From Octopus sinensis (Eukaryota): a DNA stretch of 64,000 bases. The notes under the pieces are model-generated. The model searched no databases, was not told the DNA's origin, and saw nothing but the letters and a program-made list of their open reading frames with translations. The stretch is from positions 61,070,001 through 61,134,000 of the forward strand of contig NC_043006.1 of NCBI RefSeq assembly GCF_006345805.1, read 5' to 3'. Both the position numbers and the translations under genes were made by a program. Position 1 is the stretch's first letter; every line of letters starts with the position of its first letter. Positions 1-64,000 of this stretch are shown here, in pieces.

Positions 1-77
1 TGATTCAAAAGTGTATGCTTTACTACAATTAAATACGCATCATGCCTCAGAAAATAGAACATGTTTAATGTAGTTAC

Positions 78-358
78 ACATATGCGCATATATATATATA
101 TATTATATTATATATATATATATATATATACATATATATATAATATATATATTCATGCATATACATATGGGTGTGTGTGTATATTATATATGTATGTATA
201 TATATATTTATGTATAGGTGTGTATATACATACACACACACCAATATACATATATATATATACATGCATATACATATATACATATGCATACATACAAGCA
301 CATATTATGTATATATATATATATTATATATATATATATCTACCCACAAATATACATA

Positions 359-404
<46 letters not shown>

Positions 405-420
405 CATACTTAATATACTT
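78..420. repeat. Compound (TA)n/(CA)n/(TG)n microsatellite
   Basis: Directly visible dinucleotide runs. Similar tracts recur throughout (about 1210-1700, 6840-7050, 13630-13875, 23690-24150, 34720-35110, 46460-46780, 47285-47760) and generate the YI/HT/CV-rich pseudo-ORFs. Confidence 0.97.
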
Positions 421-831
421 ACACTGAGATGTACACACCCGCGTGCGCACACACGTACATGGATAGTTATAGAGATTGAGAGACATAGGGATAGATAGAG
501 ACTGTACGTGTTTAAGAGAGTGTGAATACTGGGATTTGGCTCACACAATATAAACAGAAAAGAAAAAACACCGGTTCAACCAAGTAATTTACTATGAACG
601 GCACCAGCCATTCATTCAAGCAGACACCCAGTAAATTTTCATGAATGCGTTTCATGAAACAATTTCTTATATGAATAAAGAGAAATGAAACATTAAATCA
701 TTGTAATATTCTTGAAAGACAGATCCATCGTATATTTTAATCCCGCTTAGAAGTAGTAGAATGTTAACATGCCAACATAAGAAAATATATTTTAGCTATT
801 TAAATGACTGTGTGTACGTGCATGTGAATGC

Positions 832-868
<37 letters not shown>

Positions 869-878
869 CATGCATACA

Positions 879-1091
879 TAAGTGATACCTCCGCGCTGGA
901 AATAGCAGCCATGTCTTGAATCTAAAAAAAGATTGAATGTTCATACAGCACCAGGAGAGAAGACAAGAAGACAAAATAAACTATCAAACAATATTTTGTC
1001 TTTTTGTCCTCTCTCCTGGGGCTCTAGGAATATTTAATGTGGTTTTAGAATCAAATTTTGGCTGCTATTTCCAGCGTGGAGCTATCTCTTA
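879..1091. repeat. ~213-bp fold-back (MITE-like inverted repeat)
   Basis: Arm 879-978 (taagtgatacctccgcgctggaaatagcagcc...agacaaaata) is the reverse complement of 992-1091 at roughly 80% identity by eye. The loop is 13 nt and both ends are TA. Confidence 0.85.
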
Positions 1092-1227
1092 GATACCGTA
1101 AATTATAATTTTAATAATAATTATTACCTTTGAAGGTTTTTATTCCCATGCTGGTCACTTGATAAGTTCGATATTTAAATGACGATCTTGTCCATATTTA
1201 TAAGAATATATATATACATACATATAG

Positions 1228-1276
<49 letters not shown>

Positions 1277-1744
1277 TACATGTATATATGTGTGTTAGTA
1301 TCCGTATGCATGTGTGCATGTGTGTGTATTTGTGTGTGTGTGTGTGTGTGTATGTGTGTGTGTGTGTGTGTGTGCATATGTATTACTCGACAGTTACATG
1401 TATAAATGTTTTGACAACTCCACTCGTTTATTATTGCAATATTTATTTTAACGCCAGTCCATTTTCCGGAAATCTTTCGTCACACATCTGTGACATATCC
1501 ATATGTATGTACGTGTGTGTATGCATGTAGGTGTGTGTGCATATATATGTATGCATGTGTACACATTTGTATATATGTACTCTGCATGTATGTGTGTATA
1601 CATGCGTGCTCGTTTGTATATATATATATATATGTTTCTGCATATACATGTGCTTGTTTGTTCGTGTTTGTGTGTATGTGTTTGTGTGTTTGGGCGTGCT
1701 TATGTTTATCAAGTACACTCAATACAATGGAGGAGGCAGGTTGC

Positions 1745-2700
1745 TCTTGGAAGCTGTATAATAACTGCGAGACTTAAGGTGTCATATATGAGGAAACGGT
1801 GATACCTAGACCTTATATCCCTAATGACAGTAATGTAACATCAAACAGCAATGTTATTAGCAAATTAACCAGGTCAATATAGTTGCTACGTCCTGAGCTA
1901 CCAACCAAATCGGGGTCAGCATCACATAGGGTTCCACCTAAGATCCCGGTGCCACCTCCACGGATAATGAACAAGCCATAAATGCAAATAGTACAAACGC
2001 TGCATCTCGAAATAATGACCAATCCAGTACCAACGACATGGAGGGTGTGTGAGCCGTTTCCAGTTCTGCCAACTCAGATGAGGACCAAACATTCCTTTTT
2101 GCCACCGATGGGATGACCAACCCCGCGCCATATGTTACCAGGACTGCGAATAGGGACACATCCCATGTTTATAAATATATTGGTTCGGTGAGTATTTCGT
2201 TTAAGAAACCACCATTCCTCTTTCAGAGTCCCAGAAAGAAGGTTTGTCACATCCCTGGCCCGTCACACGTGACACCTCAAAGATCAAGAGACTCAATGTG
2301 ATATCAGTTGGAAATTAGTCGATTTTCGGGGCCCGTATATTAATCGAAGTGGCTGTTGCAAGATCTGCATTGTGGAGGGTACCAAAATTCGTCAGAACTT
2401 TAAGAGGTGTGGTGTATTAAACAGCCGTAAGTGTATCCACTTCAAGCGCTACTCACTAGAAAATTGGATCACTCCGTTCACTCGTTAGGCCACTCAGAGT
2501 CTATAAATTTTTCTCCTCTGATTAAAGGGAAACAACCCGTACTCATTAACGTTTTTTTCGTATTCCTGGAGCTCTGAGCGCTTCCTCATGTCTGCGACGT
2601 AGGTATTTTTGAATTTTGTATTCATATAGAGTCTGGTGAGCTGTCCACAAATCCTTGGCCTTGTGAGCGCGAAACCTGGGGTAACGCTATATAAAATTTT
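1745..2700 (+). mobile_element. Penelope-like retroelement 3' relic (GIY-YIG endonuclease + 3' terminal region)
   Basis: Frameshifted translation KLYN..LKVSY, then VYKYIGSVSISFKK/HHSSFRVPERRFVTSLARHT*HLKDQETQCDISWKLV...CCKICIVEGTKI...LNSRKCIHFKRY. This matches the C-terminal GIY-YIG domain of PLEs and is followed by a hammerhead motif. Confidence 0.8.
2624..2692 (+). ncRNA. Type I hammerhead ribozyme motif (core variant CUGGUGA)
   Basis: Stem I ATATAGAGT (2624-2632) pairs with ACGCTATAT (2684-2692). Core CTGGTGA at 2633, stem II containing CACAA/TTGTG, GAAA at 2671, stem III CC-TGG-GG, cleavage triplet GTA at 2681-2683. Confidence 0.75.
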
Positions 2701-2738
2701 GTTGTAATATATAATATATATATATATCAATATATATA

Positions 2739-2771
<33 letters not shown>

Positions 2772-2807
2772 ACACAGGGTAATTTTATATATAATTACCC
2801 TGTGTTA

Positions 2808-2914
2808 TTGTCTTCTCCCGTAGCCTCGGGCCGAGCAGAGCCTTGTGAGTGGATTTGGTAGGCGAAGACGGAGAGAAAACAGCCGTATATGCATGTATAT
2901 CTATAGGAGGGGAG

Positions 2915-2955
<41 letters not shown>

Positions 2956-3228
2956 TCTATCTATCTATCTATCTTTCTTTGTATGTGTGTGCGTGAATGT
3001 ATGTGTGTGTGTTTTTGTGTCTGTATTTGTCCGCCATCTCCGCTAGTCAGCCGGTGCTGGTGAGTTTATAGCCCACTAAAGTAGCGGTTCAGCGAAACAT
3101 ATCGATAGAAGTACCGGACTTCAAAAACATAAATACAGGCGTCGACTCATTCGACTAAGACTTCTCCAAGACGGTGCTCCAGCATCGCCGCAGTATATTG
3201 AGTGAAACAAGTAAAAGATAAAAGATAC
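2808..3228 (+). mobile_element. SINE (5'-truncated) with internal microsatellite
   Basis: Body gcctcgggccga..gccttgtgagtggatttggtag is shared with copies at 7150, 36370 and 44490. It ends in ggtgctccagcat..gaaacaagtaaaagataaaagata. Confidence 0.8.
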
Positions 3229-3575
3229 AGTATGATATATACTTAATATAAGCTTTATCTCATTAATATGCTCACAAATTTATTTCAGTATATAATTGAT
3301 AAGCACGCAATGTAATGAGTGTATTCGCGAGAGTATAATAATTTTAAGAGAATTCCTCGGTTATGTTAGAAAGTGCAGCTAAACTCGGCCACATTGATCG
3401 AAGAAAAGGTATATCTTTGTAAAAATGAAAAAATATAACAGTAGATCAGTAAGACCCTTTAAGAAATGGAGGGGTTGGCCATAACGGAAAGTAACTTGAG
3501 AGAGATAAAACCAAGCGTTAAATGAGGAAAATATTGGGAGTCATAAAAAAAATCACTAAAAATAAAAATAATAAC

Positions 3576-3576
<1 letters not shown>

Positions 3577-3636
<60 letters not shown>
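3577..3636. repeat. (TAA)n microsatellite
   Basis: Direct observation. Confidence 0.97.
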
Positions 3637-3637
<1 letters not shown>

Positions 3638-4087
3638 TGCTTAAAATGACTTATTTCTTTCGTAGATGGTTGATAAAATAAAGTTAGCTTAGACATCTAA
3701 AAAATCATACTTTTAATTGTATTTTTTGTTCTTATCTGTACTGTCACAGTCACCTAAATATGTTCCGTTATCCGTTTTCCTTTACCATAATTATTAATAT
3801 ATAGGTCACCATGTCCCGGGTATTTTGTGTGTCATTTTTATTGTTGTGATTGCAATTATTATGTGAGATTTTGTCTTTTTGTTTGTGTTTCCTATTTGTA
3901 AGTAATTTGGCAGTCCTCCTCGGACCTCACCCGGTGCAATGACCATTCAGATGTGCTGATAAAAAAAATAATTAGAATAAATAACTATGTAGAGTAATCT
4001 TAAATAATGTAATATTTACATAAAAATAGCAACTTACGCTGGTGTGGGGTGCATGCATATGAATATACAAGAACTATAGAAAATTAA

Positions 4088-5290
4088 TAACTCCCCACAT
4101 ACATCCAATACTCTACCCAAAAAATACAGAGGTTTATAATATTATCCACCAGAACATCTCATTATTAAGACAAGACCCTAGAATGAAACAAGCATTTGAA
4201 ATATACAAAATAATCGAAATAAAAGACAATCAAAGTCTCTTAAGTTTTCCTCACAAATATTAAATTACCTTCCACAATTCCCACACCAACAGACAAAAAT
4301 TGTGGCCGCCCTAATTGTGAGGTTTGCGTCAACCTTAATGATGATACAATGTACAAATTCAAATCAGGACAGAGTTTCACCGTAAAAAATCACTTGACAT
4401 GTTCGATGAGGAATTTAATATACACTATCAAATGTCAAGGATGTAATGAGGGTTACATAGGTCAAACAAAGCCTTTTCTAAGAAATAGACTGACCAATTA
4501 GCGACAATAAATACGAGACCCCTATACTAGATTGATTCCACTCAGTGAACACAGACATATGTGCCAAACATAAGTGCCTCAAGTTCCAGGTTTTCCCACT
4601 CTACCTCTGCTCGGTGAAAACCACAGATGAAGCACGGATAATATAAGAAAATACTTTCATAAAAAAGTACAAACTTTAATAGAGTGCATACACAAATAAC
4701 TATTCGCACACAAAAACCATTCTGTCTTAACATGAAGAACTTATACAGCTAACAACCTAAACTTTAGCCACAAAACTATATGTAAACGACTCCTGTCTAT
4801 TCTCCCACCAAACATGAAATTTGGAGTACCTTGATTGTAACTAAACATGTTCACTCAACTGTATCGTACTTCATTTTAGGCGCAAAGTATAGTCATGTCA
4901 CACTAACGCATGGATGTTGCAGGAAACGCTCAGAAGGTTCTAATCACGTGTTCATTCTCTACAAACACTTTACAGAAAACTTTCACAGCATTGATTGTTT
5001 GGTACTGCCACCAGAAATGTTCAGTCAACTGTGTCAGCCTTGACTTACGACGCTAAACATTGATACTAACACACGGACGTAGCGGGGAACCTACAAACAT
5101 TTCTAAGACCAGTCATGTGACTATCATCTACCAATGAAATCTTATTCAAAACATATACTAATTTAAGCCATATAATACCTACAGATATAGAGCAAGCGTC
5201 AAGCACTAATCAAAAGCCAGAAAATCAGGGCAAATTGTTAAACCGGTTAAATCTTTAAATATAATAATAAAAAGTTTTAAATATTCTCAG
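4088..5290 (+). mobile_element. Penelope-like retroelement relic (Cys-rich linker + GIY-YIG), Neptune-like
   Basis: Translation KNCGRPNCEVCVNL...YKFKSGQSFTVKNHLTCSMRNLIYTIKCQGCNEGYIGQTKPFLRNRLTN*RQ*IRDPYTRLIPLSEH (about 4295-4550), with stops and frameshifts. The sequence after ~4680 is probably the 3' non-coding part and its boundary is uncertain. Confidence 0.85.
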
Positions 5291-5418
5291 TGCATTTTTA
5301 ACTTGTTTTCCTTATATTTCTACCATGTGGAATAAAATAACTTTGTTTTCTATCTCTCTCTCCTTCTCTCTCTCCTTCTCCCTCTCTCTCTCTCTCTCTC
5401 TCTCTCCATATATATATA

Positions 5419-6021
5419 ATGGAAGAATTTGTGACGCGTATCCTGGATGATGGTGATGCTGTTGACATCATTCTATTGGACTTTGCCAAAGTTTTTGACT
5501 TGATTAACCACCGCCTATTACTTGTTAAGCTTCTAGCATATCGTTTCCATCCGGATATTGTACGATGGGTTGGTGCCTACTTCTCAGATCGCTCCTTCCA
5601 AGTCCAAGTTAATGGTTCGCTGTCCGACGTCTCCAGTACGAGCAGTGGCGTGCCTCAAGGTTCAGTGCTTTGGCCGTTATTGTTTTTAGTCTTCATCGAT
5701 GACTTGCCCGACGACCTTACGCAACACACCCTTCTATTTGCCGACGATGTCAAACTGGTCGCTCCTCGCGGTGATATAGATGATCTTCGTCGATGCCTCC
5801 ACCAAGTTTGGAGATGGTCAAACGAATGGAACCTGTGTCTGAACGTGTCAAAGTGTTGTCATCTGCCTGTTGGCTCCTCTCCTGCAACTCAACTTGATAT
5901 CGAGCCGAGTCGTCTGCTGCTGGAGAAGACCGACAAAGTAAAGGACCTGGGCATCTTGGTGGATTATTCCTTTTCGCCGTCGGCCCAATGCGTCCATGCT
6001 GCCAAAAAAGCACGCGGGTAG
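5419..6021 (+). mobile_element. Non-LTR retrotransposon reverse transcriptase fragment (CR1-clade-like)
   Basis: 200-aa ORF with DIILLDFAKVFD, SGVPQGSVLWPLLFLVFIDDL, LLFADDVKL, LNVSKC and VKDLGILVD. It is truncated at both ends, by a microsatellite upstream and a SINE downstream. Confidence 0.93.
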
Positions 6022-6034
6022 TAAAGAAATAGGT

Positions 6035-6175
6035 ACTTCGTCTGTGTTTACGTTCAAATTCCGCTGAAGTAGAGTTTGCTTCTCATTCTTTCAGGGTTGA
6101 TAAATTAAGTACCAGTCTAATCGACTGGCCCCTCCCCCCAAATTTCGGGCTTTGTACCAAGAGTAGAAGAGAAAA
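6035..6175 (+). mobile_element. SINE fragment (Meta-domain-like)
   Basis: gttcaaattccgctgaagtagagtttgcttctcattctttcagggttgataaattaagtaccag is homologous to the minus-strand copy at 27600-27812. Confidence 0.7.
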
Positions 6176-6384
6176 GAATATTTGTTTAATCTTGCATATA
6201 TGTGTGAATGAATGATACAGAAAAGAAATTTAGCAATTTTGTTTTTATAGTTTTATAAACTATACATATAGCACTAAATATAAACTAAAACGAAAAGAAA
6301 AAAAAAATATATATCAATTCAAGCCAGTACAAATACAAAGAAAATTGACTCATCAAAACATCTGAAATAAGTACAGAAAAAAAA

Positions 6385-6614
6385 TAATTTCGCAGAAGGC
6401 CTATGGGGTTCAGTTAGACCCCGGTGACCATAATTTATGCTATAACATCCATATGACTGGACATTTTTAGCTCAAAATTTGTATGTGCATACATGAACTA
6501 TTGACAATAAAAGGCGTGATACATAAAATCCTTTAAATAAAAAAATAAAAAAGTTTCATAACTTTTAAATTTTGCTGGGGTCCCAAGGGATCTCGCCGTT
6601 CTACGAAGGGTTAA
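6385..6614. mobile_element. piggyBac-like MITE relic
   Basis: The right end is ...ttctacgaaGGG-TTAA. The left end ttcgcagaaggc resembles the reverse complement of the right subterminal sequence, but the left CCC/TTAA is lost. Confidence 0.5.
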
Positions 6615-6870
6615 ATATACATTATTGTTGATCTTGAATAATTAACTTGAAGAGGAGAAATAATCCAATAATCTGAAATTCCACTGAAGTGCTATCTAGT
6701 CATAAACACACGGTAGTAATCGGTCATGAAACAAACACTCTCGGTTATTGGTTGCGCGGCACGTTTTAAATATTTGATGATAAAAGAATGAATCTCTCCT
6801 AGCTATCTCCCTCTCCCTCACACATTCTCTCCTTCTCTATCTATATGCATATACACACACGTACACACAA

Positions 6871-6907
<37 letters not shown>

Positions 6908-7056
6908 ATATATATAAGTATGTATATATATATATAAGTATGTATATATACATATATATACATATATATATATACATATATATATATACATACATACATA
7001 CATATATACAAACATATATGCACATAAATACACACACATACACACACACTCATATG

Positions 7057-7225
7057 TAGGTGCAGGTGTAACTGTGTGATAAGAATCTGGCTTCTCAACT
7101 GCAGCCTTCCTTATTCACACCCACTGCGTGACACTTTGAGCAAATGTCTGCTACTGTGGCCTCGGGTCGACCTAAAGTTTATGGGTGGATTTGATAGACA
7201 AAAACTGAAAGAAGTCTGCCGTATT
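7057..7225 (+). mobile_element. tRNA-derived SINE 5' part
   Basis: aggtgcaggtgtaactgtgtgataag...cccactgcgtgacactttgagcaaatgtct...gcctcgggtcgacc...ggatttgatagac, the same family as 13876 and 44240. Confidence 0.7.
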
Positions 7226-10200
7226 ATATACGGCGGGTTTCTTTCCGTCGACCAAAATGCATGCCGCCTTCGACAACTCAGTACATCTAGCGGGACATCT
7301 CCTTCTTCATGCCTGTACTCGATGTAACACAAACTGTACAGATTGATGCAACGGAATTAGACATGAGTTGACTTATACCATTAGACCGAATTTTGCACAC
7401 ACACACACACACACACAGCCAAAATCTTTCTTTCCAGTATGTCTTTGCTGCAAATTGATTTGCTTCTTATACAGCTATCACTCTGCTTTTTTCTAGAATT
7501 CTGTTCACGTTCTTCCAATATATATTAATTTTCTTGAACATTAACTCCGTGATTTGTTTTTTTAATAGCAACCGAAGGGACCAAAAATAGTAAGTATATT
7601 AAGTTATATTTATGCGTTATGTTCTCAATTTGTTTGTACATATTGTGAATAAAATTTAGAAGATTAAATCTAGTCTTTTTATTAATAATACGTTTCAATT
7701 AAAGAAAAAAACAAGCCGCTTCTGAATTTGTGATTAAATTAAAATATCTAAAATTTACATGTTTTATGTTTTCGTATATTTACTTATTTAACTGTCAATC
7801 ACTGTAGCATGATTGGATTTCTATATCTAAATATTCGGGTTTTTTGTCACAATGTTTTCGTCATTTGTTCAATCTAATTCTTCGTATGGCACATTGACGG
7901 ATCGTGTTCTCATAGACGTGAATTCATGAAAATCTATTCACAAAGCTTCAATAACATCATCGTTATATACTGTTTACTGTACTAATGTTGCACTGCGAAA
8001 CTACAATTTCGATGGACAGTTCAGTTAAATGTACTGCCAAATGATTAGCAGATACAATGTAGAACATACAGTAAAAACGTACTATAAATATAGAGACAGA
8101 TAATTTATTAATTGTATAGTTAGTATTATTGTAGATAAAATCTTATGTAGTCATTGTAACCATATGCTGTTTCACCTAGAACGTCATACTCATTGACAAT
8201 AGAAGCATCAATATCGACATTAGGTGCATTTGTATTCACAATATAACCAGCATGAACTGTATACTGTATCTCCTTTTTAACAAATGAAATAAATCAAACC
8301 GTTAGTAAGAATACTTTCGATACTAACATCGATATCACCTATAGCCAGACAATAATCTCCAATGTCCATTATATCTAACACAACCTACTATATAACTGGC
8401 ATTGGCGAAAACATCTACAGCAGCAATCTCTTCACCTTATATTAATCTCATCTCAGATCAATAGTATTAACAATTCCACCATAAATTCCAACTGCCGTTT
8501 TTCTGCTTCCGTAATAACACTGACGTTCTTATTATTAGTATGTTATTTAATAATATCATTATCATTATCTTGAGACATTGCAATATGTTGATTAAAATAT
8601 ATGATTTATTCTTGTATACGAACAGAAATATGGGAGAAGTGGTGTGAAGTGTTGCAAACAAAATAACTGAAAAGAAGTTGTTGGGAAAATATTTTTCTTT
8701 TTATTAACGACAATGCCACAATTAACCGCGCGTATATATATTTTATGTGTAAGTAGCTAACGTCAGCTTACAGTAAAATGTCACTTCAATGAAATGCCTA
8801 TTGAATTATTGAAGTGTCATATTAGAACACTTGTTATATGAGTGATGCTGTTGTTAGATCACTTCAATATAATTAGAGACTGTGTATCTTCGAGTTATAT
8901 TTCATATCTGTTATATATAAATTAAAAAATACCTTGGAAGAATCAGGAAGTTTGTGTTTTCCAATATCACATAATCTCATATATCAGCATAACTTGCACA
9001 AATAATAATTTATTCATTTTATAACTTAATAGAAAGAATCTTTGCTTTGTTTTCTTATAGATATTTATGAAATGGATTGATATTTCTACGGCCATGAAAG
9101 AAAAAGGTTTACGCTCGTATGATAATGTAATATAAATACGATGAACAAAATCGTACGATTGCTGCTAATATTTTAGAAAACATTCTCGTAGAATCCTATT
9201 TTAATTTTTGCAAAACTGATGATCTCCAGCGTACATATGTATTTTCAAATATATAAGCATCATATACTGTTGGATATAGCAACTACATAAGAATATGTAC
9301 TACTTAAAATAGATTATACAGTAGCCAGACATACCATTATTTGAGAGCTCATATTGTGTGTGTGCAGAACATTTGTCATTGAAAGAGAGTGTTAGTAATG
9401 TTCAACAATATGAGTAATTCCATACAAGTATAAATATTATTAATATCATATGCATAATATATACATGTGTTTTTAAACGCTTGATGCTGCAGTATTTCAA
9501 ATTAACTTTTTCTGAAAATATTCTTAATTTATATTTATTCGTATTCAGTATTAAAAAAATGTTTAAAACATTTTATTTTATACTTCTTTCGCATAAAAAG
9601 GAATATTAATATATCATAAGTGAAATATGATTAGTAAAATGCTAATTGTTCTATTTTTTAAAATTGCATTAACTTTCCTTCCATAATTGCGAAGCATCTT
9701 TTGTAGTCCCCTACAATATGAACAAACGTTCTGTCAACTGCCTGCAGAAAGATACACCTAATTAGGATATAAGAATGATAGTTAAAAGTAAATTAGTGAT
9801 ATATGTCTTATAGTAAAAAGTACATTTTATATTACATAATAAAGACTGTTGTGACGCTGGAAGAAAGCTGGAAGTGGTAATTACTTTCCTGGTACCTGTA
9901 AAGAACGTGTATTTATTGGCATCCTGGAGACCAATACAAATTACCAGTGCTGTCGTCTTTGTGTCGTGAACGGAGGAGAATAAATAGTATAGCACTTCTG
10001 TTATAAGTAAGTAACATTTAAAAAAGTTATCTTTAACTTTTCAGTCTTTCGCTTTCTCTCTCTCACTCTCTCTTCTCCAGATACATAATCTAAGACGTGT
10101 TCAATTACGTGCCGTGTTGTAAGAAATAAAATAAAATAAAATATATTTCTTGATAACCTCGATTTTCTTCTTTTACACGTGTCACATGTGCTCATATGTT

Positions 10201-10574
10201 CCGTATAATGTTCTTTGCCTTGGAACGATCGCTGATACAGAAGCTAACCTGATGCTTCTATAAGCTAAAAATCTAGTTGGAAAGAGACATTGTATCTTTC
10301 TTTTTGCCCTTCAATGCATGTTTCTCTTGATTTGAATGTATTTTCCTCAAGCCTTGTTTATTTCTCTTATTACAGTATGTAGATCAAGTTTGATAGTACG
10401 CAATGTCTTTGGTAGGAGATGCGTGTTGAAGCACATTTGTAGCTGCGTTGGAGTGTATGACCCTATTATATTGAAGTATTAGGGTATAAAAGTGGTCAGC
10501 TGTGATTTAACTTTTGTACAGTTTTCTCGAACAAATGCTGGTTTTCGCAGTTGCTAGATTATACAGCAAGTATA

Positions 10575-10800
10575 TAGTGTGTATGATGAACCTATATGTA
10601 AACGGTAAAATGTAGTCTATAGTATAAAATTACTAAGGAACGATGGAGAAACGATAACATACGTGGGAGCCACAACACGTAGCATATATTATCGGACAGG
10701 TGAACACTGGTGGGAACTCCAGGAGGAAGCAAAGCTTGTTAGTGCTCTATCAACATTCTCAATTATAACAAGGGGTTGGTTAATCGGATAGATTTTATGT
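10575..10800 (+). mobile_element. Highly decayed GIY-YIG (Penelope-like) fragment
   Basis: Translation CKR*NVVYSIKLLRNDGETITYVGATTRSIYYRTGEH fits the VVY-x-YVG-x-T-x-R-x-EH signature. Confidence 0.6.
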
Positions 10801-12907
10801 TAGTATCAACACATAGAACAGATTCGGGACTCAGGCAGAATACGGAGGCCACCCACATATTAATAGGCGGTCTAGCCTCAAAACAAAACGAGAATGGAAT
10901 AATAACACATCCACCACACTATGCAAACCGGTGACTAATGATAGAATTAGAGAAAAAGATACAGTTACAAATAGTATAATACATATAAATATATACACAC
11001 ATAAGACACACATGCATATACTAAAGAAGACTGAGGAAGAATAAAACAAAAGAATCAATCAATAAATATATCACAAATAAAATAAATGAATAAAAAACAT
11101 GGGTACAAACAGTGTAGTAAGCAATCCTGTATACACACACATACAAAACACACATACTAATCATACACACGCACACACACATGATAAGGGATCATATCAC
11201 AGACAAAATGGAATAAGCAAAAGAAGAGGGGACACGTTAGAATAAGATACGTTGTATAAGTCATAGGATGTCAGACCAGGTAGATTTGCCAGTATAGACG
11301 CCGACGGCCCAATCATGAATTAGGTTGTGCTGGATTACATGTTCACAATAGCATTGAAAGCGATCTGGCATATTATTACAATTACTGTTATATACACCAG
11401 TTTCGTCTCTACAAACAAAGTTATAACTACCACTAAAATCAATAGTGCTCTCTTTATCATTCTAATTACTATATATATTACTATAATGTTATTATGATCA
11501 TCCTCACTACCATTATCATTAACAAAATACCACAGAAGGTAATGGGATGAATCTCAGATTTCGGCATTTAAAAATTCCCCATACAAAGACTTTCCTCGCG
11601 AAGACTCGAGAATTACTACCATTTGAAAACTGGGGCGATGTATTCAACTTCACCCCTCCCTCGAAATTACTGATTTTGTGCCACAATTTCAAACCGATAT
11701 TATGGCACGAATATGAAGGAGATTGATCTTATAGCTGCCGCTTTATTTTATTTTCATATTTCTTCATTGTCTCAATGCGGCACCACAGGAAGAACGCTAA
11801 GTCAATATAGGTTTGTTAGTTGCTTTTTAGGTAGACGTAAATGATATTAAGTATAATATATTAAATGTTCGAATCATGAATACTTCGTTTAAGAATGATG
11901 CAGCTGTATTATTTTAAGAGATTTTATGATTTATCTTACGGTGCTTCTGATCTGTGAAAGAAAAGCTATTCCCTATTTATGTAACAAATGCGCGAGTGGC
12001 ATTTAAAGATCCTAATAACCACATCTATTAGAAAATGTTCCTTCTCTGTTTCTCTGTATACACACATACACACATATATGTCTGTATATGTATGCATGTG
12101 TGTGTATGTGTGTATATATGTGGCTGAGGCATGTAATGACATCTCTATGCTTCGGTTTTCTCAAATTTTCATCAGCATAAAGCAATAATCGAAGTCACTT
12201 GCGTAAGTGATGTATGCTTGGTTGAATCTCAAAACTACAGTTATAAATGAACATCTTCATCACACATTCATGCTTTCACCCATAGTTATGCTATATAAAA
12301 TGCAAATGAGACATGCATACCACTGCATATAATTTATTGAATGAAATCATCTACAATACAAAAATACAATAGGTATGAAAGTTCAATTACCGAGGAAAAA
12401 AAATCATTCCTGATATGGATTGTGATGATTCATGCAAACTGGTGCAAATTGATTATTAAGAATGACGAAAGAATGAAGCAAAATAGTAGAGATACTGCAT
12501 GGTTCGTTATCATGAAAAATACATTGTAATAGCGTTTCATCCAAAGCATTAGAAATCTTAAATTCCTTGTCAGTGATAACAATGCCTTCTAATATCCTGT
12601 CTTATTGGAATCCGATATCAATAGAATACATGATGCATGATGGCACATCGAATTGCATAACAATCAAAAAATTGCAGGGGAAATAGCATTTCACATATCA
12701 GCTTCTTCTTTGCTCTGAAATTTTACGTCAGTTATATTTACCTTAGCGGAAACAGTACTCAATCCATGTATTAGCGTTAAATTTGTTTATCTATTGGTCT
12801 TTGTTTCATTTGCCCTTATAAGAACAAACAGGCCCGCACCCACCCAAGCATACATACGTACATACATATTTGTGTAAATATATATATATATATATATATA
12901 TATTATA

Positions 12908-13413
12908 CTAGCAGTATCGCCCGGCGTTGCTCGGGTTTGTAAGGGAAATAACTATATAAGCATTTTTAGAGAGTTACTTCCCTTATAAATTCGGGCTTTC
13001 TTAGCCATTTTTGTTTTGTTGTCTTCAAGCCATGAAGACGTTGTTCTAAAAGAACGCTGGTTTCCTTCGCAACGCATTACGACGTTGATTTCTTTACACT
13101 CCCTTCCCCACAGCTTCACGAGGGAGGGAAGGGGGAGAAGCAAACAGGTACAGCTGTGAGCGTGAACGCCAACTCCGCTGCCATCGACACACGATGCATT
13201 TTATGCATTAAAATGGAATAAAAAATGATGTTAAATTATTTTAAAAATCGTAGACTCATCGTTGACGCGCGCTAATAGTCAGACGGGCTCGATATGAATC
13301 ACGACTATAAGATACCCGAATTTGGTTAAACTGCACCGCAAAATGTGGGAGGAGTTAGGAATCTAAATCGAAGGGGACAGACATTCACACAACAAGAGTT
13401 TTATATATATAGA
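12908..13413 (-). mobile_element. Non-autonomous Helitron (~506 bp)
   Basis: On the minus strand it begins 5'-TC (13413) and ends with a GC hairpin CCCGagcaacgcCGGG shortly before a terminal CTAG (12908). It sits between A and T with no TSD. Confidence 0.85.
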
Positions 13414-13416
13414 TAT

Positions 13417-13625
13417 AGTTAATCCAAACATGAAAGCAAAAAAAACACAACAACGCGAGGACGTGGAACAAATATAGTATTATTGGACGCTCAGGAAAGA
13501 AAGAAAGAATGAGGGTATAACGTTTCGAGCGGAGCTCTTCGTCGGAAACATAGGAAAAGGAAAGATCCAGAGAAGGGAAGACAGAGGAAAAAAAATCGCC
13601 AACGGTACACGTGCGGTCACATTTT
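13417..13625 (-). mobile_element. ~200-bp non-coding element with minimal hammerhead motif (subfamily A, copy 1)
   Basis: Near-identical to 23232-23438 and flanked by TA runs. Minus strand 13550-13515 reads gtttCCGACGA-A-GAGCtccGCTC-GAAACGTTatac. Confidence 0.8.
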
Positions 13626-13634
13626 GAATGTGTA

Positions 13635-13680
<46 letters not shown>

Positions 13681-13708
13681 ATAATATATATATATATATA
13701 TAATATAT

Positions 13709-13823
<115 letters not shown>

Positions 13824-13875
13824 GTGTGTGTGTGTGTGCATATGTATGTATGTATGTATGTGTGTGTGTGTGTGC

Positions 13876-14291
13876 GTAAGTGGATTCGTAAGCACAGCAG
13901 TGACTGAGTATCAAGAAGCTTACTTTCCAACGACTTGTTTCCGGGTACGGTCCCACTGTGTGGCAGCTTGGCCAAATATTGTGTACTGATTTGGTGGAAG
14001 AAAACAGAAAGAATCCCATCGTATATATTTATATGTCTGTGTGCGTGTATGCGTGTGCATGTGTGTACGTGTATGTGTATTTGTGTGTGTGTGTGCGTAT
14101 GTGTATGTGTATTTGTCACCAACCAACGCTTGACAACCGGTATTGCTGTGTTTACGTCCCCGCAACTTAGTAGTTCGGCAAAATGGACCCATAGAATGAG
14201 TGTCAGGTGTTAAAAAAATAAAAATCCTGAGATCGATTCATCCGACTAAGATGGCCACAGTTTAATAACTACAACAAGTAAAAGAATAAAA

Positions 14292-14295
<4 letters not shown>
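13876..14295 (+). mobile_element. tRNA-derived SINE, near full length, decayed
   Basis: Head ..gggtacggtcccactgtgtggcagcttggccaa, internal (TG)n, body ttgacaaccgg..gtttacgtccc..cttagtagttcggcaaaa, tail acaagtaaaagaataaaagaata. Confidence 0.75.
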
Positions 14296-14372
<77 letters not shown>

Positions 14373-14439
14373 CTTTGAGATTGTCTTGTACGAGCATTGT
14401 TATGGTATCAAAATGTGTGTAAATGCCAAATTTCGTTGC

Positions 14440-16095
14440 AAGTATAATGTTGACAGCAATAATATCGCAGAGAATGGGAAAATATCTGGAAGAAAAACTT
14501 TTCCCAGAAGAGTAGAAGGGATGCTACAAGGGATTATACGGATGTGAAGATCAGCTTGTGATCAATAAAGCCATAACGAAACGCAGCTACACAAAGAAGG
14601 ATTTAAGTATGGCCTGGATCGATTACCGAAAGGCCTTTGATAGTATTTTCCACACAGGGATCCTAGAAACACTAGCTATGAACAAGGTAGCACAAATGAA
14701 CATACAATATATAAAACATTCCATGAAAAATGGCAGACAGTACTACAGCTCCAGAAAAAAGAAGGACTCATAAAGACCAAAGCCATCCACATTGGAAGAG
14801 AAATATTCCTGAGAGATACTCTCTCCTCACTCCAATTCAGCTTGGAACTGGCACTTGTATCTGACATGTCAAACAGATCTGGATGTGGAAAGAATTGTTA
14901 CGGCAAAGCAATCGGTCATCTCTTGTATGTGGATGATCTAAAACCGTATGCTACACATGATAAACATCTGGAAAAATTACTACAGACAATACATAGATTT
15001 ACCAAAGAAATATGCCTGAATCTTGGCTTAGAAAAATGTGCTAAAGCTACCTTGAAAAGAGGAAAACTAGCTAAGAGTAGCAATATCAGATTAGATATAG
15101 CAAATGAAATAACAGAATTAGACCAAAGCCAGACATATAAATACTGAGGAATCGATGAACTAGATACAATACAACACGCACAAATGTAAAAGAAGATAAA
15201 ACAGAATACTGAAGACGAGCTAGATTAATACTGAAAACAGAGTGCAATGCTAAAAGCAAGATAACGGGTATCAACCCTATAGCTGTCCCAGTTATAATTT
15301 ACAGTTACAATATTCTTAACTGAACTCTAAATGGATTAATAAAAATAGACAAAAAAAGAAAACAAATAATGACAGGAAATAATGAAATCCAAGCTAAAAC
15401 TGGAACAGCAACGGAGTATGACGAAACGATGGAAAGAAAGGCTCCTTCATGGAAAATATTAGGTTAAGCTGAACAGAAATTAAATAGACAAAGCAAAATT
15501 CCAACTATGGCTGAGAAGCTAGGCTCAAGAGACTGAAGGATTTTTAATTGCAGCTCAAGGTCAAAACCTTCCTACCAGAAGTCACCTAAAACATGCAAGA
15601 AGCAGAAATAAAACAGGTTACTGCAGGATATGTGATGATGGAGAAGAAACAATAAATCATAGTGTCTCAGTACGCCCAGTACTGGCTAAGAAGTAATATA
15701 TTCACAGACACGACAGAATTGGGTCCTATATACACTGGAAGCTAGGCTAGCACTAAGGAATAACAACAACAAAAAAAAGATGGTATTGGTAGACGCCATA
15801 AAAGGTCACAGAAAATGTGAAAGCAACAATACTCTAAAATATGCCAATACACACAGAGAAATTAAGGTCGATAGGCCAGATATAGTTGACAAAGATCACC
15901 AAGGAAAAAATGCTTTCTAATCGATTATTCAATACAAACAGATGACAATGTTTCTCTAAAAGATACGGTAAAACTTTTAAAATACAAAGATCTGGAAATA
16001 GTGGTGACTCGAATGTGGAACCTAAAAACAGAAACAATTCCTATGATAGTAAGCACATTAGAGATGATAAAAAATCATTCGGACAAATATAAATC
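14440..16095 (+). mobile_element. R4/Dong-clade non-LTR retrotransposon relic (RT + Zn knuckle + RLE endonuclease)
   Basis: DLSMAWIDYRKAFDSI, HLLYVDDLK and YKY, then ETEGFLIAAQ, CRICDDGEETINH, RHD, RPDIV and KYKDLEI, with many stops and frameshifts. Confidence 0.88.
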
Positions 16096-16791
16096 GCTGG
16101 AAAATAAGTAATGTGTATTCTCACTTTGGAGAAAGTCAGTTGAAAAATCCGGCCGTTATAATCTTTTACACACATACACACACAGAGAGACAGAACGAGA
16201 TATATATTATAGATATATATATATTCATATGTGGACGTGTATGTAAATGTATGTTCGTTGTGAGTGTTGCTTTACATTGTCAATACGTCAATGCTTAAGA
16301 AGAAACAATCTTTCTATATGTACCTAGTAAAAAATTTTTTTACTTCGAAATCAAGTAATGGTTGACAACAAGAAGTGCATTAAGTTATATAATTTTCGGA
16401 CAGTCATTACGTATAGTGAAAATGTATCCTTTATGATGATGATGATAACGATTTTGGAGATGAATACTTTTATGATAATGATAATTATTTACTTGAATGG
16501 GATGGAGTAGTCATGGTTGGAACACATTTGCTCATAGCTCTGCTTCAACAATGTTGATCTTGTGCAATAATGGCGACCACCACCAATACTAGCTTCAACA
16601 AGAGCTTAATTAACAACTTACTCTTTTGTGTAGTTCCAAGGTGATAATGGATTCATTCTGCTTATGTTCGGATTTCATTATTAAATTTTTTTCTTTTTCC
16701 CTAAATTGATAAATAGTAATCATCAAGAAATTTCTGAAAATATGCATATATTGTGTTAATTTAAAAATGGTTTGCAAATGAACTTAAAATA

Positions 16792-17140
16792 TTAACTCAT
16801 CCCTTCATTTTCACCCACGTATTCCTGGGACAGAGTACTCAAGCATGGCTTTCTGAGAGTTCCGTCAGGAGTAACCATCTCTAATTGATAAGCCAGAATT
16901 CCCAAAGGGCGACTATCCAACCCCATGCATATAATCCAACCATATTGTATGCAGTCTGCACCTGCGTCACCTGTCGTGGTTTTAGCACACGGCACCTGTC
17001 CTGTGATTCTTTCTTGAAACATCCTTACCACATGCCCATAGCATCTGACCCAATCTCTCTCAAGTCAGAGAAGTAGCGTCTCTAGCTGAAGCATTTCTCT
17101 GTTCTCCAATTTATTACCATTGTTTTCAATAACGCTGTAC
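16792..17140 (-). mobile_element. RTE-clade LINE 3' fragment
   Basis: Minus-strand translation across frameshifts RCYGHVVRMFQERITGQV..TTGRRR..WLDY resembles the RTE C-terminal LRWxGHVxRM...GRP..RW motif. Confidence 0.65.
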
Positions 17141-17967
17141 CAGTGCAAAAAATAAAATTTAAAGTCTCACTTCAAACTTGACTTATAGGTGTATGGCTAA
17201 GCATCCATTCCCTCACATACATGCACACAGAATTTGTGAAGGAGCCAAATCAATAGTTTTCACTCTTCTGATTTGTGGCACTCCTGAGACTAAAGGAAGA
17301 ATTATTAACACATGTTGCATGAAACATTAAAAACTGCTGACGCACTCTGCACGGAAACTTAAAAGTTATTGGCGCATTTTGCTTGTAGCCGACAATATAC
17401 TCAAATATTTATTAGATTTTTGCATTTTAGACTCCAATTAATTTTTATCGATCGGGCATATTATGAAAGACATAACACATGTTAACATTCCAGATGTTCT
17501 TTTATATGGTGTACTAAGGAGTACATTATCTAATAAGTTCTTGATAATTTTTCTTTCTTTCGCATGCTGGGGTATGCTTGAGAAGAGATTTACCGGTTAC
17601 TCCATACTTAGTGTATTTCGTTCTTTGCATCTATCTCGTATTGTTGTAACAGTGATATATCTCTTCCGATTTAATCATTTATTGTGCTATAGTATTCGCT
17701 ACGATGCAGTATGTTAATAACATAAAAAATACAAAAAATAGGAGAACCAACGGTGTCATTTCAATGAGCGCATTAAGAGTTCTGTCAATAGATTTCTGCT
17801 CAAATAAATCTCAAAATCCTATTTAATACACTAGTATTAGTGTGCGTGCTTGTGTGTGTGCGTGCTTGTGTATGTGCGTGTATGTGTGTACAGCATGATA
17901 TATCTCAGCGGGTGTGGATTCATGGTGGACCACTGAGTTCTGATATAATTACTATAAACAATCTCTG

Positions 17968-18019
<52 letters not shown>

Positions 18020-19488
18020 TGTATCTGTGTGTGTGTATGTGTGTTTGTGTTTGTGTGTGTGTACAACATGACGTCCACATAGCAATCGTGTTTGACGAGA
18101 GTACAAAAATAAACGTGAGTAGTGCAACTTCGAAAACGTTATCGTGTAATGACTAAAATACGCATTTCAAGAAACGAAGCAGAACTAATGTAAAAAGAAT
18201 GCAAAGAAAAAAATGTTGCTTCCAATGTTACTACGCTAACAAAAGATTTTGGCCAAGACTCTATACTGCATTCGCAACATCTGATTGTGAAAACAATAAA
18301 TAAGAATGCTTAACTATATTTTGTTTAAATCTGCTTCATTAGAACTAATATTTTAAATGAATACTTATTGATTAAGACATAAATGTCAGCGATAAAGCTG
18401 GACCTTTATATATAATGTAACATAAAATAATTTATAGTGATGAATGTGTCATAAAATCAATTATATACAAACATAAACCTGTCGCTGATGCGACAATAAA
18501 GTATAATTCACAATTATACAAATGTGTATTTGATATAGAATTTTAATGAAATATCGAAGCAGTTTTCGAGAAAGTTTCGGAAACTGAGTTTGCCTACTGA
18601 AGCATATAGAAGTGTGAGAGGAGAGAGAGAAAGTGAGAGAAAGAGATGGTTATTCCATGCCATTTATAATACTATGATAAATTACAGACAAAACCCATTT
18701 TCATACCTGACAACTAAGCTGTATATACGATGTAATTTGAAAGTAGTTTTGTTGCGAACATATTGAAGAATATTGCAAATATACATTTTCATAATAGCCA
18801 GTGCAGAAAAAAAATTGATTGGAATGATAGTACAGTTTTCTTTGAACATCAAGATCAGACAGCAGACACTGACATTTGAAGACAAAATCGGGTAACTGAT
18901 AAAGATAAACGAGATATACTGCATATTTCTAAAATAACGTTCCAAGTGTAATGTGAGAATGACATCAACAATCAATCATCCACTCTATAATGTCCAAACA
19001 CCATGTATAAGAGATTGAAATATATGGGGATATTTGACTTCATAGATGTATATATGTAATCAGTTTCTGTATTTTTGCTTCTGTAGTGGAGAGAATGTCG
19101 CAATAAGTTACAGCATTCACAGACTGTCCTTGCATCGCCAGGAAATATCTAGTTAGAGTGAGAGTTAATTTTGATTGTATACTTGGTTGGTTATTCTGTC
19201 CTTTTTAGTCATCAAGTTTGCTGTCACTTTTCAGGGACATTCACATTAAATGTATATAGATCGTCAGCACCTATGTAAATTTACAAACATTTAGATAATA
19301 AAATGTATGTATGAACAATGTAGAAACTATCATATCCATGAAAGAAATATGATCCAATGTTTCCTTATCGAGCAAAATATGCATCCATCCCTTATTCAAT
19401 GCTTATTTCTTCCTAGGACTATTCAAATTTCCATTCAAGTAGAATCATATTAAATTTCATGTTAATGTCTTTGTAAATCTGTACTCAC

Positions 19489-19619
19489 CGTCTAATAGGA
19501 ACAAATTGAACGACACAACTATATTCCGCGCTGCTCTTCTCTGCCACTCCTCGCTGGGCCATAATACTTAAAATGTCTCGCAAAAGGCATGTATTGAGTT
19601 TAAGATCATCTGTGGTCAT
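19489..19619 (-). CDS. Candidate first coding exon of an unidentified minus-strand gene
   Basis: caaacATG start context with an in-frame stop just upstream. 43 open codons (MTTDDLKLNTCLLRDILSIMAQRGVAEKSSAEYSCVVQFVPIR+CG) end at a consensus donor CG|GTGAGT, inside a repeat-poor block. No homology recognised and no next exon found. Confidence 0.35.
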
Positions 19620-22600
19620 GTTTGACGCAGGAATCTTCTAACTGTGTTGTAAGACTATTTTTGCATTTGTTTTTCATCTTCTGACGTTGACGCAGTGAGT
19701 GCTAATTGAGCTATTGCTCTCTATTTCTCAAATCCACTGAACAGACTTCATTGTAGCACTATGATAAAGTGTGTCCTCTACACTATTTCGCATCTATTTT
19801 ATTTCCATGCAGAAAATATCATATTCCACTACCCTAAACAATTGGTATATATGATTTATTCACGTTTAACTTGGTAACGTCATGCTAAACATTACCTATT
19901 TTTATGACAAGAGTCATGAATACAATACCCAATAGTGACTTAAAAATATAGTCATTTTTATTGTTACGAAAAATAACTGTTCATATAAAGAAAATGAGTC
20001 TATATACCCGCTCTTAAATTAGTGAATATAAAGCAGCTAGAATCTTTATTCCAAATTCTGCAATAAAATTCCAGATAACAGATGAGATTCTTTTCATTGC
20101 ATAGTATTTCATACAAATGTAACGAAATACTAATGCGATGAAGAAGTTTCCTTCACAATCGCATTATGCCAGGTTTAAGCAAACTTCGCGACATGACATG
20201 TATTTTGCTGTAAGTTTTGTGATTGAAATTGCTTCGACTAAATCCCGTCTACTAAACTGTGCATGACATGCTGAGGCATGAAGTCCCCTGAGCCATACAT
20301 CATGCGTTAGATATGTGAAACAGGCAACATTTAAATACTATGTTTCACAATATATCTTCTTAGTTTTACTTCTCATATCCACATATACATTACACAGTGA
20401 GATTGCATTTCCAAAATTTAACCTTCTTCTACACCTCCGGAAGCTACAACAAACAACTCAGATGAGTTGTTAATTCGCTACGAATTTAAATGCAACCTAA
20501 AAAGCGTTGTATTTCCATGTCTCTGATGCTGATGCTTTTCAACACACGGACACCTAAATGGGCATCCAAGAGAAGATTATATTATTGTGTAATAAATTTC
20601 CAATCACGAATAACTGCAGAAATAACAACACACTTCAATTCTCAACGTTCTCACTAATTTCTTACACACATGGTTTTGTGGAAATGCAAACAGAACACAA
20701 ATTTTATCAATCACGACAGTGTTAATGTACAGCGAAGTTCAAAGTAACTACCACGTTGCCCTGACTAAATTATTATTCACATATACAACCAGGAACGTAT
20801 TCGATCATACAGAAACATAAAGATATCATTTCAAAGTTAAACTCGTAAACTAACTTATATACGTTCATAAATATTTTTATATAACCATATAATGGCTCTT
20901 TCTGAAATTCATCAAATGTATCAATGCCACGAAAAGTTTTGAAACACTTTCATGGTATTACCATAGCTTGTATCTTCAAAAATTATTTACCGATTCTTTC
21001 TTTTATAATGCTACAGTAAATCGAAAGAATTATTCTTGCATCTTAATAACGCATATAAGTATTAAATTAACTTTAATTTCACGAATTATCAAAATATTCG
21101 CTGATCTATTTACTACAAATGTAAATATGTATCATTAACAAGGTGATGGTTGTGACAGCTCATGGCAAGAAATATACTTGACAATAAACATAGTTGCTCA
21201 CAGATCATGAAATGAATGGTGAGTGAATTTAAAAGATTCAGTGGCTAAGAAGGCTTTTCCATAAGGTAAATTCATAACTTTCAAAGTAGGGTATCGAATC
21301 AAGTTAATTTACTCTGCGTGTGAGTGTGTGTGTATGTGTGTTAATATCTGTTGTATGATTTAATCCGTTTAAATTTAATTGTAAAATTCAGAATGGCGAT
21401 ATTAATTATCAGTGGGCGTACAATTACCGTACTTCTGTCGACGCTCTGAAACCAATTGCTTAACTGATTAATTATTCTCAAGACTCTGATAGGAATTGTT
21501 GACATATATCAAATTAAAATAAATTTAGGTTAATTCAAAGGACCATGAAAATAATTGAATTCCTCACAGTCTAACCTAACTGCTGTAATTCATACCGTGT
21601 TGTTGTCAGATCTACTGAACCAGAATTAAAGGCTATTTCACAAAAATGGTACCTAAATAACGACAGCTGTGATAGGAGCTAAACACTCAAATATTATGTT
21701 AAAAGAACTACCGAAAGGACTAAGTCATCTTTGAAAACATTTCATCGTAATATAAAGTAAGATGGCGGATAAATGAGCATACTGCATTAGCAAGAAGCTG
21801 AACAAATGGAATGAAAGAGCACGAATAATTTTTGCAGTGAATTGTATTCTCATTTTATTCTTATCGATATTAACATTGAGGAGTAGAAACATCAGATGAG
21901 CAGATAAATTTTATTGCGGTTTGTAGGTTTACCTCTCTACGGTCAGAGTTAAACTCCATTTTATGTCAGCACTGATTTCTACTTTTCCTGGACTCTGAAA
22001 ACAAATAAATGAATGAATGAATAAATAAATAAATAAATAAAGTATCGAACATACACACGACTTGTTTTTAGAGTTCAGTAATGCTTGTAAGCGTCGCAGG
22101 TGTTGATTTTCCTGGGACTGTACGATTATATGTATAAATTTTACACACTAGCAGATATGATCAGTGCTAATTGTATCAAGAGAAACATAGCTGTAACTAA
22201 CTATATTCAAAGCAGTAAGTACATATACATACATACATACATACATACATACATACATACATACATACATACATACACAAACGTTCAACTATTTGCCAGT
22301 AAATAAAAAAAAAGTTATATAAATAAACTGCAGCTGAATGCTCTTCATAATCAATTATATTAATTTTCAGATCATTCATTTGGAAATTTTTATTTGAATG
22401 TATTGCTTGAAGAGAGAGCCATGAACAATGCCTTTCACGGCTTCTAGTAAAGAGAAACAACGAGTAAGAAAGCTAAGGAGAAACCACGACACATCATATA
22501 CAGATTGACTCATAATTTTCGTATATTCGCTAATGATTTCTTTTGTATATCTATGCTGTGTCAATAGTTGCTAAAATTGTTTATTCTTTATTTTAATGCT

Positions 22601-23231
22601 ATATTTCATAAATATACGCCTTAATTATTTACTCTTTATTTCACAGATTTGATAATGAGTGGTAAATAATATTGCAATTAAAATCAATTTATGCAGCCCT
22701 TCGAGAAATGGACTGAATGAAAGGGCAGCGACGAAAGGAATTAATGATATGCAAGGCGCCCAGGTAATATCAACGAGTGTATAGGACAAAACTGATTTAG
22801 GTGTTATAAAAGGAAGGTAACATCAGATACGATGAAAAACCATTTTTTAACTATTAGTTAAGTTTATATAGGATTATATCCTATAAATGCTTATAACACA
22901 CTTTACGTGTGTATGTGTGTGTGTGCGTGTGTGTGTGTGTGTCTGTGTGTACGGAGACACAGAAAGAGTGATTGACAGGCAATTATGCAGATAAATAGAT
23001 CAGACATCTCATATATATTATCTGTATTAAATACATCAAAAACAAAATAGGTAGATGTATATACATAGAAAAAGAGACAAATTGTCAGGGAGAAACGTTC
23101 AGGCGATGAATTTTCACGTATAAACATATAGATATTTATATTAATAGGTCCAGTTTACACAGAGTACAAATGACAGAGAAAATTTAAGGGGTGGAAGAAT
23201 GATATATATATATATATATATACATATATAT

Positions 23232-23438
23232 GGTTAATCCAAACAAGAAAGCACAAAAAACACAACAACGCGAGGACGTGGAACAAATATAGTATTATTG
23301 GACGCTCAGGAAAGAAGGAGAGAAGGAGGGTTTAACGTTTCGAACGGAGCTCTTCATCGGAAACATAGGAGAAGGAAAGATCCAGAGAAGGGAAGACAGA
23401 GGAAAAAAAATCGCCAACGGTACACGCGCGGTCACATT
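23232..23438 (-). mobile_element. ~200-bp non-coding element with minimal hammerhead motif (subfamily A, copy 2)
   Basis: Minus strand 23364-23330 reads gtttCCGATGA-A-GAGCtccGTTC-GAAACGTTaaac, with stem I gttt/aaac. Both flanks are (TA)n. Confidence 0.8.
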
Positions 23439-23459
23439 TATATATGTATATATATATAT

Positions 23460-23625
23460 CGTTTTTGGATTTGGTTTGCAAGATTCTTTATATGAGTTCG
23501 TGTGTTGAAGCAGATTCTGTTGTGTCTGGGGAGAGTCATTTTCTTTTTGTGCCTTATAATGTAACAGACTCACCGGCAAAATTTCAACTTATTTATTTCG
23601 TATTTTTATTTACCTAAATTTTTCA
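23460..23625 (+). repeat. Unclassified interspersed repeat
   Basis: cgtttttggatttggtttgcaagattctttatatgagttcgtgtgttgaagcag is homologous to the reverse complement of 60459-60512. Both abut (TA)n. Confidence 0.6.
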
Positions 23626-24414
23626 ATAGTCTTGACTCTGTTCGTTATTTACACTGCGTTCCCTTTTGTTTGTTTGTGCGCATGTGTGTGGGTTAGTGTG
23701 TGTGTGTGTGTGACTATACACGCATGCATGTATGTATGTATGTATGTATGTGTATATTTGCATGTGTATGTATGTATATATGTGTGCGTATGCATATGTA
23801 TATATGTATGTATGTGTGTGCATCTGTATGTATGTATCCTGCGTATTTATGTGCTTGCATGTCTGTGTTTGTGTATTTGCTGTGTATGTGTGTGAACATG
23901 TGTTTGTATATGTTTGCACCTCTGTCTCCTTGTGTGTGCATGTATGTGTGTGTGTGTGTGTGTTATGCAACTATGTACCATGCATGTATGTATGGATGTG
24001 TATCTTTATATGTGTGGATCCGTGTCTCCATATGTGTCTTTGTGTGAAGTAAAGTGTGTGTATATATGGTCATGTGTTTCAGTCTCCATTTGCGTATATG
24101 TGCTTGTCTGTTCATATAACCTATGTACCTATCTGTATGTATGTTGATCTGTTTATTTTCATATCTACATGCTTACATACAAAATAATGCATACACACAC
24201 ACTGTCATCCACACACACACACGCACACATACATTCATATATTTTTTATACAACTGAGATGTTCACTGCGTACGTACCTACCTAGGATATTTTAGTGGAC
24301 CAAGTTTCACGTTTCTATAATGTGAAATATTCAAAACATCAAACAAATTTGTCCCGCAATAAAGCGTGATACACAGTTCATACATACATACACATGTACT
24401 TACATATATATATG

Positions 24415-24607
24415 TATAGATCGTTAGCCACTACACACATTTTTTCTCTCATTGTTTCCCTCCTTGTTTTCTATGTCCCTTTCTGCAGAAGAGCGTAGGC
24501 TCGAAACGTAAAAGACTTTTCTATTCCTGAGCGTTATACTAATACATTTGTTTGTTTTGTACACCACATGTCTCCGTCTTTTGTTGTTGTTTTTTCGGAA
24601 ACTCTCC

Positions 24608-24610
<3 letters not shown>
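24415..24610 (+). mobile_element. ~200-bp non-coding element with minimal hammerhead motif (subfamily B, copy 1)
   Basis: 24475-24516 reads gtccctttCTGCAGA-A-GAGCgtagGCTC-GAAACGTAaaagac. Homologous to 31712-31898 and TA-flanked. Confidence 0.8.
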
Positions 24611-24640
<30 letters not shown>

Positions 24641-24644
<4 letters not shown>

Positions 24645-26550
24645 GAGAGAGGTGTGAGAGTGTGTGTTCTCAAAAGAAACCGGAATATTGCAATATTATT
24701 TTATTCCCTTAATTTTACACGTTTACAATTTTATTGCATTCAAAGTATTCTCCATTTGAAGCTCTGCATCTGTCCAGACGCATTTTCCATTGTTCGAAGT
24801 AGTCCTGGATCTCTGGCGAAATAATGCCTTTTAACACCTCCATCGTTTTTTTTCTTCACATTGTCCACATCTGCTAAGCGTTTTCCATTAAGGACTTTTT
24901 TTATCCGGTGTAGTGAAAAAGTCATGATTACATGATTGTTATTTGATATATTCTTAAATAATTATTAATTGTTTATGATATATGCTTCGTAATGTATTGT
25001 TACATTCCACTTTAATTATTTAATCTTTCCACTCTTCCGGTGTGTCACCGTGGCTCGATTTACCGGTCTTTTGTTATAAACGCTGTGCATGACATTGGAA
25101 TTCAGAGTTTGAATGTTTAGATAGTGGGCGACACATTATTCTTGCTGGTCGGGTCACATGTAAGCCGCATGGTATGCTTTTCGCGTTAATTTGTATCTAC
25201 AAGAATATTCTCCTGAAGAGAAAAAAATAAAACCTTTTGGTTCCTAACTTCGAAACAGCAATACAGATTCAACCTTTTAATTTTAAGTTTTGAAATTTAG
25301 GTAATCACTCCCACCGACAACCTTATTGTGAAGAGATAGAATATGACTGATCATAGTGGGTTTATAGTGGTTTTGACTGCTATTTCTAGGCACGTAAGGG
25401 TTTTTGCAACCCACTCCGTTATAATTGTGGTTTCTTCATAATTATACACACCTCTTTCATGAAATTTATGATTACATGTTTGGCTATTCATTTATCCGTC
25501 AATAATTATGATTTGTTAATATATACTCTTCGTAATGTATTTTTACAGACCTCGTTATATATATAATATATATATATATATATATCAAACATACATACAT
25601 ACATATATAGATATATATATATATTATATATATACAGAGAGAGAGGTGTGAGAGTGTGTGTTCTCAAAAGAAACCGGAATATTGCAATATTATTTTATTC
25701 CCTTAATTTTACACGTTTACAATTTTATTGCATTCAAAGTATTCTTCATTTGAAGCTCTGCATCTGTCCAGACGCATTTTCCACTGTTCGAAGTAGTCCT
25801 GGATCTCTGGCGAAATAATGCCTTTTAACACCTCCATCGTTTTTTTTCTTCACATTGTCCACATCTGCTAAGCGTTTTCCATTTAGGACTTTTTTTTATC
25901 CGGGGGAGTGAAAAAGTCATGATTACATGATTGTTATTTGATATATTCTTAAATAATTATTAATTGTTTATGATATATGCTTCGTAATGTATTGTTACAT
26001 TCCACTTTAATTATTTAATCTTTCCACTCTTCCGGTGTGTCACCGTGGCTCGATTTACCGGTCTTTTGTTATAAACGCTGTGCATGACATTGGAATTCAG
26101 AGTTTGAATGTTTAGATAGTGGGCGACACATTATTCTTGCTGGTCGGGTCACATGTAAGCCCCATGGTATGCTTTTCGCGTTAATTTGTATCTACAAGAA
26201 TATTCTCCTGAAGAGAAAAAAATAAAACCTTTTGGTTCCTAACTTCGAAACAGCAATACAGATTTAACCTTTTAATTTTAAGTTTTGAAATTTAGGTAAT
26301 CACTCCCACCGACAACCTTATTGTGAAGAGATAGAATATGACTGATCATAGTGGGTTTATAGTGGTTTTGACTGCTATTTCTAGGCACGTAAGGGTTTTT
26401 GCAACCCTCTCCGTTATAATTGTGGTTTCTTCATAATTATACACACCTCTTTCATGAAATTTATGATTACATGTTTGGCTATTCATTTATCCGTCAATAA
26501 TTATGATTTGTTAATATATACTCTTCGTAATGTATTTTTACAGTCCTCGT

Positions 26551-26553
<3 letters not shown>
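24641..26553. repeat. ~1-kb tandem duplication (units 24641-25559 and 25635-26553)
   Basis: Both units start cagagagagaggtgtgagagtg and end ..cctcgttata and differ at only about ten positions. TA microsatellites separate and flank them. Confidence 0.95.
24660..24925 (-). mobile_element. mariner transposase C-terminal fragment with TIR (second copy 25654-25921)
   Basis: Minus translation KKVLNGKRLADVDNVKKK/TMEVLKGIISPEIQDYFEQWKMRLDRCRASNGEYFE. The TIR-like ctcaaaagaaaccggaat matches the ends of the element at 42139. Confidence 0.85.
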
Positions 26554-26581
<28 letters not shown>

Positions 26582-26609
26582 AACATACATACATATATAT
26601 ATTATATAT

Positions 26610-26640
<31 letters not shown>

Positions 26641-26647
26641 CACACAC

Positions 26648-26742
<95 letters not shown>

Positions 26743-27599
26743 TGTGTGTGATATAAATATATATTCATCCTGAAAGTACGACTATATCTCTCGTTCTCTC
26801 TTACACTTTCTCCCCATCATTCCGCACGATTTTACGCCGTAATGTATGAAACATACGATGACTTCATTTAATAAAAGTATGTCAGTTGTGTGACAGGCTT
26901 CTGTACAATAAGTGCAAAAAAGAAAACTATCTACCACATACGTATATGACTGACAAAATAACCCCAAGTTCATGACGCAGCATTCCAATGACTGAAACAA
27001 GTAAAAGGTTAAAAAATTATTTTTTAAGCTACATAGTGTTGATCTCACACAATATGCTCTTCTCTAAACATTTCTACTACGAAACATTATAAAATGCGCA
27101 AGATTTCAAATAAGATATTTTCTTTCTCCTGAAGCTTCTATGTTTTTTCAAGAGAAAACTATTTAAAATCTTTAAAAAGTTGAATATATTCGAATTTTAC
27201 ATGTACAAAAATCTGCCTTGGAATAAACTCTGAAACGATTATCTATATGTCTTGAATTTATATCTAGACTAACGACTTATACATGTAACTGCATAGAGTT
27301 AATATGCCCGTGCTACGTAAATAAGATCACAGCATTCCTTACAAATAATAGACAGTAAACACACCCAATGAATTATAAAATGAAGAAATAAAGAGAGAGA
27401 ACATGAAGTGCGAAAAGCCTAGTTATTTTGACTCTTTAATGTATTTTCATACATAATTGGCATAAAATATCCCATATATACACACATACATGCATACATG
27501 GAATGAACAGGCCTTAATCACACTCTCAGAATTGTTTCTGTGTACTGGTAACAGTTGTTAATTGCTGAGTTTTCCATATGATAGTATTATATAAATATT

Positions 27600-27812
27600 G
27601 ATTTCAAATGTTGGCTCCATGCCATGAATTTGGGTGGTAGGGTAAAGTCGATAATATCGAACTCAGAAATCAACTGGTACTTTTTTATCGACCCTGAAAG
27701 GATGAAAAACAAAGTCGATTTCGGCAGACTCTTAACTCAGCTCGTAGAGACGGATGAAATGCCGAAAAAACTTTACTCGCAGTACTAACGATTCTACAAG
27801 CTCACTGTCTTA
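27600..27812 (-). mobile_element. tRNA-derived SINE (Meta-domain-like)
   Basis: Minus strand gagttaagagtctgccgaaatcgactttgtttttcatcctttcagggtcgataaaaaagtaccag, the same family as 6035. Confidence 0.7.
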
Positions 27813-28465
27813 CTTATATATAAATATTGTAAAAACTAATATGGCCCTGCAGTAGCTGTGTACCCGCTCATCGTCAGATCAGTGGCTTTGAGAACACTAA
27901 TGGAACACGTCCAGTTTCCCATTGTTTTATACCTGTATTTTATTTTTAGCATTCCCCTGATAAAGAGTATCACATAGACTCAAATAGACGTAAGTCATAA
28001 AAACACCAAACAATTTACCAAAATATAAATAGACCAAACTTAGTCGTTGGAAATAAAAATTACAAGCATGAGTATAGATTATTCAAACCTAAAATTCAGT
28101 CTTATTGTAGCGTAAATGTCTCATTTTTATGAAGATAGATTAACACTAGGATGTTAAGATATAGAATAGAAGTATTCGTTACGTCATATGTCTCTAAATG
28201 TTTTTCGTTAAAGGACCTGTTATCATCTTATCATCCCAGCAGGATACCAACTTCTATGTGAGTCCGCTTGTAAATCTTAATTCCAGATGTCCTATTCACA
28301 TCAAAACTGCTTACAAATTCATAAATAGAATCTATCGCACGGGAAGAGGTTTATTGGTCTACACCCGCATAACATGCATATGCACATCAACTTGGTATGT
28401 ACACAGATATAAATATATCCAAACACGCACACACATGAGGCGGTACGTGAAATAGTATATTACGC

Positions 28466-28530
28466 GGTGGTGCCCCAGCATGGCCGCGGCCTTCGGGTTA
28501 AAACATTTTTAAGGATTTAAGGATTTTAAG
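28466..28530 (+). mobile_element. Isolated LINE/SINE 3' tail
   Basis: ggtgccccagcatggccgcggccttcgggttaaaac followed by (tttaagga)n. The motif is shared with 3172 and 59855. Confidence 0.65.
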
Positions 28531-30046
28531 GAAGCCTTGGCCAACGAAAATGCTGCCTGTCTGAATTGCTTTCACTCTCGTCAACCACACGACACCTTTC
28601 GCTATGGCCACCAAGCAGAGAAAAGTTGCCTGCCTTTTCCGGTCAAGGGAAGGAGATGGGACAATCTTGATGAGGGACTCAGTTCACAACCGTGTCCCTG
28701 CCACACGCGACAGTAGATGTTCTATGTAAACCCGTAGACCCGAAATCAACGGACACTGTACAATAGCATGCAGAACAGATTCGTTGATTTGTTCGCATAT
28801 CGGACCTGTCGGTGTATCTTCACATCTGTTCCTGAAGAGTTTATCGCAAACAGGCAGAGCTTCTCGACAGCACTGTTTGGCTAGGGGTCTCTGGTAGCTA
28901 TCTATGGGTGTTGACCCAAAATTCCTCTGAAGCAGTCTGGTGAGTTGACCGTCATCGAAACCCAGGGTCTTCCCCAGGACATCGTCGCACTTGCCAGCCA
29001 CTATAAAAGAACGAGATGGAACCGCGCCGTTCGCATTGCCCGTTCGCCAGAGAAGCGAGAGAGCAAGACAGCACTCAGCTGGCAAAGCGCCCAACCAGGG
29101 TCTACGCGTGATCCACGAGTTCAGTTAATTAAATAAGTTGAACTATGGGAAGACGAGTTTCACGAAGGGCGGCCTCCACATTTTAAAGCTTGATTTGTCT
29201 TAGCCTTAGCGCATGTCTGCGTATTTTCAGCCAAGGCATGCACAGCTGTCCATTTAGAAGTAGATGACAGTAAATAAAGCGTCTTGCTCACAAAAATCTG
29301 AAGAGTAGACGCTCCAGCTTGACCAGACACGAATCTGGGCAAAGCACCACGGTTAGAAGGTAGGTGATGCTTGATGCGTTAAGCACATTTGCTACCTCCG
29401 CCCTACCATTTAGAGACAGCTTCCTCTTGCCCTATTTCTGGGTGAGATTAGCCCCCCTGCTCGTAATTTCATCCCAGTTCCTCTCTATTTGGAGGTCCGT
29501 ACCGAACCAGACTTCGAGCAATTTCAGCGAGCAATCTGTCCAACGACCTACAATACAGGTAGGTGGTCTTGGACCAGCCTCTCCAGGTGCTGAGCTGCAG
29601 CCCGACCGCCTTATCACAGTGTATTTTTGCCCCTGGTACCCCTTCGTACTCCCAAATAGTATAACCTACTAGATGCAGGTGTCTGTCACAGGATACGATG
29701 AAGGTGGTGTCGACCGCATAAATGTTACAGTCATTCCGCACCATAGATCATGCGGGACGCCTCTTAGGACTCCAGTTTCTAGAGTAATGGCTCGATGGTC
29801 AAAGCGTACAGAAGGGATGATAGGTGATATCCTTGGTTGAACGAACGCACGATGCTGAACGGCTCCGAAAATGGCCGTTAATCCGAACTACCGCGTATAA
29901 GGCGGTGATCCCACCGCAGTAGGCCAGGCCAAGCCCAACCGCTTCAAGAACTGCTGCCAGATAGCGATGGTCAACGCTATCGAATGCTTTAGACTGATCT
30001 AAATGCATCAGTTCCTCACCCATGCCAGGATTATTAACCAGCTTGT
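28531..30046 (-). mobile_element. L1/Tx1-clade non-LTR retrotransposon relic (RT to C-terminal Cys/His region)
   Basis: LDQSKAFDSVDHRYLAAVLEAVGLG..VRINGH, LLEVWFGTDLQIERNWDEI and CEQINESVLHAIVQCP in a GC-richer block with frameshifts. Confidence 0.85.
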
Positions 30047-31648
30047 CTAAAACGATAAAGATAAAAGATAAACATAATATTTCAACTGTGTATTTTTTTT
30101 CTTTTGAGGCTTCGCAACAGATCTGTGATTCATGTACACTGTCTCTTGAATGTGTTGGGAAATGAAAGCCTGGAGACTGTATGAAATTATCAGTATAAAA
30201 TTATGGGACGGTATTAAATTATCTGTATGCATATATATGTGTGTGTGTGTGTGCGTGTGTGTGTGTTTGTGTGTGTATTTTTTCTGATGCATCAAGAAGA
30301 CACTTCAATAATCCTTTCGAAATACCGTCATACAGTCATGTTATATTACTGGATATTTCATTTTATTTTTTGCGCATATTTTTATTTGTATTTCATTGTG
30401 TCAATCCATATGTGGAATTTGTTAGTTGGATATGTGGAACATCTTTTAAACAGAGATATATGTGGATTAACTTACAGTTTGTTTGTATATCTAAACTATT
30501 TCTTATAAAGTATAAATGTTACGATGCATAAAATTAAGTATTATACGAAAATAGTACGAAACTTTTTCATGCATATTCATATGTTGAATGTGGAAATGAA
30601 AATAGTTCCTTCCTTCGGACATAAAATATACCTCTATATATATGTGTGAGCTAAAATATGATCAGATTCATATAAACAGTTCTCTGTTGTATAAATCTGC
30701 ACTATTTAAAGTAGAGATAGAGAAACTTATTATCATGAAGATTGATTAAAAACTATAACAATTCCCAACGATAAAACTTTAACAATGTTTTGATTTATCT
30801 TGACGTGGACTGAGTTTTTTGTTTGTTTATTACGATTACTTTTTGTTATAATTTAGTTGTATTGTACTTTTTATAACTAAAACGAAGAAATAAAAGTAGA
30901 TAGTCTAGACCTGGTAGTTTTGTGTCTTTATTGATTTGAATATTTCATTTTGTTTAAAACTTTTAATCATAAATAAAGTTTGGTCAATACTTTGAATTTG
31001 TTGAAAAACTTCTTATGCGAATGATGTTTATCAAGTAGATGATAACTTTGAGTTCATTCTCTACTAGACATTTCAATTTCGAACTTGGAATTTTTAAAAT
31101 TACAAGTCACATTTTTAGAAATACCAAAAAAAAAAAAAAACAACCTCTATTATCAACATTTTAGTGTTTTCTTGTTCTGATTCTTGTATTGTCTTGTGTT
31201 TTTCCTGTCTCTGGCTCATCATTCGTTGTTGATGGAAGAGGCAGATTCGATAGGATGGTGTGACTGCGCTATTGTACTGCTTGTTGTTTTTGATATGATT
31301 ATTTATATTATTGCTGCAGCTGAGTTTGTCATAACATCATTAACATAACAATCCAATGCGGAAGCGTTATTGTGATTGCCATCAGTATCATTGTTATTAA
31401 AAAATATCATAATCCATACACTTGACACCACAGTTCCCATTGTTATCATCGCTAACACTATTATTCTCAACATTATTGTATCTACCACATGGAGTCTCAC
31501 AGAAAGACGAGAGGAAGAAGCCACTCGCCAGGATACATAAATATTCATTCATATGTTGGTATTATGTACTTGAATTTAGTACTTGTTTGCTATCGATTTT
31601 CCTATTTTAGCAATATCATCTCATGCATATACATATACACACACGCAC

Positions 31649-31705
<57 letters not shown>

Positions 31706-31711
31706 TCGCCA

Positions 31712-31898
31712 TAATAGATCGCTAGCCACTACACGTTCTTAATTTTTTCTCCTTGTTTCTTTCTGTGTCTTTCTGTGGAAGAGCGAAGGCTCGAAACGTT
31801 AAAGACTTTTTCACTTCCCGAGCGTTATACTAATACATTTGTTTGTTGTCTACAATATATGTCTTCATCTTTAATTTTTTTGTGAATTCTCCCCCCCC
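31712..31898 (+). mobile_element. ~200-bp non-coding element with minimal hammerhead motif (subfamily B, copy 2)
   Basis: 31767-31806 reads GTCTTT-CTGTGGA-A-GAGCgaagGCTC-GAAAC-GTT-AAAGAC, with a perfect 6-bp stem I. Confidence 0.8.
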
Positions 31899-33694
31899 CA
31901 TATATATATATATATTATATATATATATAACTCACCACCTACATCTTAGCTAAATATATATTATATATTTGGCTATTTCTCTACAAATTTGGATGATCAT
32001 CACAAGTACCAGTTTGCTTGGAAAAGGAATATATTTATCAGAAGCCTGCTTTTTCCCCTTTACAAAGGAAGCCGTGTATCTTTATGTTATTTTGAATATA
32101 ATAATTCATGAAGAACCGACGAAGTGTTCATTATGATAGATTAAGATTTTGTGACTGTTGCCTTTTGCACATTGATCAAACATATTTTAGCGGAGAACTG
32201 TCCCTCAAACCATACGCTAATGTCATAAATATAAAACATTATAGATATTTTCCTAGATTACCTGCATGTAGGAAAAAGATGAGATGGCCACGGATGAATT
32301 GTTTTCTTTTTTAAATATGTTGTGGCGATCACGATTCACATGAATTTAATTAACAGCAACAAAGCAACTAAGATCTCAGCCAACGAGACACCACACACGT
32401 GGTTATTGAACCTGTTAGAAATGGTAACCACCTTGCTCTCAAATCACAGCCTATTGTTTAAAATGATAAGGAAGATATATGGGGATAGGTAATCTGAGAG
32501 GGACACTGAAAAAAGAAACGAAACATTAGCTACAATAATTCTGATTAGAGATCTCTTCAGTCAGATGTAATTAGTAGTTAAACATCAGCGTCATAACAAT
32601 TAAGATTTTAGGATTTTCTGTACTCAGGCAGACAAAAACAAAATCATCTCATCTTTAACTGTTATTTTAGCATTTATAAATTATTACACGTTCAGCATCT
32701 TCACTGTTTCGCAGATTAGATGAGCAGATTTTGATAAAACACAAAAATTTGTTTATTTCTTCATATAAATTTATATAGTTTAGAGAATAATATCAACCAA
32801 TCGTTGTTTAGTAATGTTACAGATTTCCAGCAGAATAGTCGCCAGTTCCAACTTTACTAGCTTCTAACAAATTTCAACTGAAAATTCCAGTGCTATAGTC
32901 TTTCGGGCATTACTTAGATACACAGCAAAATATTCTGATATCTATGTTATTTCACAAAGTCTCCTTAAAGCGGACATTCACAAAATTCTCTCAGTAACTC
33001 GTATGTTCTTCTATGATGTATATCATGACTTTTCGATATACGAGATTCGATTTATAGAAAAGTGATATATGCACGAAAAGAAGAAACATGTAGAATGCAA
33101 ATTAAAAACATATCGGATGCAGATTACATCGATAATCAACTGGACGAGAGTTCCTCCTGGTGTTAAGAACGACAGTAACGTCGGTTCCTAGAGAGAAGCC
33201 ATGTTAAAGTGACGATATACATTACTTTTCAGTATAGTCACTAATTTCATCACTTATAGAGATTTCCTAAATTGCTACTATTTTTTGCTGCAACACCAGT
33301 GACTGGTTGCCACTTATTTTTCTATATATTGCGAGCGGGAGAGAACTAGTACTATCTCTGTCGGATGGGTGTCCACCACTGAGGATGAACACAAATACCA
33401 TGAAATCGCCGGCCGGGTGATACCAATATTAATGCAGTATTTCATAATTAATTTATGCAAATGACTTGTGTCTAATTTACAATTAATGCAGAGAAGAGGT
33501 GGGTAGGAGTGAAAAGAGGAAGCATGTCTCAGATGAAGAGAGGTAGTAGGTGTCGTGTTATAACAAAGTAATAATTGAAATGTTGTGTAGTGCATTTGGT
33601 GTCTATTTCTAGCGTACAGGCGTTGTCACTTCAGAAGCCTTTAATATTATTATATTTTTATAATTGTAATTACATATAATAATAATAATAATAA

Positions 33695-33758
<64 letters not shown>

Positions 33759-33763
33759 TAATA

Positions 33764-33799
<36 letters not shown>

Positions 33800-33811
33800 T
33801 AATAATAATAA

Positions 33812-34467
<656 letters not shown>

Positions 34468-34624
34468 GACACTAACAACAAATGAATGAGACCTCGATAT
34501 TAGCTAAATAAAGAATATTTATATATATTATAATTTAAAATAAACAGTAAAATGTTGTCATTCAGAGTTTTGAATGTCAGAGCGAAGAGGCACCATGCAT
34601 TCTCGTTGGCTATTAATGGGAACA

Positions 34625-34722
34625 AACACTACGAAAAACCGTGGAATAAAAGGGAAGTTAATCAAATAGATAGATAAAGAAAGAAAAAATATAAAAAATA
34701 CACGCAAACATATTCTCACGAT

Positions 34723-34755
<33 letters not shown>

Positions 34756-35018
34756 TATATATGTATGTATATGTGTACGCAACCTCATCCTCAAATACAC
34801 ATAGGTGTTTACATGCATACACTTATTGCAATACATATATTTAGACATTTATGCATATAAATATACGCGTGCCTGTATATATATATATATATATATATAC
34901 ATACACACACACATATATATATACATGCATATATATATATATATATAATATATATATATATATATACAGAGATACATTCATACTCCCGCACACACGCACA
35001 CACACACACATATATATG

Positions 35019-35049
<31 letters not shown>

Positions 35050-35936
35050 TATATATATATGTATACACACACACACAAATATATATATATGTAAGACACA
35101 TACATATCTTTACATATATACACCCTCCTATCACACACCTACTCCCGCACGTATGCAAATATATGCATATCTTTATTAATGAAGGGGACGTGTGCAAGAA
35201 AGTCGCACTTATGCACCGGAAACAATCGTGAACTCTTATATATACATAATGCACATACACATATATACATACGAATAGACACCACTACATGTTTAAATTC
35301 AAGAACTGAACTTTTTGGTTGATGTCTATACGTGACAAAAGATCTGTTACGGTTGTGGTCCACACACGATCACGGCTAGAATCTTACTATGTACAGCCTT
35401 CCCATATGTCTTAACGTCTTTTAAAATTTTAATTTTTATCTATAATTTTTGATATATATTTCATTGTTTTCCTTTCAAATTGTGTGAATGTGTACGTGTG
35501 TGAAAATATATATATGTATGTATATATTTATTTACATGTGTAAGCGTGTATATATGTCTATGTGTATATGTATGTGAGTGTAAGACTGTGCCCGGTGCAT
35601 AAGTGCGACTTCGATGCACATATACCCTTCATTTATACGTATATGAATACGGTTGTGTATGTGCGGGTGTAGATGTTTTAGGCGGGTATATATGTGTAGA
35701 TATATGTACACACAAACACACACACATATATATATGTAAGTATATGCATGTATGCAGGAGTGTGAGTTTATGTCTGTATATTTGTATATTTGTATGTATA
35801 CGTATATTTGTATGTATAAATGTCTAAATATATATGTATTATGTTATGTGTATGCATGTAAACACCAATGTGCATATGAGGAAGAGGTTTTGTACACACA
35901 TACATACATACATACATACATACATACATGCATACA

Positions 35937-35971
<35 letters not shown>

Positions 35972-36212
35972 TTACACACACATATGTAGGCGTGTAGGTG
36001 TGGCTATGTGTATTTGTATGAGTACGTACATACACATATATGTTTGTGTGTATATGCATGTATGTATACATGATTGCGTGAGTATGTACGTTTGTAGACG
36101 TTGTCTATTGTTGTGGGAATATGGTTGCGTATATTTTTTGCCTGTCTTCATTTTTTTCTTTTTCTCCATATTAGAGTGACTTCCCTTTTATTCAACGGTC
36201 TTTCATAGCGTC
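34625..36212. repeat. ~1.6-kb degenerate inverted repeat
   Basis: Unique anchors pair symmetrically: 34630-34720 with 36110-36210, 34781-34867 with 35801-35889, and 35170-35225 with 35583-35632. The spacer is about 35280-35510. Confidence 0.85.
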
Positions 36213-36344
36213 TTATTCTTTTGTTTTTGGTATATGCACAGAAGTGCGAATTTCAAACCTCGTTTGGTGTCCTTAATATTGAAATACCTTGAATAAAATG
36301 AATCCTACAAATAATTAACAATATTACGTTTGTGGTACTAATTT

Positions 36345-36445
36345 TAGTGCCACTGCGTGGCATCATGAGCAGATGTCTTCTTCTACAGCCTCGGGCCGAC
36401 CAAAGCCTTCAAAGGGGATTTGGTAGACCGAAACTCTTGAAGAAC
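36345..36445 (+). mobile_element. SINE fragment
   Basis: ccactgcgtggcatcatgagcagatgtcttcttctacagcctcgggccgaccaaagcc..ggatttggtagac, the same family as 2808 and 7057. Confidence 0.75.
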
Positions 36446-36469
36446 TTTATGTGTGTGTGTGTGCGCGCG

Positions 36470-36841
36470 CCGTGGCACTCCGCTGGTTACGACGGCGAGG
36501 GTTCCAGTTGAGCCGATCAAGGGAACAGCCTGCTCGTGAAATTAACGTGCAAGCACTCCACCAACACGTATATCCTTAACGTAGTTTTCGGAGAGGTTCA
36601 GCGTGACGCAGTGGGTGACAAGGCTGGCTCTTTGAAATAGAGATATAGCAGAAACAGGAAGAAAGAGTGAAGGTTGTGGTGAAAGAATACAGCAGGGTTC
36701 GTCACCAACCCCTGCCGGTGCCTGTTGAAGATTTAGGTGTTTTCTCTCAATAAACACTCACAACGCCCGGTCTGGGAATCGAAACTTCGATCCTATGACT
36801 ACGTGTCCGCTGCCCTAACTACTGGGTCATTGCGTCTCCAC
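36470..36841 (-). mobile_element. tRNA-derived SINE
   Basis: The minus-strand head gtggagacgcaaTGACCCAGTAGttagggcagcggac...GTTTCGATTCCcagacc has pol III A- and B-box-like motifs. Confidence 0.75.
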
Positions 36842-36860
36842 GTTTCTGTGTTTATATATA

Positions 36861-36906
<46 letters not shown>

Positions 36907-36915
36907 ATATATAAA

Positions 36916-36975
<60 letters not shown>

Positions 36976-37817
36976 GAAATGATAACATTATGCATCGTGA
37001 GCTCTGTGTTGCTATATCAATAAATCTGATTCGAGTAAAGATCAAATGCGTTTACGATTCTATTTGTATCATCGTGTGAATAGGGTTACAACAGAATATC
37101 ATTGAGAACATATACGTTCTGAAATCTGTTCGATGCATAAGGAAACACACCAAGAAACTTATGACTTTGAATCGCAAAATTTGAAAATAAACGTTCATAA
37201 TATTAAGAGTTTATTCCATAGATGAAACAGGAATTCCTGTCCTTTGAATAATTTCACCATGATTATTTTTATCCGAATAACCATATCCCCTTCACATTGA
37301 AACACGATAAGCTAGAAGAGAATTCAAAGGATACTGCTTAATTGTGTTTAGCTATATCAGAATAGAGTAACGCAGTATCTTAAAAGAAATGCAAAATAGG
37401 TTCCATCGACATTTACAGATGAGAAGTGTTTATGACAAATAATCCATCTTCTTAGTTTTTCTATTAAAGATTATTAAAAGCAAAGATCACAAGTGAAAAG
37501 GATCTCGTATCCTTCTTTCATATAAAATTCACTAAAGAATGTTCATGTGATTGATACGTTCTCAACGGAATCGCAAAGTTAGGGGCTTAATCCTACTGTG
37601 TGGCACAGAGAACCAGTGCTCTATCCATGACCAAGTTTCGTATGAAAAATTGTATGAGAAAGCAAGTAGCCAGAATCTGCTAAAAGGCTTCCCTCAGAAC
37701 CCAAAACAAGAGTACATTCACGCACGCGTACACACACACATGTATGTGTGTGTGTGTATGTATGTATGTATGTATATATGCATGCATAGATAAATACACA
37801 CACACACACACATGTAG

Positions 37818-38068
37818 TAGTGACGCATAAATTAGTGGCTTGGCTGTTGGAATCATGATCGTAAGATTGTGGTTTCGATTCTTGAAACGGGTGATGCCTT
37901 GTTTTCTTGCGCAAAATGCTTCCTTTCGCATTGCTTTTGTTCACTTAGGCAGGTAAAATGAGTATTCCTTTGACGGCCAGCGTCCGGTTCAGTGGGATTT
38001 ATATATACACCATAGAATCTTATAAACTGGCCCTTTGAGTCCATATGACTCAGGAAGAAGCTTTTCCT
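37818..38068 (+). mobile_element. tRNA-derived SINE, decayed
   Basis: B-box-like ggtttcgattctt followed by a CORE-like cttgcgcaaaatgct..gttcacttaggcaggtaaaatgagta. A related head lies at 45019-45170. Confidence 0.6.
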
Positions 38069-39130
38069 TATGTGTGTGTGTGTGTGTGTGTTAACGTAAA
38101 TTGATGGAATAAATCCTCGATAAATAACACTTTTGATTGTTATTGATTGAACGATAAATGAATGTGCAGCAATGCAGGTGCTATCTGTTGACTCTTATCA
38201 GGGCAGCAATAAAGAAATACAATGATGTATTTAAAAATATTCGATATATTCATGACAATACCCTTTTGGAAAGAGCAAACTGCTTGTGTAGGTGATAGGC
38301 CTGAATAACGGAAATTTGAATCGTAATCGTTTAAATCCAAAATTTGCCATAGAAAAGAACAACACGACAATCATTTGTTAATTTTAACATATCCCAGCTA
38401 ACTCCGTTCGCAGACCACATTTCTTGGCATGTCAGGACTAGACCAACTATTGTCTATAATGTGTACGAGTTTTCTAAGCCGAATATTGAATTGCTGTAAA
38501 AATGTAGATCCATACTTGTTACTTGTTCTGAATGCTATCTATGAATCGACCACATGTATGCTTACCTAATATCACAACAATGGTAATATTTATGAGCTTA
38601 CGTTGTGTATCATATAGAATATCATAAATACAGCAGATGTTATATAGTAAAAAAAGGCAGTGCTTAAACACAAATGCTGGAATGCACCAACATGAAAGAC
38701 TTCTAAATTAGAAGCGATCTGAAAAAGTTTCATGGCTTCGAAAACACAATCCCCATCAAAGAAACAGTACAGTGAAGCAGCAAGCTGAGAATTAACATGA
38801 TGAGGTTCATTAAATGTTAAAGGCAGGCCATTGCTTCCTGAATAGATTTATATGACATCGGTGAGTTGTTACGTGAAACCTGCTGATTTGCAAATATTAC
38901 TCGCTCACGAACCATCAAGAAACGCTAAGCACAGCTCATAAATACACCCAATATCCGCAACATTTTATAAAGAAATTTCTTTCTTTTGGAAGTTTGAACC
39001 TATGTTAAGGATATAAAGTGGTTTATTTTTTACACATTTATTTCCAGCTTGAAAATTAGGGATTTTATTTCATACTCAACAGAATAACTTTCCAAACAAA
39101 GTACATTGCGCTAGTATGTATGTATAAAAG

Positions 39131-39164
<34 letters not shown>

Positions 39165-39499
39165 TGTATGTATGTATGTATGTATGTACGTGTGTATGTC
39201 ATTATTCAGTTTTAATTCAAGATTTCTTGCCAATAAAGAATGAGCCGGCCACTAACCTAAATCGAAGGCTCTTTCATTGGAATTTCAACATCAACAATAG
39301 TGTGTTCTTGTATGTACGTACGTATGTATGTATGTATGTTTGTATGCATGCATGTATGTATGTATGTATGTATGTGTGTATGTATGTATGTATGTATGTA
39401 TGTACTATGTATGTATGTGTGTATGCCTGCACATATGTATATGTGCAGATTTGTATTGTTTTATGATTCTTTTCTCATGCATATATTTGCATATATAGA

Positions 39500-40790
39500 C
39501 ATGCTGATATATATCTAAATGATAAACTTCTGGAAAATTTACAGATTTTTACTGTTCAAGTGATTATTTGGATATATAGTCTTCGAATTAGCTTTCTTCT
39601 TTATGGTTTTGAGAAACCTAATTTCTCAAGATCGGTATTTAGGCAGTGTGTTACATATACCAGGGACCTCATAATTATAGGTATAATCCTGAATTTGTAA
39701 TCTGGATAGAGTGGCTGCAGATTTCTCAATAGTTCTGCGTATGTGTTCTTTTTATTTCAGTGATTCTCAGCTTTATGTTACCATCCGTTGGGCAACTAAT
39801 TTCCACAGTTGGGCAACTAATGTACACAAGTTCTCTTCTCGATCCCAAATCATTATATCAAGTCTATTGTATTTACATTTTATTGAGGTCATCACTGGAA
39901 CATTCCACCAGTACTCCTTTTTATTATGAGTGATTATGGCTTCTACCATACTGTGGGTTCTTATGTCTTTCTCGTCGGGGTTATCCTTCCAACGAATTTC
40001 CTTATAGAGTGTCCTAATTACAACATCATGTCTCATCGGTAGATAACACCGTGATGATATTTTCGGACAACTGCTTATGATGTGGGTGCTAACGCTACAA
40101 AGTATGCATCTGTTGTCACATTTTACTGCTTTCCCGCATCGCTATCCCTTTTGTGCATCAGGTATTTGGTTGATATTTCCTGTTCCTGGAATGCAAACGC
40201 ATAACCTTCAAAGTGGGAGGTAGTATCCCTTCTATTGGTCCATGATAAACTGTTTTGATGATCAATACTACTAAATTCATGGAGCTTTCTTGTAACATAT
40301 CAATACATAGTCTTCTGCTCACTTATGCTTATCCTTTCATCTGATGATACCTCGCGGTAGGGTCGTGCGACTTCTTTCAGCAAGTAAGGTTGTCAGACAA
40401 GGAATGCTGCTCAAGGAGGTGCCTTCCAAGTCTTATGATGTTATCAGCGTCATGTATGCAAATTTGGTCAAGGAATGCACTTCGACAATTGGTGATGAAA
40501 ATATGTTACTAAAAGGATATGATACGCCGTTCAAAGACAGTTTGGATCGACGTTAAGCCTCTGCTGCTTTGTTTTCGTTTTAGGTAGAGACTTTCTATGT
40601 CACTGTTTATGCGAAAATCACGTGTGCGTGTTAATATTTTGTTGGTTTTCACGTCAATGGCTCGAATCTCATCAAGGGTCCGATGAAGCAACCCAAATTT
40701 TGGTATGAGTACACGCAGTTCAAACACTTTACTTCTCACTTTAGTAGAGCGCACAATGCAGTCTGCATTAATTCGTACAATACTACGCTA
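39500..40790 (-). mobile_element. Second RLE-type (R4/Dong-like) non-LTR relic
   Basis: Minus translations VLIPKFGLLHRTLDEIRAIDVKTNKIL..SDIESLYLKRKQSSRGL, FEGYAFAFQEQEISTKYL, CILC and MRHDVV..EYWWNVPVMTSIKCKYNRLDIMIWD. Confidence 0.85.
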
Positions 40791-41146
40791 TAGTGTATTC
40801 AGCAGTCAATAGAGTGTTGCGTAGATTTCTGCCAAATTTGCCACACCTCTCTGTTAACATTCTGTCCGAGTTCTTAGGTTTAAGAATAAAGACAAAACAG
40901 ACCTCACTTCCACACCAGCAACAACACATGACCTATGTGGGCCTATAGAGGCATAACATATAGAAACATTTTTGAATTTGCTTCAAATCTCTAACACTTC
41001 TCCAGATATGACTGAGTCTTGATCCTAGTCATATGGAGCTGAGTCAAACTAAATTATATGTATAACTGATTGTAGTATATTGTTCACTCCATTGCTTGCG
41101 ACAGTGACTAACAGTCGCAAGTATTTCAAGTAGAAGAAAACCTGAG

Positions 41147-41200
<54 letters not shown>

Positions 41201-42138
41201 GTAAAAAGTGAAAAAACTACACAAGGCTTGTTTTAAAAGGTTAAAAAATATATATCTGAGTCAATATGTCTGAAGAATATTATAAATTTTTTTCTTACAA
41301 TGACATAATTTAGAAGAAATGACCGGTTTCGCGTTTAGCTTATACATATATATATATATATATATCAGATGCCGCACGGAATTTTGTCAGTGAACAGGTC
41401 GCGGTCTCAAAGTGACGAATGTTGAAGTGAATCTAACGAATCTTGTGTGTTTCTTACATGGGTTATAAACATCTTCCACGCTGCAACTGTTTTCGTCTCA
41501 GCACACGATCTCAGATCAGATTACTTGATATGCATGTACATCTCCGTAATATATATATATATGAGCTGGTTTACTTTCATGCATAGCTCTATAAATTCAT
41601 AATTGCTTTAATGTATGCGCATAGAGCTTAACCTATCTGTTAGCAGGAGCTCCAGGACACACCAGTCATATCAATATATATATATATATGCATGTATGTG
41701 TGTGTGTTTAACGTAAGACATGCTCAGATTGCCTGGGAAACGCATACAGTAAAGTTTAATCTTAATCATTCCCTGCATCCTTTGATTTACAGTTGCATAA
41801 TTCGCTATCGTCGTTGCAAAATGTTGAGTCATATAGTGGCTGTTATCTTATCAAAGTTTTCAATCTAATTCCGTATGCGATACCGCGTAAAACCTATGTT
41901 GATTAACAAATGTTGTTGATCGAATATTAGCCGTATTATGTCATCTGTACAGGATGTGTGCATGCTTGATGATTAATAACTTCCTACAACATGTGCTTTT
42001 CGGGTCATATTTCTCTATCACTATATGTATACATGCATACATGCATAGATATATGTATGTATATAATGTGCATATGTGCATATGTGTGTATGTATATATA
42101 TAGATATACACATATAAATATGTATATGTATAGTTATA

Positions 42139-42985
42139 CGAGGGAGTACTCAAAAGTAACTGGAAATGTTCTATGTGGGAGAAGCCCATTGTTGCTCAGA
42201 TTTCCGCCGCTAGAAGCCACTTGATATTTGGCTGACGTCGTACTACACGTGTGCGTCTTTGTTTTGCAGTGCTGCTTCCGTGTTCGTCGATTTTCGCGAT
42301 GACGTGCTTCCTTCATTCCCTGCTGGGGAAAACGGCAGCCAAAACAGTTGTCATGCCTCAAACAGCTTACGACGATGCCGTTATGAGCAAAACACAAGTT
42401 TATGAGTGGTTTTCATGCTTTAGAAATGGTTACGTTTTGCTTGAGGACACACCTCGTCCCAAAGGAACGAAAACATCATAAACATTCATGAAATGATCTT
42501 TTGATATTACTGGTGTGTCCTGGAGCTCCTGCTAACAGATAGGTTAAGCTCTATGCACATACATTAAAGCAATTATGAATTTATAGAGCTATGCATGAAA
42601 GTAAACCAGCTCAGAATATTCATTATTTCAATGCTTTTGGGCGAGGAATTGCAAATAAAAAGAGAAGCAGCAAAATTTGTGCCTCGCTTGCTCACGGAAG
42701 ATCAAAAGCGATTACGACTGAATGCGTGTCGTGAACTGAAAGAACATTGAATTTGACCGTTTTTCGAAGGTCATCACTGGTGACGAAAGTTGGTGTTACG
42801 GAATTTGCAGATGTGGGAGGGGTGACGAAAAGAATCGACAGAGGCGTTAAAAGGCATCACTTCGCAAGAGTTCAAACACTGCTTCGAACGCATCTGGGCA
42901 AATGCATTGCTTCAAATACAGAATAATTTGTAGGCAAGAAAAGTGTAATGTTGCAAAATTCTAGTTTCTTTTAGATACCCCCTCA
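42139..42985 (+). mobile_element. Internally deleted mariner element with both TIRs and TA TSD
   Basis: TA-cgagggagtactcaaaagtaactggaa ... ttctagtttcttttagataccccctca-TA. Translation LLGKTAAKTVVM.QTAY..AVMSKTQVYEWF..FRNG, AAKFVPRLLTEDQK and VITGDESWCYG. Confidence 0.92.
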
Positions 42986-42987
42986 TA

Positions 42988-43061
<74 letters not shown>

Positions 43062-43062
43062 C

Positions 43063-43097
<35 letters not shown>
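42988..43097. repeat. (ATCT)n microsatellite
   Basis: Direct observation; it starts at the mariner right TA. Confidence 0.97.
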
Positions 43098-43098
<1 letters not shown>

Positions 43099-43786
43099 TA
43101 ATATATAATGGAATTTCTTCTTCTTTTTTACTATACGTTTGTAATGCTAATATATTTTGTTCATGTGAAGTGTAGCAGAGCTAATGATTGCAATCCTTAG
43201 AGAAATAATTGATTGAGACATGTTTTGAGTAGTAAATACTTTCCTATCATGCACTAATTCATTAATATTCCATAACATAACATCTTTCTCGGAGGTAATT
43301 TTTATCGGTTATCGGTGCGTGGATATATAAATACATAACCATAACATTTGCACATAAAACGACGTTGTGAAACATTCTTTTTTCAACTCAAGTTAACAAC
43401 AGATTTAAGTTAAACGCTGATTCAGAAATATCATGCAAGCTTCCCTGATGAAATATAACCTGCTACATGTTTGGATATAATACTTACGGAATTATGCGCT
43501 TTCTTTTCAGATAATTGAAATAATGAGTATTCTGAGATGGTTTACTTTCATGCATAACTCTATAAATTCATAATTGTTTAATGTATGCGCATAGAACATA
43601 AACTTTTTGATTATAGCACATAAGTACACTGGCACAAACACAAATGTATATATATGTATGTATATATATGTATGGATGTATATTTATATTCATTCATATA
43701 TATACACGCATAACGCATACACATATATACAGATATGCATATTTATATATATACATATAAACATATAGAGGTACATACATACATAC

Positions 43787-43827
<41 letters not shown>

Positions 43828-44239
43828 TATATATCTGCATATGTGCGTGTATATATATATATACATATATATAAGCATGCATGCGTGTGAGCGTGTGTTT
43901 ACGTGCACATGCACGCTTTATTTGCGTTGGTGTCCTCAAATGTATGCCATTATCATAATGTTCCACATAATCCTTTTGCATAGCCCTATTGGTTATAAAG
44001 GCATAATTTCACAGGACGTTATTCATGCTCCTTTGTAAGATGTGGACATCTATTGATATGTGTTAAATAATAAATTCTGTGAAGTATCGCTATCGTTTCA
44101 ATGTACTTCTACAACATTTCTTGGCCAAACTGTTATCTGAAATAGCATACACAAAAGGTGAAAATGAATAACATTTACTTTACTGTGCTAACAACTGTAC
44201 TGTACTAAATTGTTAGACCTGATAAAAATACGCAAATCC

Positions 44240-44608
44240 ATGGATAACACGCTCCTAACTTTCAAAAGGAAATGTCAGCCAATCTACTCTTTGAACTGCT
44301 AAGTTAAGGTGACGTAAACACACAAGCATAGGTTGTGAAGCGATGGTGGGAAGGACAAACACAAAAGACATCAACACACACACACACACACACACACACC
44401 TGCACACACACCTACACACACACAGACACGCACACACACACACACACCACACACACACACACACACATATATATATACGACATTATACCGAGTTCACTCA
44501 CAAGGCTTTGGTCGGTCCGAGGCTATAGTGGAAGCCAGGCAGTGGGGCTGAACCCAGAACCTTGTCGTTGGGAAGCAAATTCTAACAACATAGCCACCCC
44601 TGCACCTA
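44240..44608 (-). mobile_element. tRNA-derived SINE with internal (TG)n
   Basis: Minus strand aggtgcaggggtggctatgttgttag..ggttctgggttcagccccactgc..ctatagcctcggaccgaccaaagccttgtgagtg. Confidence 0.78.
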
Positions 44609-44981
44609 TTTACATTGTAATATATATATATATATATATGGAAACCGGACATATATAGTTTTAAATCCAAATCCAATAGTGTATTTATGTCATAAGGAAA
44701 ATTACCAACTGGAACCCGGACATAAATATATACCGCTCTGGATCCTAATTCTCTTATGTGGTGGTTTAATAAAGTATGTGATTGAGTATTATCTGGTAAT
44801 TGATATTTGATTTAGATGTATTTCTCCATTTTCTTATTTTGTATTAGTAATTTGTGGTAAATCATTTTACCTTTGCCCATATAATACAGCAAATGTATTA
44901 ACTTTGTTGGGTACTTCACTAGCAGTATATTGGATATATGTTATCCCATGGAAGGTTGCATTTACAACCCCTATCTCAATT

Positions 44982-45021
<40 letters not shown>

Positions 45022-46461
45022 GGCGCTTCGCTTAGGGGTTAAGGTGTTGCACTCACAACTACGAGATCGCAATTCCCAGGCCAAGAGTTGCATTTTGTTC
45101 TTTAGCAAAGCACTTCATGTCTTGTAGCTGTGTGACCATTTCGTCATCTGACATGTGGCACGTCGGCCACCTACTCAAGTAATGTTGATTATATGGAGGG
45201 AGAGAGAGCGCATGTGAACGCAAGAATTTTATTAATATAAGGAAACCATCTCTCCTTTTCTTCAGCAAGGAATTGTAGAACCTTATATGTCATCCAACGG
45301 TGGGACAGTTCATGATATATGTGTGTGTGAGTGAGTATGTTTGTATATCTAAATATTTTATGACAAGATTTCGCTGAGTTTCTGTCTATGAAATTCATTC
45401 ACAAGACATTCGTCGGTCCGGAGCAGTAATAGTAGTCACTTGCCGAAGACACGTTTGCGTGGTTGCAAAGCGAGTTTCATAAGTACGCATCCATATTTTA
45501 TCAATATTCATCTACTGCCATTCTGATTTATTCGTTCTGCTTTTGGAAATGAAATACATGATGCAATTTTGATCAGAAAGACATACCACTTTGTCCCTGT
45601 TGTTCTGTTTATCAATGAGAGATATAAAACAATGCTCTCAAACCACATATATTTGATAAATTGTTGTTCATCGAAAGATATCGAAAATACTATTAGAACT
45701 AGTATTGAAAATGGCACATTCATAACAAAAACACATATATTCTAACGTTGCCATTCCTAATATCGTATTTCACATTCAAGTATCTTATACGTCACTGTAC
45801 GTGTCAGATATTGATCATCTCGTTCAATCTCAGTTGGCGTACATATAATATAGTTGGACTGATTTAGTGTATAGTGAAATTACAGGAACGATACAGTCAC
45901 AAAAATGTCCGTAGTCATATGAGATATTACATTAAACGATTGTGTTGCATATAAAGCTATACACGCGCTTATGTAAAGTAATGTAAGTTGCTGTAAAGAA
46001 TGGTACATTAGTAAGAGTGATGCGAGTAAAATAATAAATATCGTCGAAAAACACAAATTACAAGTATATTTTATCGTACTTTATATTCTTAGTATGACTA
46101 ATATATAAGACAACATTCCCAGTGAAAAAAAGAAAAAACGATATTTCAACGAATACAATAGTCTGTACATACAAAACACTTATTTTAAATTATACAACAT
46201 ATTCATGAGTAATGTTCCAGTAATATTCTCACAGTATCATTTGATTTATGATGCTATTATTCCGTTGTTCATCTATTGTCTAATAATTTATTGTCAGTTC
46301 AGAATGAACATAAATACTAACACATTCATTGGGTAAGGTAATATGTGCACCAGTATTAACATGTTAATACAAGAACAAGAATTACATAGCGCACTTCTTG
46401 TCTCTGTTACCCTGTCAGTCTGGATGTGAAACATGTTCAAGCAAACTTATTATTACAGTGT

Positions 46462-46505
<44 letters not shown>

Positions 46506-46565
46506 TTTATATAATATAGATAGATAGATAGATAGATAGATATACTTACATACACACACACAGAC

Positions 46566-46615
<50 letters not shown>

Positions 46616-46691
46616 ATATATGTATATGTATATATATATGTATATATTATGTATTATGTATATCTATATCTATATCTACCTATATATATAT

Positions 46692-46731
<40 letters not shown>

Positions 46732-47304
46732 CATACATAAATATATACACACACATATATATACACACATGTATAGCTATATGTGTATGTAAAAATCAGT
46801 GTGGATATGTACAAGACTTCTCAGAGTAGCATATCTTTTGTTAGACATACAGTACGTTGTAAAAGATCACGTCATCGGTCAGCTGTTTATTTTTCTGTTA
46901 TTGTTTTGCACCTGCCGTGAAGTTGGCAGAAGTAAGATGTTACATGAAGAAAGTGCACGTTTGCGTGAAATGTGCAAGATTTGATACAGGCACGAAGTAA
47001 TATAATTTGTATTTCATTTATATGCTAACAGATAGTTTCCTATGTTTTGAACAGGATCTATTTTCTACTTCCAATGACAGACAATTACATCGGTAACTAC
47101 GAATACAGGTAAATGGAAATTCTAATAAAGCTTGTATAAGTTCAATTGAATAAGAAACTTCTAACGTAGCAAGTGATTTATGGAAATTTGAATGTCTATT
47201 TACATTAATATCTTAACTCCTCTTGTGCACGGAACACCACTCAGCATTTAATATACTTCGAAAGGTATTGTTCAATTGGAAAACATACATACACGCACAC
47301 GCAT

Positions 47305-47341
<37 letters not shown>

Positions 47342-47545
47342 ACACACACACACACACACATTCAGTCAGACGCACATGCACTGACACACACACATGTATT
47401 TATATTCGTGTATATGTACCTAAACATACATACATACATACGTATATACACACACATATATAGATAGATATAGATGTATATTATAGATATATACATACAT
47501 ACCTACATAGAAATACTTAAAAATGCATATGCATATGTATATATA

Positions 47546-47577
<32 letters not shown>

Positions 47578-47604
47578 CATGCATGTATATATGTGCACAT
47601 ATAT

Positions 47605-47643
<39 letters not shown>

Positions 47644-50600
47644 AATATATAGAGAGATAGACAGACAGGCAGGTAGAGAGGCCGATAGAAAGACTGATAC
47701 ATATTTATATATATACATACATGTACATATCTATATATGCTTATATTAATAAATTTATAAATGCACATGCAAACAAACAAATATAATGTGTGTGTGTATT
47801 GTTGTATTACAATATCTTTGCTTTTATACCTTCTAAATCTATTTGTAGTATAAAAGAAAACAGGCCATTAGGAGTTGACAGAAAATAACATGCTCTGTTT
47901 TCTCTAATAAGAGTGTTTCGCTGTTACTTAGCATGCATATTCCCAAAGTCTCTTCAATAAGTACTGATATTGCATTATAGGTATAATTCAAATATTCTAA
48001 AGTCAAGTAAATAGACTGGATATCGAAATAAGTATGCCCCACGTATGTAATATTGTGAGATGGTAAACTGCGATCCTTGAAGTTTATGCAAGCAATAAAG
48101 CAACAAAAGATACCCTTCAGAAAATATAACATGCAACAATAAATCGTAGAAGTGTTGACACTCAAATGTTTAGTTTTAGCGGAGTCTTTATACCTTTGTA
48201 TAGTATAGACTTAAGATAACTTAGCGGCTCAGCAAAACAAACAGACACAATTAATGTCAGAGGTCACAAAAAATAAGTACTAGGGTCATTTTCCTCCGGT
48301 TAAAAAATTCTTGCCCAATCATGGTAGCAGTACAATACTTGAAACAACTGAAAGATAAAACGTGTGTGTTCGTGTGTGTGTGTGTGAGTGACCTTGTCTG
48401 AAACATGTAGTAATAACACCCCCACCACACACACATAAGCACGTCTAGTATGTACAACACTTATAATTCATAAAATAAAAACATCAAAATTTTAGGCCTG
48501 TAAAGAAACAAACATACATCTGACCACCTGTCCTCCACATACTGGAACCGGCATCACTAAAATGTACCCATAGGTTTACTGCTGTTCTGCATGAACGAGA
48601 ATAATGAATGTTTGTTTAATGTCTTAATAGACTATCGATATAATTCCACCAATATCTTATTGACACTTCACCGACTAACTGGTGTGCATGCACATGGATA
48701 TGTACGAAGGACTTACTTACTCAGTTACACATACCACGCATTCAACAGCTCACATACATATAGGTATTCTCATCAAATCTTCTTTTCTAGTATATTTACA
48801 ATTTTACTCCTGCGAAACATTTAACCACAATTCTGATTTCACTTTTTCATATTTCTGGCATTACAGAATTTTGAAGCACGCATTTGTTTAATATGTCATG
48901 TATAAAACAGCAATACATAATGCACAAGAAGTCTTCTGGATAGTACTTTCAATTCTATAATTTCTCGCCATCTATGAAATTTCACTAACATTTTTAGTCA
49001 CCCTTTTCTAATGGATACTTTTTTATATATTTCACATTCGCAATTCCTGCATCTGTCTCATTTCATACAATTCAGCCTGAACAAGATTCGTCACTGGCAG
49101 CGACGTCATGCAGCCTAAATATTCAATAATTTCAAAACTTTGAAACCGCAGCTGGATCACTATATCCGATTCAAAAAATCCAACTCAAGAAAACACGATC
49201 CCAATTTGCTAAAATATAGACAACACCTAAAAAAAATCTGTCCATTTAGTACTTTTTTGGGAACATGATCTAACAATTGTAGCACATTTTAGCCACCACG
49301 GGCAGATAACAGTCAACGGACAGAAGACCAGAGACAGCACAGCGATTCGCTAGACAATAGCAGAACCAGCAGATGGCCAAAGCTCTGTCATAACACAAAA
49401 TTGACGAACAGCGGACGCAGTAAAACCCGTGACATGCTAACCCACAACTACAAATAATATTATACCTACCAAAACAGTAAACTTCGATCTATCATGGTGC
49501 TTGTTGCGGGTAGTAAGAAAACATTGTTGTTAACGATACAGTATAAATATCATTTCATAAAACATCTCAAACAGATTTATGTGTTCTTAATCCTAATAAG
49601 AACATACCCAGCTTCCTCCTTCTTTAACAACATATCTTCGTAGAGCAACCTTTAATTTTTCAAAAGACATTGAACCATATGAGGTCCTTCGTAATGGAGT
49701 ACACTTTGGAAATTTGACTCCTTTTTGATTTTGTTGATTAGTCTATTGTCTAATACTATCCGTTATATAGTTGCTCTTCATTGTCCCACGACAATGGCAC
49801 AATGTTACTGGAAAGAAAGTAGGCTTTTGTTTCCTCTGTAACTGTTTAGTGTTTAGCTATCATTAACCTCTACAGGATTTGAGAAATAAGCAAATGCTGA
49901 CATAAAGACAGCTTAAGAATGTCCAATGTAAATAAAATGTTTTATAGAAAGAGGTAACTACGCATCTAGTTTTATATATTGCAGAAAATAATAACGTTTC
50001 TTATCTAGAACCTTTTGGATCAAAGCAGTAATGTTCCCAACGTATAAATCAGCAACATATCGTATCGCATTGACGATAAGATGAAATGTTAGTGGATCCT
50101 TGAAATTCAAAGAGCTGTTTTTTTATTATCCTTATACCGGAAGTACAAATAAAAACATCGCCTTACCTAGTTATATGGAAATCTTACGCAAAAAATATTA
50201 GAACAATTTAACGAATGTGTTATTGAATGCATCTACGCTGTTCTTAAGCTTTACCGTGAGGCGAAAATTGTCAAGCGAAAGTCAATTCTGCTATTCAAGA
50301 AGTCACATGTCTCCGCAAACTTCGATGCATTTCAGACATTCCTATATATTGAAACTATTTGTACCCTGTTAAACAACTTCACTACTCCACCTCATGTTCA
50401 AGGCGTATCTTAGAAAACAAACAACGCCAGTGAATTATGACGTTGATGTAGGTATGTTTAGGATGAATTGCACGAAAAACTCGAAACCCACACCTATCAA
50501 TATCTTAAGGAATTAACAAAATCGAAAACTTTAATATCATGAACCGAGTCAGAAACTCCTCTGCAACTGATTTTGAGCTAAACATTTACTTGAAATACAA

Positions 50601-53600
50601 AGAGAAATATGATGTACTTTGCAGTAAATGTCACAAAACTATTCGTTTTTTCAAGCTAAAATATTCATAGTCGTAGCGCTGAATGGTAAACGGATAAATT
50701 TTGAGATTGGTAAAAGAAACATAAGGAGGTAACCATTCTGGTACTTTTTCTATAAGAAATAATAATTTCAGGGGATTCTACTGCCAAATAAGTACTGGTT
50801 CGCTGTGCATATCTTTTAACACTGACCAAAATATTACGAACGGCCACTATAGACATTACTTTGTAACTTGAGTGTTTATTTCTTTCGGCAATTAAAACTA
50901 CACATCTGCATAAACTATGTTTTAACTTGCCTTAATAATAAGGCTTGCGATAGCAAAATCTACAAACAGAACTCACTAACCGAGATATATGTGTATATGT
51001 TTATGAGAGCTATCTTCATACTTATATGGTTATGTATTATATGGTCATTCATTGTCAATGGTTAATTTAAGATATATCTTCCCCTTTCATTATAGGGAAC
51101 TACAAGTTTCCAAGGCCTGGAACACGTAATAATGAGCGAGTTAACATTTCATTCATTACAGAATTATTCTTGATAGAGATGGTTGAACAGAATAATATTT
51201 GTAAGTAGAGGATTATTCGGCATCAAAATTCATTGTGAAAACGTTGGAATATCAAAATGAGTGACATCATACATTACAACATTGCTTGAATTCATCATCA
51301 TTGTGATTATGATGGCAAGAATATTCTAATTTTTTCATTACCCTGACGATATCATATTTTTTAGAATGGCCTTCGGTAAAAAAGTCAATATTCTTTTTTC
51401 ATCGGTTGAGCTACCTGAGAAATGTGATGTCAGTAATGTGCTTAGGATGATGTGTCAATTGCAGTGAATATTTAATTTCCTGTACTAATATTAATGTATT
51501 AGCACATAGGGGGTATGCACTTGTGGAGAAAGAGATTATACCAACTTTCCCTCTGGGAACAGACATTAGATATTTTTGATTGAACACTCATTAGCTTTTT
51601 AGTTAGCTTTAAGGAATTTTAATTTTATATGCATATGCAATATCGACACATATTTTGGAGGCGAGAGAAACAGACACGTGTTATAATATCATACAATACT
51701 AATAATCTTACTAGCATACTATCATCTTAGATGGTCATTTGTATACCATACCATATAGATTGCAATGATATATAAATATAATCTAATGAGATATCTGTAT
51801 ACATATGCACCAACATACACACTCACACACAAACACACACTCATATAAATACATATATACATATATAAGGGTTGTCTCACACCTACGTACGTGTAAATAT
51901 AAGTTTGGTGACATAAGCACATAGTAGCGAGATTAAAAATAGTCTCTAAGGACTTATGTTTTATACATTTTAATATTCTTGCAAACTATGAAAGTAGTAA
52001 ATATAAAGTACTAAATGAAAATTTTAGCGAAGGTATTATGAATAGATATTAATATGTTTATCATGATGTCAGTGCAGTCGTTGTATAAATTTTATGTCTT
52101 CTCTCTTGTTGGATATAGAAAATCAAAGAACAGACTACAGAGACATAGAATAGATCTAACGGTATTAGAGTATTTGAAGGAAACGACACAAAAAAAATCT
52201 TTAATATATTCTGCAGTGAAATAAATATGTTAAGGTTAGTCACGCTAGCAAGAAGACTGTTCTTTGATTAAAGTATTTGAAAATTTATCTAGACATTGTT
52301 TACTGACAGAGCAATGCACTCATATATCATGGCCGTAGTATTTCATGCGTACAAGATTTTTGCTGCTGCTAACTGACCATAATGATCAAAAGTACTGAGG
52401 TAAGATAACACAAACAAGTCGCATTATACCATTCCTCAGTAGGTAACATAAGCTATATCATATGTTTGGTTACACTGGGAAGGGAGATTTAAATATACAT
52501 ACACACTACATATATATGAGTAGAGTGTGAATTAATGAAATAAGAGTAAGAGAAATAAGTAAAATCTTCGTAAGGTGTGTGGTTGTTTGATGAATAATAA
52601 TGTGTATAATGGTCACGATAAAAAGTGCTTGAGATGGCAACTATAGTGCAATCTCCATCGATATATCGAAGCGAAATTACATGTGGTGTAATGTATTTCA
52701 ATGGTATAGGCTGAAGGCACATTTGATTGTTGTTTAAAATGTTTCTGGCATTGAATAAGTGAAAAATATAATGGATACCGGAAACTGCTACAAAACATAA
52801 CAAAATACTTATATTACGATTAATAAATATATAAATACGATTCCTCTTATAATTTCACTATCAGAAGTGTTATCATCAAGAGGAGGTGAGTTAATGTAAT
52901 AAGTAGATAAGTTATATTAACTTCTGGAAGAGGTGTTCACATTCTTAAAACATTTTAGGTCTCCAATGAACTTAAATATGTGTATAAAAGTCTTTTGAAA
53001 GAAAGATTTTTATAAATCAATGAAAAATCGGATACACGTTCATTGGATTACACTGCAAGTTTAAAAAAAAACGAAAGGAAACATAAAATATAAATATACA
53101 CTTTAGTAGAAATTCATTTAGATTTTGTAAAAACTGTTATGAAAATGAGAATCTAAAGTTTATTGCATTATCTTCATTTTTGGAAACTAACCATTGCAAT
53201 TATAATTTACAATGATATACTTTTAACTTCCATGCTACATTCTAAAGGTTGGACTGAATTGTAGTCCCCAGAGGAGATTTTTATGCATATTACATAATAT
53301 CTCTGTTAAAAGCAGTCAATGATGATCTTTTTAAAATGAAAACTACCAATTTGCAGTATTACACATACCTTAAAGCCTTGGTATTTGAAGGTTTCCTCAA
53401 CAGAATGAAATCAATCTAGGAAATGACCGAAATCAATCGTTTACAAATCACACTTCCCACGCTTTATGATGAAGGCCATTGCTGATTGAGGTTCTTTCAT
53501 TCTATATCCTTCTTTAGCCTAGGGTCTTCTTTAACCACAGTACGACGAAAGTTTTCCAAACTTCAACTAAACGTATATTTAACACCTTTCCAATCGTCTT

Positions 53601-54289
53601 TAATAATTATATTCTTTAATAATTTTACTAAACTCTTCAACATATTGATGCTTACTCATATACGGTCATCTTTGTAAATCTGTTCTTTAGTGCCCATGAC
53701 TTTCGCGGTTGTTTAGAAGGAAGTGAGAAGTGGCCGAAAAAAATAAAAGATAAAAAGGATTTCCAGCGACTTATGAACACATTTCGTCAAACGTTTTGCT
53801 TTGTAAAACGGTTGTAGGGGATTTTGTTACTTTTTCTAGTAGGTTGTTTCGCCATGTGATTAAGTGAAACTTTGAGCATAATTCATCTAACATTCACTTG
53901 TTCAAATTTAAGTTAATGTGACAGTTTACTAAACTTATAAATGTAACATTTTACTCACTCTTTATTTTGACGTCCACATCTCTTAGAATTTGTACTCAGA
54001 AATCAGTCCGCTTTTGTTGGAAGATATCGAGAAAGATAATAGAAAGTCTTCCCACACAAACCTCGTAAGCCTAGGTAGAATCACTGGCAGACATAGAGCA
54101 CAAAATTTACATACAAAAACACATATACAAATGCACACACTTGCGCGCGCGCACACACACATACACACACACACAAATACGCACAAACGCACGCACACAT
54201 GCATATATGTGTATGTATGTGTGTGTATTGATAATTAAAATGAAAAGACAGAGAGAGGATGGGAGAAAGAGGGAGAAAGAGATTCTCAC

Positions 54290-54930
54290 CGTTTAAACGG
54301 AATATACCATAATAGAACTATTATAAATGTATATCGGTAATGGATTTGTTTTAATGGCAGAAACTTTTCCGTATCGGGAAATACGTCGTCTATATCCGGC
54401 TCTCTCCTCTATGGCGTGTTTAATGTGGATTGTACAGTTGATGAGTTTTGGCCCCCTGTAGTCGTCGAACACACATTCTGGATAGTTTACGCTAATTTTC
54501 AGTTAACGAAATTTCTATCTAAATATCAACTATACGACCATCTACGAAAAGACTATTTCCACTTTTGAAGATAGGAGTAATATAAGTCCAAACTCGTAGA
54601 CATTTGGAAGTTTGCGAAAAATTTGCGAAGTTTGCATCGTTTTCCACTGCTCACACACACCCACTGTATGCACCCAAAATGCCACTGCGTTTGCTATACT
54701 ATTGAACAAAATATTACTAGAAATGTGTTGACCGTCTAAAATACCTGACCAGCCCACTCTAGTTCGAGCGGTTTAGTCTCGGAAACGCTGCTGTCGCTAA
54801 GGACTAAAACATACAAAACATTTACTACATTTCATTGAACAGTTGTCTATGTTTCATCTCTACCTCTGTCTACCCATATTTATACTATATACAATTAGTA
54901 AATATATTTACGGAAAAGGCGGGGTGGGGA
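54290..54930 (-). promoter_or_regulatory. Candidate pol II promoter and non-coding first exon
   Basis: GC-box-like ggcggggtgggg at 54918-54929 and minus-strand TATAAATA from 54884. A locally CpG-rich, repeat-free ~560 bp follows and ends at the donor CG|GTGAGA (54290/54289), then pyrimidine-rich and microsatellite sequence. Confidence 0.3.
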
Positions 54931-55669
54931 CCTGATTTCGCAGCAGATAGTTATTGAACTTGGTCTTCATTTTTCTAGAAGTTTGTAATATGCTTCTAAC
55001 ATCCTTGTATCTGACATATTTTAAAATTTTCCTCCATAAGCTGGGAAGAAGAAGAGCTTATTTTACTGACATAAGAAAATATTACATGGGCATACTAAAT
55101 GAAACAAAGTGACTGAACATACTACACTGGCAAAAATAAATTTAAGAACGATGAATGAAAGATTGAGTAAAATAATTTACTTCATAATCACGTAATTTGT
55201 AATCTCGAATGTGAAGGAAGCCAAAAACAAAATAAAAAATATCAGAACTTAGCCAGAAAGATAGAGAGATTTTGAAAGACACGGGTCAAAATTCTCCCTA
55301 TGGAAAATGCTGTGCAGAGCACAACACCCAAACTGCTACCTGGTAAGCAGGAAGACATTGGAATTTTGGCACATGGGGAGAAGTCATGACTAAGTTATAT
55401 TCTGTATATTAGGGAATCTTTGAAATGGTTTTAAGTAGTGTTCGCATTACTAAAAGATCTGTGCTTAGTACAATTGAACGCAAAAGTTTTTATGGTGTAT
55501 GGTAAGGATGAAGATGATGTTAACATAAGTGTAAGAATATAAACTAATGCTATCGATGGTCATGAGGATAATGATTGTGATGATGATGATGATGATGATG
55601 ATGATCTTAACGATTGGCCGGCGATAATTTTTAAAATGAGAATGTCTGAAAAAAACTCGACTGCTCTCA

Positions 55670-56400
55670 CAAACGAGAATACTAAAAATGCACGCGACCG
55701 CTCTCAAAAATTAATTAAAAAACTGGAAAAATAATCCAGAGTACTTGTCCGGCACCTGCATGATGCCAATGGTAGTCATAGAATGTAAAGGTGGGTGTGC
55801 GAGTCATGTTTGTAATGCAGTGTTCGTGCCGCCTGCAGTGGAAAATGGGACAGTTCTCTCTACGAAGGCCTTTTTTTAGTCTATCCAGTGTTATAGTGTC
55901 TTTACGAACATTAAGGTCTATATTGAAAGGTTATCCATGCGTGAAAGAAAACGGAAAGGACCTGCATAAGGTGCTGTTAACGGAAGTTTAACAACATTGT
56001 TGCGTACAAAAGCGTAAGTCTAAGAAGTAAAGCTTTCTTGAAGGCAGAGCTAGAAATGCAGTTGTCAAGCAGGTAAGAGGTTTTAAACAGGAGCAAAATA
56101 TTCAAAATTGGTAAAACTAAAAATTGTCGAGGAAAAATTAAATTTATTATTGTTATAGGGAGATAATCAGAGAAATACTTGAAATTCAACGTAAGATCGT
56201 AATACTGCATGCATTTGATGTAAATATATAAATATGTAAATAAATAATCCAGAATCCTTGTCTGGTACCGGATCGATTTCAAAATCTGAAGAGTTTGTGC
56301 CAGTCATGAGGCAAAACATCCCTGAAAGTTTCATCCGAATCCATCCGCGACAAACAACCAAACACGACTAGAAACAATACCTCCGCCTTTGCTAAGGCGG

Positions 56401-56404
<4 letters not shown>
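55670..56404. mobile_element. Helentron-associated (HINE/DINE-like) non-autonomous element
   Basis: Terminal palindrome acctccgcctt-tgct-aaggcggggt (56379-56403) next to an A-rich flank. An internal direct repeat aataatccaga..cttgtc.gg.acc occurs at about 55730 and 56243. The left boundary is approximate. Confidence 0.55.
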
Positions 56405-56459
<55 letters not shown>

Positions 56460-56504
56460 TGATGATGATGATGATAATGATGATGATGATAATGATGATG
56501 ATGT

Positions 56505-56544
<40 letters not shown>

Positions 56545-56578
56545 ATGATGATGATGATGATGACGGTGATGGTGATGG

Positions 56579-56609
<31 letters not shown>

Positions 56610-56648
56610 AATAATAATAATAAATAATAATAATAATAATAATAATAA
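56403..56648. repeat. Compound (AAT)n-(GAT)n-(AAT)n microsatellite
   Basis: Direct observation; it explains the poly-N/D/M/I/S/L ORFs. Confidence 0.97.
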
Positions 56649-57172
56649 ATGCCCTGGCAGTACTCTCATGGGTTCTCCTCTTAATTGAGTGGAAGTGTTA
56701 TAACGTACTTTGTCTTTGTAAAAAAAATGGGCTACAGCAAATATTTTGCTCATTACTACAATTTGCTTGTCAATTGCTTGACCATAACCAGTTGAGTATG
56801 ACTCTTAGTGGCTGAGAATATGTGCATCCCTGATCACAATCAGAAGTAATGGGGGAACATCATACCCATGTGTTGAGAGTAATACGTTGGGATTTGCATA
56901 ATTCACCTTTGGAAACATGGGTGTTTATTTCCACACCCTTAAACATCCCTTATTCAGGGAGCTTTTGAGCAGGATTGGCTACTCAACCTGAAGAAAATTG
57001 TGACTAGGCCCCATCTGCAAGGTCATCCGCTGTTAACATTGATATGAGATCACTATGTCGTGCACATATGATTGTGCTGCATGTGCCTGGTGTAACCTTA
57101 TGAGACGGGTAGTCATCATGACTATATTGGGCTTCGTATATCTTACCCCAGTGTCACGTTGTGGCATGCTCT
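56649..57172 (+). mobile_element. ~520-bp non-coding element after (AAT)n, copy 2
   Basis: Colinear with 33812-34360, for example gggctacagcaaatatt, ttgaccataaccagttgag, cccttattcagggagcttttgag and agacgggtagtcat. Confidence 0.85.
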
Positions 57173-59504
57173 ACTAAATAATAAAAAAAATTCAAAATAA
57201 AGATAATGGAAAGGATAAATTAATTTATTAAAATAAAGCAGTCTACGTTTAATTTGAACACTTTTGTATACGCATAAACTTTAAAAAATATCAGTGGTAA
57301 CTGTTAGAAGAGAAATATACATACGCATACACATGCAAAGCTACATGTTTACAGAAGTATAGACACTCGCACACGCGCACACACATCCATAATTTTATGA
57401 GCATACTCACCTATGTAGTACATAACACACACACACACTGTTACATATGTGTGTGTTATGTGAATGTTTGTGTGTGTGTGTATGCGCATAAACTAATGGA
57501 TACATTTCGAAATATTTAAACAAATTTATATACATAAATTCAGCTGCAAACAAGCTTTATGCAAATTTATAAAGTAAATTAAGGATTGTTTCTTCACATC
57601 AATTTACATATTGTAACGACATGCCTCTTTATAGTCCTTTATGTTGAATTGATAACAAATTGTGGTATATTTTCCTAAGAAATTTTTCGTTTATATTGCT
57701 GGAATATTCATAATGTTGTATGAATTGTTTCCAACGTAATTTAAGAAATGCAAACTAGGGAATAGATTTAGCCTCGGAAAAAGTAGATAAGAATTCATTC
57801 TTCACTAGTGAATCATTTTTATCTTAAGTAGAGTCTGAAGCAATGAGGAAAAGCTATATAATGCCGGAGAAAAATTTGAAATATATAATTTATTGCACTG
57901 TTCAGAAGAAGCAAGATTACGAAAAAGCAACAATGGAAGCACAAAGAAATGCCATTTAGAAAACGTTTTCTTTTTTTTTTGTGTGATAATCTGGGAAATG
58001 ATATTTTAAAAAATAAAAGAAATACATTTGAAAGATTTGAATAAAAGTATTTGTTAGAATGAAGACATTGTGGGAACCGGAAGCAGATTACGATGAACTT
58101 GCAAAAGAAGAATTCTTTCACTCAAACAAAGCGCGTGACAAATGTATGAAAAGTTGCAAACAATAAAAAACGACAAAATATTGAAGAAAAAACGTATGAA
58201 ACACAAAGGACTGAAAAGAAAGGAGTAGGAAAAGAAAGAAGCGAGGAAGACACGTTCCAATCGTCCTGGTGTTGAAAGTGTTGGAGATGATGATGCATAG
58301 GACATGTAAGAAGAGGAGGGCAAAAGAAAGGAGAAAGTAGATTAATTAGAAGTCAGATGTCTTAGTAATAAGAAAAAAATGATTCAATGACAATATATCT
58401 CTTTGAAAATATTGTTACATGCATAAAATGTGAGATGTGGACGAAAGATTTATTAATGCTGAACAATGATTGAGAAATATATTTATAAAAACTAGCAGCG
58501 CATAGAAAAAGTTTTGACAGGAAGAATATCTATCTTTCTATTTATCTATTTATTGTTAGCGTTAGTGATCTTGCATTTTAATCTTCGTATGTATGTATGT
58601 ATGTATGTATGCATGTATGTATCTCTTTAAAACCAAGAATTAATGCACACACGGAAACAATTATTTGTTTACGTGTATACGTATTCGAAAATATGAAGTC
58701 GTATATATTATTTGCTACATATGGAAAAAAGGAGCACTGATTATGGCTTCTGCAAATCTTTCTTGGCTTCAGTGATTGATTCCATTAATGTTTCCTTTAA
58801 ACCATCAAATCAAATTCTTCTAACCAGTGATAAGCAACAGAAAAATTCTTGCCGCAGCAAACATATTGTTGGCTTGCATCTAAGACTCGAAATGGGTTGT
58901 CCTTTGGGCAAAAATTACACTTAAAAGTGTAATTTCTGTACGCCATGGAGTTACGTTTCTCTTTTCCTAAAATTTCTCCAATGCTAAATTGCTGTTTAAA
59001 ATAACTGAAGAAAAGACTCTGGCCAATAGGCATTTTGATAGCTTGAAATTAGAATCGTTGCTGCGATTATCTGTGGTGCAAATTGCACGTATATATATAA
59101 TCAGCTTTGTCTTACCACCATTAATTTTGAATACATGGTATACTCCTTTATATTTATTTATTCATCTATCCACTTGAAAGGAGAAAGTAGTTAACCCATT
59201 AATTTAAGAGTCTGAACCCGGGTACTTCCAATTTCATATATATAACGAACAGCTTCACATCCTACACTTGGTCTTCGTTTGTTCTAGTTCGTAAAAGCTT
59301 TCTCTCTACGCACAAGACAGAAAAAATCTCTCAGCAGTCAACATGCGAGTCAATATATATAAGTTGGGCAGCGATGTGAAATATCTCTATAGTCACTTAG
59401 GTTAACCTCCAGAAAGTCATGGCCAATTATATGTAGGGCCAGAAGACATTGAGTAAAGTAAGAAAACAATTACTGTATTCGGGATGATCAGTTTTTCTTG
59501 CTAT

Positions 59505-59920
59505 GGAAAACTTTGGTATCGAGAGTTACACAGATACTAGAACTGGGCGCCACTGCATAGCGCCAAATGACTCCAAATTTGCCATCAAGATGTAGGACAA
59601 GATACTGTGATAGCCTGGGCTTCAGAGATCCACAGCTCTTCAGTATCCTCCCGAAGGACCTGAGAGACCTGCATGGGGAGGATGCATATGTCTTTAAAAT
59701 AAAACTGGACCACTTCCTGTCAGGTGTCCAAGATGAACTAACTTCACGGCAGGAGGTGCAGATGAGGGCAGCTGCATCAAACTCTGCCATGCACCAAATG
59801 TCAATTGCTAAAAAGCATTCGTGAAGTAAAATCATGTAGCAACACCGAATGGCTGTGCCCCAGCATGGCCACAGCTCGTGAGCTGAAACTAGATAAAATG
59901 ATAAAATGAAAAAATGAAAA
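59505..59920 (+). mobile_element. CR1-like LINE 3' end with tail
   Basis: RTRYCDSLGFRDPQLFSILPKDLRDLHGEDAYVFKIKLDHFLSGVQDE matches the LFNxLP..FK..LD..L motif. It is followed by gtgccccagcatggccacagc..gctgaaactagat and (aaaatga)n. Confidence 0.8.
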
Positions 59921-60317
59921 TAACGTATTCGTTCTTCATACATTTATTACTGTTCTTGTTGTAACTCATATTTTCCGTCTTCGTGTGTGTTCTTGCTCCC
60001 CTTTTCTATTCTATTCTTCTAGGATGTGTATCATTATATGAGCATATATCATAAGTTTGGCATAATGAGAATGAAAATTCTTGACCTTACTGTTCTTGGT
60101 TTCCAGCCAGAGTTCCGTGTCTAAAACTGGAGATGGAAAAGACATTCACAAAGATTCGTTGGAAGATAAGAAAGAGGATTCAGATGGCCTCAGCAACAAC
60201 AACAACAAGCATTCCGATGGAAATATGAACGAAAACACATATATATATATAACAACAGTAACGTTAACTTCGCAAGCGGCCGCAACAACAACAACAACAT
60301 CAGTATGTATATATATA

Positions 60318-60457
60318 TATTGTTATATTTCGGAATGGTCATTTTGCCAGTTTAGCCAATAAAAACACACGCACCATATATTTGGTGTTATTTTGCTTCA
60401 GGTTTATTAATCTTATTTGCTAAACTGGCAAAATGACCATTCAGAAATATAACAATA
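60318..60457. repeat. 140-bp element with 39-bp terminal inverted repeats
   Basis: 60318-60356 matches the reverse complement of 60419-60457 with one mismatch. Confidence 0.9.
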
Positions 60458-60633
60458 TCTGTTTCAACACACGACTTCACGTAAAAAATCTTGCACAACA
60501 AATATTTAAACGTATATATATATATATATATATATATAAATTTATAAATAAGGATAATATCGATATTTCAATATCTATATTATCAAGTGGCCAGTATGGG
60601 AATAAATACCATACAAAGGTAATAATTTTTTAC

Positions 60634-60712
60634 AACTATAAATAAGGGTATCTGAGAGACACTACTGCTATTTTAGTATGGTGGTGTCTCTCAGATACCC
60701 TTATTTATAGTT
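60634..60712. repeat. 79-nt hairpin with perfect 29-bp stem
   Basis: aactataaataagggtatctgagagacac pairs with gtgtctctcagatacccttatttatagtt. Confidence 0.92.
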
Positions 60713-61397
60713 TTATATATATATATATAACATAACAAGAACGTAAGCACTTGGTGCAGAATTGGTTAATTTTTTTATATTATTTGTTGCTGTCGATATT
60801 TATGTAGAAAATAATATATGAATTGTCTATTTTTATGCCAGAAAGTGTTTTCCGCGGCTAGCATTCTATATATTTTCAGTACAACACCATATTTCAATGG
60901 AAGATATTGCCTTGATGACAGCTTGCGACAGCTGCTAATCCAATATGTTATAACCAAAATCGACAGTAATTGTTGCCTCTTGAGAGTCCTCACTCACTCT
61001 GTTATTTACAAGACACTTCGCAATTATATCCGTCCTCTTTTCTTTTTGTTATTTTTTTCACTTCACACTCGTTTCTTTCAAGGTGTAACGGAATGTCACG
61101 CGAAAAAGAGGTGCTACACTTCATGTTCATATTATCGCCATTATTTATTTTACAAGAAACATATTCATGCGTAACCTTTCTGACGTATGTTTGTCCTCTG
61201 TGTTTAAATTGACAGGGGGTGTCACTGTAAAGTACATGGTTCTTGCGGTGTAGTTACCTTCTAGCTTCACTATCAAGCGGCCGCGGCCGATGATTACATA
61301 GCAATAGATACATAATTATGTTCATGCATACAGAAAACACACACGCACACAGACGCACACACACACACACATACATACACACACATATATATAAATG

Positions 61398-61436
<39 letters not shown>

Positions 61437-64000
61437 GTGTGTGTGTGTGCGTGTGTGTGTGTATACACATACATAGGTACGTCCATATATATAAAGAGAG
61501 AGAAAGATCGATTGATCGATATATCAATAATCAGTACAGAATCACTCGACATTGTGATGAAAGGCTGACGTTCAACATCGTAGAATGTGATGTGCAAAAT
61601 ATATGGATATTCTTGGTTGAAACCATTTGTGTCGCTTGGATAAACATAAGTGCTTTCCCTGAGAAATTCGTCCAGAAAGCCATGAAAATATGTATTTTAA
61701 TACACATTCAGCAAGTGTTTCACATAGAATAACAAGTTGAAAGTCAGTTCTCACTGTAGGAGCAAAGGTAAAATAAATACGTTGAATATGCAATAAAATG
61801 GCAAACTATGTTACGAGTCATTGCAATACGAAATGCGTAGGATAGAATCATTGCGTTTTATCACAATGATGGTGTCAGCTTCACGATTGATGTTTTCTGC
61901 GGGTCGCATAGAGAGGAAATCGCGCTGAAAATTTCCAGGGCACTGTCCACTATGTAATTCCTTAATTTCGTATTGATAACATGCACAACTATGAAAAAGT
62001 TCCATATCCAGCTACTTTTATGAATAGTTTTACAGCAATGTGTTTTAAAGCCACCTATAAAAACTGGTTTATCTGTTTTAAATAAGTTTATCTGTTCAAT
62101 ATCTATCCCTGAACCCATGGAAAAACTTAAAATATTTCGGTTGTAAATGTCTTGAGTATATCTGCCTGAATTTTCCTCGCCTATGTTTCACCAAAATATT
62201 CCTGCAGTGAATTTCACATTATCAATTATCGAAAGAGTACTCAACAGAAGGGGTAATGTAATGTTTCCCATGAGATAAAAGTATCTATGTAAAGTCAAAT
62301 TTTATGAATGGATATAATAATTAGTTTTATACCTAGTTAAGGCAATACATAATGCATACCATTCAATCAAATACATTATTATTTTGTTCGAGATTACGGA
62401 GATGAAGAAAGTGCATCTCCAAGTCATCACTTAAGTCTAAATAACAGAGAGCGAGTTCAATTATATAATAGTAAGTTCTTTTTCATTAATTCTTTCAAAT
62501 GCTTAAACAACTGAGAAAACATATATACAAGCGATGTTCAGAATAATCTAAAATTCTCTTTTGAAGATTCAGTATATAAACGATAATTTGAAATTCTGTG
62601 AGGTCATGCCTGAAATACCTTTTGTTATTCTGTTTACTTACGAGCAGGTATTCTTAATGCAATATGCTACAATGTTTTCAACTCGCATACATTTGTCCAG
62701 GCATACAATAAAATATAATAATTATTGTTTTGTTCAAAGCAGAACAATAAACCGATATTGCATTCATAGAACTACACACACACACACACACACACACACG
62801 AACATACACAAATCAAAAATGTCCTTTGAAGAGCGCTGATGTAAAATAAACAAGAAATGTAAACAATTTTACAATAAATGAGTAATTTGAAAATGCCTGA
62901 ATCTATTTATAAAATAAATAAATAAGAAGCTGTAATTATAACTGTCGATTATTTCGACTTTTACAATCGAACTTTTCAGTTGCAAATACTGTTAGCCATA
63001 TCGCCGTATATAACTTTAGTTCGTTCATATTTAACATACAAAAAATGTCAATTAGGAAGTGGAAATTCACCATGTAGCCGGCGAACAATAATTCTTACAG
63101 GCCCACTGACCAGTGAGCCCCTAACGCGCAATGGTAATCTACCCCACTGGTTTGACTTCTCTCAAAATTATATTAATTGTCTTTAAAAAGATCAGTGATC
63201 AGTGGCCCCGATCTTATACCTAATTTCTCTGTCATCCAGATAGTTCCATTGCTACCAGGATCTTGACTCATAGCACATTTTGTTCAAGCATACAAGAAAA
63301 AACACAAATGTTAGCAGCCAAATTTAATAATGGTAACTTACATTCAGTTTATCGGAATCGGAACACTTGGTATCTTTATTGTAAAAACCCAGAATATTCT
63401 TCCAAAATTAGTGTGTAAGCTGCACGACGTACAGAAATGGTACCTGGGATATTTAATGTTTATTCACAAACCTTTTCTTCACTATTGACTGTTCAGTTTC
63501 ATCTTCCTATAACAAATTAATTCGCTGACGCATAGTGGGACGAAATATGAACATGTAAATTTGGGTACTCTTAACGTATTTCATATTATTTGGATAGTTT
63601 TTACATGTTTTATGTCACAAACACTTTTAATAAGGATTTTGCTCTGTTAAATCATGCAGTTCTATATTTATGAGATGAGGAATTATGTACAATATTTACA
63701 TTATTTTCATTTGACGGATATTTGTCTTCATCTTGTTTGTTGTAAAACATGGAGCCGTTGAGAAATGAAGTAATATCTAAAAGTGGTAATGGGCAGGGTT
63801 TTGATTGTTACAACGATTGAAATACAGCAAAGAGACAGTATATAATGAACGATATTCAAAATCGTATCGATATTTCCCCGGCATACAATTCTCCAATATT
63901 TGATAGGTAACCAAAATGATAAGACAGGAAATTAGTCATTTGTCAACTGCCAACCGACAAACAGTTTAATGTGCCAACACGTTCCAACACGTTCCAACGC

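Follow-up and report, generated by a model that had tools for sequence, protein, structure and literature searches.

Small hammerhead variants of Penelope-like elements (PLEs) that cleave as dimers are reportedly covered in one paper.

The minimal type I hammerheads of metazoan PLEs, as described in PMC4209133, lie in the pseudo-LTR (pLTR) behind a U-rich 5' flank, mostly in solo truncated copies, and display an extra nucleotide after A9, a G10.1-C11.1 pair, a loopless palindromic C15.2-G16.2, a short stem I and an NUH that is often GUU. Part 2 of its supplementary alignment (file 2) shows A6 in every representative, the main core variant described being a U3-A8 swap; the paper also proposes that circles yield more-than-unit PLE copies. 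The octopus family analysed here shares all these traits of motif and position, but its core reads CUGUNGA. Endonuclease-bearing (EN+) PLEs of the Neptune/Nematis type (PMC8557442) encode an RT followed by a C-terminal GIY-YIG, with a C-x4-C-x2-C linker, a CxxC inside the GIY-YIG and histidines downstream, and they form partial tandems and inverted copies with a (TA)n bias; the octopus element is alike in each respect, except that its hammerhead is non-canonical. In PAc Poseidon of Anolis, RT initiation is internal, cleavage is protein-assisted and uncut RNA is the main template (PMC11167929). Like it, the octopus family has an internal 3' end that is fixed some 100 nt past the hammerhead, AT-rich targets and, for the units, a presumed uncut RNA template. 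The PAc ORF, however, starts at stem II of a canonical hammerhead, while the octopus ORF has its ATG 726 nt downstream of the cut site of a U6 motif.

Natural core variants with a single CUGA-turn change are A6C (phage Bcep176) and U4C (viroid), both single full-size ribozymes of low residual activity (PMC3088659, PMC7151607). The natural A6C hammerhead has a kobs below 0.1/min (PMC3088659), A6C drops to 3.6e-6/min at 0.3 mM Mg (PMC7151607), and CUGA-turn single mutants all have low activity (PMC9901934). In contrast, the motif of the octopus family is of the minimal dimer type, and A6U is fixed across about 15,800 copies of it; a sister family has U4C fixed in copies numbering thousands. The metazoan non-LTR retrozymes (bioRxiv 10.64898/2026.07.22.740005) resemble the octopus units in being short and non-coding and in bearing a type I hammerhead akin to that of PLE pLTRs, but they form tandem arrays, while the octopus units are dispersed singles continuous with an autonomous PLE. 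The element class is known and the U6 core variant was not found in print: a literature search, which did not take in PMC5785218, returned no earlier published record of an A6U hammerhead core.

Two unit-length copies and their neighbours

The window, that is the whole 64,000-nt stretch of Octopus sinensis contig NC_043006.1 analysed (GCF_006345805.1, positions 61,070,001 to 61,134,000), holds two plus-strand copies, A and B, 7.3 kb apart and 80.4% identical over 168 nt. Both have the minimal type I hammerhead layout originally predicted for them, and both are unit-length 3' tips of a PLE pLTR. Copy A (24413..24609) clusters with the A7 subfamily, matching its best relatives there at 88-92%, and its 3' end abuts a (TA)15 target microsatellite (24611..24640). 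Its hammerhead (24479..24514, predicted cut after 24510) consists of a 4-bp stem I (CUUU/AAAG, 24479-82/24511-14), the core CUGCAGA (24483-89; C6 at 24486) followed by an extra A at 24490, stem II GAGC/GCUC (24491-94/24499-502) closed by a GUAG loop, and GAAA-CG-U-A (24503-10).

Copy B (31703..31899), of the G7 subfamily, is embedded in (AT)n target microsatellite on its 5' side (31649..31702) and at its 3' end (31900..31929), is 91% identical to the end of an RT/EN-bearing locus (L061), and begins at the initiator-like 5' mode (GCAT-CGCCAT) described below, about 9 nt before the start first assigned to it (31712). Its hammerhead (31767..31806, predicted cut after 31800) comprises a 6-bp stem I (gtcttt/aaagac, 31767-72/31801-06), the core CUGUGGA (31773-79; U6 at 31776) with an extra A at 31780, stem II GAGC/GCUC (31781-84/31789-92) with a GAAG loop, and GAAA-CG-U-U (31793-800). 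The predicted arrangement of CUG(C/U)NGA, extra A, GAGC/GCUC and GAAAC-GU(A/U) is therefore present in both copies; the predicted stem I gtcttt/aaagac is present in copy B only, and as stem I in the family has 4-5 bp, the 6 bp of copy B are not typical.

The two copies are not chance occurrences, since a 28-place core pattern has 16,564 exact matches genome-wide and its reversed control none. Copies A and B were the only ones matched by a descriptor scan of the window, which missed two minus-strand sister-family copies: a unit-length copy at 13402..13628, having A6 but U4C (CCGACGA) and a UCC loop, and a second unit at 23214..23439 with CCGAUGA and one stem II pair changed. Rfam gave no match in the window at the gathering score, and no hammerhead match at E<=10 in five loci including canonical-A6 sisters; because those sisters also go unmatched, the blank in the window is uninformative. 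The unit regions fold no better than their shuffles (z +0.5 and +0.6).

Position 6 and sequence constraint

Position 6, almost universally A in hammerheads, is occupied by U in 15,846 of the 16,564 exact core matches (95.7%), which makes CUGUNGA the family core, and it is also found in both pLTRs of young near-intact elements. The original prediction that the non-A letter may be a natural core variant and not decay is borne out, the variant being fixed as U6; its reading of the position as C or U did not stand. C accounts for 64 of the first 100 copies without U and occurs among all N7 types; C6 is scattered decay and not a family trait, and in copy A it replaced U after insertion. Only to this C6 does random decay of a canonical hammerhead after insertion apply. 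As an explanation for the loss of A6 it is refuted for U6 and has next to no probability, given the genome-wide share of U, its presence in both pLTRs of young elements, the scattered position in the tree of the A6 copies within the U6 clade, and an inverted pair (L070) whose arms differ, one having U6 and the other A6. A weak hint is that four contig sets, covering the motif in runs with four organism labels, list no alternative position-6 letter at a 10% share.

Sister families carry either canonical A6 or a fixed U4C, the latter in 68 of the first 100 of 10,153 matches. The A6 sisters share the 3' layout of the U6 family; together with a C-G/G-C swap in stem I between the U6 and the A6/U4C families (a single event), this layout marks the U6 motif as a homologue of canonical hammerheads. 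In the young U4C sister, stem I contains a U.U mismatch, and yet this family is equally abundant, an observation that speaks against an active ribozyme. Two explanations for the core changes were rejected. A splice acceptor (pyrimidine tract plus UAG) would account for the A7 subfamily alone, N7 being variable. Selection of U6 or U4C to stabilise an inactive 4-7/14-16.2 helix fails because the canonical A6 sisters are equally closed: U6 motifs fold into this helix with a probability of an open core of 0.015-0.28, against 0.003-0.08 in those sisters.

The motif otherwise displays the features of PLE minimal hammerheads (the extra nucleotide after A9, G10.1-C11.1, the palindromic 15.2-16.2 and NUH), with U6 in place of the A6 of CUGANGA; these features and the pLTR position bear out the predicted PLE type. 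Stem pairing holds in 97.7% of cells, compared with 20-48% when the stems are slid. Among 144 copies, falling into 2-8 U6 clusters with 10-50 copies unclustered depending on the threshold, none of the 30 constrained columns shows a difference between the majority letters of the clusters, whereas 34-45 of the 112 flank columns do (p from 2e-4 to 3e-6, the columns not being independent). Between U6 subfamilies only N7, with all four bases, and H17, A or U and never G, vary within the 36-column block. Stem II is invariant in all four pairs, with no covariation, and 0-1 of the 4 loop II columns varies between U6 subfamilies. The second loop letter is T in 140 of the 144 copies and A in 4, so that the GUAG/GAAG difference noted originally is real, the GAAG of copy B being a minority change, and provides no evidence of selection on stem II. 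Given a stem II that never covaries and an invariant loop II, what is constrained may be the sequence itself, for protein or promoter binding, and not catalysis.

We consider it rather unlikely that the U6 motif, within the same PLE origin, is catalytically dead, its hairpin and flanks being kept as a protein-binding site or internal promoter element. The sequence conservation of stem II and loop II without covariation agrees with such a role, as do the weak activity of CUGA-turn mutants (PMC9901934, PMC7151607) and the fixation, in two large lineages, of different damaging core changes (U6 and U4C); against it, the columns free to vary between subfamilies are exactly the catalytically free N7 and H17 (chance about 0.024, calculated post hoc).

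The parent Penelope-like element

The units are the 3' tips of the pLTR of an autonomous PLE of Neptune/Nematis type (RT plus C-terminal GIY-YIG). The element reads pLTR-leader-ORF-3'UTR-pLTR. Each repeat contains the U6 motif, with 4.3-4.5 kb between the two, and the unit proved to be part of the terminal repeat of a PLE. Upstream of the copy-B-like end, L061 carries 3'UTR, GIY-YIG and RT in continuity, and the A7 subfamily of copy A also has a long member (L168). The element protein matches RVT_1 (E=1.3e-7) and GIY-YIG (E=3.6e-4), and in L113 and L114 a single open frame, 1009 and 963 codons long, respectively, spans both domains; as these frames have no in-register start, the two loci are near-intact, not intact. 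GIY-YIG (residues 868-907) follows RT (448-637), unlike the N-terminal endonuclease of the Naiad/Chlamys type, and the Neptune/Nematis linker and CCHH motif are present (PCSRPRCRTC, C-x4-C-x2-C; IYCISCSLC...YIG; FAEH; RHF..GH), the assignment being one by protein motifs defined in PMC8557442 and not by clade placement in an RT tree. In all, 857 homologues were found, with 43-63% identity among the 120 listed.

Twenty near-intact loci of 9 kb each were fetched, 15 of the U6 family and 5 of the U4C sister family. Both hammerheads are present in 6 of the 15 U6-family loci. The repeats of L113 (1091-1868 and 5595-6377) are 96% alike, and across 17 elements the 5' and 3' pLTRs of one element differ by a mean of 4.0 substitutions, against 18 between elements. 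Copies have variable 5' ends, and inverted pairs occur at L065, L070 and L131; long ORFs neighbouring L119 and L120 belong to other LINE RTs.

The units had been predicted to be solo, non-coding modules mobilised in trans. This mostly failed, as they are the tip of a PLE pLTR; a weak form survives, in that unit-length copies stem from RNA with a defined 5' end and T7b members are nearly all short, so some mobilisation in trans may occur. It is improbable that the units make up a retrozyme- or SINE-like family that lacks autonomy, is transcribed from its solo copies and moves in trans. T7a, T7b, G7 and A7, the main subfamilies checked, each have members whose sequence continues upstream as PLE body, T7a units share 94-99.5% identity with near-intact elements in the pLTR, and neither the window nor the fetched loci contain head-to-tail unit arrays, a trait of non-LTR retrozymes; the further retrozyme trait of not being part of a coding element is contradicted by the continuity of the unit with 3'UTR, EN and RT, T7b being a possible exception. 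In favour of such a family are the sharp unit-length class, the scarcity of long members in T7b (2/21, versus 20/39 in T7a; p=0.002), and the fact that none of 19 ORF-bearing copies starts at the unit 5' end, which fits a separate short RNA.

Copy ends and the putative role of the hammerhead

The 3' end of the family is fixed some 106 nt beyond the cut site. It coincides with (TA)n in 61 of 70 copies, upholding the predicted (TA)n targeting, and 3 more run on into the leader. A 5' mode lies at -116..-100 (about 109 nt above the cut) in 21 of the 42 terminal copies reaching -100 (T7a alone, 8 of 26), while none of 19 upstream pLTRs of ORF-bearing tandems stops there, their extents ranging from -212 to -1251 (p=7e-5; T7a only, 0.014), 20 of 55 long loci being unscorable and 4 of 70 copies having ambiguous 5' ends. 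We infer from copy ends only that the mode is an initiator-like transcription start site. Terminal copies reach it, and their templates were therefore uncleaved; that upstream pLTRs never stop at it would be expected of a circular or multimeric template. A model in which full-length copies begin at the -109 mode, on a linear template from this start to the 3' pLTR, failed at 0/19.

Of 70 copies none starts at the cut site. In a list of 173, a hand count of the first 100 gives about 19 such starts, only some twice the number at a control TA site, and 13 pure-(TA) junctions at the cut, against 9 of 63 at the control TA (also counted by hand). That few copies start at the cut site speaks against an active ribozyme, and position-6 changes are damaging in tested hammerheads.

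The reading we favour, by a modest measure of confidence, is that the units have a PLE pLTR origin and that the U6 hammerhead is likely a weak, protein-assisted ribozyme giving occasional circular full-length templates. The element layout and the fixed 3' end are close to certain; that end would be set by an endonuclease nicking (TA)n with RT initiating internally about 106 nt below the cut, a mechanism borrowed from PMC11167929. Transcription would probably begin in the upstream pLTR, at the initiator-like site about 111 nt above the cut. On uncleaved linear RNA, the first start site used would yield a run-off cDNA of about 215 nt, corresponding to the window units. Occasionally, the two hammerheads would pair via the ACGU palindrome and cut, the cut-to-cut monomer would be ligated into a circle, and more than one round of RT on it would produce copies that bear the ORF, have a seamless junction and vary in the length of their upstream pLTR. 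U6 would attenuate cleavage and not abolish it, leaving most templates uncut. Residual U6 activity with circle formation is, judged from sequence, slightly more likely than not. Multimeric read-through or strand transfer would equally yield more-than-unit copies with matched pLTRs, a point that counts against circles.

Were the motif dead, more-than-unit copies would arise by read-through of tandem masters or, in the manner of LTR elements, by strand transfer that brings the 215-nt run-off cDNA to the 3' pLTR. In vitro, TPRT does not require cleavage (PMC11167929), Naiad PLEs flourish although they have no canonical hammerheads (PMC8557442), and starts at the cut are hardly in excess, all of which fit a dead motif. 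Read-through, however, is opposed by the finding of no two full ORFs in tandem in the 20 nine-kb loci, and strand transfer predicts second-pass stops at the 5' end, of which 0/19 were seen.

More tentatively, A6U may be a functional natural core, giving an attenuated ribozyme that was favoured by selection in a successful PLE lineage, with U4C arising independently in its sister. Rare cleavage would then provide circles as the obligate template of full-length tandems and uncut RNA would give tens of thousands of 215-nt run-off units. The role of PLE hammerheads has been called unclear (PMC8557442), and if this functional reading is true, the contrast between 0/19 and 21/42 would be genomic evidence for that role and for the origin of pseudo-LTRs. 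If the U6 motif is dead, a ribozyme fold can persist for a non-catalytic role. As the octopus genome offers a natural series within one lineage (canonical A6, fixed A6U, fixed U4C and young near-intact elements), activity, protein dependence and circle formation are directly comparable. About 15,800 copies are invisible to standard descriptors because these require CUGA; similar families elsewhere are perhaps invisible too, and PLEs scored as hammerhead-less may need re-examination.

Core position 6 in copies A and B and in their family

Both hammerhead-bearing units of the original prediction are present on the forward strand, copy A at about 24413-24609 and copy B at 31703-31899, each ending on (TA)n, and they are related (80.4% identity over 168 nt). 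Each contains stem I, CUG-Y-N-GA, an extra A, GAGC-tetraloop-GCUC and GAAAC-GU-H, with predicted cuts after 24510 (copy A) and after 31800 (copy B), and position 6 is C in copy A (24486) and U in copy B (31776). The 6-bp stem I and the loop change proved to be features of copy B, the family having a stem I of 4-5 bp and, as its loop base, T in 140 and A in 4 of 144 copies. A 1.03-kb tandem duplication (24611-25634 and 25604-26629, 98% identical) begins at the (TA)n directly after copy A, and is either recent or an assembly artefact.

A 28-place pattern that left positions 6, 7 and the loop unconstrained had 16,564 exact matches in the 2.72-Gb genome, versus 0 for the reversed control. Position 6 was U in 95.7% and non-T in only 718; the first 100 non-U copies, counted by hand, carried C (64), A (29) or G (7). 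Twenty A6 loci were fetched, 6 being a sister family and 14 lying scattered within U6 subfamilies. Given this predominance of U, the scarcity of other bases and the placement of the A6 loci, the family core is CUGUNGA and the C6 of copy A is decay; the proposal of a natural non-A variant thus stands for U6 and falls for the C of copy A.

The unit as the tip of a Penelope-like element

Upstream of the unit, longer copies continue into a 3'UTR rich in C, then GIY-YIG and reverse transcriptase (RT) domains, which argues against the separate non-coding module first envisaged; that solo units mobilised in trans add copies, notably in the T7b subfamily, we regard as improbable. The unit ending one such locus (L061) is 91% identical to copy B. 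A protein search returned 6,081 candidates, and among 150 scored many had open frames of 600-1,009 codons. The element's protein has Pfam matches in the order RVT_1 (1.3e-7) then GIY-YIG (3.6e-4, slightly below the curated cut-off). The protein's C-x4-C-x2-C linker and CxxC within GIY-YIG liken it in protein motifs to Neptune/Nematis as portrayed in the accessible part of PMC8557442. The unit is the 3' end of the terminal repeat of a Penelope-like element (PLE): locus L113 is near-intact, with the layout pseudo-LTR (pLTR; 1091-1868)-leader-ORF-3'UTR-pLTR (5595-6377), and the same U6 motif lies in both repeats, as in 6 of the 15 U6-family loci fetched. Inverted pLTR pairs, head-to-head or tail-to-tail, were seen at L065, L070 (one arm U6, the other A6) and L131.

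Elsewhere in the window, a decayed GIY-YIG with a C..CxxC linker (about 4250-4700, forward strand; tblastn 32%, E=2e-8) belongs to a different, AT-rich PLE family; putative non-LTR retrotransposon RT or endonuclease frames were read by eye at 5341-6021, 14644-15147, 28684-30200 and 39773-40141; and an inverted pair (41562-41679 and 42496-42613; 118 nt, 97% complementary, 816 nt apart) has (TA)n flanking one arm.

Minimal hammerheads on solitary pLTR fragments have been described before (available portions of PMC4209133 and bioRxiv 10.64898/2026.07.22.740005). A natural A6U hammerhead was not found in the literature searched (core, variants, Penelope, octopus), where a paper listed for A6U is on twister ribozymes; a survey of small PLE variants outside that search (PMC5785218) may list one, and the word ribozyme is absent from the accessible text of the octopus repeat paper (PMC13282606). 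The U6 motif in a PLE is a known element type with an A6U core not found in print.

Sister families and constraint on the motif

A second pattern gave 10,153 matches, the first 100 of which, by hand count, had A6 in 99 and U4C (CCGACGA) in 68, a sample in which the CUGA share may be inflated by CpG decay. These sister families have the 3' layout of the U6 families, loops of 3-4 nt, and a G-C pair in stem I where the U6 families carry C-G; at sequence level this swap is one compensatory event. Stem II is without any variation between them, so that the covariation looked for in both stems appears once in stem I and nowhere in stem II. Because canonical sister families exist, sequence comparison establishes the U6 motif as a true hammerhead homologue, and U6 is probably the derived state, since A6 is universal in the available part of PMC4209133. 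The U4C family, with thousands of copies, a fixed core CCGACGA, near-intact elements (L116, L125 and L130) and two reverse-strand units in the window (13402-13628 and 23214-23439), represents another, independent change of the core within this lineage. GUC and a stem I U.U mismatch mark the youngest U4C branch, whose ORFs are nonetheless near-intact.

Constraint was assessed in 144 copies clustered on flank columns only (non-U6 picks excluded; one A6 copy included but unclustered). Across five thresholds, majority letters between clusters differed at 0/30 core and stem columns versus 34-45/112 flank columns, the columns not being independent and the copies partly found via the motif itself. 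In the U6 clusters, any of the four bases occurs at N7 and A or U at H17, both of which are free positions in a hammerhead. Against reading the constraint as catalytic, loop II is equally fixed and flank blocks are conserved as well. U6 and A6 motifs could not be told apart by folding energy. Position-6 changes are costly in published hammerheads, as the accessible portions of three papers report: kobs<0.1/min for a natural A6C (PMC3088659), strong loss of A6C activity in Mg and none such in Mn (PMC7151607), and low activity of CUGA-turn mutants (PMC9901934).

Ends of the copies and the proposed template

Besides PLE anatomy and U6 fixation, the family has a fixed 3' end, (TA)n targets and two 5'-end classes. 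In 70 young T7-group copies, the first of 4,664 and picked by 3' end alone, an end 106 nt below the cut is given by anchor construction; copies chosen by core have the same fixed 3' end. Sequence beyond it was (TA)n in 61/70, leader in 3/70 and other in 6/70 (mostly other microsatellites), bearing out the predicted (TA)n bias. Head-to-tail compound insertions at L168 (749-1494, joining different subfamilies) and L226, with one copy at another's 3' end, suggest that PLE ends are targets themselves.

With four internally duplicated copies left out, 21/42 terminal copies reaching -100 stop at -116 to -100 (8 at -109; T7a alone, 8/26). The G7/A7 and A6/U4C samples, judged by eye, share this 5' mode, and all four window units begin at it or slightly inside. 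Its sequences are TCAGT, TCAGA and GCATT, resembling the initiator consensus. In all families an ATG lies a few nt below (L113 about 1650-1670 and homologous sites); its frame runs for four codons in the U6 families and in young U4C ones, and others have ATG-TGA. Copies stopping at the mode span the cut, and their templates were therefore uncut; copies starting at the cut are rare (0/70; in another sample, roughly double the level at a control TA site).

Our own prediction that full-length copies also start at the 5' mode failed. Among 55 long loci, 20 were unscorable, 17 lay at or below the leader start (L115, initially counted here, was rescored as reaching -786), one stopped at -45 and 17 passed -100; the latter, with 2 from the first sample, all continue, to -212 through -1251, so the mode occurs in 0/19 upstream pLTRs versus 21/42 terminal copies (p=7e-5; T7a only, p=0.014). 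The pLTR-to-leader junction is seamless, and the two pLTRs differ by 4.0 substitutions within an element versus 18 between elements (17 elements), part of this contrast being subfamily structure.

Transcription would start near -111, the PLE start site being placed in the upstream pLTR by the available part of a review (PMC6765202), and RT may initiate internally at +106, by analogy with the internal initiation demonstrated for an Anolis PLE (PMC11167929). Units would be run-off cDNAs from uncut RNA, and ORF-bearing tandems would be copied from a template lacking a 5' end at the -111 site, the simplest being a cut-and-ligated circle, as proposed for PLEs (PMC4209133, available portion). The main rival, which we consider rather unlikely, holds that the U6 motif is dead and that multimeric masters are read through or strand transfer occurs. 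We lean towards the circle as template, in which case the U6 ribozyme must be working, at a low rate.
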